NCBI GenBank assembly: GCA_963933605.1
Contig: CAWVVN010000001.1
Coordinates: 29,879-93,878 of the forward strand
Source of the DNA: an uncultured Verrucomicrobiales bacterium
GTDB lineage: Bacteria; Verrucomicrobiota; Verrucomicrobiia; Verrucomicrobiales; Akkermansiaceae
DNA: 64,000 nt
Reading direction: 5' to 3'
In this document: one piece after another, positions 1 through 64,000 of the stretch
How the letters are laid out: every line of letters starts with the position of its first letter
Numbering within the stretch: position 1 is the stretch's first letter
Program-made: the position numbers and the translations under genes
Notes under the pieces: model-generated
What the model was told of the DNA's origin: nothing
The model's input: only the letters and a program-made list of their open reading frames with translations
The model's database searches: none

Positions 1-342
1 AGCGGATCTCTCGACTTCATGTTTACACGCAAGGCAGTGATCGAGTTTGCAAAAACAGACAGCCTCGATCTTGAAGAGCTTGAGCTCAATCTCATCGACT
101 TCGGCTTAGAAGAAATGGATCTGCAAGATGACCGAGTTGTCGTTTATGGAGAGTTCACCAGCTTCGGGGAACTGACCAAGGCCTGTGAAGACATGGGCAT
201 TGAAGGTTTTAAAGCGAACCTGCAACGTATTGCCAATAGTCCGGTTGAACTGACCGAGGCTCAGATTGATGAAGTGGAGACGCTCATCGACAAGCTGGAG
301 GAGGATGACGACGTCCAGGCGGTGTTTACCAATCTGGCGTAA
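1..342 (+). CDS. yebC: YebC/PmpR family DNA-binding regulator, C-terminal part (5' truncated by window edge)
   Basis: Frame is open from base 1 (SGSLDFMFTRKAV...). It ends LIDKLEEDDDVQAVFTNL, the typical YebC C-terminus. Confidence 0.9.
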   Translation, partial: SGSLDFMFTRKAVIEFAKTDSLDLEELELNLIDFGLEEMDLQDDRVVVYGEFTSFGELTKACEDMGIEGFKANLQRIANSPVELTEAQIDEVETLIDKLEEDDDVQAVFTNLA

Positions 343-357
343 TCTTGCTCGGTGGTG

Positions 358-3300
358 TTATTTTTTATGGCGTGCTATTTCCTGCCACAAACAGAAGAAT
401 GTCGGCACGACAAACATACTGAGCAGCACAACGAGTGAACCGCCAAAGATGGGAACCGCCATCGGCCCCATGATGTCAGCCCCGCGTCCTGTCGAGGTCA
501 GCACTGGCAGTAGTGCCAAGATGGTCGTGGCAGAAGTCATCAGGCATGGTCGGCAGCGGCGTTTGCCAGCGAGAATGGTAGTGGCCCTGATTTGTCCGAT
601 GGTCTGAGGAAGGTCTTTTTTGAAGCGCTGGCGCAGATAGGTGGAGATGACCACGCCGTCGTCGGTGGCGATGCCAAACAGGGCAATGAAGCCGACCCAT
701 ACCGCGGTGGAAAGGTTGATCGGGTGAATCTGGAAAATCGAGCGCAGGTTGTGACCAAAGACGTCAATGTTCATAAAGCCCGGCTGAGCGTAGAGCCAGA
801 GCAGCAGGAAACCTCCTGAGAAGGCCACGGCGATGCCGCTGAAAATAATGATGGTGTTGATCACAGAGCGGTTTTGCAGATAGAGGATCGAGAAGATGGC
901 GAGTAGGGCGAGCGGCATCATGACCATCATGTTTTGATCAAATTCGAGAGCCGACTGATAGTTGCCGGCGAATTCATAACGAGTGCCTCCGCTGCGTTTG
1001 AGCTTGCCTGCCTTTTCCTGTGCTTCGAGGTAGGCCTGAACATCCTCGACCACATCAACTTCTGCGAATCCCGGGTTAGAGCCAAAGGTGACGTAAGCAG
1101 TCAGGAACGTATCCTCGCTTTTGATGACCTGTGGACCTCGCACATACTCGATGTCGACGAGTTGCCCGAGCGGGACTTGTGCGCCTTCACGGGTGGTGAT
1201 GAGGATTTTTTTAATCGCTTCAATCGAGTCACGGGCTTCACGAGCGTAGCGGACCTGGACGCCGTAGCGTTCCCGTCCTTCGACGGTGGTGGTGACAATT
1301 TCGCCGCCGATTGCGGTTTGGATGGTTTTGTGGATGTCGATGACATTCAGGCCGTAGCGTTTGGCGGCCTCGCGGTCGGGGTGGATTTCGAGGTAGGGTT
1401 TGCCGACGATACGGTCCGCATTGATGCTGTTGATGTCGAGTCCGGGGATATTGCTCTCGCGCATGAGACGCTCAAGTTGAAGGCCGAAGTCCTCGAGGGC
1501 CAACAGGGTGGGGGCTTTGATTTTGATGCCCATGGGAGCGCGCATCCCAGTGCGTAGCATGACGAGGCGGGTTTCGATGGGCTGGAGTTTGGGTGCACCA
1601 GTAACTCCAGGGACTTGGATGACATGGCTTATTTCCTGCCAGATGTCATCGGCACTCTTGATATGCGGACGCCATTGTCTGAAGGGTTTTCCTTTTTTAT
1701 CTGGAACAAGTTTGCCCTTGTTATCGTAGATGTAGTCTCCTTGCTCATCGACTTTGAATGTGAGCACACGCCCTTGGCTATCAGCGCGAAATTCGGAGCG
1801 GTAATTGACGATCGTCTCGATCATGGAAATGGGTGCGGGGTCGAGTGCGGATTCTGCACGGCCAATTTTGCCGACGACCTGATAGACCTCGGGGATGGTG
1901 GCGATGGCGGCATCGAGCGTTCGCAGTGAACCAGCGGCTTCATCGATCGACGCGTGTGGGCTGACCGTGGGCATGACAAGGAACGAACCTTCGTCGAGTG
2001 CTGGACGGAATTCTTTGCCGAGTCCGGGGAATTTCCGATCGATGTCCTGATAGAGCGAGGTGTTTTTGATGCCCTCGGGTAAGCCGGCAGTGAGTTGTCC
2101 AAAGCCAAGCCAAATACACCCTGCCACGGCGAGCATCATCAGGGGTATACTCAGAAAGATGATTTTGTGATCAAGAATCCAGCTTAGGATACGGGTGTAG
2201 GCGAGCTCGGCAAACTTGAACGTGAGTAGCAGGCCGCCGAGAATGATGATGACAAAGACGAAGTTGGTGAAGGTGGCGGAGTCAAGGCCAAGCGGCATCC
2301 AGTGTTTGGCCAACAGCCAGCCAACGATTAGAGCGGTAACGATGTTGATGCTGAGTCCGCCTATTTTTTGCAGGTGAGGGGGTAGTTTTGCATGGTAGGC
2401 ATTGATGAGAGCGAGGGCAGCTAACACCAGAGCTAGAGCGATCGAGAAACCGAATGCGATTCCCGCGCCGATACCCAGAAGTGCGGTGATGAGACCCTTG
2501 CGACTGAGGATTTTAACGGACGCTTGCGAGGCTTTGTTTTTTTCCGAGGCGAGCCATTTCGGAAAGACCCCTAATAGGAGGTGGGCGATCGGCGGGATGA
2601 TGGTCAGGGCGACGATAATGGAGGCGATCAGGGCAAAGGCTATGGTGGAAGCGAGGGGACGATAAAGCCTGCCGGCCTCTCCGGCCATGGTGAAGACAGG
2701 AATGAAGCTAACGATGGTGGTCATCACAGAGGTGGTGACGGCACCAGAGACCTCGGTTACAGCTTCGTAGATAATGGCTGCTGAGCTTGTCTTGGAGCTG
2801 TTTTCCCGAGCTTGCTGCAGGTGTTTAATGATGTTTTCTGTGAGCACGATGCCAACGTCAACCACCGTGCCGATGGCAATAGCGATGCCAGAAAGAGCAA
2901 CGATGTTGGCGTCCACCTTGAATAGCTTCATGGCGATGAAGGTGATCAGCACGGCAAGGGGCAGCATGGCGGAGATCAGGATGCTGCTGCGTAGGTGCAG
3001 GATCATGATGACAACCACGATAATGGTGACCAAGATCTGTTCGAGGAGTGCGGAGTCGAGCGTGTTGAGCGTCTCGGCGATGAGGCCTGAGCGGTCGTAG
3101 AACGGCACGATAGTGACCTTGGAAGTGTTCATCCATTCCGGCCAATGGTCGCGCTCATGGGTGTTGGTCCAGGGTAGCCAGGCGTCTTGCTTGAGGGTGG
3201 TGTCTGCGGCTGCTTCGCTGGCAAATGCTGGGCTGATGTTATGATCAGCAGCAAATTTCTTCACAGCGGCTCGATCTGTTTGTTGCCAATCAATGGTCAC

Positions 3301-4299
3301 TTTGGTGGGTAGCGCTGCTGAGATTTCCTTGATCTTGGCTTTGGTGTTTTTGATCGTGGCCATCGGGTTGGCGCCATAGCGGGCAACGACAATTCCTCCG
3401 GCGGCATCGGCTCCATTGACGTCAATGACACCGCGCCTCATGTCAGGACCGAGCTGAACGGTGGCGACCTGGGCGACGGTGATTGGCGTGTTGTCACGGA
3501 CGGCTACTACGGCATCACGCAGGTCATCGAGTTCGCGGATGTATCCTGTGCCTCGCAGGATGTATTCCACGCCGTTAATGGCGAGGTTGCGGGCGCCGGT
3601 TTCCATGTTGCTTTTGCGAACGGCATTGGCAACTTCGGCCAGGGTTACATTCCAGGCCTGCAGTTTCATCGGGTCGACCTCGACCTGGTATTGTTTGACG
3701 AATCCGCCGACTGAGGCGACCTCGGCAACACCGCCAGCGCCGAGCAGCGAGTAGCGAACATACCAGTCTTGTAGGGAGCGGAGCTCCTCAGGGTTCCATC
3801 CTGGGGCTGGGTTGCCCTCGGGGTCTTGGCCCTCAAGGAAGTATTGATAAATCTGTCCCAGACCGGTGGCATCGGGGCCTAGTGCCGGCATGGCTCCATC
3901 TGGGAGTAAACCGACGGGCAGGCTGTTGAGTTTTTCTAGAATCCGGCTGCGGCTCCAGTAGTAATCGATATCTTCCTCGAAAATGAGATAAACATAGGAA
4001 AAACCAAACATGGAGTAGCTGCGGACTTCCTTCACGCCGGGGATGCCCAGCAACGAGACGGTAAGCGGGTAGCTTATCTGATCCTCAATATCTTGTGGCG
4101 AGCGTCCCATGTACTCGGTGAAGACGATTTGTTGGTTGTCGCCGAGATCGGGGATGGCATCGACAGCCACGGGGTCACGCGGGAAACTGCCGGTGTCCCA
4201 GTCGAAGGGGGCGACCCGCACACCCCAACCGATGACAAAGGTGAGCAGAATAAAAACAACTAGTTTTTGATTCAGGCAGAAATGAATGAGCTTATGCAT
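358..4299 (-). CDS. cusA: CusA/CzcA family heavy-metal efflux RND permease (1313 aa, with insertions)
   Basis: Motifs DAIPDLGDNQQIVFTEYMGRSPQDIEDQISYPL, GIAIAIGTVVDVGIVLTEN, PALDEGSFLVMP and GFIALFGIATDDGVV. Lies downstream of MFP and OMF genes. Confidence 0.88.
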   Translation of the reverse strand: MHKLIHFCLNQKLVVFILLTFVIGWGVRVAPFDWDTGSFPRDPVAVDAIPDLGDNQQIVFTEYMGRSPQDIEDQISYPLTVSLLGIPGVKEVRSYSMFGFSYVYLIFEEDIDYYWSRSRILEKLNSLPVGLLPDGAMPALGPDATGLGQIYQYFLEGQDPEGNPAPGWNPEELRSLQDWYVRYSLLGAGGVAEVASVGGFVKQYQVEVDPMKLQAWNVTLAEVANAVRKSNMETGARNLAINGVEYILRGTGYIRELDDLRDAVVAVRDNTPITVAQVATVQLGPDMRRGVIDVNGADAAGGIVVARYGANPMATIKNTKAKIKEISAALPTKVTIDWQQTDRAAVKKFAADHNISPAFASEAAADTTLKQDAWLPWTNTHERDHWPEWMNTSKVTIVPFYDRSGLIAETLNTLDSALLEQILVTIIVVVIMILHLRSSILISAMLPLAVLITFIAMKLFKVDANIVALSGIAIAIGTVVDVGIVLTENIIKHLQQARENSSKTSSAAIIYEAVTEVSGAVTTSVMTTIVSFIPVFTMAGEAGRLYRPLASTIAFALIASIIVALTIIPPIAHLLLGVFPKWLASEKNKASQASVKILSRKGLITALLGIGAGIAFGFSIALALVLAALALINAYHAKLPPHLQKIGGLSINIVTALIVGWLLAKHWMPLGLDSATFTNFVFVIIILGGLLLTFKFAELAYTRILSWILDHKIIFLSIPLMMLAVAGCIWLGFGQLTAGLPEGIKNTSLYQDIDRKFPGLGKEFRPALDEGSFLVMPTVSPHASIDEAAGSLRTLDAAIATIPEVYQVVGKIGRAESALDPAPISMIETIVNYRSEFRADSQGRVLTFKVDEQGDYIYDNKGKLVPDKKGKPFRQWRPHIKSADDIWQEISHVIQVPGVTGAPKLQPIETRLVMLRTGMRAPMGIKIKAPTLLALEDFGLQLERLMRESNIPGLDINSINADRIVGKPYLEIHPDREAAKRYGLNVIDIHKTIQTAIGGEIVTTTVEGRERYGVQVRYAREARDSIEAIKKILITTREGAQVPLGQLVDIEYVRGPQVIKSEDTFLTAYVTFGSNPGFAEVDVVEDVQAYLEAQEKAGKLKRSGGTRYEFAGNYQSALEFDQNMMVMMPLALLAIFSILYLQNRSVINTIIIFSGIAVAFSGGFLLLWLYAQPGFMNIDVFGHNLRSIFQIHPINLSTAVWVGFIALFGIATDDGVVISTYLRQRFKKDLPQTIGQIRATTILAGKRRCRPCLMTSATTILALLPVLTSTGRGADIMGPMAVPIFGGSLVVLLSMFVVPTFFCLWQEIARHKK

Positions 4300-4342
4300 G
4301 GTGAGAAGTTCTATAAAGATGATTCAAAGAGCGTGAAGGACC

Positions 4343-6592
4343 CTAGTGGTTACTATGATCGATGGTCGGCTTTTTGTTTTTAGAGTTTGGATTTTTGAGC
4401 GACAGGGTGTCGGTAACGTCTCCGCAGCTATACATTCCGCTGCCGAAGTAGGGGTTCTGGACCTTGGGAATGGGGGAGAGCCAATCGGCACCTTTAGCTC
4501 CGTCGGCCATGGGGCAGTGAACGACGTAGAGGTTGCCGAGCTGGTTGATGCCGTGTTTTCTGATCAGGGAAATGAGATGTTTTGAAACGGCAGGGAGTTT
4601 TTCGCGAAGGGCTTTGAGTTCGGTGGTTTGTTCGAGTTGCTGAGTGGCGCTTAGCAGTTTTCCCTTATCCTCGTCTTCGGGTAGTGCTGCGATGGCCTCG
4701 AGCAGGGCTGGGATGGCCTGGCTGGCAGGTTTTGCCTGGTCCTCGGCAAGGGGTTGGGAGATTTGCAGGTAGGCGGCGGTGGTTTTTTGCAATGGCAGGA
4801 TCCATGTAGGATCGACTTGGGTGGCTGGGATGGCTTGCCATGGCAGCCCGGTGAAGCGTCCGGTTTCAGACATTTGGTGGCGGATTTTTCTCAGTGATGC
4901 ACGATTGGGGGAGCTGATGGCAGCAAGGGTGTTATTGAGGCGCATGGAAAATTCATTCCAGAGAGCGAGTTCCTTGGTTTGGAGCTGGTCGGTTTCGATG
5001 CTTTCGAGCGTGGATTTCATCGTGCTCAGGTGGCTGTCGGCCTGCTCGGCATGCCTATTTTGGATGGCTTGTTCAAGTTCACCGTAGGCACGCAGCACGG
5101 GTGGCCACTGGGCGAGAATTTGTTGCGGGGCATTGATAGCGGATCGCTCTACCAGGCCGGCATTAGGATTCATCATCGATGGGCGGGCCTTGATCTGGAG
5201 TTCGCTGTCGAGTTTGTAGGCACCTTGGGTAACGACGAGTTCACCAGCATCGAGGCCGTGATCGACGATGAAATAGTCACCCGTTTTCGGTCCTAACACA
5301 ATTTCTCGGCCTTCGAAGACGGGCTCGGTTTTTTCGGGGATGCGAATGTAGACGATGGCGCGTTTGCCAGTGCGGAGCACGGCGGATGCGGGAACGAGTA
5401 TGGGGTTTTCCGTGGCTTGGACTGAGGGGATGAAGCCGAATTCCTCAGCGGGCACCAGGGCCATGCCGCAGATGTCACATTCTCCAGGGCCATCTTTGAC
5501 GATTTCAGGGTGCATCGGGCTGATCCACTTGCCTGCTAGATCAGCACTGAGCACTCGTCCGTGCAGGGCAACGTTTGCTTCGGCGGATGCGTTGGCAAAC
5601 ATGCCAGGTTTGAGCAGAAGGTCTTTATTGTCGACATTGACCCGGACTTTGACGATGCGGCGTTTTGGGTCGAGTTGAGGGTCGATAAAGGCGATGCGCC
5701 CGTAGAAGGTTTTTCCGGGTATGGCTTCGACGGTGAAAGAGACTTTCTGGGCGTAACGCAGCCATGGGAGGTCAGATTCGTAGGCCTCCATTTTCAGCCA
5801 GACCGAGCTGAGCTTGGCGATGCCGAAGAGCGGGTCGCCGGTTTTAAGATACTGGCCTTGCTTGGCGTTGAGTTTGACAATGATACCGTCTTGTTGTGCC
5901 GTCAGGGTGATTTGATTACTTGGTTTGCGCTGTGTTTCGATGGCGGCAATCTGTTGCTCGGTGAGTTCTAATAGGTGAAGTTTTTCGCGTGCGGCGGCGA
6001 GTAGATTGAGGCGGAGACTGCGCACGGCGGGCGATGATGAGCTGCTGACTGATTGAACGGCCTGGATGAGTTCTTGTTGGGCGACGTAGAGTTCCGGGCT
6101 GTAGATTTCAGCAATGGCGTCACCTTTACTGACGGTGGTTCCTGTGAAGTCGGCGTAGAGTCGGTCAAGCCTGCCACTCATGCGGGCGGTGGTGGTGACA
6201 ATGGTGCGTTCGTCGTAGTCGATTTTGCCAAACAGCTTTACGTTTACCTGTGCTGGAGCGCGAAGCACTGGGCTGACGCGTAGATCGAGTAGTGCGGCGG
6301 CTTGATTGCTGATGGTGATTTCACGGAGACCGCCATCGCCATTTTCAACCTGGAGCGGGATGAGGTCCATGTTGCAGATCGGGCATAGGCCTGGGTTGGG
6401 TTGGCGGATCTGGGGGTGCATGGAGCAGGTCCAGACCTCTGCGTTTTCGGCCTTAGAGGTTCCTTCATGGTCATGTTTTTTTGAGGGCAGTGCGAACCAC
6501 CAACCCGCGAAAAAAAGGATCAAGGGAATCAGAATTACGCCTGGTTTTTTAATCAGAAAAGTGAGCGCTTGGAGTATCTTATTGTTTTTCAT
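4343..6592 (-). CDS. cusB: CusB-like efflux RND periplasmic adaptor with heavy-metal-binding domains and DUF3347-like C-terminus
   Basis: WTCSMHPQIRQPNPGLCPICNMDL and WISPMHPEIVKDGPGECDICGMAL heavy-metal-binding motifs, an MFP core (IYSPELYVAQQEL, LKPGMFA) and C-terminal HCPMA...WL...VQNPYFG...SCG. Confidence 0.88.
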   Translation of the reverse strand: MKNNKILQALTFLIKKPGVILIPLILFFAGWWFALPSKKHDHEGTSKAENAEVWTCSMHPQIRQPNPGLCPICNMDLIPLQVENGDGGLREITISNQAAALLDLRVSPVLRAPAQVNVKLFGKIDYDERTIVTTTARMSGRLDRLYADFTGTTVSKGDAIAEIYSPELYVAQQELIQAVQSVSSSSSPAVRSLRLNLLAAAREKLHLLELTEQQIAAIETQRKPSNQITLTAQQDGIIVKLNAKQGQYLKTGDPLFGIAKLSSVWLKMEAYESDLPWLRYAQKVSFTVEAIPGKTFYGRIAFIDPQLDPKRRIVKVRVNVDNKDLLLKPGMFANASAEANVALHGRVLSADLAGKWISPMHPEIVKDGPGECDICGMALVPAEEFGFIPSVQATENPILVPASAVLRTGKRAIVYIRIPEKTEPVFEGREIVLGPKTGDYFIVDHGLDAGELVVTQGAYKLDSELQIKARPSMMNPNAGLVERSAINAPQQILAQWPPVLRAYGELEQAIQNRHAEQADSHLSTMKSTLESIETDQLQTKELALWNEFSMRLNNTLAAISSPNRASLRKIRHQMSETGRFTGLPWQAIPATQVDPTWILPLQKTTAAYLQISQPLAEDQAKPASQAIPALLEAIAALPEDEDKGKLLSATQQLEQTTELKALREKLPAVSKHLISLIRKHGINQLGNLYVVHCPMADGAKGADWLSPIPKVQNPYFGSGMYSCGDVTDTLSLKNPNSKNKKPTIDHSNH

Positions 6593-6627
6593 GGCAGTCT
6601 TGGAAATGGATGGCTGGATAGAGTTTT

Positions 6628-7950
6628 TTAATGAATGGCGGCCGCGCTTTTCAGGGAGGCATATGCTTTTCCGAGTGAGGCATGATTGCCTTCCTGTTGG
6701 AATTGAAGGGTCAGCAGCAGGCGCCAGGTATCGAGTACGTCGACAAAGGATTGTTCGCCGGCGCTATAGGATTGGAGTGATAATTCGTGAGCTTGGCCGG
6801 CATCGGGGAGAAGGCGCTCATCGAACAGCTTGATGATCTTACGGGAAGCCTCGGCTCGGAACCAGGCATCCTCGACACGTTGTCTGAGTTCGGCACGTGA
6901 ATGGGCCACTCCGGCCTGCATTTCTGCGATGCCAGCCTGGGCTTCTCGAATTTTAGCACGGCGCGGTTTTTGCCAGATGGGTAGAGTGATGCCGAGAGTG
7001 AACATGGTCTGATCTTCGCCGTTGGCTACGGGGGAGAGTCCTGAGTTTGACACCCAGGCGTGCTGAGCACCGATGAGGAAATCCGGGTAGGCATCGAGGC
7101 GAGCTTTTTGAAGGCGGTGTTCGAATGCGGAGAGGCGATTTTGATTAGCCTTGATGCTAGGGTGTGAGGATTCAGCCCTGGCGATAAGCTTGCTGAGACT
7201 ACTCGAGCTGGGAGTTGATGAGCGTTTTGGCAGGGGCAAGTCTGATCCTGCTGGGCGATTGAGTAAGGCGTTCAAGCGGGATTTTTGACTATTGATCTGT
7301 TGCTTTGCGGTGATGAGTTGCTGGTCGATTTTACTCGTCTCTGTGGCGATTCTTAGCAGGTCGGCTTGCGTGCCTTGGTTTGCTTTGACACGTGCTTGCA
7401 CGACCTCCTGAACGGTTTGTAGAATCTCACGATTTTCCCGACTGATGCGTCGGTTCTGATGGGCGAGGTAGTAATCCCAGTAGGCAAAACGCACACGCTC
7501 GGCGATCTGGAGCTTGAGGCTGTTGAGTTCGGATCGAGCGGCATCGCTTTCTTTTTGGGCGGTGAGCGCCATGGCCCTGCGTTTGCCAGGGAAGGGGATT
7601 TGTTGTTCGAGGCCAGCCATGGTATCGACTTGACCTGCAGCAGTCTCTGCGAGATTTCCCGCGCTGACCCGTGCCCGAGGGTCTGGCAGTGCGCGCTCTT
7701 GCTCTACCTTTGCTTGAAGACGGTCAATCTTGTGCCGTGCTGCGTTGAGTGACGGATGGTGGCTGAGGGCTTGAGATACGAGTTGTTCGACATTGGCATC
7801 GGCTGGGATGCTGTAGTTGCTCGCTTTGCTTTGCGACTTGGAAAGTTCGTGGGTCAATGAGGACAGGTGATTTGGGGAGTCAGATGTCTGACAACCCGCT
7901 AAAATAGCGACGAGAACAGGGATAAGTCGCATGTATTTTTTGATAGTCAT
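6628..7950 (-). CDS. TolC family outer-membrane efflux lipoprotein (CusC-like)
   Basis: Lipobox VLVAILAGC, OEP-type coiled-coil repeats and ending LGKAYASLKSAA. Start moved from 8058 to ATG 7950 (7932 also possible) to place the signal peptide at the N-terminus. Confidence 0.85.
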   Translation of the reverse strand: MTIKKYMRLIPVLVAILAGCQTSDSPNHLSSLTHELSKSQSKASNYSIPADANVEQLVSQALSHHPSLNAARHKIDRLQAKVEQERALPDPRARVSAGNLAETAAGQVDTMAGLEQQIPFPGKRRAMALTAQKESDAARSELNSLKLQIAERVRFAYWDYYLAHQNRRISRENREILQTVQEVVQARVKANQGTQADLLRIATETSKIDQQLITAKQQINSQKSRLNALLNRPAGSDLPLPKRSSTPSSSSLSKLIARAESSHPSIKANQNRLSAFEHRLQKARLDAYPDFLIGAQHAWVSNSGLSPVANGEDQTMFTLGITLPIWQKPRRAKIREAQAGIAEMQAGVAHSRAELRQRVEDAWFRAEASRKIIKLFDERLLPDAGQAHELSLQSYSAGEQSFVDVLDTWRLLLTLQFQQEGNHASLGKAYASLKSAAAIH

Positions 7951-8111
7951 AAAAGAGGTTGCTGGAATGTTTTGGTCGCCGCCAAATCTGTTAGATTGAT
8001 GGGCAGGGCATAGTGTAGTTATTGCGTAGTTCAGATAGGGCCGTGACGAAGTCGGCAAGCTTGCCCGGTATCTGGTTCGTTAGGCGGTTGAGCAATGCTC
8101 ACGCCATTCGA

Positions 8112-8129
8112 CTCACACCTAGGTGTGAG
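8112..8129. promoter_or_regulatory. Perfect 18-bp palindrome CTCACACCTAGGTGTGAG, candidate operator or hairpin upstream of the cus genes
   Basis: Read directly: all 9 base pairs are complementary with no spacer. Lies between the Cys-rich ORF and the OMF gene. Confidence 0.5.
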
Positions 8130-8141
8130 CTTATTCCTTAA

Positions 8142-8522
8142 TCAAAGTAGGAAGATCGAATAAAGAATACGCAGGGTATTCTCGGGTGGTGGGGGTATCG
8201 GTGTCGCCAGTATCAGGGGGGGCGTGTAGCAATGATTACTGGTGTTTAGTAATGCAGTAGGAGGCCCGGCCTCATACGCATAATCAGTTACCTGGAAGTG
8301 AAAGGACTTAAAGTCAGGGTAATCCTTGTTTTGCGCACACATGCAGGTGTGGTCGCCTTCCTTGTTTTTTCCACTCTCACCTTGATCAACCGATGAAGAG
8401 CAACATGAGGCAGCCGATTTTTCTTTGGCAGTGCAGGAGTCACCGAATGAGCAGCAGCAGGCGGGATTAGCCAGCAGCAGCACAAGCATGAACGTGACGG
8501 TATTCTTCAATAAAAGCATCAA
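8142..8522 (-). CDS. Small Cys-rich exported/leader protein heading the metal-efflux operon (DUF2946/CzcI-like architecture)
   Basis: N-terminal hydrophobic stretch, CCC, CC and HTCMC clusters, C-terminal PIPPPP...LYSIFLL. Co-oriented directly upstream of cusC-B-A. Confidence 0.65.
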   Translation of the reverse strand: MMLLLKNTVTFMLVLLLANPACCCSFGDSCTAKEKSAASCCSSSVDQGESGKNKEGDHTCMCAQNKDYPDFKSFHFQVTDYAYEAGPPTALLNTSNHCYTPPLILATPIPPPPENTLRILYSIFLL

Positions 8523-8654
8523 CCTAGAATTACATTAGTGCCCTGAATCTACCATTGAGGGTGGTAGGTAGCAAGTTGATTATAATGTTGGCCACTGGGC
8601 TATTTGACCATCCACCTTTGGGTTTGGTAAACCGGCACCTATGATGTGCCAGTG

Positions 8655-8930
8655 TTAGGCTGAAATGATGAAGCCTTTGACGTTTTCGAGCAGCGGGATT
8701 TCTTCGAGCTGCATCGTTTTGATGTAGTGAGACAGGGTGCTTTCCTCGACGATCTCGTTGAGAAACTCCGCCACTTCATCCTCTTCTCCCATAAGATTGA
8801 GTTCGACGGTGCCTTCGGGGAGGTTTTTGACGTTGCCAAGGACATCAAAGCCTGTGGCAAGTTGTTTGACGGTGTAGCGAAATCCGACGCCCTGGACTCT
8901 GCCCTCAAATATAGCACGTTTAGCAATCAC
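8655..8930 (-). CDS. acyP: Acylphosphatase
   Basis: Signature FEGRVQGVGFRY and GNVKNLPEGTVE; GTG start. Confidence 0.92.
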   Translation of the reverse strand: MIAKRAIFEGRVQGVGFRYTVKQLATGFDVLGNVKNLPEGTVELNLMGEEDEVAEFLNEIVEESTLSHYIKTMQLEEIPLLENVKGFIISA

Positions 8931-9044
8931 CTCAGAATAGTAGTGTAGCTTGTTGCATTATGCCAGTCTGACTCTAGGTGAATGTGTAATTACTTATTTT
9001 TTCCTCGGAGTAAGGGGGCATTCTGGGTTTTATTTGCAGCGCTC

Positions 9045-9917
9045 ATGAACTCTTACCTGCTTGCATCTCGCCCTAAAACCTTGCCCGCCGCTATTGTGCC
9101 GGTATGGGTGGGATGCGTGCTGACGTATCGCCTGACTGGAGAGTGGCATGGATGGTTGGCGTTTTGCACGCTGATGGCGGCTATCTGGATTCAGGTAGCG
9201 ACGAACTTTTTTAATGATGCCATTGATTCCCAAAAAGGCGCCGATACGGATGCGCGTTTGGGACCGGTCAGGGCGACGGCTTCAGGCCAACTCTCAGTGA
9301 AAACGGTTTATATTGCGGCGCTGGTATGCCTGCTTTTTGCCGCGGCATTTGGCTTGCCTCTGTGCATAGCACGCGGCTGGCCGATGATTGCGATTGCGGT
9401 GCCCTCCTTTTACCTCACCTATGGATACACTGGGGGTCCGCTGCCTCTTGCTTACAAGGGGCTGGGTGAGTTGTTTGTGATTTTGTTTTTTGGTCTGGTG
9501 GCAGTGATGGGCACGGTCTTTGTCCAAACGGGGGTTTGGTATCTAGAGGCTTTGGTGACAGGTTTGGGCATCGGTTGTTTGTCGGCGGTGCTGATCTCGA
9601 TTAACAACCTGCGTGATGTGGATGAGGACAGATCAAACGCCAAAAACACACTGGCAGTGAAGTGGGGCAGGGATGCTGCGCTCAATATTGTCTTGGTGAT
9701 AAGCATCGTCGCCTACGCATGTGCTGTATGGTTGTTTGGTGCAGGGTTACACCTGCTCTATTTTCTGCCGGCATTGTTGCTTGGCGCGCTGATTATGGGC
9801 AGCATCTACAAACACCCTGCCGGAAAAATCTATAATAAGTTTCTCGCTATGTCTGCGCTTCAGTTGATTCTCTATGCGCTTGCGTTTACGGTGAATTGTA
9901 GCGCTTGGGTTCAATGA
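9045..9917 (+). CDS. menA: 1,4-dihydroxy-2-naphthoate prenyltransferase (UbiA family)
   Basis: ASRPKTLPAA, NFFNDAID...GAD, YTGGPLPLAYKGLGELFV and INNLRDVDED. Start moved to ATG 9045. Confidence 0.92.
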   Translation: MNSYLLASRPKTLPAAIVPVWVGCVLTYRLTGEWHGWLAFCTLMAAIWIQVATNFFNDAIDSQKGADTDARLGPVRATASGQLSVKTVYIAALVCLLFAAAFGLPLCIARGWPMIAIAVPSFYLTYGYTGGPLPLAYKGLGELFVILFFGLVAVMGTVFVQTGVWYLEALVTGLGIGCLSAVLISINNLRDVDEDRSNAKNTLAVKWGRDAALNIVLVISIVAYACAVWLFGAGLHLLYFLPALLLGALIMGSIYKHPAGKIYNKFLAMSALQLILYALAFTVNCSAWVQ

Positions 9918-10882
9918 AAAACAAACTTTCCATTCACCAGTATGTGATGCGCAGCAGGGGTTCGCTGAATGCGAAGTCGGTGCGTTGCGTTCATCGGGGT
10001 GCTTTGGTTCGAGTCGATCATGAGGAGGGGGTCGGATATGGCTGTATCCATCCGTGGCCGGAGCTGGGAGATAAGGATTTGGACCAAATACTGGCAATGC
10101 TGGCAGTGGGTGAGCATACGATTCTCAGTGCGAGAGCTTTGCAATGTGCACAAGCGGATGCTGCTGCACGGAGTCATGGTGTGAGCTTGTTTGATGGCCT
10201 TGTGGTGCCACGTAGTCATGCCACGCTGATGATGGATGAGGCTGGTTTTCAGGCTGCTGTCGAGGTTGGTTTTACTGCAGTGAAGGTCAAGGTTGGCAGA
10301 AACCCTGCGTTAGAGGCTGAATTTATTCGTGGGCAAGCGAGGCGGTTTCCTGAACTTTTGTGGAGGCTTGATTTTAATGGTGTGCTGGATGCTGAAGCCG
10401 TTGAGTCATTGCTCGCTGATTTGGGTGAGCAGGTGCGCGATAAGATTGATTTTTTAGAGGATGCCTTTTTGCCGAATAACACGCCGTGGATTAATGCCTT
10501 GGGGCCTTATGACATTCCGATGGCTGTAGACCGTGAGGTGGAGGATGCCTGTGGGGGCTATGGGGTGGCGGTCATTAAACCAGCGGTCAATGAGCTGGAG
10601 CCTATCTTGGAACGTGCCTCGGATGAGGGTAAACGAGTGGTGATTACCAGTTATATGGATCACCCTGTCGGGCAGAGCTTTGCGGCGTGGGAGGCAGCTA
10701 AGGCATATCAGTCTTTTCCAAATGTCGTTGATACCTGCGGGCTGATCACCCACGGTTTGTTTGAGCCGGATGAATTTAGCGCAGCCTTGGGCGAGCCTGG
10801 ACCAGATTTTAACCCTCCGCGTGGCACGGGTCTTGGCTTTGATGAGTTATTAAAAGCATTACCATGGAAACATCTGAGCTGA
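9914..10882 (+). CDS. menC: o-succinylbenzoate synthase (enolase superfamily)
   Basis: KVKVG, RLDFNG, FLEDAF, AVDRE, VIKP and VITSYMDHPVG. ATGA overlap with the menA stop; lies between menA and menE. Confidence 0.85.
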   Translation: MKNKLSIHQYVMRSRGSLNAKSVRCVHRGALVRVDHEEGVGYGCIHPWPELGDKDLDQILAMLAVGEHTILSARALQCAQADAAARSHGVSLFDGLVVPRSHATLMMDEAGFQAAVEVGFTAVKVKVGRNPALEAEFIRGQARRFPELLWRLDFNGVLDAEAVESLLADLGEQVRDKIDFLEDAFLPNNTPWINALGPYDIPMAVDREVEDACGGYGVAVIKPAVNELEPILERASDEGKRVVITSYMDHPVGQSFAAWEAAKAYQSFPNVVDTCGLITHGLFEPDEFSAALGEPGPDFNPPRGTGLGFDELLKALPWKHLS

Positions 10883-12018
10883 TATCTGCCGAGTTCTGGC
10901 AATCGGGACAATGCCGCATCATGGTCAATTCGCGTGACGCGGCAGCGGTGAAGGAGGCTCGCTTGATGGACTCATGGCTTAAGCAGCAGCCAGAATTATC
11001 GAGGCATCTTCTGTTTGCTACCTCGGGATCAAGTGGTGGTCGGAAATGGGTGGCGCTTTCCCGGGAGGCCTTATTGACATCAGCGGCAATGGTGAACCGA
11101 CATTTATCCGCAGGGGTGGATGACCGCTGGTTGATGGCATTGCCTGATTTTCATGTCGGCGGCATGGGCATAGGGGCCCGTTGTTATGACGCTGGCAGCG
11201 AGCTTGTGAAGCTGAGCGGTAAATGGGATCCCGAATTATACTATAGTACAATGGCCTCTGAGGATATCAGCCTATCATCGCTGGTGCCGGCACAGTTGTA
11301 TGATCTTGTGCAGCGTGAATTGTGCGCACCTCAAGGCTTGCGCGCTGTATTGATCGGCGGTGGGCGCTTAGGTGATGCTGTCTATGAGCGGGCAGTGGAG
11401 CTTGGCTGGCCGGTCATGGAGACTTACGGCATGACGGAGACGTGCTCTCAGGTGGCCACCACATCTGTAGGAAGTCGCGATTTGAAAATTCTACCAGGCT
11501 GGCAGGCCAAGCTGATCGACCATGACCGCTTGAGTATTAAAGGTGATGCCTTGCTGACGGGTTACGTGACCTGTGAGCACGATACATGTCAACTTGCTGA
11601 TCCCAAGCAAGATGGTTGGTTTGCCAGTGAAGATGTTGTTGAGCTGGAAGCGGGTAAGATTTCTATTAAGGGGCGGCTGGATCGCTGTGTGAAAGTGCTT
11701 GGTGAATTGGTCAATCTCTCTGAGCTGGAGGCAAAAATGGTCGACACGTTGGCCGTGCCCTTGCCGGAGCAGAGCTTTGCGGTGGTGGCTATCCAAGACC
11801 CAAGAAAAGGCTGCCGCTTGATACTCTGTGGCGACAAGTCGTTTGATCTAGAACAAGTGCGTAAGGACTACAACATGCAGTGTCACCCTGTCGAGAGACT
11901 CGATGGAGTATGTGCCTTATCAGAAATACCACGTAGCCCCTTGGGCAAGGTTCGCCATGGCTTACTAGCAAGCAAGGTAACAGGCCAACTAAAGCAAATG
12001 AAACAAAACGAGCGTTGA
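10864..12018 (+). CDS. menE: o-succinylbenzoate--CoA ligase (AMP-binding)
   Basis: FATSGSSGGRK, LPDFHVGG, ETYGMTETCSQVAT, GRLDRCVKVLGELV and PRSPLGK motifs. Overlaps the end of menC. Confidence 0.85.
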   Translation: METSELISAEFWQSGQCRIMVNSRDAAAVKEARLMDSWLKQQPELSRHLLFATSGSSGGRKWVALSREALLTSAAMVNRHLSAGVDDRWLMALPDFHVGGMGIGARCYDAGSELVKLSGKWDPELYYSTMASEDISLSSLVPAQLYDLVQRELCAPQGLRAVLIGGGRLGDAVYERAVELGWPVMETYGMTETCSQVATTSVGSRDLKILPGWQAKLIDHDRLSIKGDALLTGYVTCEHDTCQLADPKQDGWFASEDVVELEAGKISIKGRLDRCVKVLGELVNLSELEAKMVDTLAVPLPEQSFAVVAIQDPRKGCRLILCGDKSFDLEQVRKDYNMQCHPVERLDGVCALSEIPRSPLGKVRHGLLASKVTGQLKQMKQNER

Positions 12019-12113
12019 CGCAGTTGGGCGCAATATCTTAAGTTCGAGCAACCTACATTATATAGAGTAAAAAAGCTCTTTGATGTGGCTCTGACACCAC
12101 CCAACCTATCTTT

Positions 12114-13529
12114 GTGAATATTTTTTCATCTCGTCTTCGCCCTCTTTGTTCGGTCATCGCTTTTTCATCTGCGGTAATACTTATTTCAACCAGTGGCTGT
12201 GTCACCCTTCCCAAGGCGCCAAGTGGCCAGCAGCTTCTCAGCGCCAGCCTGCCCAATGCTGATCAGGTTAGAGGGCAGTGGGCATCTCGATCCAAGAAAG
12301 GTGGTGTTGATTCCGCATGGATCAAGTCCTTCAGAGACCCCGCACTTGAGTCTTATATTGGTGAGGTAGTCGCTGGCAATATAGAGCTAGGTGCAGCCCT
12401 CCATGCAGTAGAAGCTGCGGCCGCCAGCGCTCGCCAGGCTGGTGCTATGCTACGCCCGCAGCTTAACGCAGCGGGGAGTTCAAGCCACCTCAACCGCTCT
12501 GGCGGCAATGGCAGTGATAGCTCGGAGCTTAGCGCTCAACTTTCCTGGGAGCTAGACCTCTGGGGCAGGGTGCGAGCGGCGCGAGCGGCAGCAGGGGCTA
12601 ATTACCGAGCCACTGATGCTGAGTACCAAAATGCCCGTTTGTCACTTGCTGCTATGGCGGCTAAGGCTTGGTATCTGGCCACTGAGACGTATCAGCAGCT
12701 TGAGTTTGCTAGAGAAATTGTAGGCATCCAGCAAAAGCGCCTTGATCTGGTTACCATTAAGTTCGAGGAGGGAGAACTCAGCCCCAAAGAGAAACATCTA
12801 GCCGGCGCGGATCTTAATTCAGCCAAGGATCGACTGCAGCAAGTCTCTCTGGCTCATCGTAATGCGTTGCGCACGCTTGAAGTGCTTGCTGGTAAATATC
12901 CTGCCGCCAAGCAACAGATCGCACGGCGCTATGTGCCAATACCCCCAGCGGTTCCTGCTGGGGTTCCCTCAGCACTCATTGAGCGCCGACCTGATCTGAG
13001 GGCTGCTGGTGAGCGGGTAGCTGCTGCCTTTAATCTAGTCACCGAGGCGAAGGCCGCGCGCCTGCCGCGGATTAGTCTCACAGCGGCAGCGGGTCGCTCA
13101 AGCAATGACTTGCTTGACTTACTTGATCAGGGTCCCGGATTCTGGGCTGCAGGAGGCAATTTCATCGCTCCCATTTACCAAGGTGGAGCTCTGAAGGAGC
13201 AGGTGGCCGTTAGAACGGCGCAGCAAAAATCAGCTCTTGCCCTGTTTGGACAAAAGTCACTCAATGCATTCACGGAGGTTGAGACTGCGCTTGATGGTGA
13301 AGCTATTCTTACTAAGCGTGAAAGCTATCTCAAGGGGGCTCTGAATGATAACCAAGAGGCTCTCGATGTGGCCCAGAAACAATTTGATGCCGGTAAGCTA
13401 GACTTGCTCAGTGTGCTCCAGATGCAAGAGCGTGTGATCTCTTCTAAGATCGCTTGGATTAATATCCGCAACACGCGCCTCGCGCAGAGGATCGAGCTTC
13501 ACCTCGCTCTCGGGGGTAGCTTTGAGTAA
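12114..13529 (+). CDS. NodT/OprM family RND outer-membrane lipoprotein
   Basis: Lipobox ISTSGC, SWELDLWGRVR, VPAGVPSALIERRPDLRAA and LHLALGGSF. Confidence 0.92.
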   Translation: MNIFSSRLRPLCSVIAFSSAVILISTSGCVTLPKAPSGQQLLSASLPNADQVRGQWASRSKKGGVDSAWIKSFRDPALESYIGEVVAGNIELGAALHAVEAAAASARQAGAMLRPQLNAAGSSSHLNRSGGNGSDSSELSAQLSWELDLWGRVRAARAAAGANYRATDAEYQNARLSLAAMAAKAWYLATETYQQLEFAREIVGIQQKRLDLVTIKFEEGELSPKEKHLAGADLNSAKDRLQQVSLAHRNALRTLEVLAGKYPAAKQQIARRYVPIPPAVPAGVPSALIERRPDLRAAGERVAAAFNLVTEAKAARLPRISLTAAAGRSSNDLLDLLDQGPGFWAAGGNFIAPIYQGGALKEQVAVRTAQQKSALALFGQKSLNAFTEVETALDGEAILTKRESYLKGALNDNQEALDVAQKQFDAGKLDLLSVLQMQERVISSKIAWINIRNTRLAQRIELHLALGGSFE

Positions 13530-13595
13530 ACCAATACCAGCTATTAGGCGGTCACACATTGATCACCACTCGTTATAACCAAGATACCATTTATT

Positions 13596-14723
13596 ATGAA
13601 AATAACATTCAAAATTCTACATGTAGCCACCAAGGCTCGCCCTACTTCCCCTAAAGTGCTTACTGCTGCGGTCCTCGCGACGGCATTGCTTGGCGCCTGT
13701 GGCAAGAAGGAAACGGCGAAGCAGGATGATTACATCAGGTCGGTGAAGGTGGTTGAAATCGATTCCTCCGTGTTAGAACGTGTCTATGAGTTCCCCGGTC
13801 AGATTCAGGCGGGTCAGCAGCTCGATCTAGCTTTTGAAGTGCCGGGCAAGCTTACTACAATTAAAGTGAAGGAGGGTGATATGGTTAAAAAGGGCGATCT
13901 TGTGGCAACCCTTGATACTCGTGATTATCAGGCTTCGCTGAATTCAGCCAAGGCGACTCTGGAAGAGGCTAAGCTGGAAAGAGATCGTAACCAGAGGCTC
14001 TTTGATCAGCAGGCAGGCTCGAAGGAGTCGGTGGAGAAATCTATCCGTACGGTGCAAACTGCGCAGGCGAGCTTCGACAAGACAAAGAAGGCGTTCGAGG
14101 ATACCAGCCTGAAAGCTCCCTTTTCAGGGGTGGTTGCGAAGGTGTTTGTGGATGATTTTCAGAACGTAAGCGCGAATCAGAATATCGTGGTGATGCAGGA
14201 TACGACGACTTTTGAGGCGGTAATCGATATCCCAGAGACTCTCTGGGTGCTCGCCAAACCAGGACTGAGCAATGAAGAGCGTAACAAGCGCTCCCGCCCA
14301 GAGATTCGCCTGACAGCCCTACGCGGTGAGAGCTTTCCGGCAACGATCTCAGAAACCTCTATGCTGGCAGATCCAAAGACCCGGACCTTTGCGGTAACTC
14401 TCGCTTTTTCTCCTCCTGCAGATCTCAACATCAGCCCGGGCATGACCGCGGCAGCAATTCTTCACTGGGCCCGCGAGGCAGAAGGAGGGGTAGCTACCTT
14501 CTCCGTTCCAGTGGGGGCTGTTGGCTTTGATGAGGCAGGTAAGGCTTATGTCTGGAAAATCGACGGGGAGAAAATGATCGCAAGCCGGCTTGTCGTCGAG
14601 GCGGGAGAGGTGACTGACGACATGATTGGCATTTCTGGTGAGCTCGCAGAGGGTGAGCTGATTGCCGGATCGGGTGTTGCTCAAATACGTGAGGGCATGG
14701 CACTCAAACGTTGGCAGCCATAA
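13596..14723 (+). CDS. RND efflux periplasmic adaptor (MFP) lipoprotein
   Basis: Lipobox ALLGAC, LAFEVPGKL..IKVKEGD.VKKGD, LKAPFSGVV and SPGMTA. Confidence 0.9.
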   Translation: MKITFKILHVATKARPTSPKVLTAAVLATALLGACGKKETAKQDDYIRSVKVVEIDSSVLERVYEFPGQIQAGQQLDLAFEVPGKLTTIKVKEGDMVKKGDLVATLDTRDYQASLNSAKATLEEAKLERDRNQRLFDQQAGSKESVEKSIRTVQTAQASFDKTKKAFEDTSLKAPFSGVVAKVFVDDFQNVSANQNIVVMQDTTTFEAVIDIPETLWVLAKPGLSNEERNKRSRPEIRLTALRGESFPATISETSMLADPKTRTFAVTLAFSPPADLNISPGMTAAAILHWAREAEGGVATFSVPVGAVGFDEAGKAYVWKIDGEKMIASRLVVEAGEVTDDMIGISGELAEGELIAGSGVAQIREGMALKRWQP

Positions 14724-14764
14724 TCACCTAAGAAGCCAATTACTAACGATCCATTCCCATCCCT

Positions 14765-17700
14765 ATGAATATCGCAAAGTTAAGTATCGAGCGAAAGACA
14801 ATCACCCTTGTGCTCACCGCGGCGCTGGTGCTTGGAGGTGTCATCGGCTACCAGAACATGAGCCGCCTTGAGGACCCTGAGTTCACCATCAAGGACGCCC
14901 TGGTCATCACCCCGTATGCGGGAGCCACTGCCCGTGAGGTGGAGGAAGAGGTCTCCGATGAGATGGAGGTGGCGGTGCAGAAGATGTCCCAGCTGGATGA
15001 AGTCAAATCCCGCTCGGAGCGTGGTCTTTCCACGCTGACGGTCACCATGCAGGAAAAGTATGATAAGTCCTCTCTTCCCCAAATCTGGGATGAGCTGCGC
15101 CGCAAGGTGCATGATGCTCAGAGCAGCTTGCCACCCGGAGCGGGGCCCTCTATTGTGGTGGATGATTACGGTGACGTTTACGGGGTTTTTATTGTTTTCT
15201 ATGGTGATGGATATTCCTATGCGGAACTTAAAAAAGTCACCGATATGCTGCGGCGTGAGCTTTTGCTGGTAGAAGACGTTGCCAAAATCGATAGCTTTGG
15301 AGAGCGCAAAGAAGCGGTATATATTGAGCTCGACCGAGATCGCATCGCTCAACTTGGGGTTCCTCCTTCCCTCATTATCAAGGAGCTGCAATCGAAGAAC
15401 TTGGTCAGTGATGCGGGCCGAGCCAAAGTGGGTGCTGAGTTCATTACCCTTAACCCTACCGGAGAATACACCACGGTGGATGATTTTAACGGCTTACTAC
15501 TCAATGCGGATGATAAGCAATTCTACTTGCGGGACGTGGGTAAAGTAACGCGTGGCTACGTGGACCCATACAATAACGCTATTATCTATGATGGTAAGAA
15601 TGCCGTCGGGCTCGGGATTTCAACGGTGTCAGGAGGTAATGTAGTCACGATGGGGGCTGCCCTTGAGGCTCGACTCATGGAACTACGGCCGAATATCCCT
15701 CTGGGGGTTAAGGTTGGAGTAGTATCTCTGCAGTCCGAGGCGGTTAAGATTGCGATTAAAGGATTTATCGTAAGTTTGTTAGAGGCAGTGGCTATTGTCG
15801 TTGTGGTTTTGCTTTTCTTCATGGGGGCACGCAGTGGCCTCCTCATTGGTGCGGTACTTGCTATCACCATTATTGGTTCTCTTTTCTTCTTAGAGCGCAT
15901 GGGCGTGGCTTTAGAGCGTATATCGCTGGGGGCTCTTATCATTGCTCTGGGTATGCTGGTCGATAACGCCATCGTGGTGGTCGACGGTATCTTAGTTGGT
16001 CTTCAAAAAGGCAAAAAGCCGGTGGATGCTGCGATCGATGTGGTCAAGCAGTCGGCCATACCTTTGTTAGGTGCAACCATCATTGCGATCATGGCTTTCG
16101 CTGCGATTGGCACCTCTCAGGATTCGACGGGTGAGTTCTGCCGCTCGCTTTTTCAGGTGATCATGGTCTCGCTGCTGCTGAGTTGGGTGACTGCCGTAAC
16201 CCTCACGCCTCTGCTTGGAACGATGTTTCTTAAAAGGGCTAAAACAAAAAAAGTGGCCAAAGGGGAGGACGTTGAACTCGCACAGGATGAGCCGCAGCAT
16301 GAGGATCCCTACGATACGCCGTTCTACCGCCGCTACCGAGGCCTGCTTACCACATGCATCCGCTTCCGTTGGGTCACGGTGGCTGCCGTTGCCGGTATTT
16401 TTGTGACCGCGGTATTTGGTTTTGGATTCGTGAAGCAGAGCTTCTTCCCGCCATCAACAAGGCCGCAGTTCATGGTTGATCTCTGGCTTCCACAGGGCAC
16501 TCATATTGAGCAAACCGAAGCAAAGGCCAAGGAGCTTGAGGCCGGGGTCAGGAAGATGGAGGGGGTCAGTCACGTATCAAGCCTGATCGGTCAAGGTGGG
16601 TTGCGTTTTCTCCTGACTTACTCGCCTGAGCGCAAGAACTCGTCGTACGCTCAGCTTCTCGTTGACGTTGAAGATGCTACTCACGTCGACAAGCTTATTC
16701 CTAAAGTTGATGCCTATATAAAACAGAATTTTCCCGATACTTTGGGGTATGGCTACAAGTTTGAGCTGGGGCCAGGGTCGAAAGGGAAAATTCAGGCGCA
16801 ATTCATCGGGCCCGACAGTGATATACTGCGCAATCTTGCCAATCAAGCGCGTGACATCATGGAGGCAAACTCCAAAGCTAAAGCTGTAAGGACTGACTGG
16901 CGTCAGCGGACCAAAGTTATCCGACCGGTGATTATCGAGGAACAGGCTAATCTTATGGGCATTGATCGCAAGGAGATCGCTGATGCGGTTAGGCGTGCCT
17001 TTCAGGGGCAGGCGATCGGAGTTTATCGTGAGGGGGATCTGTTACTGCCCATGATCATGCGCGCGCCTGAACTCGAACGCGACAATATTGACTCGCTGAG
17101 AAGTATCCAGATTTGGAGCTGGTCTGCGCGCCAGCATATTCCGATTACTGAGGTAGTGTCAGGGTTTGAAACCAGCTATGAAGATGAGATCATTATCCGC
17201 GAGGACAGAAAGCGCACCATAACGACCTTCTGCGATCCTAGCTCAGGAACGGCCAATGATCTGCTCGCTGAGCTGATGCCGAAAATCGAGGACATTGAGT
17301 TGCCCGATGGTTACCAGCTGCACTGGGCTGGTGAGTATGAGGACTCGGGCGAGGCCCAGGGATCTCTGATGGCAAGTATTCCTGTGTTCATCGGCTTGAT
17401 GATTCTGGCAACCATTTGCCTGTTTAATAATTTGCGCCAGCCTTTGGTGATATGGCTCTGTGTGCCATTGGCTCTGATTGGTGTTTCCGCCGGACTCTTG
17501 TCCACCGGTCAGCCGTTTGGCTTTATGGCGCTGCTTGGTTTCCTCAGCCTCTCTGGAATGTTGATTAAAAATGCCATCGTGCTCATCGACGAGATCAATG
17601 CCCAGCTGGCCTCGGGAGCCGGCCCGATGGAGGCCATTCTCGCCTCGGGAACGAGTAGATTGCGTCCCGTTGCTATGGCGGCTTCCACCACAGCTCTGGG

Positions 17701-17833
17701 TATGCTGCCCTTGTTCTTCGATGCTTTCTTTGTCTCCATGGCGGTGACCATCGTCTTCGGTCTAGTCTGTGCAACGGTGTTGACGATGATTGTGGTTCCC
17801 GTCTTTTATGCAATCGTCTACCGGATCAAATAA
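14765..17833 (+). CDS. AcrB/AcrD/AcrF family RND permease (1022 aa)
   Basis: EDPEFTIKDALVIT, IIALGMLVDNAIVVVD, GMLIKNAIVLIDEI and RLRPVAMAASTTALGMLPL. Confidence 0.93.
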   Translation: MNIAKLSIERKTITLVLTAALVLGGVIGYQNMSRLEDPEFTIKDALVITPYAGATAREVEEEVSDEMEVAVQKMSQLDEVKSRSERGLSTLTVTMQEKYDKSSLPQIWDELRRKVHDAQSSLPPGAGPSIVVDDYGDVYGVFIVFYGDGYSYAELKKVTDMLRRELLLVEDVAKIDSFGERKEAVYIELDRDRIAQLGVPPSLIIKELQSKNLVSDAGRAKVGAEFITLNPTGEYTTVDDFNGLLLNADDKQFYLRDVGKVTRGYVDPYNNAIIYDGKNAVGLGISTVSGGNVVTMGAALEARLMELRPNIPLGVKVGVVSLQSEAVKIAIKGFIVSLLEAVAIVVVVLLFFMGARSGLLIGAVLAITIIGSLFFLERMGVALERISLGALIIALGMLVDNAIVVVDGILVGLQKGKKPVDAAIDVVKQSAIPLLGATIIAIMAFAAIGTSQDSTGEFCRSLFQVIMVSLLLSWVTAVTLTPLLGTMFLKRAKTKKVAKGEDVELAQDEPQHEDPYDTPFYRRYRGLLTTCIRFRWVTVAAVAGIFVTAVFGFGFVKQSFFPPSTRPQFMVDLWLPQGTHIEQTEAKAKELEAGVRKMEGVSHVSSLIGQGGLRFLLTYSPERKNSSYAQLLVDVEDATHVDKLIPKVDAYIKQNFPDTLGYGYKFELGPGSKGKIQAQFIGPDSDILRNLANQARDIMEANSKAKAVRTDWRQRTKVIRPVIIEEQANLMGIDRKEIADAVRRAFQGQAIGVYREGDLLLPMIMRAPELERDNIDSLRSIQIWSWSARQHIPITEVVSGFETSYEDEIIIREDRKRTITTFCDPSSGTANDLLAELMPKIEDIELPDGYQLHWAGEYEDSGEAQGSLMASIPVFIGLMILATICLFNNLRQPLVIWLCVPLALIGVSAGLLSTGQPFGFMALLGFLSLSGMLIKNAIVLIDEINAQLASGAGPMEAILASGTSRLRPVAMAASTTALGMLPLFFDAFFVSMAVTIVFGLVCATVLTMIVVPVFYAIVYRIK

Positions 17834-17844
17834 AGTTATCTGCC

Positions 17845-18525
17845 ATGTCCACTCTGAGCGAACTTCCTAAAAAAATCGGCCGGCACACCTTGTTGCTGAT
17901 TTGCTTGCTTGCCACGATGATTGGGCTGCCGTTGCTTGAGCACTTGCCAGCCGGCCGGATACTGCTCAGCATATGGTTTTTGATGACTTCAGCAGTGTTG
18001 CTGGCCTCTCTCTCTGGCAGGGGGCGCCAGCATCGTATTCTTTTTGTGGCCGGAGGAATCTTCTTTTTTTTGCTGCTCGCTAACTTAGTGATTCAGGCAA
18101 TGGGCTGGAGTTCGGCAGGCATTCAAATGATCGCCCTGCCTTACGGCTTGATTTTTCTCTCTTGGGTCACGGGGTTTATTCTTTTTTCCATATTGAAAGC
18201 TGAACGGGTCACTGCCGATTTGGTCTTCGGCGCTGTAGCTGCGTATCTGCTCCTTGGTATTTGCTGGGGTGGGCTTTACGCCCTTATTGAGATAACTCAT
18301 CCAGGATCGTTTTCCTTCGGAGAGGGGGCCAAAGAGTTCTCTTCACTTTTCTATTATAGCTTTGTCACTCTAACGACCCTTGGTTACGGGGACATCTTGC
18401 CGCTGAGCAAAATTGCCAGAACAGCGGCTTACCTAGAGGCGGTTACTGGTGTTATGTTTACTGCCATACTCATCGCCGGTCTGGTGGGAAGCGCTCGCAT
18501 GGGTCGAACGAAGGGCGAAGAGTGA
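17845..18525 (+). CDS. Potassium-channel family protein (Ion_trans_2 pore domain)
   Basis: Pore loop FYYSFVTLTTLGYGDILP, preceded by 4-5 TM helices. Confidence 0.85.
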   Translation: MSTLSELPKKIGRHTLLLICLLATMIGLPLLEHLPAGRILLSIWFLMTSAVLLASLSGRGRQHRILFVAGGIFFFLLLANLVIQAMGWSSAGIQMIALPYGLIFLSWVTGFILFSILKAERVTADLVFGAVAAYLLLGICWGGLYALIEITHPGSFSFGEGAKEFSSLFYYSFVTLTTLGYGDILPLSKIARTAAYLEAVTGVMFTAILIAGLVGSARMGRTKGEE

Positions 18526-18670
18526 GCCGGCGGCTGGTGCATGATGGGGCTGCATGATTGTTCGCCATATTCTCAAATCGAGTCTGTTAGGCTGGTGGTG
18601 AAAAAAAGGATTGCCATCATCCGGAGAAGGCGTAATAATTAAGGTATCTTGATATTTAATTCACAAGATT

Positions 18671-18688
18671 ATTCATTGTTCAATGAAT
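18671..18688. promoter_or_regulatory. Inverted repeat ATTCATTG-TT-CAATGAAT, candidate transcription-factor operator upstream of PhoH2
   Basis: Two perfect 8-bp arms with a 2-nt spacer, in AT-rich intergenic DNA. Confidence 0.4.
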
Positions 18689-18856
18689 CTGTAATCCTAA
18701 CTCGCGGAGGAGTATTTGGAGACTCTCGATGCAAAAGCATCAACTGCGGAAACTTGTACTCACGCATTCGTGATCACGGATGGCAGCCGATAAAGTGGGC
18801 GGCTGTTGTCTGTAGTAAATTCACCCGCCACTTCACCGTCGTTAACCAACAACCCA

Positions 18857-20386
18857 ATGATCCAACCCAACCACCCCGAGCAAAGTCATTCATCTGAAGA
18901 AGCAACAACAACTTCAACTAGTCACAGAAAAATAACAGAGCCTCAGAAAAAGTCCCGCATTCAAGAATTTGGACTCCAGGCCTCATCTAACAAAGTGAAG
19001 AACTTTGTTCTCGATACCAATGTGCTGTTACATGACCCAGGGTGTCTCAATCGGTTTAAGGATAATCATATATGCATACCCGTCGATGTGCTCGCGGAGC
19101 TCGACAAGTTCAAGGGTGAGCAAAGTGAGCGTGGCGCTAATGCCCGCCAAGTGCACCGGAGGCTAACGGAGCTATTTTCCTCAGGTGACATGGTGACCTC
19201 TGGAGTGCCTACTGAGGGAGGGGGTACGATCAGGTTGGTGATTTATGATCCGGATTTCTGCGAAGAAAATTCTAAAGAACTCGGCCAGTTTCTCCGCGTT
19301 TTCCCTGATCGCGAGCGTGTTGATCATCGCATTTTAGCGGCAACGGTACTGCTAATGGAGCACAATGACGCTCCTGTAGTGCTGGTGACGAAGGACTTGA
19401 ACATGCAACTCAAGGCGCGTGCGGTGGGTATCGAGTGTCAGGATTATCTGAATGATAAAGTCGATCCTGCTGAGATCAAAAGCTATGATATGCGCTGTGT
19501 TGATGTTGACCCTTCGGAGTTACAGCGCTTTGCCAGTTCAGGTGAGCTTGCCTTGGAGCATCCACGCCGGAAGGAGGTTGTGCTCAACCAGTATGTTTTA
19601 CTCAAGGGGGGTGAAAAGCAGACCATGCCAGCGCGGCTTGATGCGAACGGAACTTTTGTACGTCTTCAGATTCCTGAAGTGCTGCGCATTCCCGATGGAC
19701 ATCACCTTAAGCCTCTGAACCTAGGACAGAAATGCTTGATTGATGCACTGCTCAACCCAGATATTTCCTTGGTGACTTGTTATGGTCAGGCGGGAACTGG
19801 CAAAACGCTTGTAGCAGTTGCTGCAGGACTGCACGAAATGTTCAACCGCCGTTATAACGGGCTGACCATTAGCCGGCCAGTGGTTTCTATGGGCGACCAA
19901 TTAGGTTTTCTTCCCGGCACCTTGGATGAGAAGATGAAGCCGTGGCTGCAGCCCATTTACGATGCGCTAGACCTGCTTATGCAGCCAAGTAGCAATCAGG
20001 GCCCACGCCGTAAGCAGCAGAAGAAAGAGAACAATAACGAGCCTGCCAGTAAGCCTTACGATGATCTTATCGAGCGTGGCATCATTGAAATTGAAGCCCT
20101 TTGCTATATTCGTGGGCGCTCGATCCCTAATCGTTTCTTCATCCTTGATGAAGCTCAGCAATTGACTCCGCAAGAGGCTAAGACCGTGGTGACACGCATG
20201 TCTCGTGGCTCAAAGCTGGTGCTTGTCGGAGATCCTGCTCAGATTGACAATCCGTATGTGGATAGCCGCAGTAACGGGCTCGTATTTACTCGTAACAGGC
20301 TCAAGGGTCAGCCATTTACCGCTCATGTTACTTTGCTGCGAGGTGAGCGTAGTCCATTGGCGGAGGCTGGAGCTCAGCTGATGTAA
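18857..20386 (+). CDS. PhoH2/YlaK-type PIN domain plus PhoH ATPase
   Basis: PIN motif NFVLDTNVLLHDP and VTKDLNMQLKARA; Walker A GQAGTGKT, LGFLPG, YIRGRS, ILDEAQQLT and LVGDPAQID. Start moved to ATG 18857. Confidence 0.92.
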   Translation: MIQPNHPEQSHSSEEATTTSTSHRKITEPQKKSRIQEFGLQASSNKVKNFVLDTNVLLHDPGCLNRFKDNHICIPVDVLAELDKFKGEQSERGANARQVHRRLTELFSSGDMVTSGVPTEGGGTIRLVIYDPDFCEENSKELGQFLRVFPDRERVDHRILAATVLLMEHNDAPVVLVTKDLNMQLKARAVGIECQDYLNDKVDPAEIKSYDMRCVDVDPSELQRFASSGELALEHPRRKEVVLNQYVLLKGGEKQTMPARLDANGTFVRLQIPEVLRIPDGHHLKPLNLGQKCLIDALLNPDISLVTCYGQAGTGKTLVAVAAGLHEMFNRRYNGLTISRPVVSMGDQLGFLPGTLDEKMKPWLQPIYDALDLLMQPSSNQGPRRKQQKKENNNEPASKPYDDLIERGIIEIEALCYIRGRSIPNRFFILDEAQQLTPQEAKTVVTRMSRGSKLVLVGDPAQIDNPYVDSRSNGLVFTRNRLKGQPFTAHVTLLRGERSPLAEAGAQLM

Positions 20387-20453
20387 GCATGACGGCTATT
20401 GAGATTGAATTTCTAGGAAATACGATACATCTAGAGTAAGTCCCCGGTGACCT

Positions 20454-21017
20454 ATGATGACCTCGATGAATCGATCTATTTTACTGCTGCTCATTGTTTT
20501 GCTATCAGGCTGTGTCGGCAATACAGACCGTGCCAGGCCCTGGTTGGGAACTCTGCGCCATGAGCTGGGTTATTTAGGCGCCCGTAATTGGGTGGTTGTG
20601 GCTGAGGCGGCTTTTCCCATTCACAGCCGCCGAGGGCTGAGTGTGGTTCAACTTAACGGTGAGATCCCAGATGTAGTGGACGCTGTGGAGCGTGTGATTG
20701 AGGAGAAGTCTCACGTTAAGCCGCGTCTCTATGTCGCCACGGAGGCAGCCAGTGTGCCCTACGATTATGCTCCTGGCATTAAAAACTACCGCGAGCAGCT
20801 TGAGGAGGCTTTGCATGGCCGAGAGACAGTCCAGCTTGATCATACGATGTTATTGCGTATGCTTAACGATGCCAGTAAGACCTACCGGGTGCTTGTCATC
20901 AAGACGCGCAGCGCCCTTCCATACACATCCGTGTTCATGGAGTTGGGAAGCGGCTACTGGGATGCTGAGTCTGAATCCGCACTCAGAGAAGTCATCGACA
21001 ACGAAAACCTCCGATAG
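20454..21017 (+). CDS. RbsD/FucU-fold-like lipoprotein
   Basis: Lipobox LLSGC; ELGYLGARNWVVVAEAAFP resembles the RbsD/FucU N-terminal motif; C-terminal LPYTSVFMEL. Confidence 0.55.
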   Translation: MMTSMNRSILLLLIVLLSGCVGNTDRARPWLGTLRHELGYLGARNWVVVAEAAFPIHSRRGLSVVQLNGEIPDVVDAVERVIEEKSHVKPRLYVATEAASVPYDYAPGIKNYREQLEEALHGRETVQLDHTMLLRMLNDASKTYRVLVIKTRSALPYTSVFMELGSGYWDAESESALREVIDNENLR

Positions 21018-21034
21018 TCAATCATCACACCATC

Positions 21035-21379
21035 ATGGCAGCACCTAAAAAAATAGACGACGAGCTCATGCGTGAGCGGGAAGAGGCATGGGTAGGTGAT
21101 GCGGTGTTGGCCTTGTTCGTGCGTCGCTTGATTCTTAAGGAGCAAGGAAAGATGGATGGTGAGATGTTCATTCGTTGCACCTCGAACGATTTTCTTCGCA
21201 ATATAGGTAATCCGACCTCTGTAGAGGCGCTGATAGGGCGGATCTATGAAGGCGAGGGGCTTGAGGCTGCTTTTGATTGGATGGAATTCCAATTGTTGCC
21301 TGTGTTTCGTGAGCAGGAGAAAAATTACCGTAATCGAGAGGCTCAGAAGCCATTGAAGCGGCAAAAGAAACAGCGCTAA
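21035..21379 (+). CDS. Very short RNase III-domain protein (Mini-III-like, no dsRBD)
   Basis: REEAWVGDAVL resembles the RNase III signature. PTSVEALIGRIY resembles the second catalytic motif (Mini-III ATxFEAL.GYL). Confidence 0.65.
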   Translation: MAAPKKIDDELMREREEAWVGDAVLALFVRRLILKEQGKMDGEMFIRCTSNDFLRNIGNPTSVEALIGRIYEGEGLEAAFDWMEFQLLPVFREQEKNYRNREAQKPLKRQKKQR

Positions 21380-21395
21380 TTCTTCCAATGTAGTC

Positions 21396-22565
21396 ATGAA
21401 CGTTTCCCCATACTTTTTGTTGACCGTGGGAGGTTTCTTGCTGCTAGGCTTGCTGGCATCTACGATAGCCCAAAAGACAATACTGCCTCGGGTAACGATT
21501 CTGTTGCTCCTAGGTGTGGCTATCGGTAAAGATGGCTTGGGTGTGGTGCCGGCCTCGTTTGCAGACTATTTTCATGTCGTTGCTGACATCACCCTGGTGA
21601 TGATCGGTTTTTTGATCGGCGGTAAGTTAACCTTGAAGAGTGTAAGGGGTAGCGGTTTATCCGTATTATGGATATCGCTGGTTGCTGCAGTGGTGACCGT
21701 TCTTGTCGTTGGTTTGAGCTTGAGTGTATGTGGCTTTGCCTTCGAGCTTGCTCTCATGCTTGGCTGTATTGCAGCAGCCACTGCTCCGGCGGCTGTTTAT
21801 GATGTGGTGGCCCAGTTTCAGCCTCAGGGTAAGTTTGCCAAAAGGCTGTTATCGATTGTCGCCCTTGACGATATCTGGGGCTTGGTTCTCTTTGGGCTTG
21901 GCCTGGCCTATTTAAAGTCCTCTGCTGGAGGCACTGGTGGCGGCATGGTTTTGCTCAATGTGTTGCGAGATCTGGGCGGGGCACTTGTCTTAGGCTTGCT
22001 GATTGGCTTGCCCGCGGCTCATCTCACTGGGCGTGCGAAAAAGGGGCAGCCGATGCTCAGCGAGGCGCTGGGCTTGGTGCTGGTCTGTGGCGGCATGGCA
22101 CTCTTGTTTGGAGTTTCCCACCTGATTGCCGCAATGACGATGGGCTGTGTGATCGTCAATAGGGCGAAGCATCATAAGTATCCGTTCCATGCGCTGGAGG
22201 GGGTAGAGTCGATTTTTTTGGTGATCTTTTTTGTCTTAGCTGGAGTATCCCTCGATCTTGAGGCACTCAAAGGTGTTGGGCTATTGGCGAGTTCCTATGT
22301 CTTGGCGCGTATTTTTGGTAAATGCCTCGGAGGTTGGTTAGGTGGGCAGGTTGCGGGTGTTGATGCCAAGACAAAGCGGTGGATTGGGCCTGCCATGTTA
22401 CCACAGGCGGGAGTGGCTATTGGCATGGCCTTAGTGGCTTGTGCAGAGCTGCCAGATTATGAACAGGTGATGCTACCGATCGTGATAAGCTCCACGGTGA
22501 TCTTTGAGATCGTGGGACCCATTGTTACCAAGTTTGCCATCCGGCGTGTCGATGAGCAGCCTTAA
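21396..22565 (+). CDS. Cation:proton antiporter (Na+/H+ exchanger family)
   Basis: About 11-12 TM helices; IAAATAPAAV, SIVALDDIWGL, FFVLAG and LPQAGVAIG. Confidence 0.88.
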   Translation: MNVSPYFLLTVGGFLLLGLLASTIAQKTILPRVTILLLLGVAIGKDGLGVVPASFADYFHVVADITLVMIGFLIGGKLTLKSVRGSGLSVLWISLVAAVVTVLVVGLSLSVCGFAFELALMLGCIAAATAPAAVYDVVAQFQPQGKFAKRLLSIVALDDIWGLVLFGLGLAYLKSSAGGTGGGMVLLNVLRDLGGALVLGLLIGLPAAHLTGRAKKGQPMLSEALGLVLVCGGMALLFGVSHLIAAMTMGCVIVNRAKHHKYPFHALEGVESIFLVIFFVLAGVSLDLEALKGVGLLASSYVLARIFGKCLGGWLGGQVAGVDAKTKRWIGPAMLPQAGVAIGMALVACAELPDYEQVMLPIVISSTVIFEIVGPIVTKFAIRRVDEQP

Positions 22566-22584
22566 AACAAGGCAAGTTGTATGC

Positions 22585-23724
22585 TTAGCTTGCCAGTGAG
22601 CGGATGAAGCTCTCAAAGTAATCGACACCAGCTTCCAAGTCGGAAATACGGATAAACTCATCCTTGGTGTGGGCCTGATTGATCGATCCCGGGCCGATAC
22701 ATATGGAGGGGATGCCGGCGGCGTTGAGATGTGCGGCATCTGAGAACCATGGTGCGCTCACGGCTTTTGATGCTGGGTTGGCGGCTTGCATACGCTGTAT
22801 CCATGGGTTGTCATTGGCAACCTCCATGGGCGGGTTTTCATGGGGATTGATGACCTGAAGGGGTAGTTGTTGCTCGTTGATGACTTTTTCTACCAGTGCC
22901 AGAGCACCTGCATCATGATAAAGGGCTGGGGTGGTCCTGATGTCAATCTGAGCGGATGCGGAGTCAGGTACGATGTTGGGTTGTTTGCCGCCAGTGATAG
23001 TGCCGATATTGAGTGTTGAGTGGCTAAGCGTTGGGTGAGTGTAGCTGGCGAGTTGACTGGTGATGGCTTGGTCAAACTTGTCGAGGGCGCGGGCAATTTT
23101 GAGAATCGCGTTGTCGCCCGCCTCAGGTTGGGAGGCGTGCGCAGCCTTTCCCGTGGCTTTCAGTGTCGCCCAAAGAGAGCCCTTGGTGACATTGACAATG
23201 TCAAGAGAGGTGGGCTCGCCGGCGAGGCCGAACTGGTATTGCGCTGCGTGCTTTTCACCAAAGTGTTTAGAGCCATGCTGGGAGGCCTCTTCGCCCATGA
23301 AGCCGACAAAATCGACAGCGACCGGTAGGCTAGGAAGAATGTCAGCACAGTTCGCCAGCGCCTGTAGCATCGCCGCCATGGGGCCTTTGGTGTCGGAAGC
23401 GCCACGTCCCAAAATACGCCCGTCATCGGTGATCGTGCCGAAGGTGTCCATATCCATACCCGCGACACTTACCGTATCCAAATGCGGGCAGAGCAGGATG
23501 CGAGGCCGGCTGTCTTTTGCTGATGTTGCAGAGGGGCAGCGGCCGATTACATTAGGTCTGTTTGGCAGCACTTCTTCTTGGGTGACCGTGAAGTTGATGT
23601 CCTTCAAGTAATCCTGGACGAAATTGGCCATGGCGGCCTCACCCTCGCCATCTGGGCTACAGTCGGGATTAACACTTGGAATGCGGATCAGTTTTTGGAG
23701 CAGTTTGACAACGTTACTTGGCAT
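22585..23724 (-). CDS. M20/ArgE/DapE family metallopeptidase/deacylase
   Basis: LIRIPSVNP, CPHLDTV, GRGASDTKG, GEEA, GEPT and IGPGSINQAHTKDEF. Start moved to ATG 23724. Confidence 0.9.
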   Translation of the reverse strand: MPSNVVKLLQKLIRIPSVNPDCSPDGEGEAAMANFVQDYLKDINFTVTQEEVLPNRPNVIGRCPSATSAKDSRPRILLCPHLDTVSVAGMDMDTFGTITDDGRILGRGASDTKGPMAAMLQALANCADILPSLPVAVDFVGFMGEEASQHGSKHFGEKHAAQYQFGLAGEPTSLDIVNVTKGSLWATLKATGKAAHASQPEAGDNAILKIARALDKFDQAITSQLASYTHPTLSHSTLNIGTITGGKQPNIVPDSASAQIDIRTTPALYHDAGALALVEKVINEQQLPLQVINPHENPPMEVANDNPWIQRMQAANPASKAVSAPWFSDAAHLNAAGIPSICIGPGSINQAHTKDEFIRISDLEAGVDYFESFIRSLAS

Positions 23725-23806
23725 AAGGCGGTGATAACTACAAAACAGGTGGAATACCCGCAAAAAATGTCTGTGGAGATAGAGGCTTTCCGTCTAAACT
23801 AAACGC

Positions 23807-24340
23807 GTGCACCAAGATATTGAAAAGGTATTGATTGATGAGCAGGTGATCCAAAAGAGATTGGTAGCCTTGGCTGAGAAAGTAAGCACTGATTTTGAGG
23901 GCAAGCCGATGGTGGTTGTGGCTCTGCTGAAGGGGGCAATTCTGTTTATGGCAGATTTATTACGTAAGGTTCCTTTGCCGATGGAAATCGAGTGTGTCAA
24001 TGTTGCCAGCTACCACGGCGGAACGACCAGTAGCGGAGAGGTGACATTCCTCGATCGGTCCCTACCGGATGTTAAGGGCAAAGTCGTCTTGCTCCTCGAT
24101 GATATTCTCGACACGGGTAGGACCTTGGATGCTGTGAAAACAAAGCTCAATGAGCTGGGGGCGGCCGAGGTGAAAACTTGCGTGCTTTTAGCCAAGGATA
24201 TTGACCGAGCTGTATTCAAGGAAGCTGACTACACCGGCTTTGTCATCGGGGATGAGTTCGTAGTGGGTTATGGTCTGGACTACCAAGGGCGTTATCGTAA
24301 CCTACCTTATGTTGGTATTCTCAAGGAGAACGCCATCTAA
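23807..24340 (+). CDS. hpt: Hypoxanthine phosphoribosyltransferase
   Basis: LLKGAILFMADL, VLLLDDILDTGRTL and FVVGYGLDYQGRYRNLPYVG; GTG start. Confidence 0.95.
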   Translation: MHQDIEKVLIDEQVIQKRLVALAEKVSTDFEGKPMVVVALLKGAILFMADLLRKVPLPMEIECVNVASYHGGTTSSGEVTFLDRSLPDVKGKVVLLLDDILDTGRTLDAVKTKLNELGAAEVKTCVLLAKDIDRAVFKEADYTGFVIGDEFVVGYGLDYQGRYRNLPYVGILKENAI

Positions 24341-24394
24341 CGTGAAATCAGAAAGCGTGGCCGGTTAAGGTTCGGTAAGATTTCTCAATCTATC

Positions 24395-25516
24395 GTGATG
24401 ATGAATATTTTGTTAGCACCTGATAAGTTCAAGGAGACGTTCTCTGCCGAGAAGGTTTGTGAGCTTGTGACCCGTGGTCTTCGGCAGGTATTGTCAGTAT
24501 CAGAGGCGGAAATTGTATCCTGTCCCATTGCTGATGGTGGTGACGGTTTTGTGGAGGTGCTTATGGCACAGCTGGGTGGTGAGTGGGTGGAGTGTGAGGC
24601 ACATGATGCGATGGGGCGTCCACTACTTGCGCGTTACGCGCTGTGTGGTGACACAGCGGTGATGGAAATGTCGGAGGCCTCAGGAATACGTCATATCCCC
24701 AAAGAAATGCGTGATATTTGGCGCGCGAACACTCAGGGAACAGGAGAGATGATGCGGCATGCCATTGAACGCCATGGCGTCCAACGTATCATCATGGGGA
24801 TCGGTGGCAGTGTGAGTAATGACGCTGGCTGTGGTATGGCTGCGGCTCTGGGTGTTAGATTTCTTGATGAATCTGGGGTAATGCTTGATCCGGTGCCGGG
24901 TCAGCTGACACGGTGCGCTTTCGTAAACGATTCAGAGCAAATTTCTTTGCCTGAGGTTATTGTCGCCTGTGATGTTGATAACCCTCTGCTAGGAGATTGC
25001 GGGGCCGTGCGTGTGTATGCCCCTCAGAAAGGCGCAGGTGAAGCTGATTTGGCGAAGCTGGAGTCCATGCTCGGGGCTATCGTTACGCTCACCCATGGTG
25101 ATCAAGCAGCGCTTGAAGCCGGTGCAGGAGCTGCCGGTGGGCTGGGCTTTGGTCTATTGCACTTTTGTGGTGCGCGTCTGCTGTCTGGCTTTGATCTGGT
25201 TGCCGAGGAAACAGGGCTACTGAAAAAAATGACTCGCTGTGATCTGGTCATTACCGGTGAGGGAAAACTGGATGCTCAGACTTTACATGGCAAAGGGCCA
25301 GCAGGGGTCGCGCGATTGGCCCATGAGGCAGGCAAGCAGGTAGCCGTCATTGCTGGTTTTGTGGAGCTCGAAGAAAATGACCCAGGCGCTCTATTCGACC
25401 ACATTTACGAGCTGCATGACGGATCGCGTCCTATGGAGGAAACGATCCGCTGCGGTGAAGCCTTGCTGATAGAAAAATCGGCACAGTTAGCCAGAGAGTT
25501 AGCCTCTGGTCTATAG
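24395..25516 (+). CDS. glxK: Glycerate kinase (GlxK/GarK family)
   Basis: LAPDKFKET, PIADGGDG, GAVRVYAPQKGA, GAGAAGGLG and ITGEGKLDAQTLHGK. Confidence 0.93.
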   Translation: MMMNILLAPDKFKETFSAEKVCELVTRGLRQVLSVSEAEIVSCPIADGGDGFVEVLMAQLGGEWVECEAHDAMGRPLLARYALCGDTAVMEMSEASGIRHIPKEMRDIWRANTQGTGEMMRHAIERHGVQRIIMGIGGSVSNDAGCGMAAALGVRFLDESGVMLDPVPGQLTRCAFVNDSEQISLPEVIVACDVDNPLLGDCGAVRVYAPQKGAGEADLAKLESMLGAIVTLTHGDQAALEAGAGAAGGLGFGLLHFCGARLLSGFDLVAEETGLLKKMTRCDLVITGEGKLDAQTLHGKGPAGVARLAHEAGKQVAVIAGFVELEENDPGALFDHIYELHDGSRPMEETIRCGEALLIEKSAQLARELASGL

Positions 25517-25559
25517 AGAAGCCCGATATTACGTGAGGCTAAGGATAGATGAATACGAA

Positions 25560-27773
25560 TTACTCGGAATCATCCTCAGTCATCTTTCTCAGCTCGTACC
25601 CTGAGTAAAAGGGTTCCACGTCCTGCTGTAGTTTTTCTCGGGTAAGCTCACCGTCTTTGACAGAAAACTCATACAGGTTGTATGCGCCTTCGAGGTAGCT
25701 GAAGCTGGTGGTGTCATCCTCGTAGAGCTGACAGGTGCGAACCTTGGTGCCGTAGTGGCGGATCTCAATAGCTGCTCCCTGCATGTCCCTGGTGCGGTTC
25801 ACGGGGTCTTTAAGCATTGGGATGAGTGAGCCTTCCTTGACGAAGAGTGGTGGCATGTCATTGGTTTGCTCTGCGGTGACGATGATTGTTGTGCCATTAC
25901 CCGCTAGCTTGCCGGTGTAGAAGTTATACCAATTTCCAGCGGGGAGATTCACCTTGCGCTCTGTCTGCGTGTTGATGAAGGGGGCGACGAGGATGTCGGG
26001 ACCAAACATATAGAGGGTATTGTCCTCGGTAATCTTCTGGTGGAAGCCATCTCCGTAGGGGTCTTCTTCACTATCGAGTTTGCGCGTTTGTGACTTGGTC
26101 TGGGCTTCCGCCTCACCAGTTTCAAGCAGCATCGAGCGAACCGGGGGGATGCCTTCCTGGTTGTAGCGTGCAAAGGCGGTGTAGAGGTAGGGTAAGAGCT
26201 GCATGCGAAGCTGGATGGTGCGGCGGATAGCATCGGTGGAGTCTTCGTAAGTCCATGGCTTCGTCTCACTAGCCCAAGCATTGAGCATCGCCATTGGCGA
26301 TAAACAGGTGGTGTGCATGCGGTTAATCCACTCGCGACTGTTTTTGGCGCTGCGAATTTCAGGACACCATAGAATACCACTAAGACTGGCAGCCGAGATG
26401 CCTGTGACATACTGATCATGTCCGTAGGAATCTGAGTAAATGACAAAGGGGTAATTGGATGCGGCTCCATTGCTGGCACGAACCTTGGAATAGGTGCGCC
26501 TGTTGTTTTTCTGGTAGAGCTCTTTGTAGATCATGCGTTGCAGTTGCATGCCGTAGGTTTGGCGCATGACCTCTGCAGGCGTGCCAGAGGGGAAGGTGGC
26601 ATGGTCTGGCCACAGCCAAAAGTCATAGCCATCACATTCATCAATCTTGTAGCCAGATATGCCGATATCAAAGTGGTCGGTTTTGTGTTGGTCGAGCAAT
26701 ACCTTGCGTGCTTCGGGAAGCATGTAGTCCGGGGCGATACCGAGCCAGACGGTGTGTGAGCCGGAAAGTGGATACATATCCTCATAGATACGGGCGTGCT
26801 TGGAGATGTAGGGGTTCACCCAGAGGTTGAGGCGGATGCCGTCATCAAGAAGCTTTTGCGTGAAAGCTGCGGGATCGGGGAAACGCTTTTTCTGCCACTC
26901 GAAGGTGCAGGGGTAGGATTTGGACTGCCAACCCGGTTCAAGACCAATGACATCAAGTGGCATATTGTGGTCTTTAAAATCTGCGATTTCCTGTTCCGTT
27001 TCAGCGGCACTGAACTTAGCTGGGGTGCGGTGCCAGAAACCAAGTCCCCAGAGTGGCGGCATGGCCCCACCACCAGAGTAGAGATTATAGCGAGCGACGA
27101 TGTCCTGAAGGTTTGTGCCGGTGAAGCCGACAAGCTCAATGCCATCTCCCTGGATGTATGCTTCCACTGCATCACTGGGTGGAACTGCGAGCCAAGGGCC
27201 GGCTTGCTTTTCGTCAGCAGGAGGGTTGCGGTCGACTTCTTTGGGCAGACTTAGAGAATCCTTGCGATTACAGACTTGGTTGTAAATTTTCAGATAGGCT
27301 GCGGTATTGAAGAATACTCCGTAGCCCTTGCTGGAGATGAAAAAAGGCACTGGAGCATGGGTTGAACCACCGTCTTTGCTGTAGTGATCTACTTTGAGTT
27401 CAATGACCTTGCCGCTGCGCATGGTTTTATCAAACTGCAGACCGTAGCCGTAGATTTTTTCATCAGGTTCAGTGGGGATATACACCATGATCTTGTGATC
27501 AGGGTTGATGCGGTAGCGGGCGTTTTCGAGTGCCTTGGTCAGCGGCACATCGGGCAATGAATTCAGAGCTTTCAGTTTGGGTGGAGCACCGGCGAGGTCG
27601 CTGTAGCGGTAGAGCTTATCTGTTTCGCCGAGGCTCGCCACATAGACTCCGTTAGCGAGTTTTTTCCAGTCATTGATGGGCTTGAGATCTGAGATGTCGC
27701 CATCGGGTGCTGCACAGAGTGACGTAGCGGCAATGGCGGCCGATAATAGGGAGGAGATAAAAGGAAATTGCAT
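25560..27773 (-). CDS. Secreted glycoside hydrolase family 31 protein
   Basis: Signal peptide from ATG 27773; GGAMPPLWGLGFW, PLDVIGLEPGW, catalytic-like GYKIDECDG, YMFGPDILVAP and LYEDD. Confidence 0.85.
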   Translation of the reverse strand: MQFPFISSLLSAAIAATSLCAAPDGDISDLKPINDWKKLANGVYVASLGETDKLYRYSDLAGAPPKLKALNSLPDVPLTKALENARYRINPDHKIMVYIPTEPDEKIYGYGLQFDKTMRSGKVIELKVDHYSKDGGSTHAPVPFFISSKGYGVFFNTAAYLKIYNQVCNRKDSLSLPKEVDRNPPADEKQAGPWLAVPPSDAVEAYIQGDGIELVGFTGTNLQDIVARYNLYSGGGAMPPLWGLGFWHRTPAKFSAAETEQEIADFKDHNMPLDVIGLEPGWQSKSYPCTFEWQKKRFPDPAAFTQKLLDDGIRLNLWVNPYISKHARIYEDMYPLSGSHTVWLGIAPDYMLPEARKVLLDQHKTDHFDIGISGYKIDECDGYDFWLWPDHATFPSGTPAEVMRQTYGMQLQRMIYKELYQKNNRRTYSKVRASNGAASNYPFVIYSDSYGHDQYVTGISAASLSGILWCPEIRSAKNSREWINRMHTTCLSPMAMLNAWASETKPWTYEDSTDAIRRTIQLRMQLLPYLYTAFARYNQEGIPPVRSMLLETGEAEAQTKSQTRKLDSEEDPYGDGFHQKITEDNTLYMFGPDILVAPFINTQTERKVNLPAGNWYNFYTGKLAGNGTTIIVTAEQTNDMPPLFVKEGSLIPMLKDPVNRTRDMQGAAIEIRHYGTKVRTCQLYEDDTTSFSYLEGAYNLYEFSVKDGELTREKLQQDVEPFYSGYELRKMTEDDSE

Positions 27774-27921
27774 AGCTGTTTTTGATGTTGTGTGGTTCGT
27801 TGAGCTTTTGAGGGGAAGTTCGGCATGCAGGGTCATCATCAAGGTGTGAGATGCTGCCGTTCGATGACGACTATACTCAGACGAAAGTCCATGTCTTCCA
27901 TAAAATGGGACAGAGGAATAC

Positions 27922-27946
27922 AAAAAAACCGCCATGTGTTGGCGGT
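27922..27946 (-). terminator. Rho-independent terminator downstream of tRNA-Phe
   Basis: On the minus strand: ACCGCCA-ACACA-TGGCGGT followed by a T run. Confidence 0.8.
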
Positions 27947-27985
27947 GAATTAATTGCACTAGCTTGTGTGCGCTAGGTTATAAAG

Positions 27986-28061
27986 TGGCGGCTCCACCCG
28001 GGTTCGAACCAGGGACACAAGGATTTTCAATCCTCTGCTCTACCAACTGAGCTATGGAGCC
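27986..28061 (-). tRNA. tRNA-Phe (GAA), 76 nt, CCA encoded
   Basis: Cloverleaf: acceptor stem GGCTCCA/TGGAGCC, D-arm GCTC-AGTTGGTA-GAGC, anticodon arm GAGGA-TTGAAAA-TCCTT, T-arm CCTGG-TTCGAAC-CCGGG, 3' end GCCA. Confidence 0.97.
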
Positions 28062-28203
28062 TCACCTTAAATGCAGCAAAGCTGCTGAGGGTGCGGGAGG
28101 GGTTTAGTTCCCGACGGCCGGATTGACAATAGAAAAATAGAGGGAAAATGAAGATGGTTGTCTAATGGACTCTTTTCTCATGAAGATGTTTAAGGGTACA
28201 TAT

Positions 28204-28233
28204 AAAAAGACACTCCGGTGTGGAGTGTCTTTT
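28204..28233 (-). terminator. Rho-independent (possibly bidirectional) terminator downstream of rpsU
   Basis: AAAAGACACTCC-GGTGT-GGAGTGTCTTTT: 12-bp stem with A and T tails. Confidence 0.85.
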
Positions 28234-28291
28234 GATAAAATAATTAAGCAGTAGAAACTAATTTTAGAAGCTGCTTTCGCGAGGAGAACGC

Positions 28292-28513
28292 TTATGCGCC
28301 TTCCTCTTCAGTAGGTTTGACCCTTTGGAAACGCCAGCGAATGGCGTGGCGCTTGACAGCCGTGCGCTCTTTGCGCTTTTTGCGCTGGGTCACGGTCTCA
28401 AATGCACGACGACGGCGCATTTCTTCAAGAATACCTTCGGAGTCGAGCATGGACTTGAGACGCTTCAGGGCGCGATCAACGGGCTCACCTTTTTGGATTT
28501 CGATACCTCTCAT
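28292..28513 (-). CDS. rpsU: 30S ribosomal protein bS21
   Basis: GEPVDRALKRLK...GILEEMRRRRAFET...RKKRK. Confidence 0.92.
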   Translation of the reverse strand: MRGIEIQKGEPVDRALKRLKSMLDSEGILEEMRRRRAFETVTQRKKRKERTAVKRHAIRWRFQRVKPTEEEGA

Positions 28514-28620
28514 AAATTGGATTGGATAGTGTTATTAGCCGGTTTTAAACCGATGTTGGAGCTGTTATTCAGTGGTTCTTGCGCTTAACCGCAAGAGTTA
28601 CACCGGCTGCAGGGAGGCGG

Positions 28621-28649
28621 AAGCTAGGGGTCAGCAGGTCGGTGGTCAA
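28621..28649 (-). promoter_or_regulatory. Sigma70-type promoter of rpsU: TTGACC-N17-TAGCTT
   Basis: -35 at 28649-28644, exactly 17-nt spacer, -10 at 28626-28621. The same hexamers and spacing occur upstream of ileS. Confidence 0.7.
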
Positions 28650-28714
28650 GCTGAAAGAGGTGAAAAATCCCTTAAAATTCCTGAATATTGGGGTCATAGG
28701 CACAGTGGCCTTCT

Positions 28715-30073
28715 TTACTTGCCTCCTGGGACAAGTTTTTTAATGCTTTCGTAGATCGGGCGTCCCGTAATGCGACGGTTGAAGAGGTAGATGGCGACCA
28801 ACGCAAAAATAATATTAGTAGCCCAGGCGGCAAGGATGGGGGGCATATGGCCAGCCTCACCAAAGGTAAGGAAAAAACTCGATGAGAAAAGCATGCCGGC
28901 AGAGAGGAATAGGGCGATGGAGACCCCTCCACCGAGTCCACGTCTACTGAAGACAATACCGAGCGGTGCTGCTAGTAGGATGGTGATCAGGCAGATAATG
29001 GGCTGAGCAATGCGGTAATGCCACTGCGTGAGGTAGGGGAGGCGATTTGCCCATTGCACGCCTTCGTGGGCCTTAAGCCAGCTGTTGAGCTCGGGTATGC
29101 CAAGGTGGCTCTGGTCGAGCCCGGGCTTGACGATTTGCCATGGGGTCTCTTGCCAGTCTCGGGTAATGCTTTTTGGGGTGTCGATTTTGACGGGCACGGG
29201 TACCGCCTGTAGGTCGATGAGTTGAAGATTTGAGAAGGTCCAATGTTTATGTTCTCGTGACCATTCGGCTTTTTTCGCTTCGAGCTTGGTGGTGGGGTGG
29301 TTGCCTTCATTGAAGGAGTGAATGGTAACATTGCGCAGGACTCCCGTTTCTTCAAACTGGTAAGGAAATGATCCGACGAGCCAGACTCGCCTGGACTTGC
29401 TGTCTCGATAGAGCACAGAGCGGGCACGGTCGGCTTCACCATCTTTAGCAATATCAATGACAAGGTCCTTGTTACCCTCTGCCCATGGACCCCAGTGATA
29501 GTTGAAAACAAGACATATCGTAGAGCTGAAAATACCCGTAAGTAGCAGAGGCATAACAATTCTGAATACACCACGCCCTGTTTGGATCATCGCGACAATT
29601 TCCTGATGCCGTGACATTTTTCCCAGGCAGTAGAGCAGGGAGAGCAAGAGCACATAGGGGAGGATAAAAACGAACATGGCTGGAATGAAAATGCCATAAT
29701 AGCTGATAATCACATCGAGGGTGTTACGGGCTTCATTGAAGTCCGACATGTTACTTTGTAGATCGGTGAGGATCATGACCGCAAGCAAGGCTCCCATACA
29801 TAAGGCAAAGGAAGTAAGAAACTGCCTTGCCATGTAACGGTCTAAGCTTCCGGAGAAACGGTATATCCAGGCTGCGATGGCAGGGAGCAGGCAAAGTAGG
29901 CCAAGAAGGTAAGGGCGGGCTCGATGCCCAGCTATATCAGTATCGGGAAATCCTAGGATGTGCTCGTCGACGGTATGCATCTCCTTGGGGATGACATAGA
30001 TGCAAGCAATGATGCCTAACAATGAAATGGCAATGGGCCATAGATATTGCTTGAGTGTGGCGTTGCCTGACAT
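28715..30073 (-). CDS. LptF/LptG family LPS export permease
   Basis: LDRYMARQFL, LGKMSRHQEIVAMIQTG, ILLAAPLG, and GHMPPILAAWATNIIF. Confidence 0.88.
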   Translation of the reverse strand: MSGNATLKQYLWPIAISLLGIIACIYVIPKEMHTVDEHILGFPDTDIAGHRARPYLLGLLCLLPAIAAWIYRFSGSLDRYMARQFLTSFALCMGALLAVMILTDLQSNMSDFNEARNTLDVIISYYGIFIPAMFVFILPYVLLLSLLYCLGKMSRHQEIVAMIQTGRGVFRIVMPLLLTGIFSSTICLVFNYHWGPWAEGNKDLVIDIAKDGEADRARSVLYRDSKSRRVWLVGSFPYQFEETGVLRNVTIHSFNEGNHPTTKLEAKKAEWSREHKHWTFSNLQLIDLQAVPVPVKIDTPKSITRDWQETPWQIVKPGLDQSHLGIPELNSWLKAHEGVQWANRLPYLTQWHYRIAQPIICLITILLAAPLGIVFSRRGLGGGVSIALFLSAGMLFSSSFFLTFGEAGHMPPILAAWATNIIFALVAIYLFNRRITGRPIYESIKKLVPGGK

Positions 30074-30242
30074 GCAGGGATGATGCAGAAGCTCAAGCGA
30101 TCAGGCAAGAAGTAACCTTATGGGAAAAAGAATACCAAAGAAAGATATGGGAGCGCCTTGCGGGCTGGTCTGTGCCATGGTATCGATTAACAAGCTTGAG
30201 GTTTTTCGAGCTAGAGCGAACTAAGAGCGAACTATTTTTTTC

Positions 30243-31166
30243 ATGGGAATATCTGATCGAGCATACCAGCAATTACCTCCGCATCAAACCTTTGATGGGG
30301 GACCAAGGCGGTCATCACGGCTGGATGGTAGCCCGGTGGTAAAGTGGTTGCTAATCATCAATGTGGCGGTGTGGCTGCTCGACATGCTGACTAATTCAGC
30401 ACCTCAAATGCAGCGCTCTTTTTTATGGAGTTGGGGACACTTCAGCATAGGGCTCGCGGTGGAGCAATTTCAGTTATGGCGGTTTTTAAGTTTCCAGTTT
30501 CTGCATGCCAATGGCCATCATCTGTTGGTGAACATGCTTGGGCTCTTCTTTTTTGGTCACTTTGCGGAGCGCTGGTGGGGCAGTCGAAAGTTCCTTTTTT
30601 TCTATTTGGCGACGGGTGTGGCAGGTGCATTGTTTTATGTAGTGCTGTTTTACGCAGGGGTGTTCGGTTCTGCTCCGATACCGATTGGGGGAGGCCAAAC
30701 AGTACCTGCAACCTATATACCGATGGTGGGCGCTTCCGCCGGCATTTTTGGCATCTTGGCCTGCATTGCCGTGATTGCACCGAATTTGCGAGTGTTGTTG
30801 TTTTTTATCGTGCCGATGAGCATGCGTAATTTTGCTGTGTTAGCACTGGGCATCAGTGTAGTTGTCATTTTGTTTAATTTGAATAATGCGGGCGGTGAAG
30901 CGGGGCATCTGGGCGGGGCAATTCTAGGTTTCATCCTGATGAAAAACCCATGGTTGCTCTCTTTCATTTCCGATGAGGCAATGCTTTCAAGGCACCGCCC
31001 AGTGGTGGACGCAACCATCATTCGTGAGAAAAAGCTGCGACCACGGATTAACATTAATATGGACGATTCCGAGGTTGATCGCATTCTCGATAAGGTGAGT
31101 CGTGAGGGTTTACAAAGCCTCACTGAACAAGAACGTGATGTTCTTAAACGAGTGGCAGAGCAGTAA
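30243..31166 (+). CDS. Rhomboid family intramembrane serine protease with small C-terminal domain
   Basis: WRFLSFQFLHAN..HLLVNM, catalytic VGASAG and AGHLGGA; C-terminal EVDRILDKVSREGLQSLT. Confidence 0.92.
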   Translation: MGISDRAYQQLPPHQTFDGGPRRSSRLDGSPVVKWLLIINVAVWLLDMLTNSAPQMQRSFLWSWGHFSIGLAVEQFQLWRFLSFQFLHANGHHLLVNMLGLFFFGHFAERWWGSRKFLFFYLATGVAGALFYVVLFYAGVFGSAPIPIGGGQTVPATYIPMVGASAGIFGILACIAVIAPNLRVLLFFIVPMSMRNFAVLALGISVVVILFNLNNAGGEAGHLGGAILGFILMKNPWLLSFISDEAMLSRHRPVVDATIIREKKLRPRININMDDSEVDRILDKVSREGLQSLTEQERDVLKRVAEQ

Positions 31167-31203
31167 ATGAGAAGCCTCGTAATCCATACATAATATTGAA
31201 AAA

Positions 31204-32022
31204 ATGACTGATGCTGAAATGATTGAATGCTCAGAGCAAGGAAAGCAGATGGTGCGCCTGCGTGCCATCATGCACCGCTTACGTGCACCAGGTGGCTGCC
31301 CTTGGGATGCGGAACAGACCCATGAGAGTTTGTTGTCCAATCTTATTGAGGAAACCTATGAGACGGTGGACACCATTAAGCGTGGTGATTGGAATCACCT
31401 CAAAGAGGAATTAGGTGACTTGCTCTTACAGGTGGTGTTCCACAGTGAGCTTGCCGAGGAGGCTGGGCGTTATGATTTTGATGATGTTGCCAGGGGCGTC
31501 TCCGATAAGCTCGTTAGGAGACATCCGCACGTTTATGGGGAGAGCGATGTGCAGGATACGGACGGCGTGCTCAGTCAGTGGGATGCCATAAAGAGGCAGG
31601 AGAAGGGAGCTGAGCAAGAGCCTTACTTGCATGATATTGGCAAAGGTTTGCCTTCAATGTTACGTGCAGCAAAACTGCAGAAGAAGGCTTCCAAAGTTGG
31701 ATTCGACTGGCCAGATGATCAGGGGGTGATGGATAAGATTCAAGAGGAGTTCGGCGAAGTGGATGCCGAGTTAGAGGCATTAGCAGAAGACAAAAAATCC
31801 GGCAAAGACAAGCTGGGGGAGGAGATCGGTGACTTGCTATTCTCCGTGATCAATCTAGCACGCAGGCACGAATTGGATCCTGAGATATTGCTGGAGTCGA
31901 CCAATGTTAAGTTTGAAAATCGCTTTGCAGTAATGGACGAAGCGCTGCAGAAAAGCGGCAAAGATCTAACCAGTGCAAGTCTCTGCGACATGGAAGTCGA
32001 GTGGCAGGCTGCCAAAAAATAG
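31204..32022 (+). CDS. mazG: Nucleoside triphosphate pyrophosphohydrolase MazG
   Basis: LRAPGGCPWDAEQTHESL, EELGDLLLQVVFH, KLVRRHPHV and EEIGDLLFSVIN. Confidence 0.95.
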   Translation: MTDAEMIECSEQGKQMVRLRAIMHRLRAPGGCPWDAEQTHESLLSNLIEETYETVDTIKRGDWNHLKEELGDLLLQVVFHSELAEEAGRYDFDDVARGVSDKLVRRHPHVYGESDVQDTDGVLSQWDAIKRQEKGAEQEPYLHDIGKGLPSMLRAAKLQKKASKVGFDWPDDQGVMDKIQEEFGEVDAELEALAEDKKSGKDKLGEEIGDLLFSVINLARRHELDPEILLESTNVKFENRFAVMDEALQKSGKDLTSASLCDMEVEWQAAKK

Positions 32023-32085
32023 AGCGGGGTCTGCAGATAGCCCTACGCTGAGTGTTTCAGCTAGATTTGCTGGAGCCTATGAATA

Positions 32086-32451
32086 TTACTCAGGCCTGAG
32101 CTTTCTCTCCAGTTGCTTGGGAGAAATACCGAAGAACTTTTTAACGTCGGTGCAAAAATGGCTGTAATAGAGATAGCCAAGTTTTTCACTAATGTCATGA
32201 AGGTTAGTTCCTTCACTGATCATGCGTTTTGCAAGCAAGGCGCGGTGATTACAAAAAAGATCTTTGGGCTTCAGACCCACTGCAGACTCAACGTGACGTT
32301 GTAACTGAATCACTGTGAAGCCAAGTATCTCAGCTACCCTCTTGACGTTGAAGTTGTTTTGTTCTGCGAGCTGGAGAAGATTGACACCCGACTTGTCTAA
32401 AATTCTTGCACCTTGCCGGTGAAATGGTGTTGGTGTTGCTGGTCTGCTCAT
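32086..32451 (-). CDS. Stand-alone AraC-type helix-turn-helix protein (121 aa, no sensor domain)
   Basis: Two HTH units; C-terminal LHDISEKLGYLYYSHFCTDVKKFFGISPKQ matches the AraC signature. Confidence 0.8.
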   Translation of the reverse strand: MSRPATPTPFHRQGARILDKSGVNLLQLAEQNNFNVKRVAEILGFTVIQLQRHVESAVGLKPKDLFCNHRALLAKRMISEGTNLHDISEKLGYLYYSHFCTDVKKFFGISPKQLERKLRPE

Positions 32452-32676
32452 GACTTATGTGAAGTTGTTACGGAAAAAGCGCTTAACTTACAAGAAATAT
32501 TAGCTGAAAAATGTAACATCTGCACTGTTTTTTTGTGATTATCTCAAATTTTCTTTAAAAACAAGAGCGCTGCCCCTATAAAAAAGAACTTAAGTGCTCA
32601 CGTTACCACCCAATGAGGGGGGGCTTTTGTGATTAAAGGGGGCCATACTACCATTTGATTTTTATTTGTAATATAC

Positions 32677-34116
32677 ATGTCAGAGACCAGTTCAATCCCC
32701 AGTGCGAATAGCATCAAGTGCGAGAACAGCCAAGGGCATGCTCTGAGAGCGAACATACTTAGTATGCGTCGCTACACGATTTCATTTGAGATCTACAATC
32801 CGTTTTGTAGTTTGCAGCTCTCTGAAGTTCTCAGGAATTTCTGCATTAAAATGAATGGGCAGCTCGTCTATATGGGGGAGGCTGTTGTATCCAGTATCGT
32901 CAATACTGGTGCAGTCTTGGTATGCGAGGCGACATTGGGAAATGGTTGGAGAGAAGTTGATTTCCTGGCCAGTGCTCAGCACGGAGGACTTGTCTCCCAG
33001 TTTGATGAATTCGTCGATGATTGGAAAAGAGCGCACCACGTCTCTGCTGATTTTAAACTGAATGTCGCTGACATGCAGAATATGATGATTGGACTAAAGC
33101 GGTGGCTTGAGAAGATTGATTTGGGTATTCAAGCGATGGATACCACCGATAAAAATGCGGTCGAACGTCGGGTTATTCATGAGATTGAAGGGCGGATGAT
33201 GGAGGAGCTTAATCCTCAAATGGCAAACTTCGAGGCATCAACTCGCAATGTTCATTTGATAGATCAGCCCGCCCACAAGCTTTATGTGAGACGTCAAATG
33301 CACCCGCTGATGCTTTGTTCGCCCTTTGCTTACCGGGCCTATACAAAGCCGCTCGGATATGCTGGTGACTATGAGGTCGTCAACATGATGATGCGCGATC
33401 CCTATGAAGGGGACTCATTGTTTGCCAAGGTGATCAATAGAGTGTTTTTGAGTTTCGAACCCGTGCTAGCACATAGGAATCGTATCGACTATCTCTACGA
33501 TACCATTAAATCGGAGGCAACAAGAGTTGTCGGTGAGGGCCGCAGGCTAAAAGTGCTCAACCTTGGCTGTGGATCTGCGCATGAGGTGCAGCGTTTTTTT
33601 CAAAATGAGGAGATTAGTGACCATTGTGATTTCACCTTATTGGATTTCAACAAAGAAACGACAGACTACGCAGATAATATCCTTTCTGATATCAAAAATA
33701 AAAATGGCAGAAGTGGTCAGATTAAAGTAATGCAACGCTCGGTGCATCAACTCCTTAAGCAGGCAAACCGTGGTGATGTTGACATGGAATGGGAATCATA
33801 TGATTTGGTGTATTGTGCCGGCCTGTTTGATTATCTCTCCCAAAAAGTATGTCAAAAACTAGTAGAGCTTTTCGCCAAGTTGTTGCGCCCGCAGGGGCTC
33901 GTTATCGTTACCAATGTGGCATCCACCAATCCGTGCATAGGCTGGATGGAGTATGTCGTGGAGTGGAATCTGGTTTACCGCAGCGACTGGGAAATGCTCG
34001 ACTTGATTCCTTTGGATGGCACTGTTATGAAAACAGACCTCAAGAGGGACGCTACCGGCGTGAATTTATTTCTAGAGATTCGCAAAGTGTCCATGAATCC
34101 ATTTATCAGCCCCTGA
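32677..34116 (+). CDS. Class I SAM-dependent methyltransferase, PhcB-like (3-hydroxy fatty acid methyl ester signal synthase-like)
   Basis: SAM motif VLNLGCGSAHE and YDLVYCAGLFDYL. RAYTKPLGYAGDYEVVNMM...AHRNRIDYL resembles the PhcB-like family as I recall it. Confidence 0.7.
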   Translation: MSETSSIPSANSIKCENSQGHALRANILSMRRYTISFEIYNPFCSLQLSEVLRNFCIKMNGQLVYMGEAVVSSIVNTGAVLVCEATLGNGWREVDFLASAQHGGLVSQFDEFVDDWKRAHHVSADFKLNVADMQNMMIGLKRWLEKIDLGIQAMDTTDKNAVERRVIHEIEGRMMEELNPQMANFEASTRNVHLIDQPAHKLYVRRQMHPLMLCSPFAYRAYTKPLGYAGDYEVVNMMMRDPYEGDSLFAKVINRVFLSFEPVLAHRNRIDYLYDTIKSEATRVVGEGRRLKVLNLGCGSAHEVQRFFQNEEISDHCDFTLLDFNKETTDYADNILSDIKNKNGRSGQIKVMQRSVHQLLKQANRGDVDMEWESYDLVYCAGLFDYLSQKVCQKLVELFAKLLRPQGLVIVTNVASTNPCIGWMEYVVEWNLVYRSDWEMLDLIPLDGTVMKTDLKRDATGVNLFLEIRKVSMNPFISP

Positions 34117-34138
34117 GCTTCATCAAACCAACATCATA

Positions 34139-35521
34139 ATGAATGAATCTGATCATACAATAAGGGAGCTTTTTAAGATTTCAGAGGAGCGCGAAAGAAA
34201 AGTCAACTGCCAGCAGGCGGCTATTTTTGGCGCCATATTCATGATGGTTGGAGTGTGCTTGGACATGGTGGTCTATCCAGAGCTGCTGCAACAACTGCTT
34301 GTTAACCGTGTGGTCACGACTGCTCTATTGCTGACTTTTGCTGTTTTGTGTGGGTTCATTAAAAATAACGCACTCATGAGGTTGGTAGCTCATATGATTG
34401 CGATGATACCCATTGTGTCTATCGCCCTCATGATCTTTCAAACCGATGGAGTAGAGTCCCACTATTATGGAGGTTTAAATTTAGTGCTGGTGGGGGCGAC
34501 GTTGCTGCTGCGCTGGAACACTTTTGATAGTGCCGTCAATGTCTTGTTATGCCTCTTAATGTATACAGTGGCGGTTTATAGGCACTCAATCACTATAGAA
34601 TGGGAGGAGCCATTTATTCGCACTTATTTTATTTTTGTCACGGGAGCTATCGCAACGACGGCAACCTACTTTTACAATATTAGTAGATTTCGCGAGTTTT
34701 GTCTTTCCAAGGAAGTGGCAGCTTCAAACAAAAAGCTAAGGCACATCAACCGGCAACTGGCTGAGAACAATACAGAGTTAGAGAGCGCCAACAATAAACT
34801 CAAAGAGCAAGGCAGCTTGCTTGTTCAGAGCGAAAAGCTCTCATCGCTTGGCCGTATGAGCGCAGGCATTGTGCATGAAGTTAACAACCCGCTTAATTAC
34901 AGTAAGATAGCGATCCATACTTTAAAATCATTCAAGTCGTCGATCAGTGAGGAAGAGAGGGATGATTACCTGGAGGTAATTTCTGATGCCGAAGAGGGGC
35001 TTGTCCGTGTGATTGGCATCATCACCGACTTGCGCTCATTCACTCGGGGAGATACAGCAGCCATGGATTATATCAATGTGGCAGCCTTTGTAGAAAGTGC
35101 TCGTAAACTGTCGAGCTCGACGCTCGTTGATATTGAAGTAGATATCGATATTGACCCTGCGCTCGAAATTGAGGGCAACGAGCGGCAACTATGCCAACTC
35201 TTGATCAATTTCTTCCAGAATGCGGTAAGGGCCATTGAGGTCAAGGAGGCTAAATTGGGACCGTTCCAAGGCAAGCTCAGCTTGAATGCGGAATCTAGCG
35301 TGGGTGGAGTTAGCCTCATCATGCGAGATAATGGCTGCGGCATCTCAGCGGAAGATATCGATCGAATATTCGAGCCGTTTTTCACTAAAAATGATGTCGG
35401 CGAAGGAATGGGGCTGGGCCTGAGTATTTGCCACCGTATTCTTGATCAGCACAGGGCTAAAATCGATGTTGAATCTGTGGTAAATGAATTCACCGAATTT
35501 AAGATACGTTTTAGGAGCTGA
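34139..35521 (+). CDS. Multi-TM sensor histidine kinase (PhcS-like position and architecture)
   Basis: About 6 N-terminal TMs; H-box GIVHEVNNPL, N-box INFFQNA, DNGCGI, FEPFFTK and GMGLGLSI. Confidence 0.9.
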   Translation: MNESDHTIRELFKISEERERKVNCQQAAIFGAIFMMVGVCLDMVVYPELLQQLLVNRVVTTALLLTFAVLCGFIKNNALMRLVAHMIAMIPIVSIALMIFQTDGVESHYYGGLNLVLVGATLLLRWNTFDSAVNVLLCLLMYTVAVYRHSITIEWEEPFIRTYFIFVTGAIATTATYFYNISRFREFCLSKEVAASNKKLRHINRQLAENNTELESANNKLKEQGSLLVQSEKLSSLGRMSAGIVHEVNNPLNYSKIAIHTLKSFKSSISEEERDDYLEVISDAEEGLVRVIGIITDLRSFTRGDTAAMDYINVAAFVESARKLSSSTLVDIEVDIDIDPALEIEGNERQLCQLLINFFQNAVRAIEVKEAKLGPFQGKLSLNAESSVGGVSLIMRDNGCGISAEDIDRIFEPFFTKNDVGEGMGLGLSICHRILDQHRAKIDVESVVNEFTEFKIRFRS

Positions 35522-35619
35522 GACTGGAGCCGCCGCTATTCTGATTAAATGCAAATCGATTGCTAAAAGGCTTGGTTTTCAAGATAATATGTAATACAAA
35601 AAGCGCGCTCAAGCAGTTT

Positions 35620-36804
35620 ATGGATAATTCAAATCAAGAAAAAATTGTTCTCTTTGTTGATGACGAGGAGAAAACTCGCAAGTATTTCTGCCGTTTATTT
35701 GGCGATAAGTTTAATATACTAGTAGCCAACGATGGCATGCAAGGCTTGGAGGTATTTAACGAAAATATCGACAACATTGCAGTGGTGGTTACCGACCAAC
35801 GCATGCCCAACATGACAGGTTCTCAGTTGCTTGAAAAAGTAAGTGATCTCAAGCCATCATGCATTCGTATACTATCAACAGCATACGCAGATATTGATAC
35901 TGCTATCGAGGCCGTCAACAAAGGAGGCCTGTATCAGTACATTACCAAACCTTGGGAAATCAATGATCTAGAGGCGGCAATTGTCCGCGCTATCGATCTC
36001 TATGGCATTCAGCAGGAGCGTGATGCGTTATTGCGTCAAAAATTATCCAGCGTTGAAATGTTGGCTTCCTCTGACCGTGTTTTGTCAATTGCCACGATGG
36101 CAGTCTTTCGTCATGAAGAGTTGAGTCACGTAGGAGAAGCTCTCAGGGCTCTTGTCGAACTTGCCGAAATTGGAGCAAAGGATGACGTCAAGGAAGTTGG
36201 GATTGACCCAAGCATTAACTGGAGGGAACTCTATCGTAGGCACCTACTATTCTTACGTACTGTACGTGAAGGGCTCACCGACGACAGGTTATGCGGACAA
36301 TCACTTGATTACGGCCAGAGTGTGCCTGTAGCGGACGTGGTTGCTCCCATTACTGAAGAATTAGGTTGTTTCCAGTGGATCGGCGAAGAGAAATCTGATG
36401 TAGGCTGGCCTGGATCTACGGAGTCAATGCAAGCAGAGGTGAGGCCTTTCCTTAAGGCAATTACTAGTGTTATGCGTGATGCAGGTGTGATCCTCATTTC
36501 TCAGACCCAGGGCGGGGTTGAATTCAGTCTTTCATCACGCCTGTTGGCTAAAAATCTCGAGCCTTTACGCACGGCTACAAAAGAGGCTCCTTCTGATGCT
36601 AGTATCGCGCTTTGTGCTGCCTTTTTCCGCATGGCTCATGCAGGTGCCATGTTTGAGGTAGTGCCCGAAGCTAATCGTGAAATGATACGTTTGAGGGTCT
36701 TGTTTGATCTCACCAAGCGCGTTGAAGCTACCGAGAGCGGCTGGGACTCATTAGTTGTGGCACTGACAGGCAATGATATTTTCTGGTCGCGCTACGGGGC
36801 TTGA
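35620..36804 (+). CDS. Response regulator with atypical (degenerate kinase-like) C-terminal output domain, PhcR-like
   Basis: Receiver motifs LFVDDEE, VVTDQRMPNMTG, LSTAYAD and ITKPW. The C-terminal half has no HTH and no intact HATPase G-boxes. Start moved to ATG 35620. Confidence 0.82.
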   Translation: MDNSNQEKIVLFVDDEEKTRKYFCRLFGDKFNILVANDGMQGLEVFNENIDNIAVVVTDQRMPNMTGSQLLEKVSDLKPSCIRILSTAYADIDTAIEAVNKGGLYQYITKPWEINDLEAAIVRAIDLYGIQQERDALLRQKLSSVEMLASSDRVLSIATMAVFRHEELSHVGEALRALVELAEIGAKDDVKEVGIDPSINWRELYRRHLLFLRTVREGLTDDRLCGQSLDYGQSVPVADVVAPITEELGCFQWIGEEKSDVGWPGSTESMQAEVRPFLKAITSVMRDAGVILISQTQGGVEFSLSSRLLAKNLEPLRTATKEAPSDASIALCAAFFRMAHAGAMFEVVPEANREMIRLRVLFDLTKRVEATESGWDSLVVALTGNDIFWSRYGA

Positions 36805-36838
36805 GCCTAGCCGACGTTGTTAGCATTAAATGCTGGGT

Positions 36839-36888
36839 ATTCCGGGGCATTCCTAGCTATTCCTAGGTATTCCTAGGTATTGCCAGCT
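36839..36888. repeat. Five imperfect 10-bp tandem repeats (ATTCCGGGGC ATTCCTAGCT ATTCCTAGGT ATTCCTAGGT ATTGCCAGCT)
   Basis: Read directly from intergenic sequence after the response regulator. Confidence 0.75.
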
Positions 36889-37026
36889 GTCATATTATCG
36901 CTTATTCGCGATTTTGGGTGCCTAGAAAGGCCACTCGCTCGGTCGCATAGCTTGTCCTTTGTGTGTGCTCCTTGGGGGCCACTAGCGCTTAAACTAGTGC
37001 TTATGTGCGCTCTATGATCGGTGATC

Positions 37027-37248
37027 TTAGAAGCCTCCGTGGCCATATGCCTGACTACCTCTGCCTTGCTGAGGGCCAACACTGTCACCTGCTTTTCTCA
37101 ATTCTGATGCTGAGAGAATATCCTGATCCATTTGTCGCTGGAGCTCAGGGTCTGGTGCGCAAGAGCATAACGATAATATAGTGGCTGAGAGGGCTGTAAA
37201 AAAGAGGGTCTTGATTAAGGATTCATTTGAGCGGGTAGTGATTTTCAT
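37027..37248 (-). CDS. Small putative lipoprotein (73 aa)
   Basis: MKITTR...LFFTALSATILSLCSC lipobox, then a short polar domain. The longer ORF call overlaps malQ, so the start is moved to ATG 37248. Confidence 0.55.
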   Translation of the reverse strand: MKITTRSNESLIKTLFFTALSATILSLCSCAPDPELQRQMDQDILSASELRKAGDSVGPQQGRGSQAYGHGGF

Positions 37249-37381
37249 AACAAGTTGCATTATGCTACTTGGGTCGGCCAATTTCAAGCCACTAATTTTT
37301 CGGCGAGCGGGGTCATAAGGTGCTTTAGATGATGCCTCTTTAGGGTTGCCTAAATGAGTCACACGTATCATATCCCCTGAT

Positions 37382-39070
37382 ATGGCAAATGCTAGGATGG
37401 ATCGCTTGAGGAGGTTAGGCATATTAATTCCCGTTTTTTCTCTGCGTCGAGATGATGACTTGGGAATTGGTGACACTCAAGCACTGCTGGAGATGATCAA
37501 ATGGGCTGCGACCAACAAGATCGGATTTCTGCAGCTGTTGCCGATCAATGAAACAGGATCAGATAATAGCCCCTACAACGCAATAAGCTCGGTTGCCTTG
37601 GACCCGCTTTTGATTGATCTGGAGGCCATCCCTGAAATCGAGGCAAGTGATATCAAGGCGACGGCCAAGGAACTTGGCATTGATGTAAATACTGAGAACC
37701 TGGTTGATTACGAGACAGTAAGAACTGCTAAGTGGAGCCTGCTCGCCAAGGGTTTTGATGCTTTTTGGGCGACAGAGTTCGTCGATACGGAATTTGATGC
37801 ATTCTGCATGGAAGAAGCGGAGTGGCTGGTGCCTTATTGTAAGTTTCGATGGCTCATGGAGATATCTGGAACTGAAGAATGGGAACTCTGGCCCGAGCAA
37901 TACAATACGCCCGGAGATGCAGAGACATATCTTACCACTTTGCCTGTAGAGGAGGTTGAGCGTAACCTTACCTTCTTCGCATGGGTGCAGTGGCATGCCT
38001 TTTCCCAGTGGCGAAAACTGAGAGATTACGCACAGGAGCATGATGTTAAGTTGATGGGTGATATCCCGATTGGGATTTCCTACAGCAGTGCGGATGTATT
38101 TTTTGAACCGCAGTGGTTTGATCTCACCTTGTCAGGGGGATCGCCTCCAGAGACGGTATTCAAGGACGATGCTTTTGCCTGCCAGTGGGGCCAGAACTGG
38201 GGGATTCCGATCTACCGCTGGGATATGCTGGAGCAAAATGATTTTTCATGGTGGCGCCGCAGAATCGAAAAGCTGACGGATATTTTCCATATTTTCAGAA
38301 TTGATCATATTCTCGGATTTTACCGTATTTATAGCTTTCCGTGGAGGCCAAGGCGCAACGAAGAATTTGTTGGTTTGAGTGAGAAGCAGGCAAGAGATAT
38401 CACAGGGGGGCCTCTGCCAGAGTTTTTTCCGCGCTCAGATGATACCGATAAAAACAGAGCCGCAAACCTGGCAGACGGGGACAAGTATCTAAGGGTAATA
38501 CAAGATGCTGCCGGTGATGGCGAAGTGGTGGGAGAAGATCTGGGTTGTGTGCCAGATTACGTGAGGCCGAATATGGAGGACCTAGGTATCGCAGGGTTTA
38601 AAGTTTGCCACTGGGAAGTCCGAGGCCATGGGGAAACCGTTCCTGGCTCTGATTATCCAGAATGTGCTTTTGCAACCTACGCCACCCATGATCATGAGTC
38701 TGTTCCCGCAATGTGGAATACCCTCAAGGGTATGTTGGGAGGCCATGATCACGATGGGGCGATCAGAGGTTTGGAGCTGTTGAGTGACTTTGCAGGTTTG
38801 CCGAAGGGCGGAAGTGCTGACTGTTATTCCGACTATGGCCCGGTGGTGAAATGGGCATTGTTTGATCGTTTACTCAAATCTAATGCTGATTACGCATCGT
38901 TGATGATCACAGATATCATTGATAGCACGGAACGCATCAATATTCCTGGCACAGTGGGGGGCAAAAACTGGCGTTTCCGCTTACCCTGGAAACTTGAGGA
39001 TATGCCTGAGCCTTTGCAGGCTGAATGCTCACGTCTGCGAGAGCTAGTCCATATCTCGGAGCGCGGCTAG
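37382..39070 (+). CDS. malQ: 4-alpha-glucanotransferase (amylomaltase, GH77)
   Basis: GILIPVFSL, QLLPINETG..SPYNAISS, LMGDIPIG, FRIDHILGF, GEDLG, THDH and RINIPGT...NWRFR. Confidence 0.95.
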   Translation: MANARMDRLRRLGILIPVFSLRRDDDLGIGDTQALLEMIKWAATNKIGFLQLLPINETGSDNSPYNAISSVALDPLLIDLEAIPEIEASDIKATAKELGIDVNTENLVDYETVRTAKWSLLAKGFDAFWATEFVDTEFDAFCMEEAEWLVPYCKFRWLMEISGTEEWELWPEQYNTPGDAETYLTTLPVEEVERNLTFFAWVQWHAFSQWRKLRDYAQEHDVKLMGDIPIGISYSSADVFFEPQWFDLTLSGGSPPETVFKDDAFACQWGQNWGIPIYRWDMLEQNDFSWWRRRIEKLTDIFHIFRIDHILGFYRIYSFPWRPRRNEEFVGLSEKQARDITGGPLPEFFPRSDDTDKNRAANLADGDKYLRVIQDAAGDGEVVGEDLGCVPDYVRPNMEDLGIAGFKVCHWEVRGHGETVPGSDYPECAFATYATHDHESVPAMWNTLKGMLGGHDHDGAIRGLELLSDFAGLPKGGSADCYSDYGPVVKWALFDRLLKSNADYASLMITDIIDSTERINIPGTVGGKNWRFRLPWKLEDMPEPLQAECSRLRELVHISERG

Positions 39071-39691
39071 ATTCACGGCGTGCTCGAGAATAATATGGCT
39101 GAGGTGTTGTTTTGACGCCTTCGGGGGTTTCTCAATATGATCGGCTGAAATGAGCAGTATCTCGTTTTCATTGCTGTCAAAGCCTATGTCTTTTCGCGAG
39201 ACGTCATTGGCGACAATGAGATCACAGCCTTTGCGCTTTAGCTTTGCGCGAGCATTGGCTTCAAGGTTCTCTGTTTCTGCGGCAAAGCCAACTAATACGC
39301 CTTGATAGCCGAATTTCTGCTTCGCAGAGCCAAGAATATCCGGAGTCTTGACGAGTTCCAGGGTGATGGTTTCGGCATCTTTTTTGATTTTCTGCTCGGA
39401 GATGTTGATCGGCTGGTAGTCAGCAACTGCGGCTGCAAAAATTGCGATGTCCGCTTTTTTGATCCAATGCTCGACGGCATCATACATTTCCTGGGTGCTT
39501 TCCACGGGAACGTAGTCGACCAGGTCAGGGACATTCAAATGGGTAGGGCCAGAAATGAGGATGACGCGGTGGCCTTGTTGGGCCGCGGTCTTAGCGATGG
39601 CGTAACCCATTTTCCCGGAGGATTTGTTAGTCAGGAAGCGGACAGGGTCGATGGCTTCACGAGTAGGCCCAGCGGTGATGAGAATAGTCAT
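39044..39691 (-). CDS. coaB: Phosphopantothenate--cysteine ligase (CoaB domain, stand-alone)
   Basis: LITAGPTREAIDPVRFLTNKSSGKMG, AAAVADY, VGFAAET and IVANDV. Confidence 0.9.
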   Translation of the reverse strand: MTILITAGPTREAIDPVRFLTNKSSGKMGYAIAKTAAQQGHRVILISGPTHLNVPDLVDYVPVESTQEMYDAVEHWIKKADIAIFAAAVADYQPINISEQKIKKDAETITLELVKTPDILGSAKQKFGYQGVLVGFAAETENLEANARAKLKRKGCDLIVANDVSRKDIGFDSNENEILLISADHIEKPPKASKQHLSHIILEHAVNLAALRDMD

Positions 39692-39721
39692 CGGAGGAAT
39701 CAGTAGAGGAGTCAGCAGAGG
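39686..39721. repeat. Three imperfect 12-bp direct repeats (AGTCATCGGAGG AATCAGTAGAGG AGTCAGCAGAGG) in the coaC-coaB spacer
   Basis: Read directly; one copy includes the coaB start codon. Confidence 0.6.
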
Positions 39722-39730
39722 GGATAGTTT

Positions 39731-40273
39731 TTATGAGGTGCGGAGCAGCGTTTCTGCAGCATCAACAACCTTGGATTCTTCTATGAGTCTACCGGGGCCG
39801 GAGTAGCCACAAGCGAGCATGCCTTCTTTTTCTGGTCCTATAAATTGGCAACCATCTTGCTCTAAGCGGGCAACGTTACGTTGGGTAGCTGCGTGCATCC
39901 ACATTTTGCCATTCATGGCAGGGGCGATAAGAACGGGAGCTTCCGTGGCGAGGTAGATGCTGGAGAGTGGGTCGGGGGCAAGGCCGTTGGCGAAATTGCC
40001 CAACGAATTTGCAGAAGCGGGAGCGACAATTACCAGGTCTGCGCGATCAGCAAGATCGATGTGTCCCGGTTTCCATGCTTGTTTTTCATCTTCTAGGCTG
40101 ACGAGAACCGAATGCTGAGAAATGACTTGAAGGGTGAGGGGGGTAATGAACTCGGTCGCTGATTGAGTCATCACACAGTGGACCAGGTGGCCATTTTTAA
40201 CCAACTGTGAGGCAATGGTCGCTGCTTTGTAGGCGGCTATGGATCCGGTGATTCCTAGGATGATCGTTTTCAT
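39731..40273 (-). CDS. coaC: Phosphopantothenoylcysteine decarboxylase (CoaC flavoprotein domain, stand-alone)
   Basis: ILGITGSIAAYKA, APASAN, PAMNGKMW and GMLACGYSGPGRL. Confidence 0.9.
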   Translation of the reverse strand: MKTIILGITGSIAAYKAATIASQLVKNGHLVHCVMTQSATEFITPLTLQVISQHSVLVSLEDEKQAWKPGHIDLADRADLVIVAPASANSLGNFANGLAPDPLSSIYLATEAPVLIAPAMNGKMWMHAATQRNVARLEQDGCQFIGPEKEGMLACGYSGPGRLIEESKVVDAAETLLRTS

Positions 40274-40290
40274 GTGTTGAGAGGCGGAGG

Positions 40291-40896
40291 CTAGAGGTTT
40301 TTGAGACGTGAAACCTTAAGCCGCTCAGCAAGAATGAGAGACTTAAATTGGTGGTAGTCTTGCTCACGTGTGTCTGAGAGCAAACGGTAGGTGTATTTTG
40401 GCCAGTTGCCGATTTCCCCAAGAGCATTTTTCATGCGTAACTCGATGACCTCTTGTGCATCTGAGCCGCGTCCGGTTAGGCGCTTGAGAAGTTCATCCTC
40501 GCTCTGGGGCATAACAAACAGATCAACCAGCGCGGCCTGTATGCTTGGATCATTACAGCCGCGCACCTGATCTGCTCCTTGCACGTCGATGTCCATGACC
40601 ACATCAGTGCCTGCCGCAAGGTGCCTGAGGACTTCTGTTTTTAGTGTGCCGTAAAAATTGCCATGCACTTCAGCATATTCGAGGAATTCCCCATTGCTGA
40701 CTTTTTGTTCAAAGGTCTCCCTGTTAAGGAAATGATAGTCATGACCGTCACGTTCTCCCTCTCTGGATGGGCGGGTCGTGCAGGAGGTAGAATAAATGGC
40801 CTCACCTTCATCTGCTAGTCGTCGGCAAAGCGTTGTTTTGCCGGAGCCGGATGGCCCGGACACCAATAGGAGAATGCCTGTTCGCTCAATGGTCAT
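40291..40896 (-). CDS. gmk: Guanylate kinase
   Basis: VSGPSGSGKTT, TTRPSREGERDG.DYHF, EYAEVHGNFYGT and DIDVQGA. Confidence 0.96.
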   Translation of the reverse strand: MTIERTGILLLVSGPSGSGKTTLCRRLADEGEAIYSTSCTTRPSREGERDGHDYHFLNRETFEQKVSNGEFLEYAEVHGNFYGTLKTEVLRHLAAGTDVVMDIDVQGADQVRGCNDPSIQAALVDLFVMPQSEDELLKRLTGRGSDAQEVIELRMKNALGEIGNWPKYTYRLLSDTREQDYHQFKSLILAERLKVSRLKNL

Positions 40897-40934
40897 GATT
40901 TGATGGTGCTTGTTTTTATGTGGGTCGTGATGTT

Positions 40935-42054
40935 TCAGCTATCACGGGTCTTGCCTTTAAGCATCGCTTCGATAAAGGGATCGAGATTGCCATCCATTAC
41001 GGATGAGATATTGCCAGTTTCCTCGCCCGTTCGCAAGTCTTTGACCATTTGATAGGGCTGAAAAACATAAGACCGGATTTGGCTGCCCCAGCCAATTTCT
41101 CCTTTGGCAGAGTATTCGCGATCTGCTTCGGCACGTTGTTTGTCTTCTTCGATCTGGTAAAGCTTGGCGCGCAACAAGGACCATGCGTTTTCACGATTTC
41201 GCAGCTGGGATCGTTCTTGGGTTGAACGAATCATGATGCCGGTGGGTTTGTGCTTCAGGATAACGGCAGTCTCGACCTTGTTGACATTTTGGCCGCCGGC
41301 GCCGCCCGAGCGAGCGGTGCTGATTTCAACATCAGAGTCGGGTATTTCGATATTGATGTCCTTGGATATTTCCGGGGTGACATCGATTGCTGAGAATGAC
41401 GTGTGGCGTTTGCCGGCAGCGTCAAAGGGGGATATGCGAACGAGACGGTGAACTCCACGCTCGCTTTTGAGATAGCCGTAGGCATAGGGTCCATCAATTT
41501 TAAGAGATGCTGTGCGACAGCCGGCTCCGTCTCCATCTTGGTAGTCAACATTGGTGACGCTGAAGCCCTTACTTTCTGCCCAACGGGTGTACATGCGCAG
41601 CAGCATTTCCGCCCAGTCACAGGCCTCAGTGCCACCTGCTCCCGCTTGAATATTGAGGTAGGCGTTTGACGCATCGGTGGGCTTATCTAGAAGGGTGATC
41701 AGCTCAAATTTATCCAGCTCCTTGGTGATGGAGTGAAAGTCATCATTGGCCTCTCGGGCAAATTCGATATCGTCCGTTTCTTTAGCGAGCTCGATGACTT
41801 CATTGAGGTTACTAGCGCGAGCTTCCAAGGCGAGGAAAGGGATGAGTCGGCCTTTGACTAGGTTGGCCTCGCCAACAATGCCTTGCGCTTTATCCGGATC
41901 ATCCCAAAAAACCGTGTCGGACATGATGGTGTCGTATTCGGCAAGTTTTTGTTCCAGTGTCGGAACGTCAAAGATACCTCCTGAGTTCAGATAGGCGGCT
42001 TTTTAGGGCCCCGGTATCCAGCGCCAGGAGGTCAGCGATATTGTGTTCACTCAT
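40935..42054 (-). CDS. prfB: Peptide chain release factor 2, made by programmed +1 frameshift (about 372 aa)
   Basis: A 28-codon first ORF ([10 protein letters not shown]...RRYL) ends in CTT TGA C and continues in the +1 frame into the ORF with SPF, GGQ and WGSQIRSY motifs. Confidence 0.96.
41967..41982 (-). promoter_or_regulatory. prfB frameshift signal AGGAGG-TAT-CTT-TGA-C
   Basis: Internal SD followed by the slippery CTT TGA C: the canonical RF2 autoregulatory site. Confidence 0.95.
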
Positions 42055-42181
42055 GCGGGCCAGATTCTTAGCCGCTGACACGTAAGATTCAAACTCCAAA
42101 TAGCAAAAAGGCGATAAGATCAAGGCAGAGGTAAATTTGTTGTTTAGTGTGAGGCTAAATAGCTTCACTATGACTTTCTAG

Positions 42182-42715
42182 ATGGAGAAATCAGAGGGCA
42201 TCATTATTCGGCTTACTAAGCTCACGGAGACGAGCTTGATTGTGCATTGGTGTACTCGCGACCATGGCTTGATCAAGACCGTTGCCAAGGGGGGGCGCCG
42301 AGCTAAGGGTTCGTTCGCCGGCAAGCTGGATTTGTTTTTTGAAGCCGAGCTTAACTGGGTGCGGAGCCGAAAGAGCGAGCTCCACACTCTAAGCGAGTTA
42401 GCCGTTCTGGATTACCGTGAAAATATCAGAAAGAGATATAAGGATACGCTGGTTGCCTCCTATTTCGTTGAACTATTAGCACACGTGGTGGAACCCGACC
42501 ACCCTGTGCCTGAGCTTTATGATCTGCTGAAGAGAGGTCTGGGTTATATCGGTGATCATGGTGCTGATCAACGTGGGGTGTTACACTTTGAACATGAGTT
42601 AGCTCGTTTGCTGGGAGTTGCTCATGAGCGCTCCAGTGCAGCCATGGCTTTGGAGCAGGCGTTTGGCAGTATGCCTCGCGCGAGATCGGCTTGTATCGAC
42701 GAAGTTGGTGGTTAG
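42182..42715 (+). CDS. recO: DNA repair protein RecO
   Basis: GIIIRLTKLTETSLIVHW.TRDHGLIKTVAKGGRR and GKLDLF. Confidence 0.88.
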   Translation: MEKSEGIIIRLTKLTETSLIVHWCTRDHGLIKTVAKGGRRAKGSFAGKLDLFFEAELNWVRSRKSELHTLSELAVLDYRENIRKRYKDTLVASYFVELLAHVVEPDHPVPELYDLLKRGLGYIGDHGADQRGVLHFEHELARLLGVAHERSSAAMALEQAFGSMPRARSACIDEVGG

Positions 42716-42827
42716 ACGAGGCACTAATTTATGTCTGGTCATGAGGTTTTACCTAGTGTTAAATGCGTGCATACAGGTCTTACATTAAACATCATGGGTG
42801 TAACTGTAATCTAGCTCACCACAACAA

Positions 42828-43721
42828 ATGGACTCAGGTACAGACAATTTACTGAACATGTTACATGATCGTGTGAGGCAACTTTGCCAAGCCGGTCGAT
42901 GGGATGAGGCTAAGAATACGGCCAGCACGGCAGTTGAGAAATCACGTTCAAAATATCAAGAGGACCCCGAGAATATTGATGAGTTCTCATTCTCACTTGA
43001 GGTCCAAGGTGATTTTTATCGTCAATATGGTAATCTCGAAGAGGCAAGGAAGTCCTATTTCGAGGCACTAGAACTTCTCGAAGGTGAGGATTCAAAAACG
43101 GAGGCCTTGGCTCGTCTCAGCGCCAGTGTAGCAGTGGTCTATGAAACAGATGGTAACACAGACGAAGCCATTACTTTTTATGAGCGCAGTATTGAGTTGT
43201 TTGAGCGGATGGATCCGCCATCAGCGATCGATATCGCAAGTTTATGCAACAATCTGGCCTACATTCATAAGAGTTGTGGAGATTTTGACACCGCAGAAAA
43301 TTTGTATCTCAAAGCACTCGAGCTTTATAACGAGCATTTAGGTTCAGAGGACGAAGAAACCGCAGCGATTTGCAATAACATTGGAGCTCTTTATTTGGCG
43401 GCGGGATGTTACGATCAAGCTCGTGAAATGTTTGTCATGGCTCTCGATGCGCGCCGCAAGGTGTTCGGCGAGAAACATCTGGAAACAGCGCAGGCATATG
43501 CCAACCTAGCAGTCGCCCTCAGTCACACTGGGGAAGAAGGATGGGCAAAAGAAAATTACCAAACTTCACTCAAAATCTACGAGGATAAGGTGAAAGAGGC
43601 ACCCATGGATTACGCCACAGTGTCAGCCAATTTTGCTGAATTTCTCCGTGCTCATGAAGATGATAAGTCTGCATGTTCGGTGGAAAAGCGGGCCAGTAAA
43701 ATGCTCAAAAGGGCACACTAG
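42828..43721 (+). CDS. Tetratricopeptide repeat protein
   Basis: Repeated TPR units such as ASLCNNLAYIHKSCGDFDTAENLYLKAL and AAICNNIGALY. Confidence 0.88.
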   Translation: MDSGTDNLLNMLHDRVRQLCQAGRWDEAKNTASTAVEKSRSKYQEDPENIDEFSFSLEVQGDFYRQYGNLEEARKSYFEALELLEGEDSKTEALARLSASVAVVYETDGNTDEAITFYERSIELFERMDPPSAIDIASLCNNLAYIHKSCGDFDTAENLYLKALELYNEHLGSEDEETAAICNNIGALYLAAGCYDQAREMFVMALDARRKVFGEKHLETAQAYANLAVALSHTGEEGWAKENYQTSLKIYEDKVKEAPMDYATVSANFAEFLRAHEDDKSACSVEKRASKMLKRAH

Positions 43722-43790
43722 ATTGAGCGCTAGATTGACTCAATAGCTGGTATGGCAGTCAGGCCTTTAATGACTTAGACCCTGCAGGTA

Positions 43791-45095
43791 TCAGGAATCT
43801 ATATGAGCCTGAGACATCAATGCCTCGATCTCATCAGCCTCGATGGGAATGTTGGACATGAGGTCCAGATTTCCCTGTTCTCCAATAAGGACGTTATTTT
43901 CTAGGCGTATGCCTATTTTTTCATCCGGAATATAAATGCCAGGTTCGATGGTGAGGACCATGCCTGGAGCATAAGGCTCATCAGGTGGGCAAACATCATG
44001 GACGTCGAGACCCAAGTGATGCGATGTGCTGTGCATGAAATATTTTTTTACGAGAGGTTTGCTGGAGTCTTGTTGTTTAGCCTCATCCTTATCAATGAGT
44101 CCTAGCTCGATGAGTTCGCCTTCCATGAAATCAATGGTTTGATTTTGGTAGTCCTTGGGCATGAGGCCAGGACGCAGGATGTCATTGCACTTCCTGAGAA
44201 CTCGAAGAACAGCGTCATAGACGGCTCGTTGCCGTTTGGTGAATTTCCCATTAATGGGAACGGTCCGGGTCATGTCTGAGTTCCAATTACCGTACTCTGC
44301 AGCAACATCCATGAGCAATAATTCGCCATCCTGACAGCGTTGATTATTCTTTATGTAGTGAAGTACGCAGCTATTTTTTCCGCTGGCGATGATCGGGGTG
44401 TAAGCAAAACCCGTCGATTGTCGTTTGATGAATTCATGGATAAATTCAGCTTCAATTTCCCACTCGCCAATGCCTTGCTGGATAAAGCCAAGCACGCGCC
44501 TGAAGCCGGCTTCAGTGATGTCACAGGCTTTCTGTATCATCTTAATCTCGAGGGGATGTTTGATGACTCTGAGTTGATGCATCAAGGGTGCGAGCCGTTC
44601 ATGTTGATGATGAGGGTATTTTTGTCGGCATTTTTCAAGTAATCGGACATCACGAGTTTGCACGGTCATATCAGCTCGTGGGTGCTCATTTGCATTGAGG
44701 TAAATATGCTCAGCTTGCTGAGTGAGGCGTTCCAAAACGGTGTCGAACTGACAGTTCCACTGGACATTAGAAATACCGGATAGCTTGGTCGCAATTTGCT
44801 GGGAGAGTTTTTCACCTTCCCAAATGGCAATGTGCTCACTGGTTTCTTTGATGAAAAGAATCGCTCGATCTATTTCTTCAACTGCATCAGGAAATAGCAG
44901 CAAAGCACTTTCCTCCTGATCGATGCCAGAGAGGTAATAAAGATCTGAGTTTTGTCGCCAAGGAAGCGTGCCGTCCGCATTGGTGGGCATCAAGTCATTG
45001 GAGTCGATTACCGCCATGCTATTAGGTTTGAGCATTGCCGATAATCGAGATCGGTTATGGATAAAAAGTTGTGAGTCGGCCGGGTCGTATCTCAT
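43791..45095 (-). CDS. pepP: Xaa-Pro aminopeptidase (M24B)
   Basis: RQNSDLYYLSGI, LMDVAAEY...SDMTRT, HSTSHHLGLDVHD, TIEPGIY and IGIRLENN. Confidence 0.92.
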   Translation of the reverse strand: MRYDPADSQLFIHNRSRLSAMLKPNSMAVIDSNDLMPTNADGTLPWRQNSDLYYLSGIDQEESALLLFPDAVEEIDRAILFIKETSEHIAIWEGEKLSQQIATKLSGISNVQWNCQFDTVLERLTQQAEHIYLNANEHPRADMTVQTRDVRLLEKCRQKYPHHQHERLAPLMHQLRVIKHPLEIKMIQKACDITEAGFRRVLGFIQQGIGEWEIEAEFIHEFIKRQSTGFAYTPIIASGKNSCVLHYIKNNQRCQDGELLLMDVAAEYGNWNSDMTRTVPINGKFTKRQRAVYDAVLRVLRKCNDILRPGLMPKDYQNQTIDFMEGELIELGLIDKDEAKQQDSSKPLVKKYFMHSTSHHLGLDVHDVCPPDEPYAPGMVLTIEPGIYIPDEKIGIRLENNVLIGEQGNLDLMSNIPIEADEIEALMSQAHIDS

Positions 45096-45156
45096 GCTAT
45101 CGGTATCAGTGGTAGAGGTATCGGATGCGAGTTTAGTCGTTACGTTTCAAATCAAT

Positions 45157-46011
45157 TTAATCTCGTCCCCAGCCTAATTTTTGACGCAGTGTTGAGTAGA
45201 AATTACGGCCTTCAAGGCGAAGTAGCGGCAAAGCGTGCCCAGCTTGCTCGACTTGAATGCGGTCGCCTTGATTGATCGCCATGACATCACGACCATCTAC
45301 GGTGAGAAACATCGGGCATTCGGCATTCTCAGCTGGGGCAAGTTCAACCAATGAGCTGTGTGAAACGACCAGAGACCGGTTGCTCAGCGAGTGAGGGCAA
45401 ATTGGGGTGATCACAAAAACTTCAGCTTTTGGAGCAATGAGCGGCCCGCCTGCGGAGAGCGAATACGCTGTTGATCCTGTTGTGGTAGCGACAATCAAAC
45501 CATCTGCACGATAGTGGTTGAGTAGCTCGCCGTCTACCCAGGCATCCAGCTCAACAAGGCGTCCGGTTTGACCACGCGCAAGGGTGACTTCATTGAGGGC
45601 TCGAAAGCTCTTCTTCTCACCATTAGCCGATGTAATGGTTGCGAGCAGTTGCATGCGTTTGATGAGAGTGTAGTCTTTTTGCGCCACGGCTTTGGCAAAG
45701 ATATCGAGCTCACTGTCAGTGCATGTTGTGAGGAATCCTAAAGTTCCGACATTAATTCCCGCGACAGGAATGTCAGCTGGTCCGAGCTGATTTGCGGCAT
45801 TGAGCATGGTGCCGTCACCTCCTAATACGGCGACGAGGTCGCAAGTGGCTGCCAGCTCCTTCGGGGGAATGCCTCCAGCCGCATTGATTATTTGGGCAGT
45901 TACGGTTTCAAGCACCGGCGTAAGTTTTTCACGCTCAAGAGATCTACAGAGATTCTTGATGATTTGATCTACCCCTTTTTTATTCGGGTTTGCAAGGATG
46001 CCTACTTTCAC
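45157..46011 (-). CDS. nadK: NAD kinase
   Basis: VLGGDGTML, GINVGTLGFL, ALNEV, ADGLIVATTTGSTAYSLSAGGP and TPICPHSL; GTG start. Confidence 0.95.
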   Translation of the reverse strand: MKVGILANPNKKGVDQIIKNLCRSLEREKLTPVLETVTAQIINAAGGIPPKELAATCDLVAVLGGDGTMLNAANQLGPADIPVAGINVGTLGFLTTCTDSELDIFAKAVAQKDYTLIKRMQLLATITSANGEKKSFRALNEVTLARGQTGRLVELDAWVDGELLNHYRADGLIVATTTGSTAYSLSAGGPLIAPKAEVFVITPICPHSLSNRSLVVSHSSLVELAPAENAECPMFLTVDGRDVMAINQGDRIQVEQAGHALPLLRLEGRNFYSTLRQKLGWGRD

Positions 46012-46120
46012 AAGCGCAGGCTAAGATGTTTTTTGGCAAAGTTACAGATTAAATCCATGTTGTGAATTTAAACGAAATCAGCATCTTGTAAAAGTTAAGT
46101 AATTGTGATAATTAATATCC

Positions 46121-46699
46121 ATGAAACATTGTAGATCTGCTTCTCGACCAACAAATAGGTTTATACATGGAAGGGCGGTTCTTCTGGGCGCAGCTTGTGT
46201 TCTTACAATGTGTTCCTGTAACAAAATGAGCGAGCTGGTGGATCGCATCAAGGATATGGGAGGCCAGGGGAGTAGTCATTCGACCGTGGATGCCATGAAT
46301 CAGAAGGAGGCGCAGGCTTTGATTGCTAATGAATCAAAGCTGGTGATGGTGGAATTTTACACCGATACGTGAGGACCCTGTAAATCTTTTGCTCCCGTGC
46401 TGGAGCAGCTTGCAAAGGTGAACGCCAAAAAAGTTCGTATTGTAAAAGTGAATGCAAACCAAAATCTTGAATGGATGAGGCAAGAAAATATTCGTGGCGT
46501 GCCAACGGTTCAGTTTTATCTCAAAGGAGAGAAAGTGCACCAGTTTTCAGGCTCTTATCCCAAGGATGTTATCCAGCAGCAGATTGACCTGCATGCTGCT
46601 TCCTGGGGAAAGGAGACCGATGAAGACGGCAACCCCATCGTGCCTGCCATTCAGCCAATGCCCAAGGAATGGATGCCTCCCGGAGTGACGCCAGAGTGA
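46121..46699 (+). CDS. Thioredoxin-family lipoprotein with in-frame TGA at the catalytic position (probable selenocysteine, U-G-P-C), 192 aa
   Basis: ORFs 46121-46372 and 46397-46699 are in one frame. Joined they read VMVEFYTDT-TGA-GPCKSFAPVLEQLA...VKVNAN...IRGVPT: a complete thioredoxin fold with cis-Pro. Confidence 0.8.
46385..46418 (+). promoter_or_regulatory. Candidate bacterial SECIS hairpin
   Basis: Upper stem TGCTCC/GGAGCA (46390-46407) closing loop CGTGCT, with G as second loop base. The loop starts 23 nt after the TGA. A lower stem can form between the TTT run and AAAGG. Confidence 0.55.
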
Positions 46700-46773
46700 T
46701 CAGGGTTTGATTAGCTCGTGTTTACTCTCTTTTTTTAGCTGATCAAAAGCTCTGAGCTTGCGTAACTACGCCA

Positions 46774-46802
46774 TTGACCCCATGGGGCTTAGTGTCTAGC
46801 TT
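46774..46802 (+). promoter_or_regulatory. Sigma70-type promoter of ileS: TTGACC-N17-TAGCTT
   Basis: -35 at 46774-46779, 17-nt spacer, -10 at 46797-46802, followed by GC-rich CCGCGCC. Confidence 0.7.
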
Positions 46803-46829
46803 CCGCGCCTCTAGAAGCCACCATATCTA

Positions 46830-49538
46830 ATGAGCGAGGAAGCAAAAAACTACAAGGACACCCTTAGTCTGCCTGAGACTACCTTCCCCATGCGCGGGGA
46901 TTTGGTAAAAAATGAACCCAAGCGTCTTGAGCGCTGGAATGATCAGGGTCTTTACCAAAGCATTCAGAAACGCCGTAAGGATCAAGGCGCGCCACGCTTT
47001 ATTCTTCATGATGGGCCTCCCTTTGCGAATGGTGATGTGCATATGGGCACAGCCTTGAACAAGGTGCTCAAGGATCTGGTGTTGAAATCCAAGACAATGG
47101 CTGGATTTGAGACGCCTTATATTCCGGGTTGGGATTGTCACGGACTTCCCATTGAGTTCAAGGTGATGCAAGATGCAAGAAATGAGGAGCCAGCCGAGGT
47201 GCGCCGGCGTTGTTCCGAATTTGCCCGTGGCTTCATTGATATTCAGCGAGAGAGCTTTCGCCGCCTAGGAGTATTTGGTGACTGGGAGAATCCTTATTTG
47301 ACACTTGATCCCACCTATGAGGCCGACATCATCAGGACTTTTGGTAAGCTCGTTGAAATGGACGCTGTCTACCAGAGCCGCAAGCCTGTGCTTTGGAGTT
47401 ATGGCGCAGGAACGGCTCTTGCTGAGGCCGAGGTAGAGTATTTAGATAAAAAGAGCATGGCGGTGTACGTTCGCTTTGCTCTTAACGATGCCAGCGGTGA
47501 TCTTGCTGGGGCCTCTATGGTGATATGGACCACGACTCCATGGACTCTTCCCGCTAACCTCGGTATCGCTGTTCACGAGCAGTTCGAGTACGTATGTGGA
47601 ACTTTTGTGCATGAGGATGGGTGCAAGCAGAAGCTCATTGTGGCCAAGGATTTGCTCGATGATTTTGCAGGCAAGACGGGCTTTGTATTGAGTGAAACGC
47701 ATTCTGGCTTCAAGGGAGGTGAGTTGGAGGGAATGCAAGCATCTCATCCATTTCTGCCGCGCTCGGCGAAGATCATTTTGGCGAATTTTGTGACGACGGA
47801 GACAGGAACGGGTGCTGTTCATATCGCCCCGGGTCACGGTGCAGATGACTATGTGGCTGGTCAGCAGAACGACCTCGGCCTGTTGTCCCCAGTGGATGCC
47901 GATGGTAAATTTACAGCTGAATGTGGTCTGGATGAATTGGTAGGACAGCACGTTTTCAAAACCAACAAACGCATTACGGAAATCCTCAAAGAGGGCGGGG
48001 ACTTGCTCGGTAGTGAGCTCTACGAGCACCAATACCCACATTGCTGGCGGTCGAAGACACCGATTATTTTCCGTGCTGTTGAGCAATTCTTTATTTCGCT
48101 CAAAGACATACGAAGCAAAGCCTTGGAGGAAATTGACAAGGTCGAATGGTTGCCTAAATGGGGTCGTAACCGCATTTACGGCACGGTGGAGTCTAGGCCT
48201 GACTGGTGTATTTCACGACAGCGTACCTGGGGTGTGCCCTTGCCAGTGTTTTTTGATAAGGAGGGTGAAGCAATCATCAGCACGGAGCTGATTGCTAAAG
48301 TAGCGGATCTGGTTGAACGTGAAGGAACCAATATCTGGTTCGAGCTTGATGATGCAGAGCTAGCAGCGCGTCTAGGTTTGCCAGAGGGTTGCACCAAATG
48401 CCGCGATACGCTTGATGTCTGGATTGACTCTGGCTCAAGTCATGTTGCGGTTATGGATCGGCATCCGGAGCTTTCTACGCCTGCAGATCTTTATTTGGAG
48501 GCAACAGACCAGCACCGTGGGTGGTTCCAGAGTTCACTCATGCTCAGCATAGCAGCTCGTGGTGCGGCCCCATACAAGGCGGTCATGACCCACGGGTTTG
48601 TTGTTGATACTTCAGGCAAGAAAATATCCAAGTCAGGCAGCAAGCCGATTAATGCAAAGCATTATTACGATCAGTTCGGCTCAGATATCGTGCGCCTGTG
48701 GGCTGCATCGGTTGACTGGCAGACGGAGGTTCCTTTCTCAGACAAACTCTTCAAGCAAGTCACGGACCCGTATCGCCGTTTGCGCAATACCCTGCGTATT
48801 TTGTTGGGTAACATCAATGGCTTTGATGCGAGCACTCAGTCTGTTTCGAAGGAGGAAATGACTCTGCTTGATCGTTGGGTTCTTGAGCGTCTCAACGGAG
48901 TGATTTCAGAGTGCTGCAAGGCCTATGACGCCTATCAGTTCCGCAAGGTGTTCAATGAGATCAATCAATTTTGTGCTCATGAGCTCAGCGCACTCTATAT
49001 TGATATCACCAAAGATAGGATGTATTGTGACGCCCTAGATTCTAAGCGCCGTCTTGCAGCACAGACAGTCATGCACCGTGTGTTTGATGCAGTATGTCGT
49101 TTGATAGCGCCAATTCTCGCATTCACAGCGGATGAAGCTTGGGAACATGCGGGTAATGAAGGCAGCATTCATGAGCAGGATTTCCCCGTAGTAGACCCAG
49201 ATTTTCAATCTGGTGAAGCGGTAGCTCAGATTGATGTATTGTTGGAATTGCGAGCTGTCATTCAGACGGCGATCGAGAAGGAAGTTCAGGCTAAAGCGTT
49301 CAACAAAAATAATGAGGCGGATGTCACGGTGACCCTTCCCGAAAATCACCCTAGTCGAGAGCTTTTGACGAACAGAGATTTTGTCACCGAGTTTTTCATA
49401 CTGGCTGATCTCCAGCTAGAGCTTGGAACTGAAATCACAGCTAGGGCTAAGGCCACGGAGCACTCCATGTGTCCACGATGCCGTAGGTATGAGCCGCTTG
49501 TCACTGAGCTCTGTAGCCGATGCAGTGAGGTTGTCTAA
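46830..49538 (+). CDS. ileS: Isoleucine--tRNA ligase (IleRS1 type)
   Basis: HDGPPFANG, GWDCHGLP, WTTTPWTLPAN, GTGAVHIAPGHG, DWCISRQR, YLEATDQHRGWFQS and C-terminal CPRC...C..C. Confidence 0.97.
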   Translation: MSEEAKNYKDTLSLPETTFPMRGDLVKNEPKRLERWNDQGLYQSIQKRRKDQGAPRFILHDGPPFANGDVHMGTALNKVLKDLVLKSKTMAGFETPYIPGWDCHGLPIEFKVMQDARNEEPAEVRRRCSEFARGFIDIQRESFRRLGVFGDWENPYLTLDPTYEADIIRTFGKLVEMDAVYQSRKPVLWSYGAGTALAEAEVEYLDKKSMAVYVRFALNDASGDLAGASMVIWTTTPWTLPANLGIAVHEQFEYVCGTFVHEDGCKQKLIVAKDLLDDFAGKTGFVLSETHSGFKGGELEGMQASHPFLPRSAKIILANFVTTETGTGAVHIAPGHGADDYVAGQQNDLGLLSPVDADGKFTAECGLDELVGQHVFKTNKRITEILKEGGDLLGSELYEHQYPHCWRSKTPIIFRAVEQFFISLKDIRSKALEEIDKVEWLPKWGRNRIYGTVESRPDWCISRQRTWGVPLPVFFDKEGEAIISTELIAKVADLVEREGTNIWFELDDAELAARLGLPEGCTKCRDTLDVWIDSGSSHVAVMDRHPELSTPADLYLEATDQHRGWFQSSLMLSIAARGAAPYKAVMTHGFVVDTSGKKISKSGSKPINAKHYYDQFGSDIVRLWAASVDWQTEVPFSDKLFKQVTDPYRRLRNTLRILLGNINGFDASTQSVSKEEMTLLDRWVLERLNGVISECCKAYDAYQFRKVFNEINQFCAHELSALYIDITKDRMYCDALDSKRRLAAQTVMHRVFDAVCRLIAPILAFTADEAWEHAGNEGSIHEQDFPVVDPDFQSGEAVAQIDVLLELRAVIQTAIEKEVQAKAFNKNNEADVTVTLPENHPSRELLTNRDFVTEFFILADLQLELGTEITARAKATEHSMCPRCRRYEPLVTELCSRCSEVV

Positions 49539-49600
49539 ATGCGTCAGCCCTATTGATTGATACAGGCCGTCACCATGCCTCATACTAAAAGTAGCATCCG

Positions 49601-50251
49601 ATGAACAAGAATCTATCCAACGACAAATTGGTGAGGCAGCTGCTGTGGATCACCGTTCCGCTCTATATTCTGGATCAGATATCCAAGTGGTGGGTGGTCA
49701 TGAGCTTTAAGGTTCCTTTTGTACTTCATGAGGGAAACAAATATTTTGTCCAAGAGGATACACGCCCTGTGATTGAGGGGTTTTTCAACCTAGTGAGGCG
49801 TCACAATCAAGGAGTGGCATTTGGCATAGGCAATGGCACGGCTTGGGCTCCTGTTGTATTTCTTCTCGCGCTGGTCATCGCGCTTTTTCTGATTATGTTT
49901 TTTTGGAAAAGGGGCGCTTTTGAGGGCCCGTCACGCTGGTCTGCGCCTCTGCTTTTAGCCGGCATTCTCGGCAACTTAACGGATCGCTTGTTTCAAGGTT
50001 TTTGGCTGGAGGCATATTCAGATGCCGGCTTCTGGCAACGCCTTGGACAGGGCTACGTGGTTGATTTTCTTGATTTCAAGCTGCCGCTCTATGATAAAAT
50101 CATGCCCTCGAGTGGCGGCCACTGGCCGGCCTTTAATGTCGCAGACAGTTGTATTTCAGTCGCGGCAACGCTTTTGTTTTTGACAGCCATCATTGAGATT
50201 AAAAAAGAAATGGCTGAGAAAAAAGCGGCCAAGAATAAGCCGGTTCAATAA
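49601..50251 (+). CDS. lspA: Lipoprotein signal peptidase II
   Basis: LDQISK, HNQGVAFG, GILGNLTDR, VVDFLD and WPAFNVADSCI; follows ileS. Confidence 0.93.
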   Translation: MNKNLSNDKLVRQLLWITVPLYILDQISKWWVVMSFKVPFVLHEGNKYFVQEDTRPVIEGFFNLVRRHNQGVAFGIGNGTAWAPVVFLLALVIALFLIMFFWKRGAFEGPSRWSAPLLLAGILGNLTDRLFQGFWLEAYSDAGFWQRLGQGYVVDFLDFKLPLYDKIMPSSGGHWPAFNVADSCISVAATLLFLTAIIEIKKEMAEKKAAKNKPVQ

Positions 50252-50323
50252 ATGAAGGGATCCCTTCTTGATTATCAATTCAAGTCGATTAACATCAAGG
50301 TCGTGAAATGGGATAGGTTACCA

Positions 50324-51172
50324 ATGAATAGGCAACTCAAGGCTTATTGGAAAGTTGCCCTTGTTTGTTTGTGCGCCTTTTGGGTAAGCACCGTTATTCC
50401 CTGTCACGGGCAGCAGCAAAAAGCAGGTGGCGAATCAGCCAGTGAATCAGCCAGTGACATTACATTGCCACCGGATAATCAGGTTTTAGATCAGGCCAAT
50501 GTTTTCCTTGAGCACCCTGATGTCTTAGCCGAAATGGTAGGTCGGCTATCAAGGATGAAGGATGACTATGAATATCCTGTCTATCTCGCTGTTTATTACA
50601 ATGTGTTGGATGCCAGTCTTCGGGAGCGAGCCGATCAGCTTTACGAGTCATGGATTGGGGAATCAGGTCGTGGTATGGTCATCGTGTATCAGCTAGATCC
50701 AGTGGTCTATGGCAATAACCCGGCAATGGCGTATCACAAGGGGGACGGTTTGGATCCGAAGTTCGGAGATGGATCTTCCCCGATTCCTGAGAGGGATATG
50801 ATTGCCATGCTTACTAAGATTTCACCGCAGGTTGATAGTGATGCTCATGGGCACCACGCATCGATCAGCGCGCTCGTATTAGCTCTTGAGGCTGAAATAA
50901 CCCGTTATCATGATACTCCAGCTGCAAGCTGGAAAGATTCGGACAGCTTGATCATGATTGCTGTATTCTCAGGATTTGTGATTGCGATACCCTTGATCGG
51001 CATGCTGATACGACGCTTGTTATTGAACTCCAGTAATCAGGCCAGAAAAACGTATTATTTCCCCGATGTCCAGGTCGCCTACAGGCTTGGGGCTCCGTAT
51101 GGTGGTGGCTGGGTTAGTGAGAAGAGCTTTGCTCCACCTTCTCCACAGCAGTCAAACGTTTCCCCCGGTTAG
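50324..51172 (+). CDS. Exported/membrane hypothetical protein, TPM-domain-like
   Basis: Signal-like N-terminus, PPDNQVLDQANVF, one C-terminal TM and LGAPYGGG. Start moved to ATG 50324. Confidence 0.5.
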   Translation: MNRQLKAYWKVALVCLCAFWVSTVIPCHGQQQKAGGESASESASDITLPPDNQVLDQANVFLEHPDVLAEMVGRLSRMKDDYEYPVYLAVYYNVLDASLRERADQLYESWIGESGRGMVIVYQLDPVVYGNNPAMAYHKGDGLDPKFGDGSSPIPERDMIAMLTKISPQVDSDAHGHHASISALVLALEAEITRYHDTPAASWKDSDSLIMIAVFSGFVIAIPLIGMLIRRLLLNSSNQARKTYYFPDVQVAYRLGAPYGGGWVSEKSFAPPSPQQSNVSPG

Positions 51173-51668
51173 GAAAAAACATCGATAGACCGTAGACAAT
51201 GGGGTAGGCAAGGATGCTTAAAACAACTCCGCTAGCCAGGAAACCTACCACAAAGTCAGCAGGGCTACCCTCTACCCTGACTCCAAGAAAAGAAACTTCT
51301 GTGACTTTATCAAAAGGCAGAGGAATACGAACATGCTCGCGAATCCAATGACCAAAATTGATTTGCAGAGCGATAAGAGGGGGGTGGGTGAATGGATTGG
51401 TCACCCAGCAAGCAGCCATCGAGACTGGAATGTTGACCCTTGCCCTCATACTGGCAAGAGCAGCCAGTAGCATTTGAAAAGGTAGCGGGAGCATCGCGCA
51501 AAACAAACCGATGGATAGGGCTCCCGCGACGGTGTGTCTACATGGGTGCCAAAGTTCACGCTGGAATAGAGGTTTAATCAGAGCGGTGAGCCATGGGCGT
51601 TTTCTGATGTGAGGGTGGCGCAGATAGCGATAGGCTTTCCTAACTATTTTTAGGTATCTGCGCTTCAT
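51114..51668 (-). CDS. DUF2062 family membrane protein
   Basis: VAGALSIGLFCAMLP.PFQ and AACWVTNPFT. Confidence 0.8.
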   Translation of the reverse strand: MKRRYLKIVRKAYRYLRHPHIRKRPWLTALIKPLFQRELWHPCRHTVAGALSIGLFCAMLPLPFQMLLAALASMRARVNIPVSMAACWVTNPFTHPPLIALQINFGHWIREHVRIPLPFDKVTEVSFLGVRVEGSPADFVVGFLASGVVLSILAYPIVYGLSMFFPNRGKRLTAVEKVEQSSSH

Positions 51669-51793
51669 GGTAGAGAGAATGAGGGTGTGAGATGAGCTAA
51701 GCTCTTTTTGAAGTAAGGTTGCTCCACAAAGTGAATGTTTGAAATTAGTATAGATCGATGTGTTTGTATACCCAGCATGTTAGCACTGGGTAT

Positions 51794-51826
51794 AAAAAAC
51801 CCGCCACTGTGGTTCAGGGCGGGTTT
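51794..51826 (-). terminator. Rho-independent terminator downstream of the TIGR04073-like gene
   Basis: AAACCCGCC...GGCGGGTTT stem with an adjacent A6 run (T6 on the minus strand). Confidence 0.75.
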
Positions 51827-51871
51827 GTAAAAGAGATTACTTATGTTGTAATTGCGCGTTGAATGAAGCAA

Positions 51872-52300
51872 TTACCACTTCTGAGTGCGGCTGTGGTAAT
51901 AGCGGTCAAATCCCAAAGTGGGTGGAAATTCAGACAAACCATCGTGAGGATTCATTTCAATGCGGTGATCCTCGCCACATCGCTCATAAGGAGGTTTAAA
52001 GGTTCCTTTGTAAGTGGGGCAGTGGAACGTGAAGAGTTCGTAAAATCCATAACCGATGCGCTTGAATGCACGTCGGGATCCGTCCATTACGCCGTATGTC
52101 CAACCGGCTGAGGAGCCGTATTGCTCTGTCTTGCGTACCATCTGCTCTGGAACTTCGACAAGGCCATAGAGAATATTACTGACGGCACGACCCAGCTTGC
52201 GGGATGACGTATAAGTGGATCCAGGAGGGGCCTGGATATCTGCCATCACACCTGTACTGGTGACGACAAATGCTGTAAGGATGCAAAATGAACGTTTCAT
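51872..52300 (-). CDS. Exosortase system-associated protein, TIGR04073-like
   Basis: Signal peptide, then RKLGRAVSNILYGLVEVP...G...G..R...G.YELFTF. Confidence 0.65.
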   Translation of the reverse strand: MKRSFCILTAFVVTSTGVMADIQAPPGSTYTSSRKLGRAVSNILYGLVEVPEQMVRKTEQYGSSAGWTYGVMDGSRRAFKRIGYGFYELFTFHCPTYKGTFKPPYERCGEDHRIEMNPHDGLSEFPPTLGFDRYYHSRTQKW

Positions 52301-52400
52301 GATAAATTTATAATGCATCTATTTTTATAATCATGCAATGCGAAAATTGTTTTTTTCATTATCACAATAGCCTTATTTTGAACTGTTTGCATTTGATTCG

Positions 52401-54731
52401 CTATTGCTGATCGCTATTGCCGATTGCTTTTTCTACCTTGCGAATGGCTCGTTCCGCATAGTCGATAATTCGGTCACTCTCATCTTTGGTGAAGGGACTC
52501 AGTAGAGTAATCGACCATTCATATTGCTGCATGGCGAGTCCTCCGATGATGAAATTTTTCTCGTCATCGGTTTCCGCTGTATCGGCCAGTGCTTGCCATA
52601 CATTCTTCAGCTCATCAGAATCTCGTTCGCGATCGGTATTAAGAATTCCATCAATGGCTTTATAAGCATCCTTGCGCATCGTTTTGTTTTTCGGATTCTT
52701 TAAAAACTCAATAAGGATGGGTAGTTTTTCGTCACTCCCCAATTTGCCAAGTGCCGTAAGAGCCGCATTTTGATAGCTCGGGTTCCCTGAGTTGAGGGCA
52801 TCATTGATCGCCTCCTCTGCCAAATCATCACCCGTGGCCCCGAGGATACGCAGCATGGCGAGTTTGATGTTTTCATCCTGGGCACTCTCATAGGCCTCAT
52901 AAATATCGCTTTCATAGCTCGCCCCTTTGGAGGAGGCGCCAATGATTGAGAGCAAAGCTGTCTCTGCAGCTCGACGCACTGAGGGATATTCTGAATTCTT
53001 GACCATGCCGAGAAGCTCTTTGACATAATCGCCAGCTTTCGGGTCAGCGTGGCAGGACCGGATGGCGTAGATTGCGGCAGCGGCGGAATCTTCCTCGGAG
53101 CTTTCTTTGGCGTAATCAATAAGGGCCTGGAGGTTGTTGGGATTCGCCTGGAATCTGATGACATCCTTTAGAAGGCCAGAACGTATGCTGGACGGGCATT
53201 TTGCATCAAGGGTATGATTAAGGATGATGGTGGAGAGATCGTAGCCGCCATCAGCTTTTGCAAAACGCAGGACCTGCAGTATGAGTGGCTTCTGCTTGTT
53301 TTCTTGCATGCTAGTAGCCTCGTTGAGAATCCGTTTGAGCTCTTGCTCGGTCAAAAGAATGCCATCGAGTGCTAGTTTGCTTATGCCCTCATCGCTTTCA
53401 TCATCATTGAGAGTCTTCGCCTCTTTCATCACCTCATTGTAGAGATTATCAAGTTTGCGTTTTTCCATGTAAGTCCGGCCCAAAACACCCGCAAGGATGA
53501 CCACGGCTATGAGCATGCTGATGAGAGCCCATTTTGCACCATTGGAGATGGTCTTCTGTGCGCTTTCCATGCCCAGTGCTGAATCTCCTTGAATGGAGCC
53601 TCCGCCTTGAGCTGCGCTTGCAGGTTTTGTCATGGGCTGGGCCTTGATCTTAGCGGTTTTGGCGCCCTGTGCGTCAGCTTCTGTCGGCTCGTTGATCTTA
53701 ATAGTTGGTGGAGCTGCAGCCATTTTAACCGTTGGGGCGGCCATTTTAACCGTTGGTGCGGCCATTTTAACCGTTGGTGCAGCCATTTTAACCGTTGGTG
53801 CGGCTTGTGTAACGGGGTTAGCACTCGTCTTGGCAACTGGAGTTTGGTTGGTAAGAAGCTTAGCCGTGCGGACTGGATTGGTTGGCAGGGTGGCCGTCAT
53901 AGGCTGATTCTCCATAGCGAAGAAGCGTTCCAGCGCTTCACGTGCGTTGAAGGGTCTTTGGTCCACTTGACGCTCGATATGCCACATAATCCAATCAGCC
54001 CCCCACTGCGGAATGTCTTCCCTTAGTTCTTGGATCGGAGTGACGTGGTGCTGAAGGTGGCTGACCATGACCTCGGCGGCACTCTCTCCATCAAAAGGGT
54101 GTTTGCCGGTAAGTGCATAGTAAAAGAGGCAGCCGAGAGCGTACATATCGGTGCGCTGGTCCAGAGGCGCGCGTTCGAATTGCTCTGGGGCCATGAAGAA
54201 AATTGAGCCAAATACAGCATCGCCATGGTCAATGGTCTGCAAGGACGGAGATGATGAGAATTTAGCGAGTCCAAAGTCTACGATTTTAACCTGAAATTTT
54301 CCGGATGGCAGCCAGCATACCATGAGATTACTAGGCTTGAGATCACGGTGGATAAGATTCAGATTCTGCGCAGCGGCCAGTGCTTCTTCGGATTGTATGA
54401 TGATCTCGCGCAGGTCCTCCCAGGTGATTGTGTTTTCTTCAACCATCTCATCAAGAGTGCGGCCGTTGATGAGCTCCATGACCACGTAGGGACCATCGTC
54501 ATCTATTCCGGCATCATAGATCGTTACGATGTTTGGGTGCTGAATAGAGGAGAGAGCAGTAGCTTCTTTGAGGAGGTTTTTGGTGGCTTCCTCTTGACCC
54601 TCGTGTCCTCCGTCGGCGAGCACGCGTTTGATGGCAACTTCTCTGTTTAACTGCGTATCGAAAGCTCGATAAACAGATCCAACACCCCCTTGGCCAATTT
54701 TCCCTTTAATTTCGTATCGCTCTTTACTCAT
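52401..54731 (-). CDS. Hanks-type Ser/Thr protein kinase with TM and C-terminal HEAT-like repeats
   Basis: IGQGGVGSVY, VAIK, IHRDLKPSN, DFGLAK and MAPE; a TM near residue 410; helical repeats such as VRRAAETALL and QNAALTALGKLG. Confidence 0.92.
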   Translation of the reverse strand: MSKERYEIKGKIGQGGVGSVYRAFDTQLNREVAIKRVLADGGHEGQEEATKNLLKEATALSSIQHPNIVTIYDAGIDDDGPYVVMELINGRTLDEMVEENTITWEDLREIIIQSEEALAAAQNLNLIHRDLKPSNLMVCWLPSGKFQVKIVDFGLAKFSSSPSLQTIDHGDAVFGSIFFMAPEQFERAPLDQRTDMYALGCLFYYALTGKHPFDGESAAEVMVSHLQHHVTPIQELREDIPQWGADWIMWHIERQVDQRPFNAREALERFFAMENQPMTATLPTNPVRTAKLLTNQTPVAKTSANPVTQAAPTVKMAAPTVKMAAPTVKMAAPTVKMAAAPPTIKINEPTEADAQGAKTAKIKAQPMTKPASAAQGGGSIQGDSALGMESAQKTISNGAKWALISMLIAVVILAGVLGRTYMEKRKLDNLYNEVMKEAKTLNDDESDEGISKLALDGILLTEQELKRILNEATSMQENKQKPLILQVLRFAKADGGYDLSTIILNHTLDAKCPSSIRSGLLKDVIRFQANPNNLQALIDYAKESSEEDSAAAAIYAIRSCHADPKAGDYVKELLGMVKNSEYPSVRRAAETALLSIIGASSKGASYESDIYEAYESAQDENIKLAMLRILGATGDDLAEEAINDALNSGNPSYQNAALTALGKLGSDEKLPILIEFLKNPKNKTMRKDAYKAIDGILNTDRERDSDELKNVWQALADTAETDDEKNFIIGGLAMQQYEWSITLLSPFTKDESDRIIDYAERAIRKVEKAIGNSDQQ
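53719..53802. repeat. Four 21-bp tandem repeats (GCCATTTTAACCGTTGGtGCg) encoding (AAPTVKM)x4 in the kinase linker
   Basis: Read directly; copies start at 53719, 53740, 53761 and 53782. Confidence 0.95.
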
Positions 54732-54904
54732 AGACGTTCAGTAAACCTATATCTTAGGTTCTTAGGTTTCGGCAAAACAAGCGGTGGTGCAATCATCAAT
54801 TTCATTATTAAAATAAATCATCGCCGAAGAACTCTGGTAACACCATGTGTCATGGCTGCAAGTTTCGGTTGCGCATCAACTAGAGCTAAGGGATAGTCGG
54901 CCTA

Positions 54905-56581
54905 ATGAGCGACAAAAAAGACAAGGATTTACCAGATCCAGACGAGCTGCAGAAGATGCTCAAGGACATGTTTGGTAAGATGGGTGCCTCGGTGACGATG
55001 CCCGGTTTTTCTCAGGATGATATGACCACGCAATCTCAGGGGGATTCGAGTGAGCCTCGAGAGGTGAAGCGAGCCGATGAAATTTTTGATTTTAATTACA
55101 AACCGCGCGACATCAAAGCTCATCTTGATCGTTTTGTGATTCGTCAAGACGAGGCTAAAAAGGCTCTCTCTATTGCGGTATGTGACCATTACAACCATGC
55201 CAAGTTCATGCGTTCTTACGAGCAAGAGCATGGTAAAACTCCTGATGGGATCGAGTATCAGAAGCAGAATGTGATTGTGGTTGGTCCAACGGGTGTAGGA
55301 AAAACCTATCTCGTGAAGCATATCGCCGAAATGATGGGCGTTCCATTCGTGAAAGCGGACGCCACTAAATTTTCAGAGACAGGTTATGTCGGTGGCGATG
55401 TTGATGACCTTGTTCGGGAACTGGTTCAAAAAGCAGAGGGTGATATGGAGCTGGCGGAGTATGGCATTATTTATATCGATGAAATCGACAAGCTTGCCAG
55501 CAGTGGCGGCAATAGCATGGGTAGAGACGTCAGCGGGCGTGGCGTTCAGACCACCTTGCTTAAGCTGATGGAGGAAACTCAGGTGGCGGCAAGAAATCCC
55601 AATGATATGAAAGGCCAAATGATGGCGATGATGGATATGCAGAATGGTGGTGATGGCGGCAAGGATACCATTAACACTAGGCACATTCTTTTCATTGTCA
55701 GTGGCGCGTTTTCAGGGCTTGAAAAAGTGGTTAAAAAGCGCCTCCGTTCCGGGCAGATTGGATTCGGGGCAGAGGTGGCTGAACCTCTGCATGAGGGTGA
55801 ATTGTTCAGTGAGGTCAATACCCAGGACTTTATTGATTATGGCTTTGAGGCTGAATTCATCGGCAGATTGCCCGTGCGTGTGGTTTGTGAAAAATTGGAG
55901 GCCAAGGATTTTGTCAATATCATGCAAAATTCAGAAGGTAGTTTGTTACGCCAGTATGAGCGCGAATTTGCTGCCTATGGTATTCAAGCTCGCTTTGAGG
56001 ATTCAGCAATCGAGCGCATTGCAGAGCGTGCGGAGACCGAGAATACCGGTGCCAGGGCTTTGATGACTGTTTGTGAAAGCTTGTTGCGCGATTTTAAATT
56101 CGAGCTGCCGGGCACGGCGGTCAGTGAGTTGACGATTGATGCGGATCTGATTGATAAACACGATGAGGTGTTGGCGAAGTATCGGGAGCTAGGAAAGCGG
56201 GGGGATGTAGCCAAGACAAAGGAGGAGGTAGTGCTTTATTGCCGTGAATTTCACGAACAGCACGAGATCAAAATCGTCTTCACCGACGAAGCCATAGAGT
56301 TTCTTGGTGCAGAAGCAGCGAAGCAGGCGCGTAGTGCTTTGCAGATTTGTCAGCAGCGTTTTAAAGATTATCAGTTTGGTTTGAATCTGATTCAGAAAAA
56401 CACGGGTAGGCGTGAGTTTGAACTAGGCATTGAGGCGGTGGCGGATGCCGACGCATTCTTGAGTGAGTGTATCGTGCAATCCTATAAAGATGTCGCCGAG
56501 CGAGCTGATAAGGATGCAGATAGTAGTAGTGATAGTGGTGCCGGAATTGGTGATGGCAAAAATGGTGTTGATGATATTTGA
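54905..56581 (+). CDS. ClpX-like AAA+ ATPase (atypical: no N-terminal Zn-binding domain, C-terminal extension)
   Basis: FVIRQDEAKKALSIAVCDHY, GPTGVGKT, GYVGGDV, IYIDEIDK, DVSGRGVQ, IGF loop, EFIGRLP and TGARAL. Confidence 0.85.
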   Translation: MSDKKDKDLPDPDELQKMLKDMFGKMGASVTMPGFSQDDMTTQSQGDSSEPREVKRADEIFDFNYKPRDIKAHLDRFVIRQDEAKKALSIAVCDHYNHAKFMRSYEQEHGKTPDGIEYQKQNVIVVGPTGVGKTYLVKHIAEMMGVPFVKADATKFSETGYVGGDVDDLVRELVQKAEGDMELAEYGIIYIDEIDKLASSGGNSMGRDVSGRGVQTTLLKLMEETQVAARNPNDMKGQMMAMMDMQNGGDGGKDTINTRHILFIVSGAFSGLEKVVKKRLRSGQIGFGAEVAEPLHEGELFSEVNTQDFIDYGFEAEFIGRLPVRVVCEKLEAKDFVNIMQNSEGSLLRQYEREFAAYGIQARFEDSAIERIAERAETENTGARALMTVCESLLRDFKFELPGTAVSELTIDADLIDKHDEVLAKYRELGKRGDVAKTKEEVVLYCREFHEQHEIKIVFTDEAIEFLGAEAAKQARSALQICQQRFKDYQFGLNLIQKNTGRREFELGIEAVADADAFLSECIVQSYKDVAERADKDADSSSDSGAGIGDGKNGVDDI

Positions 56582-56618
56582 TCTTCTTTGAAGAATCTCA
56601 GGCATCTACAGCCCAGCT

Positions 56619-57224
56619 ATGAACACACAACATCACGCAGCTCAGTCTTATCCGCCTGGAAGGGTAGGTAGTTCCTGCATGCTCTACGGAGGGGTGAGCA
56701 TGGCTTTGGCTCTGGCGATGCAATTGTTGGGCTTGTTTGAACTGGGCGATGCCAGGCTGCAACAATCACTGTCATGGATATTGTCCGATTCATTCCAGGT
56801 CGTTGTCTCTGAGCCAGTGCTGTTTATGTTGGCGGCGATGTTTTCTTTTGGTATCGCTTTTGCAGTACTCGATTCACCGGCAGCATGGCGGCGTATCGTG
56901 CTTGGCTTGACGGCCTTGGTGCTCGTGCTGGCGATGGTTCCCGTATGTGCCCTTTGGCAGATTTATTTTTCCCCGTTTTTTGTAGTCGTTGCCTATTTTT
57001 GGGCATGGTTTTGTACGATGATGTATACCAGTCAGCACGTTATGCCTTGTGAAGTCGGCGTTGATCAGAAAACGCATCAGCCTCATGTTGAAATTCATGC
57101 AAAGCCGGAGAGATCAGCGGATTCACCATTGCAGAATCCGGCAAGGTTTTCCGATGCGGAAGGGAGTCATGAGGCGGCAAAACCAGAGCAGGATCCAGAC
57201 ACCAAGTATCAACCTCAGGAGTAA
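56619..57224 (+). CDS. Membrane protein with about 4 TMs (resembles the TM tail of CHASE2 proteins)
   Basis: Hydrophobic helices and a polar C-tail; family assignment is weak. Confidence 0.55.
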   Translation: MNTQHHAAQSYPPGRVGSSCMLYGGVSMALALAMQLLGLFELGDARLQQSLSWILSDSFQVVVSEPVLFMLAAMFSFGIAFAVLDSPAAWRRIVLGLTALVLVLAMVPVCALWQIYFSPFFVVVAYFWAWFCTMMYTSQHVMPCEVGVDQKTHQPHVEIHAKPERSADSPLQNPARFSDAEGSHEAAKPEQDPDTKYQPQE

Positions 57225-57231
57225 AAATTAG

Positions 57232-57843
57232 ATGGCTAGAGCAGATTATCCAGAACCCGTTGTTGAGTTGATTGCCGAGTTGAAAAGACTTCCGGGTATA
57301 GGGCCGCGCAGTGCTGAACGCATCGCAGTTTGGCTTTTGCAACATCCTAAGTCCAATGCTTTCGAGGTGTCAGAAGCTGTGCTCATGGCAAAGCAAAAGG
57401 TGAGTTCCTGCGATGTCTGCGGCTTTTTTTCTAGTGATGATGGTTGCCCAGTGTGTAGTGACGATCAGCGTGATGTTAACGAGCTTTGTGTGGTTGAGCA
57501 GGCCACCGATGTGCTGCCTCTTGAGCGCTCAGGGGTCTTTAAGGGTTACTACCACTGTCTAGGCGGGAAGTTGTCACCCTTGGATAATGTAAGCCCCGAG
57601 AATTTGCGTATTACGCCTCTGATTAAGAGAGTGGAAGCCAACCCTGGGGTAGAGGTTATCCTGGCATTGGGATCGGATGTGGAGGGAGAAGCTACGGCTA
57701 ACTACCTTGCTGAGGTGTTGATTACTCGTGAGTGCCATGTGACCCGCATTGCCCAGGGCTTGCCCGCTGGAGGAGGGCTTGATCATGCTGATGATCTTAC
57801 CCTGATGCGTGCGCTTCAAGGGCGCAGGAAGATGGGGGAGTGA
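57232..57843 (+). CDS. recR: Recombination mediator RecR
   Basis: LPGIGPRSAERIA, C..C...C..C zinc finger, LCVVEQATDV, TOPRIM DVEGEATANY and RIAQGLPAG. Confidence 0.96.
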   Translation: MARADYPEPVVELIAELKRLPGIGPRSAERIAVWLLQHPKSNAFEVSEAVLMAKQKVSSCDVCGFFSSDDGCPVCSDDQRDVNELCVVEQATDVLPLERSGVFKGYYHCLGGKLSPLDNVSPENLRITPLIKRVEANPGVEVILALGSDVEGEATANYLAEVLITRECHVTRIAQGLPAGGGLDHADDLTLMRALQGRRKMGE

Positions 57844-58800
57844 TCAATCTTTGGCTGCTTTCGGGTCAAGCGCGTCGCGCAGGCCATCACCGAGGAAGTT
57901 CAAGGCGAGTAAGGTCAGCGAGAATGTGATCGAGGGAATAATAAGTAAGCGTGGGTGCGTTTCCATGTAGTTGGCCCCTTCACTAAGGAGAATGCCCCAA
58001 GAGCTGTTGGGAGACTCTACACCGAGGCCAAGAAATGAGAGGGTGGCTTCAGTCAGGACAAAACCGGGAACAGTAAGGGTGGCATAAACAATAATGGGCC
58101 CAAGCATGTTGGGCATGATGTGCCGCATGAGTATTTGGCGGTGGCTGAGTCCCAGCGATACTGCGGCTTCGACAAATTCCTGTTTCTTGAGAGAGAGAAC
58201 CTGAGCTCTGGCGACACGCGCCATAGTGAGCCAACCGAGTGCGCCGATAGCGATGAATAAAGGCACTAAGTTGATGAACTTTTTGATGAATACTTCCTGC
58301 TCTGGCCATAGGCTGACAAGATGATCGGTAAGTTCCTTGGCGTGTTCTGAGATCAGCAAGGAGAACAAAATAACCAGAACGAGAAAAGGTAGCCCGTAGA
58401 GGATGTCGACAATGCGCATCATCAGGCTGTCGGTCTTGCCTCCGGCGTAACCCGCAATAGAGCCATAGATGAGGCCAATGATGACGGATACCGTGGTGGC
58501 GATAATGCCCACGAGGAGTGAAATTTGCCCGCCATAAAGCAAGCGCGCCAGAAGGTCTCTACCGGACTGATCTGTGCCGAGCCAGTTATTTTTGTTAGGG
58601 TCTAGGAAGGTGCTATTTAAATTCTGATTGTTGGGGTCTGCAATCATGGAGAACGCCGGGAGAATGAAACACAGGACACCGATCACAAATAAAACGAAAA
58701 GGCTAGCCATCGCCATCTTGTTTTTCTTGAGACGAGCCCAAGCGTCAGACCACAAGGACTGGCCTTTGCTGAGATCGTGACTCTGTGTTTTGTTACTCAT
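57844..58800 (-). CDS. oppC: Oligopeptide ABC transporter permease (OppC-like)
   Basis: WLGTDQSGRDLLARLLYGGQISL, EAA-type loop QEFVEAAVSLG and NFLGDGLRDALDP. Confidence 0.88.
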   Translation of the reverse strand: MSNKTQSHDLSKGQSLWSDAWARLKKNKMAMASLFVLFVIGVLCFILPAFSMIADPNNQNLNSTFLDPNKNNWLGTDQSGRDLLARLLYGGQISLLVGIIATTVSVIIGLIYGSIAGYAGGKTDSLMMRIVDILYGLPFLVLVILFSLLISEHAKELTDHLVSLWPEQEVFIKKFINLVPLFIAIGALGWLTMARVARAQVLSLKKQEFVEAAVSLGLSHRQILMRHIMPNMLGPIIVYATLTVPGFVLTEATLSFLGLGVESPNSSWGILLSEGANYMETHPRLLIIPSITFSLTLLALNFLGDGLRDALDPKAAKD

Positions 58801-58824
58801 GATTGGTGGTGGCGAATAGATCCG

Positions 58825-59736
58825 TCAGGCTCTGATGCGTGGGTTGAGCATGACGAGCGCGATATCAGCGGCGAGGTTGGCAAAAACGATCAGTGAACCG
58901 AATAGAATCACAACTCCCTGCAGGAGAAAGTAATCACGGTCTTTGGTGGCATTCACAAAATGTTGTCCCATGCCCGGTACTTGGAAAATGGTTTCGATAA
59001 TAAAAGACCCAGTGATTAACGCGGCAAATGCTGGGCCAATATAGGCGACAGCGGGAATGATGCCTCCGCGAATGGCATGTTTGGTGACCACGATGGCAGG
59101 GTGCACCCCCTTCGCATGTGCCGTGCGTATATAGTCCTGATTGAGCACTTCGAGCATGCCGCCGCGGGTGATTCTTGCCAGGTAGGCGGCTGTTCCCAGG
59201 CCAAGGGTAAGAGCCGGGAGAATCCAGTCAAAGGGGTCACCCCAGCCGGCGACTTTAAGAAATGGAACGCGTGTTGCTATATGTCCTGCTAGTAAGGGGG
59301 CAATCACAAAGGAGGGAATACTGATGCCAGCCATGGCGATGATCATGGTGCCGTAGTCGATATAGGAATTTTTTTTCAGCGCTGAGAGAATGCCGGCGGG
59401 GATACCGATGAGTATGGCGATGGTAATGCCGGCGATGCCGAGTATGAGAGAAGCGGGAAAAGAATGCTCGATGATCTTGGCTACCGGTTGCTCTTTGACC
59501 GGCGAGTCACCCATATCGCCCTGCATGAGTAACCCCAGATAAACGGCAAATTGTTCGGGGTAGGATTTATCGAGGTGGAAGCGCTCTTTGTTTTTCTCAA
59601 TGATGTGAGCTGAGTGAGCTTTTTCTCCAGAAAAGGGGTCGCCTGGCATGAGTCTGACGAGCACAAAGGTGATCAGAAGCAGGCAAAAAACCACAACGAT
59701 TCCCTGGAGTAGGCGGCTGACGATGGTGCGGAGCAT
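58825..59736 (-). CDS. oppB: Oligopeptide ABC transporter permease (OppB-like)
   Basis: MPGDPF, DYIRTAHAKG, IIETIFQVPGMG and LNPRIR. Confidence 0.88.
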   Translation of the reverse strand: MLRTIVSRLLQGIVVVFCLLLITFVLVRLMPGDPFSGEKAHSAHIIEKNKERFHLDKSYPEQFAVYLGLLMQGDMGDSPVKEQPVAKIIEHSFPASLILGIAGITIAILIGIPAGILSALKKNSYIDYGTMIIAMAGISIPSFVIAPLLAGHIATRVPFLKVAGWGDPFDWILPALTLGLGTAAYLARITRGGMLEVLNQDYIRTAHAKGVHPAIVVTKHAIRGGIIPAVAYIGPAFAALITGSFIIETIFQVPGMGQHFVNATKDRDYFLLQGVVILFGSLIVFANLAADIALVMLNPRIRA

Positions 59737-59757
59737 GCGGGCTGTGTTCTCTGTGGG

Positions 59758-61380
59758 TTAGTTGGCTTCCGAGAGCTCTAGGTCGACAAACTTGTAGGGA
59801 TGATTGTTGAGTAAGAGCGGATGCCAGCCTTTGACGGACGTGTGCAGGAGGTAATTGGTAGTGTACCAGTAGACAGGAATAATAGGCATTTCGGAGAGGA
59901 AGAGGGCTTCGGCCTGCTCAAGAATACGCAGACGTGCCTCCGGGTTCTTGGTTTGCTCTGCGGTGGCGAGCATGGCCTCGTATTGCTTATTGGACCAGCC
60001 TGTGCGGTTATTGCCGTCTCCTGTTTTCCACATGTCCAAGAAGGTAGTTGGGTCTGGATAGTCACCGATCCAGCCTCCAAGGGCTAGCTGGTAATCGAGC
60101 TCCGACATGCGGCTGAGGTAGGTTTTCCACTCCCGTTGTTCGATCGAGACCTCAGCATCCAGATGTTTTTTCCACATGTCTTGATAAGCTTCGCTGAGCC
60201 GCTTGGAGACTTCTCTGTCTGTGGAGAGCAGCGTCACGCGCAGTTTTTTGCTGCCTCCATAGCCCGCTTCTTGAAGTAGTTGCTTGGCGCGTATGGGGTC
60301 AAAGGAAACCGCATTCGGCGTGTGGTAATCTTCCGTTGGAGGAACGATGCCGTAGGCGGGTTTCTGGCCTCCTTTGAGGATGTGGGTGATGATCGCCTCG
60401 GAGTCGATGGACAGAGCGAGCGCTTGCCTAACTTTTAAGTCCTTGAGCGTGGGGTCGGTGACATTGAAGCGGATGAAATTGGTTCCTAGGTAAGTCTCTT
60501 GGCGGAGGTATTTTTTATAGTGATTGGATGCGTGCTCGATCATTTCCGGCGCCAGCCCATAGGTGGCATGAAGCTGCTCATTGAAAAACATCCTCGCCTC
60601 AGTGTATTGGTTGGAGACAGGGAGAAAACGAATGCCCTTGAGTTTGACCGTGTCCTTGTCCCAGTAGTTGGCGTTTTTCTCCGCATGGATGAAATCGTTG
60701 AGTCGCCACTGCTTGAGAATGAATGGACCATTGGAGACAATATTTTCAGGTTCCGTCCACGGGGTGTTGCGCTGGTCAATGGTGCCGTGCTTAAGGATGA
60801 TGTGCTTGGGCACAGGATACCAGGTGTAGTGCTTGGTGAGATCGGGAAGAAAGGGGATCGAGGCCTTGAGCTTGATCTTGAGCGTGTAGGGGTCAGGGGC
60901 GCTGATACCCACGGATGAGAAGTCCGTGGCCTCGCCCTTGTTGTAGCTCTCCGCCCCCTGGATGTAGTAGAGCATGCCAGCATACTCGGCGCCGAAGTCG
61001 GGGTGGAGGATGCGTTGGTATGAGAATAGAAAATCCTCGGCAGTGAGTGCTGTGCCGTCAGACCATTGGCCATCTTTACGGAGCTGAAAAGTCCATTCGG
61101 TAAAATCATCATTGGCTTGCCATGATGCTGCAGCTCCTGGAAGATGAATGCCTTGTTTGGAGGGGTGTTCAACACAGAGGCCCTCGAACAGAGCCCTGAT
61201 GATGTTGCTCTCGATGACCCCGGTGACAATTTGCGGGTCGAGGCCTTGGGGTTCCGTGCTGTTTCCCAATACGAGGATTTTTTTCTCCGTGTAGGTGTCA
61301 ATGGGAGGGTCACCCTTGCATGAGACCAAGGCGAGGCCACATGCAGTGAGTAAAAGGTAAACCGTGTGAGCAAAGCTCAT
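59758..61380 (-). CDS. oppA: Oligopeptide ABC transporter substrate-binding lipoprotein (OppA-like)
   Basis: Lipobox LALVSC, LDPQ, LFEGL, WTFQLRKDGQWSDG..LTAEDF, SNGPF and GWIGDYPDP. Confidence 0.9.
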   Translation of the reverse strand: MSFAHTVYLLLTACGLALVSCKGDPPIDTYTEKKILVLGNSTEPQGLDPQIVTGVIESNIIRALFEGLCVEHPSKQGIHLPGAAASWQANDDFTEWTFQLRKDGQWSDGTALTAEDFLFSYQRILHPDFGAEYAGMLYYIQGAESYNKGEATDFSSVGISAPDPYTLKIKLKASIPFLPDLTKHYTWYPVPKHIILKHGTIDQRNTPWTEPENIVSNGPFILKQWRLNDFIHAEKNANYWDKDTVKLKGIRFLPVSNQYTEARMFFNEQLHATYGLAPEMIEHASNHYKKYLRQETYLGTNFIRFNVTDPTLKDLKVRQALALSIDSEAIITHILKGGQKPAYGIVPPTEDYHTPNAVSFDPIRAKQLLQEAGYGGSKKLRVTLLSTDREVSKRLSEAYQDMWKKHLDAEVSIEQREWKTYLSRMSELDYQLALGGWIGDYPDPTTFLDMWKTGDGNNRTGWSNKQYEAMLATAEQTKNPEARLRILEQAEALFLSEMPIIPVYWYTTNYLLHTSVKGWHPLLLNNHPYKFVDLELSEAN

Positions 61381-61524
61381 GTCGAGAAAAGTGGCGGTTT
61401 TACCAAGAATGTGGAGACTTTTTTAGATGAAAATGCTGTGGTTCTAGTAACGTCTGCGAATGAACCTTATGTATGCAGGGGTCGGCAAGTTTGAATTGTG
61501 CAAGAGACAGAGCAATTCTTGACT

Positions 61525-62025
61525 TTATAGAATATCAGAAGCGGCTTTGAATTCGGGGTCATCGTTGAGGAACTCATGGAGCCCGTTGACAATGTTAATG
61601 CCATAACCGGAGGCGCGCAGCAGTAGCCGTCTTTCGGCGGGCGAAAGCATTCCGCTTGCAGGATCGATTCCGAAAATGAGATGATTCGGAGCACGGCCAG
61701 AGTGTGCTAAAGCGGTTCCAAGATCGCGGTAGATTGGAATGCCGCTTTTTTTACCGTCTAAAACTTCGCCGGCATCCTGCCCCTCCTTTGCACTATCGAT
61801 AATTGAGAGGATTTTGTATTTTTCCGAATGCCGAGCCAAGCCATTGGCCGTCTTTCCATCAACCCCGCCGAAGTTACCTTCGCAATAAACGATCGCGGTT
61901 TCTGGACGAACCTCCTCGATCTCCTCGATCTTGGGAGATGACTCCGTTGGTTTGGCAAATAGGTTGGGTTCGGTCGGCGAACCAAAAAAATTCGGCTTCG
62001 CAGTGGAGTGGGTATTTTTAGACAT
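61525..62025 (-). pseudogene. Truncated DUF1611 family gene (N-terminal domain only)
   Basis: AIVYCEGNFG..DGKTANGL.RHSEKY and NIVNGLHEFLNDDPEF match the DUF1611 N-terminus. The ORF stops at 166 aa and no P-loop domain follows in any frame I read before oppA. Confidence 0.7.
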
Positions 62026-62262
62026 AGGCGTTTCTAGAGTTGGACTCGGAGGAGCGACGGGTTCGAGTCAGCCAGAAGCAGCTAAAAGTCAACGAGAGGT
62101 CCCAACCAAGATAAACATGCAGATCCTTTATCATAACACGGATCTTGGCCTTAGACAGGATTTTTTTTTACAACAGGAATAGAGGGCTTGCTTAGCCAGA
62201 TGTGGTATCATAAAAACCAACAGGTAGACTGGTGGGTATTCGGCCAGCTGACTGCTCTTTTT

Positions 62263-63606
62263 ATGAAGGCATACTTTATTCGCAGGTTCATGCTTGTGCC
62301 CATCACCTTGTTGGGGGTGACCTTGATTGTGTTTACCCTGACACGGTTCATGCCTGGTAGTCCGATCGAGCGCGCCATGCAGCGTGCCGCGCAGAGTGAT
62401 GAGAATACCAAGTCCTCGTCAGACAATCAAAATCAGGCAGGGCTCAGTGACGAGGATCTTGAGGTTCTGGAAGAGGAATATGGCTACGATAAGCCGATTC
62501 CTGTGGCATACGTTCAGTGGCTGGGCCTTTGGCCGCGGGAGCGCCAGATCAGCAAGGCTGAAATTCGTGCCCAGCGAGAGGATGTGATCGGGCACAAACT
62601 CATAGAGGACCCTGAGAATCAAGCTCTGGTTGTGCTTAAGGGAAGTGGTCGCCGAGTTCTGGTGAATAAAAAAGCCGCAGGGGATGCGGTGTTTGTAGAC
62701 AATGGCCAAAAGATCGCCGAAGCGGGCTGGGAGGTTCGCATTGAGTCCCCAGAAGACCGGGCGCAGCGCTGGGCCAGAAGAAATGAGCAGCCAGCGGCTA
62801 ACGCGCCTGCCAAGCCTTACCGCGCGGTGGTTTATAAGGAACGCCTCTCTGGATTGTTTCAAGGGGATCTGGGAAGATCATCCACCTACCAAGACAAGGT
62901 CTCGGATATGATTCTCGAGCGTATTCCTATTGCGGTCTACTTTGGTTTGCTATCAACGATCATTATTTACTCGGTTTGTATTCCGCTGGGTATTCTCAAG
63001 GCGATTAAACACCGGACTTTTATTGATAACGCCAGCTCGGTTCTCGTTTTTGTGGGTTATTCTATCCCGGGTTTCGCACTTGGGGCCTTGCTACTGGTAT
63101 ATCTGGGAGCTCGTATGGGTTGGTTCCCGCTCTTTGGTTTGACGAGCCCGGGAGCAGAGGACCTCAGCAGGTGGGAGCAAATCAAGGACCTGGCACACCA
63201 CACCGTGCTGCCACTTTCATGCTACATCGTCGGAGGTTTCGCCTACACAACGATGATGATGAAAAACAATCTCATGGATAATCTTGCGGCTGACTATGTG
63301 CGCACGGCGGTGTCCAAGGGGGTGAGCTTTCGCTTGGCTGTATTCAAACATGCCTTTAGGAACTCCTTCATCCCGATTGCCACGAGTCTGGGAGGCTTGG
63401 TAACGATTTTTGTCAGCGGAAGCATGCTTGTGGAAACCGTGTTTGATATTCAAGGTTTTGGTTTGCTGCAGTTCCAGGCGATTATGGATCGTGATAATTC
63501 GGTGATTATGGGCACTCTGACCATTGCGGCTTTTCTGATGCTGATCGGTAATATTCTCTCTGATATCATCGTTGCGATGATTGATCCACGCATCAAATTC
63601 CACTAA
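62263..63606 (+). CDS. Peptide/microcin ABC transporter permease (YejB/DppB-like) with large inserted loop
   Basis: YFIRRFMLVPITLLGV, GDLGRS, DYVRTAVSKG and IDPRIKF. Start moved to ATG 62263. Confidence 0.88.
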   Translation: MKAYFIRRFMLVPITLLGVTLIVFTLTRFMPGSPIERAMQRAAQSDENTKSSSDNQNQAGLSDEDLEVLEEEYGYDKPIPVAYVQWLGLWPRERQISKAEIRAQREDVIGHKLIEDPENQALVVLKGSGRRVLVNKKAAGDAVFVDNGQKIAEAGWEVRIESPEDRAQRWARRNEQPAANAPAKPYRAVVYKERLSGLFQGDLGRSSTYQDKVSDMILERIPIAVYFGLLSTIIIYSVCIPLGILKAIKHRTFIDNASSVLVFVGYSIPGFALGALLLVYLGARMGWFPLFGLTSPGAEDLSRWEQIKDLAHHTVLPLSCYIVGGFAYTTMMMKNNLMDNLAADYVRTAVSKGVSFRLAVFKHAFRNSFIPIATSLGGLVTIFVSGSMLVETVFDIQGFGLLQFQAIMDRDNSVIMGTLTIAAFLMLIGNILSDIIVAMIDPRIKFH

Positions 63607-63607
63607 C

Positions 63608-64000
63608 ATGATGTTTCGCAAAATAGGCTGGTTGCTTGTGTTAGGAGGGGTGTTGTCCGCTCTGGGTGAGTTGCTGTTATTGCAACTGCCCACTCTGCGC
63701 TGGCCATTTGATGTCAGCAGGGAGCTAGGCTGGTTGAATGCTGGTGGTGAGGAAAGTCCATTGCTTTGGTTTGGCTGGCTCAGTGTGATGCTGATGATAG
63801 GAGGCGGGGTGACGTTACTGATTAAATTTCCCAGAGGGTTTCAGTTTACGCCGATTACCCAGCGCCGTATTGATCGCTTTTGTTCGATCAAGCGTGGCCA
63901 CCGTGCCTTTGTCATTGTCGGTGTGCTCGCATTGATTGCTGGGCTAGATCAACTCATTGTTGGTAATGAGCCGCTGTTGATGAAGTATGACGGCCGTTAT
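63608..64000 (+). CDS. ABC transporter permease (YejE/DppC-like), 3' truncated by window edge
   Basis: Open frame from ATG 63608: ...PITQRRIDRFCSIKRGHRAF...LIVGNEPLLMKYDGRY. Not listed in the ORF track because it has no stop in the window. Confidence 0.75.
   Translation, partial: MMFRKIGWLLVLGGVLSALGELLLLQLPTLRWPFDVSRELGWLNAGGEESPLLWFGWLSVMLMIGGGVTLLIKFPRGFQFTPITQRRIDRFCSIKRGHRAFVIVGVLALIAGLDQLIVGNEPLLMKYDGRY

Follow-up and report, generated by a model that had tools for sequence, protein, structure and literature searches.

A shortened Phc-type methyltransferase, kinase and receiver cassette in a marine member of the Akkermansiaceae and its possible role in methyl ester signalling

The stretch of DNA analyzed here, called the window, is 64,000 nucleotides long. 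Its host is a marine member of the Akkermansiaceae (Verrucomicrobiales), in agreement with a preliminary description that had guessed the Verrucomicrobiales as the probable source. The window carries a Phc-type cassette in a shortened, lineage-specific form. Its three genes encode a methyltransferase (32677-34116, 479 aa), a histidine kinase (34139-35521, 460 aa) and a response regulator (open reading frame 35560-36804). The three frames are intact. As that description had it, they have the same orientation and lie between mazG and malQ, both of which were identified by Pfam. The block had also been called AT-rich; its GC content is 0.454, whereas the genome averages 0.511, and just 0.5% of genome segments of that size are as low. 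The features of the locus are as follows.

32086..32451, minus strand: stand-alone AraC-type DNA-binding protein, 121 aa, with two HTH motifs and no ligand domain (Pfam HTH_18, 2e-14)
32521..32561, no strand assigned: conserved AT-rich element tgcactgtttttttgtgattatctcaaattttctttaaaaa, candidate promoter/operator (conservation in 6-8 related loci)
32677..34116, plus strand: PhcB-family SAM-dependent methyltransferase, 479 aa, candidate signal synthase (homology to PhcB)
32707..32937, plus strand: N-terminal six-stranded beta-barrel of the methyltransferase, residues 11-87 (AlphaFold model, pLDDT about 80)
32989..33534, plus strand: helical bundle/lid of the methyltransferase, residues 105-286, with invariant KPLGYAGDY and AHRNRI (alignment, AlphaFold model)
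33547..34086, plus strand: Rossmann SAM-binding domain, residues 291-470 (Pfam Methyltransf_31/12/25)
34139..34723, plus strand: membrane sensor domain of the kinase, residues 1-195, six TM helices, MASE8-like (profile match to the PhcS sensor domain; hydropathy)
34751..34756, plus strand: deletion junction R205/Q206 of the kinase (alignment with long-form kinases)
34754..35521, plus strand: HEVNNP-type kinase core of DHp and CA that retains the H, N, G1 and G2 boxes (core type shared with PhcS)
35620..36804, plus strand: PhcQ-orthologous response regulator, 394 aa, with REC, a long helix and a degenerate kinase-like domain (best hit phcQ; REC tree)
36112..36801, plus strand: C-terminal pseudokinase domain of the regulator, residues ~165-394, DHp/CA-like fold (hhalign, family alignment, Foldseek)

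The methyltransferase matched PhcB of R. pickettii in BLASTP with 37% identity (residues 13-467 against 11-459, E 1e-112). The homology spans the full length, that is, the N-terminal region of about 280 aa that is not a methyltransferase domain as well as the Rossmann domain. When the window genome and that of Ralstonia were compared, the enzyme and PhcB were reciprocal best hits, each being the sole match in either genome in both directions, and the relationship previously claimed from motifs and gene order is borne out. The motifs quoted at that time (KPLGYAGDY, AHRNRIDYL, LGCGS and YCAGLFDYL) all occur in the enzyme, with most residues unchanged or almost unchanged throughout the family. 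In a family alignment of 12 sequences the mean column identity was 58%, and N295, G297, C298, G299, D323 and D385 were invariant; S300 of the window enzyme is an exception at a position where the family usually has Pro (GCGPA). The conservation of motifs across phyla is strong and includes the N-terminal domain, which shares NSQG...E.YNPYS..Q.SEVL with PhcB. Class I methyltransferase domains of Pfam are confined to residues 291-419, and residues 1-112 matched no Pfam family even at E=10. A PilZ identity of the N-terminal barrel was considered and rejected: the beta-barrel fold alone was seen, with no PilZ sequence match in Pfam at E=10. The nearest Foldseek matches of the fold were small-molecule and PKS methyltransferases, not those acting on proteins or nucleic acids, and the dN/dS value of the gene was 0.04. 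As far as sequence can tell, an identity of 37% to PhcB leaves the substrate of the enzyme unfixed.

In agreement with the preliminary description, hydropathy analysis of the kinase revealed six hydrophobic segments, within residues 26-179, with short loops and no periplasmic domain. Pfam placed HisKA and HATPase_c C-terminal to them. The kinase and PhcS are reciprocal best hits with full-length homology, and PhcS is the sole Ralstonia kinase that matches residues 28-200. When the TM domain alone was compared with betaproteobacterial PhcS by hhalign, the probability was 100% (E 6e-40, 188 columns), and the claimed homology to PhcS holds; the Pfam match to MASE8 was below threshold (1e-4). As in PhcS, the HEVNNP-type core is joined directly to the sensor domain.

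This short kinase is a secondary state, in which it differs from PhcS. The long form of the cassette consists of the methyltransferase, a double kinase of 870–1100 aa and a REC protein, and it is the form of most Verrucomicrobiota, Planctomycetota, Gammaproteobacteria and Acidobacteriota. Long-form members (Oceaniferula spumae, Prosthecobacter, Planctomycetota, Endothiovibrio, Sulfopaludibacter and others) have the same methyltransferase, MASE8-like sensor domain, HEVNNP core and REC-(pseudo)kinase as the window, but in their kinases a further DHp-CA core and a receiver separate the sensor domain from the HEVNNP core; the window clade lacks both. Alignment with the long-form kinases of loci L090, L094 and L108 mapped the junction: about 420 residues (the first DHp-CA core, the linker and the REC) are absent there, and the identical junction occurs in loci L086 and L091. 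The core that remains in the window kinase shares 64% identity with core 2 of the 868-aa kinase of O. spumae. These alignments indicate that a single in-frame deletion in a double-kinase ancestor of the window clade removed one kinase core together with a receiver, and that the window locus is a trimmed derivative of the longer common form.

The response regulator starts at the ATG at 35620, as judged from its orthologues, and the in-frame TTG further upstream, at 35560, is an unlikely start. It matched PhcQ in BLASTP with 37% identity (E 7e-35); its best match in the Ralstonia genome was phcQ (2e-29) and the second was phcR (5e-22), and the regulator and PhcQ were each other's best hit in both genomes. 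The REC tree also places it with PhcQ, not PhcR (support 0.91). By the sequence of its receiver domain, the regulator is taken to be an orthologue of PhcQ. The locus had been read as phcB-phcS-phcR; the first two assignments stand, whereas the third gene corresponds to phcQ. Reciprocal best hits, which the preliminary description had named as a check, were found for all three proteins in this sense. D14, D15, D59, T87 and K110, the REC phospho-acceptor residues, are invariant in the orthologues, and the dN/dS value of the gene was 0.056.

The C-terminal part of the regulator had been described as a non-DNA-binding domain, which agrees with our analysis. It matched nothing in Pfam; hhalign aligned it with the kinase domain of PhcR (probability 94%, E 1e-7) and detected no similarity to the C-terminus of PhcQ (probability 3%). 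In the family alignment the G1 box is deleted and no His is conserved, and the domain is a degenerate histidine-kinase-like fold. PhcR was rejected as the identity of the regulator on the grouping of its receiver and on these two losses, though the fold is related. The top Foldseek match and best structural match of the full-length model was LvrB of Leptospira (PDB 8vc9), a hybrid REC-DHp-CA regulator with the same domain order. LvrB retains a HisKA/HATPase core, whereas the window regulator has neither the conserved phospho-acceptor His nor the ATP-lid G1 box. Distant long-form members likewise retain the G1 box and the His in this domain, and the window clade does not.

A divergent gene for a 121-aa AraC-type protein, which was overlooked in the preliminary description, also belongs to the unit. 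It lies upstream of the methyltransferase gene in every Oceaniferula-like and Roseibacillus locus, whereas in those of Haloferula/Luteolibacter it is found downstream, and long-form cassettes of the Akkermansiaceae have an AraC-like neighbour as the window does. The intergenic region between the AraC-type and methyltransferase genes has a GC content of 0.35, and tgcactgtttttttgtgattatctcaaattttctttaaaaa is its sole well-conserved stretch. The best NCBIfam matches of the protein were weak and far below cut-offs. With its double HTH, similar size and lack of a ligand or dimerisation domain it resembles MarA/SoxS, but no orthology to these was found. For stand-alone regulators of the MarA/SoxS type, control typically acts on the amount or stability of the protein. 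The adjacency conserved within the Akkermansiaceae makes the AraC-type protein a candidate output regulator.

The order mazG-AraC-MT-HK-RR-malQ (MT, HK and RR being the three cassette genes) is kept in relatives down to a methyltransferase identity of 77%. The dN/dS values of the three genes were 0.04-0.12, no higher than that of the flanking mazG, and the AraC-type protein, with a dN/dS value of about 0-0.01, is 98% identical where the methyltransferase is 80% identical. That is, the cassette, including the AraC-type gene, is under strong purifying selection.

The preliminary description regarded the locus as a candidate Phc-like system beyond the Betaproteobacteria. The homology holds, but the locus does not stand alone: cassettes of this kind are widespread in at least 5 phyla, and the automated annotation of JGI already calls such proteins 3-hydroxypalmitate methyl ester biosynthesis protein. 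The linkage of methyltransferase, kinase and REC genes is kept in Verrucomicrobiota, Planctomycetota, Gammaproteobacteria, Acidobacteriota and Alphaproteobacteria. Within the phylum of the window the distribution is patchy (7 of 301 genomes). A FadL/TodX hydrophobic-compound channel adjoins about half of the verrucomicrobial loci and also 6 of the 6 loci retrieved with the P0130 query (L182-L187), and the long form often has such a neighbour; in the window clade no FadL gene was adjacent or detectable.

Comparing the locus with Phc of Ralstonia, the gene order is the same, with the methyltransferase gene first, then the membrane kinase and then the receiver protein. The methyltransferase is a full-length orthologue of PhcB, the kinase is an orthologue of PhcS in sensor and HEVNNP core, the receiver is one of PhcQ, and the output of the regulator is non-DNA-binding in both. 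In contrast, the window genome has neither a phcR gene nor an orthologue of PhcA (LysR), the latter sought with LysR_substrate in an assembly 92.5% complete, where the sole match was the IlvY equivalent (7.9e-70). The C-terminus of the window regulator is a pseudokinase unrelated by sequence to that of PhcQ, the conserved neighbour is a mini AraC-type regulator, and the proteins, at 30-37% identity, come from another phylum and a marine habitat. In Ralstonia, PhcB makes 3-OH MAME/PAME, according to two papers (PMC9197120, PMC7694676), and PhcQ works through binding of PhcA, not of DNA (PMC13320629).

Taking homology and genomic context together, we think, with a probability of about 0.6, that the locus is a working but trimmed representative of the Phc-type family of synthase-receptor signalling systems. 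The methyltransferase would use SAM to methylate a hydrophobic carboxylate, most likely a 3-hydroxy fatty acid from lipid A or the fatty-acid pool, to give a membrane-permeant methyl ester, and this product would build up as cells become dense or confined. Inside the membrane it may be sensed by the kinase through its six-helix MASE8-like domain, upon which the HEVNNP-type core would phosphorylate the PhcQ-type receiver protein. Having no DNA-binding or enzymatic output, the receiver protein would most likely act through protein-protein contact of its pseudokinase domain. The best candidate target is the divergent AraC-type regulator, in parallel with PhcQ, which binds and stabilises PhcA. Several points weigh against this reading. 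FadL is not detectable in the window clade and a kinase core and receiver have been lost, so that its wiring differs from that of the common form; no PhcA orthologue is present, and the C-terminal domain of the regulator has no detectable similarity to that of PhcQ.

The cassette might instead sense and process hydrophobic compounds. That is, the kinase would detect exogenous or membrane-derived free fatty acids, imported by FadL in the common form, and the methyltransferase would esterify them for detoxification or membrane homeostasis, with no signal at the population level. FadL-type channels are best known for fatty-acid uptake, and their frequent adjacency suits this explanation, as does a membrane-embedded sensor with no periplasmic domain; an enzyme sharing an operon with the sensor could be its output and not its input. 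However, in the sole system studied, the signal that the kinase homologue senses is the product of the enzyme homologue. Moreover, the window clade keeps methyltransferase, kinase and REC under strong selection without FadL, and the methyltransferase-first order, with no separate regulated promoter apparent, matches phcBSRQ. We consider this explanation unlikely.

Phc-type signalling with a chemically different signal seems improbable to us. Such a signal could differ in chain length or functional group, or be an O-, N- or C-methylated metabolite that is not a fatty acid. The family tree sets the verrucomicrobial clade deeply apart from the betaproteobacterial one, the methyltransferase identity is just 36-37%, and C- and O-methyltransferases from natural-product pathways are among the structural neighbours of the enzyme. 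However, the likeliest pocket motifs (KPLGYAGDY, AHRNRI, CAGLFDYLS, TNVxxxNP and TGVN) are invariant between the clades, and the association with FadL suggests a fatty-acid-like molecule.

It is very improbable that the substrate of the enzyme is a protein, such as the kinase or regulator if it worked like a CheR adaptation methylase, and that no diffusible molecule is made. The enzyme is tightly coupled to a two-component pair and shows a weak Pfam match to the CheR SAM domain (4.7e-4), but this match covers 40 residues of generic SAM fold below the cut-off. The full-length orthology to PhcB and the small-molecule methyltransferases among the fold neighbours also speak against it, and neither kinase nor regulator has a methyl-accepting domain. 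Scarcely tenable is a decaying remnant or foreign island, non-functional or newly acquired from Betaproteobacteria: the low GC content, the loss of FadL, of one kinase core and of a receiver with the 420-residue internal deletion, and the patchy distribution are outweighed by the low dN/dS values, the intact frames with their catalytic motifs, the synteny in relatives, and a methyltransferase tree in which the window enzyme falls within a deep clade of Verrucomicrobiota, a long way from the betaproteobacterial tip.

Beyond the signalling role proposed above, we tentatively put forward a wider idea, which we hold to be possible but doubtful. PhcB-type methyl-ester signalling may be an ancient cross-phylum communication system, of which Ralstonia Phc would be one late rewired offshoot. 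In marine Akkermansiaceae it may have become a minimal three-protein circuit, in which the phosphorylated REC-pseudokinase controls the MarA/SoxS-like mini AraC regulator, either by binding it directly or by stabilising it. If true, the Verrucomicrobiota would have their first defined quorum-sensing circuit.

Systems with a similar logic exist elsewhere. In the alpha-hydroxyketone systems CqsA/CqsS of Vibrio and LqsA/LqsS of Legionella, the synthase gene adjoins that of a polytopic kinase with no periplasmic domain, which senses a hydrophobic, self-made lipid-like signal. The synthase there is a PLP-dependent acyl-CoA transferase, unrelated to the SAM methyltransferase.

In the literature Phc signalling is regarded as peculiar to the Ralstonia solanacearum complex and a few Burkholderiaceae, and we found no paper describing the cassette outside the Betaproteobacteria. 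A cassette present in many phyla has been studied only in Ralstonia and close relatives. Synthase, receptor and receiver are found together as one unit across Verrucomicrobiota, Planctomycetota, Acidobacteriota and several classes of Proteobacteria. To our knowledge, hardly any system dedicated to communication between cells has been described in these groups. The window cassette is the smallest natural form, with one kinase core, no FadL and no PhcR, and it would thus be a convenient minimal system for reconstitution. Oceaniferula spumae NT6N is a cultured relative with a complete genome and a long-form cassette, which makes fatty-acid methyl ester signalling in marine Verrucomicrobia directly testable.

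The preliminary description had placed three co-oriented genes in a block more AT-rich than its surroundings, between the housekeeping genes mazG and malQ. These particulars were borne out. The open reading frames were present from 32677 through 36804, both flanking genes were found with Pfam, and the GC content of the block, counted from the AraC-like gene through the regulator, was 0.454 compared with 0.511 for the genome; 0.5% of the equal-sized genome windows were as low. A divergent AraC-type HTH gene, which was absent from that description, also belongs to the following features.

32086-32451, minus strand: AraC-type HTH gene, 121 aa, divergent and upstream of the methyltransferase gene
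32521-32561, in the divergent intergenic region: conserved AT-rich element, candidate promoter or operator
32677-34116, plus strand: PhcB-family methyltransferase (MT), 479 aa
34139-35521, plus strand: PhcS-type histidine kinase (HK), 460 aa, same orientation as MT
TTG 35560 or ATG 35620 to 36804, plus strand: PhcQ-type receiver protein (RR), same orientation as MT

In the Pfam search, class I methyltransferase domains were confined to residues 291-419 of MT. HK possessed HisKA and HATPase_c domains and, below threshold, the MASE8 membrane domain, and the sole match of RR was a receiver domain. Because the RR orthologues in related genomes have 394-396 aa, the start of RR is most likely ATG 35620 rather than TTG 35560. 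The divergent intergenic region contains one conserved AT-rich element, at 32521-32561, and we regard it as a candidate promoter or operator. A scan for promoters and terminators gave numbers not above the shuffled expectation.

Then the three proteins were compared with those of a Ralstonia pickettii chromosome (L072), which has the canonical phcB-phcS-phcR-phcQ row and served as the Phc reference; its proteins have, in that order, 463, about 450, 377, and 333 aa. The values obtained are listed below.

Similarity of the window proteins to the Ralstonia Phc proteins
MT and PhcB: 37% identity, E 1e-112, residues 13-467
HK and PhcS: 30% identity, E 2e-58, membrane part included
RR and PhcQ: 37% identity, E 7e-35, REC plus linker
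RR and PhcR: 34% identity, E 2e-25, REC only

Reciprocal best hits were obtained for all three window proteins at genome scale, that is, between the window genome and the Ralstonia genome. MT had one match in the Ralstonia genome, phcB, and PhcB had one match in the genome of the window, MT. The membrane domain of HK was matched, among the Ralstonia kinases, by PhcS only, and the profile-profile comparison of the two membrane domains alone gave a probability of 100% (E 6e-40, 188 columns). RR found phcQ first and phcR second. Thus, the proposed likeness of the locus to phcBSR, and the reciprocal best hits with which it was to be checked, held for MT with PhcB and for HK with PhcS, but the partner of the third gene was PhcQ and not PhcR.

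The position of RR was also seen in the receiver-domain tree, in which the window-type regulators of all phyla grouped with PhcQ with a support of 0.91, and PhcR was the sister group. The phospho-acceptor residues D14, D15, D59, T87, and K110 of RR were invariant. Homology of the C-terminus of RR to that of PhcQ was rejected, the hhalign probability being 3%. The C-terminal 230 residues matched the HisKA/HATPase part of PhcR in the same kind of comparison with a probability of 94% (E 1e-7), and a structural comparison of the full-length AlphaFold model (pLDDT 80) gave LvrB of Leptospira, a REC-DHp-CA protein, as the top match. We therefore accept that the C-terminus is related to the kinase-like fold of PhcR and LvrB. 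In the family alignment, the distant verrucomicrobial members kept the His of the H-box, the DNGxGLP G1 box, and FDPF; in the window clade, the Akkermansiaceae relatives that share the short kinase, the G1 segment was lost and the His was not conserved. RR is therefore a receiver orthologous to PhcQ with a fused pseudokinase.

The kinase in nearly all other complete verrucomicrobial loci has 867-1117 aa and consists, in order, of the same membrane domain, a classical HisKA-HATPase core, a receiver, and a core of the HEVNNP type. When HK was aligned with the long kinase of Oceaniferula spumae NT6N, it matched the membrane domain and, with 64% identity, the second core, and everything between the two was missing. 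At the junction, R205|Q206, two signalling helices are joined in frame, and this junction was identical across all short forms of the window clade. The short kinase of this clade therefore goes back to a single deletion of about 420 residues in its ancestor. PhcS, too, has a core of the second, HEVNNP type. The idea that the long kinase is a simple fusion of PhcS and PhcR found no support, since the PhcS core matches its second core and not its first. A short PhcS-like kinase of 456 aa (L182:7526-8896) occurs independently in a verrucomicrobial MAG unrelated to the window clade, and it seems that the inner core and receiver were lost more than once.

The AlphaFold model of MT (pLDDT 84) contained a six-stranded beta-barrel (residues 11-87), a helical bundle with the invariant KPLGYAGDY and AHRNRI motifs (residues 105-286), and, C-terminal to the bundle, a Rossmann domain. 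Its Foldseek neighbours were an uncharacterised Bordetella methyltransferase (3ocj), PKS C-methyltransferases, and small-molecule O-methyltransferases. This modelled fold is compatible with a small-molecule substrate without pointing to which one, and, against PDB sequences, the MT profile gave generic methyltransferase matches only. We do not assign the N-terminal barrel to PilZ, as it matched no Pfam family, PilZ included, even at E=10. Residue 300 of MT, in the SAM-binding loop, is Ser (GCGSA); 11 of the 12 aligned members have Pro there (GCGPA).

The nearest loci were found in Akkermansiaceae and Oceaniferula MAGs (MT identity 96-98%), and the MT of O. spumae NT6N was 71% identical to that of the window. 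The order mazG, AraC-like gene, MT, HK, RR, malQ was kept down to 77% MT identity. Calculated against one relative at a dS of about 0.2-0.3, dN/dS was 0.04 for MT, 0.12 for the kinase, 0.056 for the regulator, about 0 for the AraC-like gene, and 0.085 for the flanking mazG. We judge the locus to be functional and long-resident, its low GC content notwithstanding. In the family tree, the betaproteobacterial Phc clade formed a tip that was small and compact, and the verrucomicrobial clade was a deep branch of its own; the trees were made with FastTree from modest samples, and their rooting was midpoint or forced. A recent transfer out of Betaproteobacteria is rejected by the tree and by the synteny.

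The window genome, a MAG of 2.14 Mb and 92.5% completeness, encodes a single LysR-type protein, which is the IlvY equivalent. Therefore, PhcA is absent from this genome, in contrast to the Ralstonia Phc system. Of the genes in the unit, the one for the stand-alone AraC-type protein was conserved best, and it goes with the cassette of MT, kinase, and receiver genes throughout Akkermansiaceae, either divergently upstream or downstream. In Ralstonia, PhcQ binds PhcA and shields it from degradation (PMC13320629). We propose, by analogy, that the receiver-pseudokinase may control the AraC-like protein through direct contact. This link, like the substrate of MT, a diffusible-signal role, and phosphotransfer, is what we infer for the system.

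About half of the verrucomicrobial loci have, right next to the cassette, a gene for a FadL/TodX-type outer-membrane channel (e.g., L094:11365-12537), and so do all six loci retrieved with the P0130 query (L182-L187). No such gene adjoined the cassette in the window clade, and neither a homologue nor a remnant was detected at E 1e-3 in the window or its 92.5%-complete genome. The position of FadL in O. spumae corresponds to a 577-nt gap between the regulator and malQ (36805-37381), which contained no convincing gene and no detectable FadL remnant.

Among 1.84 billion proteins, the MT profile found 1,353 representatives of 50%-identity clusters at E <= 1e-30, the best 150 of which were mostly full length, and at least 593 species-representative genomes had a relative of MT. 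Named members came from Planctomycetota, Gammaproteobacteria (Endothiovibrio diazotrophicus), Hydrogenophaga, Acidobacteriota (Sulfopaludibacter), and Dongiaceae. In the family loci that were inspected, MT preceded a MASE8 double kinase and a receiver protein, the latter with roughly 395-440 aa. Within the phylum of the window the spread was patchy (7 of 301 sampled genomes). In full-text literature searches, Phc homologues came up for Ralstonia, Cupriavidus, and Paraburkholderia only, and no text was found that tied phcB to metagenomes or to Verrucomicrobia or Planctomycetes; as late as 2026, Phc appears in a review as an unusual system belonging to the Ralstonia complex. The JGI automated annotation labels many family proteins as 3-hydroxypalmitic acid methyl ester biosynthesis protein.

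Several further loci were peculiar. The Paraburkholderia loci (L001-L034) had phcB, phcS, a truncated phcR, and phcQ, the truncated phcR being a receiver of about 134 aa without the kinase domain (e.g., L016:9766-10170); phcR was apparently missing altogether in the loci L026 and L053. The MTs of L182 (a Verrucomicrobiota MAG), L183, and L184 (Sulfopaludibacter, Acidobacteriota), which come from MAGs assigned to different phyla, were 69-71% identical and had flanking FadL genes in common, which suggests whole-cassette transfer across phyla or mis-binning. The cassettes of a 'Candidatus Omnitrophota' MAG (L101) and an 'uncultured Bacteroidetes' MAG (L135) nested among the verrucomicrobial ones at 47-51% identity, and the phylum labels of these MAGs may be wrong. 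In one verrucomicrobial genome, an otherwise full-length PhcB-family gene (G250:C35:9896-11281) is interrupted by a TAG stop; the gene could be a pseudogene, or the stop could stem from an error in sequencing or from recoding.

Follow-up and report, generated by a model that had tools for sequence, protein, structure and literature searches.

The window, a stretch of 64,000 nucleotides from an uncultured verrucomicrobial genome, carries a gene (46121..46699, forward strand) that very probably encodes a SECIS-dependent selenoprotein in which the UGA at codon 84 is read as selenocysteine (Sec). The locus is part of contig C1 in a 92%-complete assembly of 2.14 Mb that falls, judging by its named relatives, in the genus Oceaniferula (Akkermansiaceae, Verrucomicrobiota). 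Decoded in this way, a single gene would yield a thioredoxin of 192 residues, attached to the cell envelope by a lipid anchor. The selenoprotein interpretation was originally proposed in a sequence-only reading of the window, and the Sec machinery of the genome, the Sec/Cys pair at codon 84, the coding character of the region downstream, the SECIS element, the lipoprotein signal and the split annotation of the gene in public catalogues all speak in its favor. That selenium is inserted at residue 84 is what we infer from this recoding signature and the accompanying machinery.

The coding sequence is complete, from an ATG at 46121 to a terminal TGA at 46697-46699. As had been noted from the letters of the DNA, its only internal stop is the TGA at 46370-46372 (forward strand), in the context EFYTDT-U-GPCK; this codon falls exactly on the attacking Cys of a CGPC motif and is followed by 108 further residues before the terminal stop, and every one of these coordinates was confirmed. 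In the ortholog alignment, residue 84 occupies the attacking position of the motif U-G-P-C (46370-46381). The claim that a thioredoxin fold continues intact across the TGA is borne out by a match to PF00085 spanning residues 59-156 (46295..46588, forward strand; E = 5.9e-24), with a score of 84.5 bits vs a gathering cut-off of 23.5. In an AlphaFold2 model based on 23 orthologs the pLDDT exceeds 93 over residues ~56-160, comparison of this model with solved thioredoxins in Foldseek gave a TM score of 0.93 and an rmsd of 1.2 Å, and the sequence-profile matches in the PDB were, all of them, thioredoxins or PDI a-domains. The predicted fold is that of a canonical thioredoxin. The CxxC-type active site is present as U84-G-P-C87, and both the resolving Cys87 and the cis-proline Pro128 (46502..46504, forward strand; in G-V-P-T) are invariant in the ortholog alignments.

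Orthologs were sought in 60 related genomes, in six frames and with stops read through. Full-length orthologs were recovered from 28 of the 30 congeneric species, and 24 of these, as well as the genome of the window, have exactly one TGA. In 25 Oceaniferula species, that of the window included, the TGA falls on one and the same alignment column and opens the motif U-[G/P]-P-C (37-94% protein identity). It persists where identity to the window protein drops to 37-50%, and in seven species U-P-P-C replaces U-G-P-C. Codon 84 is TGT (Cys, in CGPC) in two congeners, one of them the cultured O. spumae NT6N, in which the gene is annotated at full length, and it encodes Ser in two others (TCA in SAPC and TCT in SEPC). 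Homologs from outgroup Akkermansiaceae (Luteolibacter-type) share the lipobox, the thioredoxin domain and the C-terminal tail and have WCGPC at the active site, with TGC or TGT for the attacking residue; among the 60 relatives searched, the Sec form is restricted to Oceaniferula. The TGA column and its Cys homologs together present the classical signature of a Sec/Cys pair. The suggested comparison of orthologs with TGA or Cys at this codon thus found 25 and two, respectively, and it also found the downstream coding region to be conserved: dN/dS was 0.09-0.14 in the part after the TGA and, where measurable, 0.12-0.17 in the part before it, and the similarity of the two ranges indicates that the second half of the gene is translated and under the same constraint as the first. 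The invariant residues downstream of the TGA reach into the C-terminal tail.

The sequence-only reading had seen no selA, selB, selC or selD in the window and had proposed a search of the whole genome, which located all four on other contigs. The matches to selA (504.8 bits), selB (322 bits) and selD (369.8 bits) are each over the curated cut-off, and the tRNA-Sec gene (selC; 56.4 bits, anticodon TCA) is above the Rfam gathering score. The selD gene carries a TGA of its own, in frame at the classical SCAG-U-ASKL site and followed by a separate hairpin; a SelD with Sec at the canonical site and a full machinery mark the organism as one that already uses Sec. UGA is otherwise an ordinary stop in this genome, where 203 of 972 long ORFs end in it, and the Sec-thioredoxin gene itself terminates with TGA in several orthologs, at a position where others have TAA or TAG. 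selA is present in all four in-genus species that are without Sec at codon 84, and the replacement in these species is therefore gene-specific. An ab initio scan for further genes with an in-frame TGA, based on coding potential on both sides and on a redox motif, gave 118 matches in the genome, which were mostly spurious and did not include SelD. Two outcomes had been named that would speak against a selenoprotein, namely a genome lacking the Sec machinery with close relatives that all carry TGC or TGT, and relaxed selection on the downstream half; what was found instead is that the machinery is present, that the TGA is kept and that selection is equal in the two halves.

The hairpin pointed out downstream of the TGA, TGCTCC-CGTGCT-GGAGCA, with its loop 23 nt after the TGA and a G at loop position 2, is present at 46390-46407, as an inverted repeat with arms at 46390-46395 and 46402-46407 and a loop at 46396-46401. 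Drawn as a bacterial SECIS element, it extends over 46389..46408 (forward strand), with a core stem in which 46391-46395 pair with 46402-46406, two outer pairs and the loop CGUGCU. Published bacterial SECIS criteria (PMC13188914, Fig. 2A) are a loop of 3-9 nt with a G within its first two positions, usually followed by G or U, an upper stem of 4-16 bp, a spacing of 16-37 nt and a minimum free energy of -7.5 kcal/mol or lower. The hairpin of the window lies within each of these limits, with a loop of 6 nt, G-U at loop positions 2-3, a stem of 6-7 bp, a spacing of 23 nt and a dG of -8.8 kcal/mol. Folded as a single sequence, the stretch that follows the UGA did no better than shuffled sequences (z = -0.04), and the case for a SECIS is therefore built on comparative data.

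Across 24 sequences the 7-bp helix is 94.6% paired, compared with 28-54% in controls in which the 3' arm was slid by 1-3 columns. Compensatory changes are seen at two column pairs, 21-38 (C-G, U-A, U-G) and 23-36 (C-G, U-A, U-G), the latter including a change of GCU...GAG to GUU...GAA. Among 21 non-redundant Sec orthologs, three consecutive codons covering the 5' arm and loop of the hairpin have zero synonymous entropy (Ala GCT in 18/18, Pro CCC in 21/21 and Val GTG in 21/21); they are the only three of the 36 four-fold columns of the gene to do so, the other 33 having 0.95-1.99 bits. Of the 25 Sec orthologs, 22 have a hairpin with a dG of -7.5 kcal/mol or below, and the remaining three have a weakened stem (-2.1 to -5.2). 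The SECIS-like character attributed to the hairpin is thereby upheld on three counts, by the published criteria, by conservation with covariation and by the freezing of synonymous sites, and the comparative data on the hairpin and the TGA together lie far beyond what chance would produce. The hairpin is absent from five outgroup Cys forms (dG -1.5 to +6.9), and the four in-genus non-Sec forms comprise two with the exact hairpin (the Cys form L034 and the Ser form L048), one in which the loop G is lost (CACGCU) and one in which the structure is lost, a distribution that fits decay after the loss of Sec. Since the exact hairpin persists in L034 and L048, part of its conservation could be due to recent ancestry or to constraint on the A-P-V-L-E peptide that it encodes; conservation of this peptide cannot account for the frozen third-codon positions. 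Retention of the hairpin in these two forms only suggests that the change ran from Sec to Cys or Ser, and in the gene tree consulted for the direction of change the base of the Oceaniferula clade is an unresolved polytomy and the Ser branches are long.

Two other explanations of the in-frame TGA have to be weighed against these data. UGA is the leakiest of the stop codons, and it might be passed here by near-cognate or suppressor decoding, or under an alternative code, so that Trp, Cys or Gly rather than Sec is inserted. We consider this highly improbable in an organism with a complete Sec machinery and a SelD carrying Sec at the canonical site, the more so given that the UGA aligns exactly to the catalytic Cys of the homologs, that a SECIS-type hairpin and frozen synonymous sites are found at the right distance from it, and that UGA serves as an ordinary stop both genome-wide and at the end of the same gene. 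The other explanation is that the gene is a pseudogene, a product of a recent nonsense mutation or of a sequencing or assembly error, or else that the locus holds two genes, for an 83-aa lipoprotein and for a 100-aa thioredoxin fragment initiated at the GTG at 46397. On many contigs gene callers do in fact predict two products, of 83 and 100 aa, each named "hypothetical protein". The probability of this explanation seems to us close to negligible, as it is already contradicted by comparative data: 25 species whose genomes were assembled independently share the TGA, at up to ~60% protein divergence, purifying selection is equal on both of its sides, and no start codon is conserved after it. The thioredoxin domain, moreover, is complete only across the TGA, and the 100-aa piece would be without the first strands of the fold and without the attacking residue.

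The N terminus of the putative selenoprotein, which reads ...AVLLGAACVLTMCSC-NK, had been likened to a lipoprotein signal. It consists of a basic n-region, a hydrophobic core and the lipobox T-M-C-S-C (46121..46219, forward strand), fits the PROSITE PS51257-type lipoprotein rule and has Cys33 (46217-46219) as the predicted lipidated residue. The likeness holds across the family, as 27 of 29 orthologs comply with the lipobox rule at a conserved site (...SC[DNE]K) and the remaining two are near misses at the same site; lipidation of Cys33 is accordingly a prediction from the signal sequence. Genus-wide, the gene is flanked by the divergently oriented NAD kinase gene nadK (45157..46011, reverse strand) and, downstream, by the isoleucyl-tRNA synthetase gene ileS (46830..49538, forward strand), both recognized with Pfam and in conserved synteny, with the lipoprotein signal peptidase II gene lspA (49601..50251, forward strand; PF01252, E = 1.2e-31) lying two genes downstream. 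Annotation of this neighborhood revealed no redox partner gene near the locus. A scan of the locus against Rfam at E <= 1 gave no match, and a promoter and terminator consensus scan of the gene's strand found nothing beyond the expectation from shuffled sequences.

At its other end the protein has a conserved tail, A-I-Q-P-M-P-K-E-W-M-P-P-G-V-T (46646..46690, forward strand), which AlphaFold2 models at intermediate confidence (pLDDT 74-84). Residues M180, P181, W184, P186, P187 and G188 are invariant, outgroup Cys forms included; the consensus P-M-P-K-x-W-L-P-P-G-V is common to Oceaniferula and these outgroup forms, and the motif occurs in no other real protein of the host genome. At the active site, all Oceaniferula forms have Thr in place of the Trp of canonical WCGPC (TDT-U-GPC). 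The TIGR01068 TrxA equivalog model scores the protein at 81.2 bits, below its cut-off of 96.8, and the WCGPC signature that goes with it is not found; the C-terminal extension and the signal peptide also set the protein apart from canonical TrxA. The same genome has a separate 116-aa open frame on contig C20 (C20:7351-7620), which is taken to be the housekeeping thioredoxin.

Under the mechanism that we propose, SelB carrying Sec-tRNA(Sec) would bind the hairpin, which lies 18-38 nt past the UGA and has the loop C-G-U-G-Y-U, and would bring Sec to the ribosome, competing there with release factor 2. Once made at full length, the pre-protein would be exported, lipidated on Cys33 and cleaved by LspA, so that the mature protein would present its U-G-P-C redox center to the periplasm. 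There, the selenolate of Sec84 would attack substrate disulfides or sulfenic acids, Cys87 would resolve the selenenyl-sulfide formed at Sec84, and the center would be re-reduced by the membrane electron transporter DsbD.

DsbD is encoded in the genome by an ORF that covers its N-terminal and transmembrane domains and runs off its contig. Searches of the 92%-complete genome recovered neither DsbA (PF01323) nor DsbB (PF02600). They did recover a fusion of VKOR to a DsbA-like Thioredoxin_4 domain that has a CxxC of its own, and this fusion would make the oxidative pathway self-contained. Because DsbD is present and a separate VKOR-DsbA-like fusion covers the oxidative pathway, the likeliest function of the Sec-thioredoxin is that of a periplasmic reductase fed by DsbD, the reductive direction being judged from the CGPC-type motif and genome content only. 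Substrates of such a reductase would presumably be disulfides or sulfenic acids, toward which Sec would plausibly be a more reactive nucleophile than Cys. A genuine selenoprotein could also act in the envelope as an oxidant that forms disulfides, or as a peroxidase-like scavenger that detoxifies peroxides by way of a selenenic acid. That no DsbA or DsbB was detected leaves room for such a role, and Sec is typical of peroxide-reactive enzymes; the U-P-P-C of seven species indicates that the redox potential may vary, and the Ser variants (S-x-P-C) retain the resolving Cys alone. We nonetheless regard it as unlikely, given that the VKOR-Thioredoxin_4 fusion is already an oxidase, that a supplier of reductant is present in DsbD and that the domain is nearest to the classical reducing thioredoxins and not to DsbA or Prx. 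A narrower idea, in which the protein would be the DsbA-type oxidase that the genome otherwise lacks, is weakened by the fusion of VKOR to its own DsbA-like domain.

The gene belongs to a known class of selenoproteins, the UxxC Sec-thioredoxins. That UxxC redoxins are a recognized class, as the sequence-only reading had stated, is well documented, the Sec-thioredoxins being an established selenoprotein family that is abundant in marine settings (PMC1088965, PMC2398784, PMC13188914). "Trx" and "Trx-like 1" were among the major marine selenoprotein families in the Sargasso Sea and GOS surveys (PMC1088965, PMC2398784), and the Trx of Treponema denticola is a Sec thioredoxin with UxxC (Kim et al. 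2015, as cited in PMC13188914). The window protein shares with these proteins the classical thioredoxin domain, the substitution of Sec for the N-terminal attacking Cys of CGPC, a bacterial SECIS directly downstream and within the coding region, the existence of Cys homologs and the marine setting. It differs from them in its lipoprotein signal, which would make it envelope-anchored rather than cytoplasmic, in its ~25-residue linker and conserved C-terminal tail, and in the Thr before the active site together with a score below the TIGR01068 cut-off. Members of the DsbA-like, DsbG-like, thiol-disulfide isomerase and TlpA families are typically extracytoplasmic. Sec forms of the first three were predicted in the marine surveys (PMC1088965, PMC2398784), and one of the TlpA family was added by a 2026 review (PMC13188914).

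A working model for the window protein is provided by Etrx1 and Etrx2, two surface thioredoxin-family lipoproteins of Streptococcus pneumoniae (PMC3914529). These are likewise lipid-anchored, extracytoplasmic reductases of the thioredoxin fold; they receive electrons from a membrane transporter of the CcdA/DsbD type and pass them on to repair enzymes, MsrAB among them (PMC3914529). They have Cys and not Sec, come from a Gram-positive host and belong to another thioredoxin subfamily, and their genes are in operons with ccdA and msrAB, whereas the window gene sits between nadK and ileS-lspA. Enzymes of the TlpA/ResA/DsbE type are also membrane-tethered periplasmic reductases of the thioredoxin fold that depend on DsbD or CcdA, and a selenoprotein version of them has been predicted. 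They are part of the Redoxin / AhpC-TSA branch and have UGC as their predicted Sec motif, vs U-G-P-C in the window protein, which matches Redoxin at E = 0.0057 (16.9 vs a cut-off of 26.6) and scores 23.5 bits with the ResA model (cut-off 170) and 20.7 with that of DsbE (cut-off 123); it does not belong to their family, although it may work as they do. Several NCBIfam models describe thioredoxin-like selenoproteins that, like the window protein, have Sec in a UxxC-type redox motif (TIGR02187, NF045694, NF040730 and NF047660), among them the curated models for SaoT (NF040730) and for the HUIPC-motif type (NF047660) that are named in PMC13188914. In the NCBIfam scan of the window protein, no curated "seleno" model reached its own cut-off: PDO_seleno_TRX (TIGR02187) scored 26.5 vs 185 and TsoB (NF045694) 20.5 vs 805, and the SaoT and HUIPC-type models gave no match at E <= 0.001.

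The expectation that standard annotation would split the gene proved correct, as the public catalogues hold its two pieces as separate hypothetical proteins. Exact look-ups returned the 83-aa piece as "hypothetical protein" (e.g. MDC1406528.1) and the 100-aa fragment as NCF11906.1, with the label "thioredoxin-like negative regulator of GroEL" in IMG, and both pieces occur on many marine contigs, Tara included. The present reading would correct a systematic mis-annotation, in that a gene widespread among marine Verrucomicrobia is held as two unrelated hypothetical proteins in NCBI, IMG, ENA and Tara catalogues; as there is no curated model for the subfamily, pipelines will keep splitting it. 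A literature search for selenocysteine and lipobox together found nothing relevant, and the lipoprotein form with this tail seems to be undescribed, as a variation within the known class.

We also put forward, as a tentative proposal that we think somewhat improbable, that the gene founds a distinct subfamily, as the first lipid-anchored seleno-thioredoxin of the periplasm to be described, defined by TDT-U-[GP]PC and the invariant P-M-P-K-x-W-L-P-P-G-V tail. The tail might then be a docking peptide for a dedicated partner or a cap over the selenolate, the protein might be among the very few clients that justify the retention of a full Sec machinery in streamlined 2.1-Mb Oceaniferula genomes, and the TCA (Ser) of L048, with its intact SECIS, might represent a recent exit from Sec. 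What is known of Sec decoding and of the nature of Sec-thioredoxins is left unchanged by this gene, which would place Sec chemistry in the envelope of a marine, aerobic heterotroph. Its 25 Sec, two Cys and two Ser forms, together with the Cys outgroups, constitute a natural series for the study of SECIS constraints and of Sec/Cys exchange.

The residues around the active site of the seleno-lipoprotein, the predicted lipid-anchored thioredoxin encoded at 46121-46699, vary among its Oceaniferula orthologs (L022-L049). In all of these forms, including those with Cys, the canonical tryptophan preceding the active site is replaced by [TS]-D-[TS] (window 46361-46381), and A-D-W-CGPC is kept in the Cys forms of the outgroup, the other Akkermansiaceae. 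Seven species carry U-P-P-C in place of U-G-P-C. Two congeners have neither Sec nor Cys but Ser at the attacking position. The first of these, L048 (genome G001, contig C31), reads S-A-P-C with a TCA codon, a single substitution away from TGA, and has a fully intact SECIS hairpin; the second, L045 (G007, contig C124), reads S-E-P-C with a TCT codon and has lost the hairpin. Both Ser forms sit on long branches in the gene tree and may represent recent inactivations or monothiol variants.

No ortholog was found in two of the 30 congeneric genomes, G010 and G026 (92% and 97% complete, respectively), whose sole match is a thioredoxin-type protein of about 30% identity, presumably the housekeeping thioredoxin; the missing gene may reflect either gene loss or an assembly gap. 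At every Oceaniferula locus examined, the predicted lipoprotein gene adjoins ileS-lspA and hence lies near the gene for lipoprotein signal peptidase, this conserved pair being located directly downstream in the window (46830-50251). We saw nothing in this arrangement that points beyond synteny. Among public records, the protein cluster of the 100-aa C-terminal fragment (P0024) includes one JGI/IMG member of 170 aa, named "thioredoxin 1" and encoded on a 966-bp contig, which may be a gene caller's read-through of the TGA or may come from a contig carrying a stop-free form.

Larger Oceaniferula genomes encode paralogs of about 195-220 aa (L132, G019 contig C2; L133, G003 contig C13; L134, G028 contig C11) that have a thioredoxin-like fold and a hydrophobic N-terminal segment, lack the CxxC motif, and end in a tail related to that of the seleno-lipoprotein, G-P-M-x-x-x-W-[ML]-P-[ED]-G-V-Q. 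Since this tail is common to the seleno-lipoprotein and the CxxC-less paralogs, it defines a small family, some of whose members are redox-inactive. No such paralog occurs in the 2.1-Mb genome to which the window belongs (G000). Neither DsbA nor DsbB was detected in this 92%-complete genome, and its only disulfide-forming system appears to be a fusion protein that joins VKOR to a DsbA-like Thioredoxin_4 domain with the CxxC motif CEAC (L135, positions 691-1929, minus strand; contig C7). The selenophosphate synthetase of the same genome is a selenoprotein in its own right: its selD gene (L001; contig C6, 8899-9825, minus strand) contains an in-frame TGA in the context SCAG-U-ASKL, followed about 30 nt 3' by a GC-rich hairpin.
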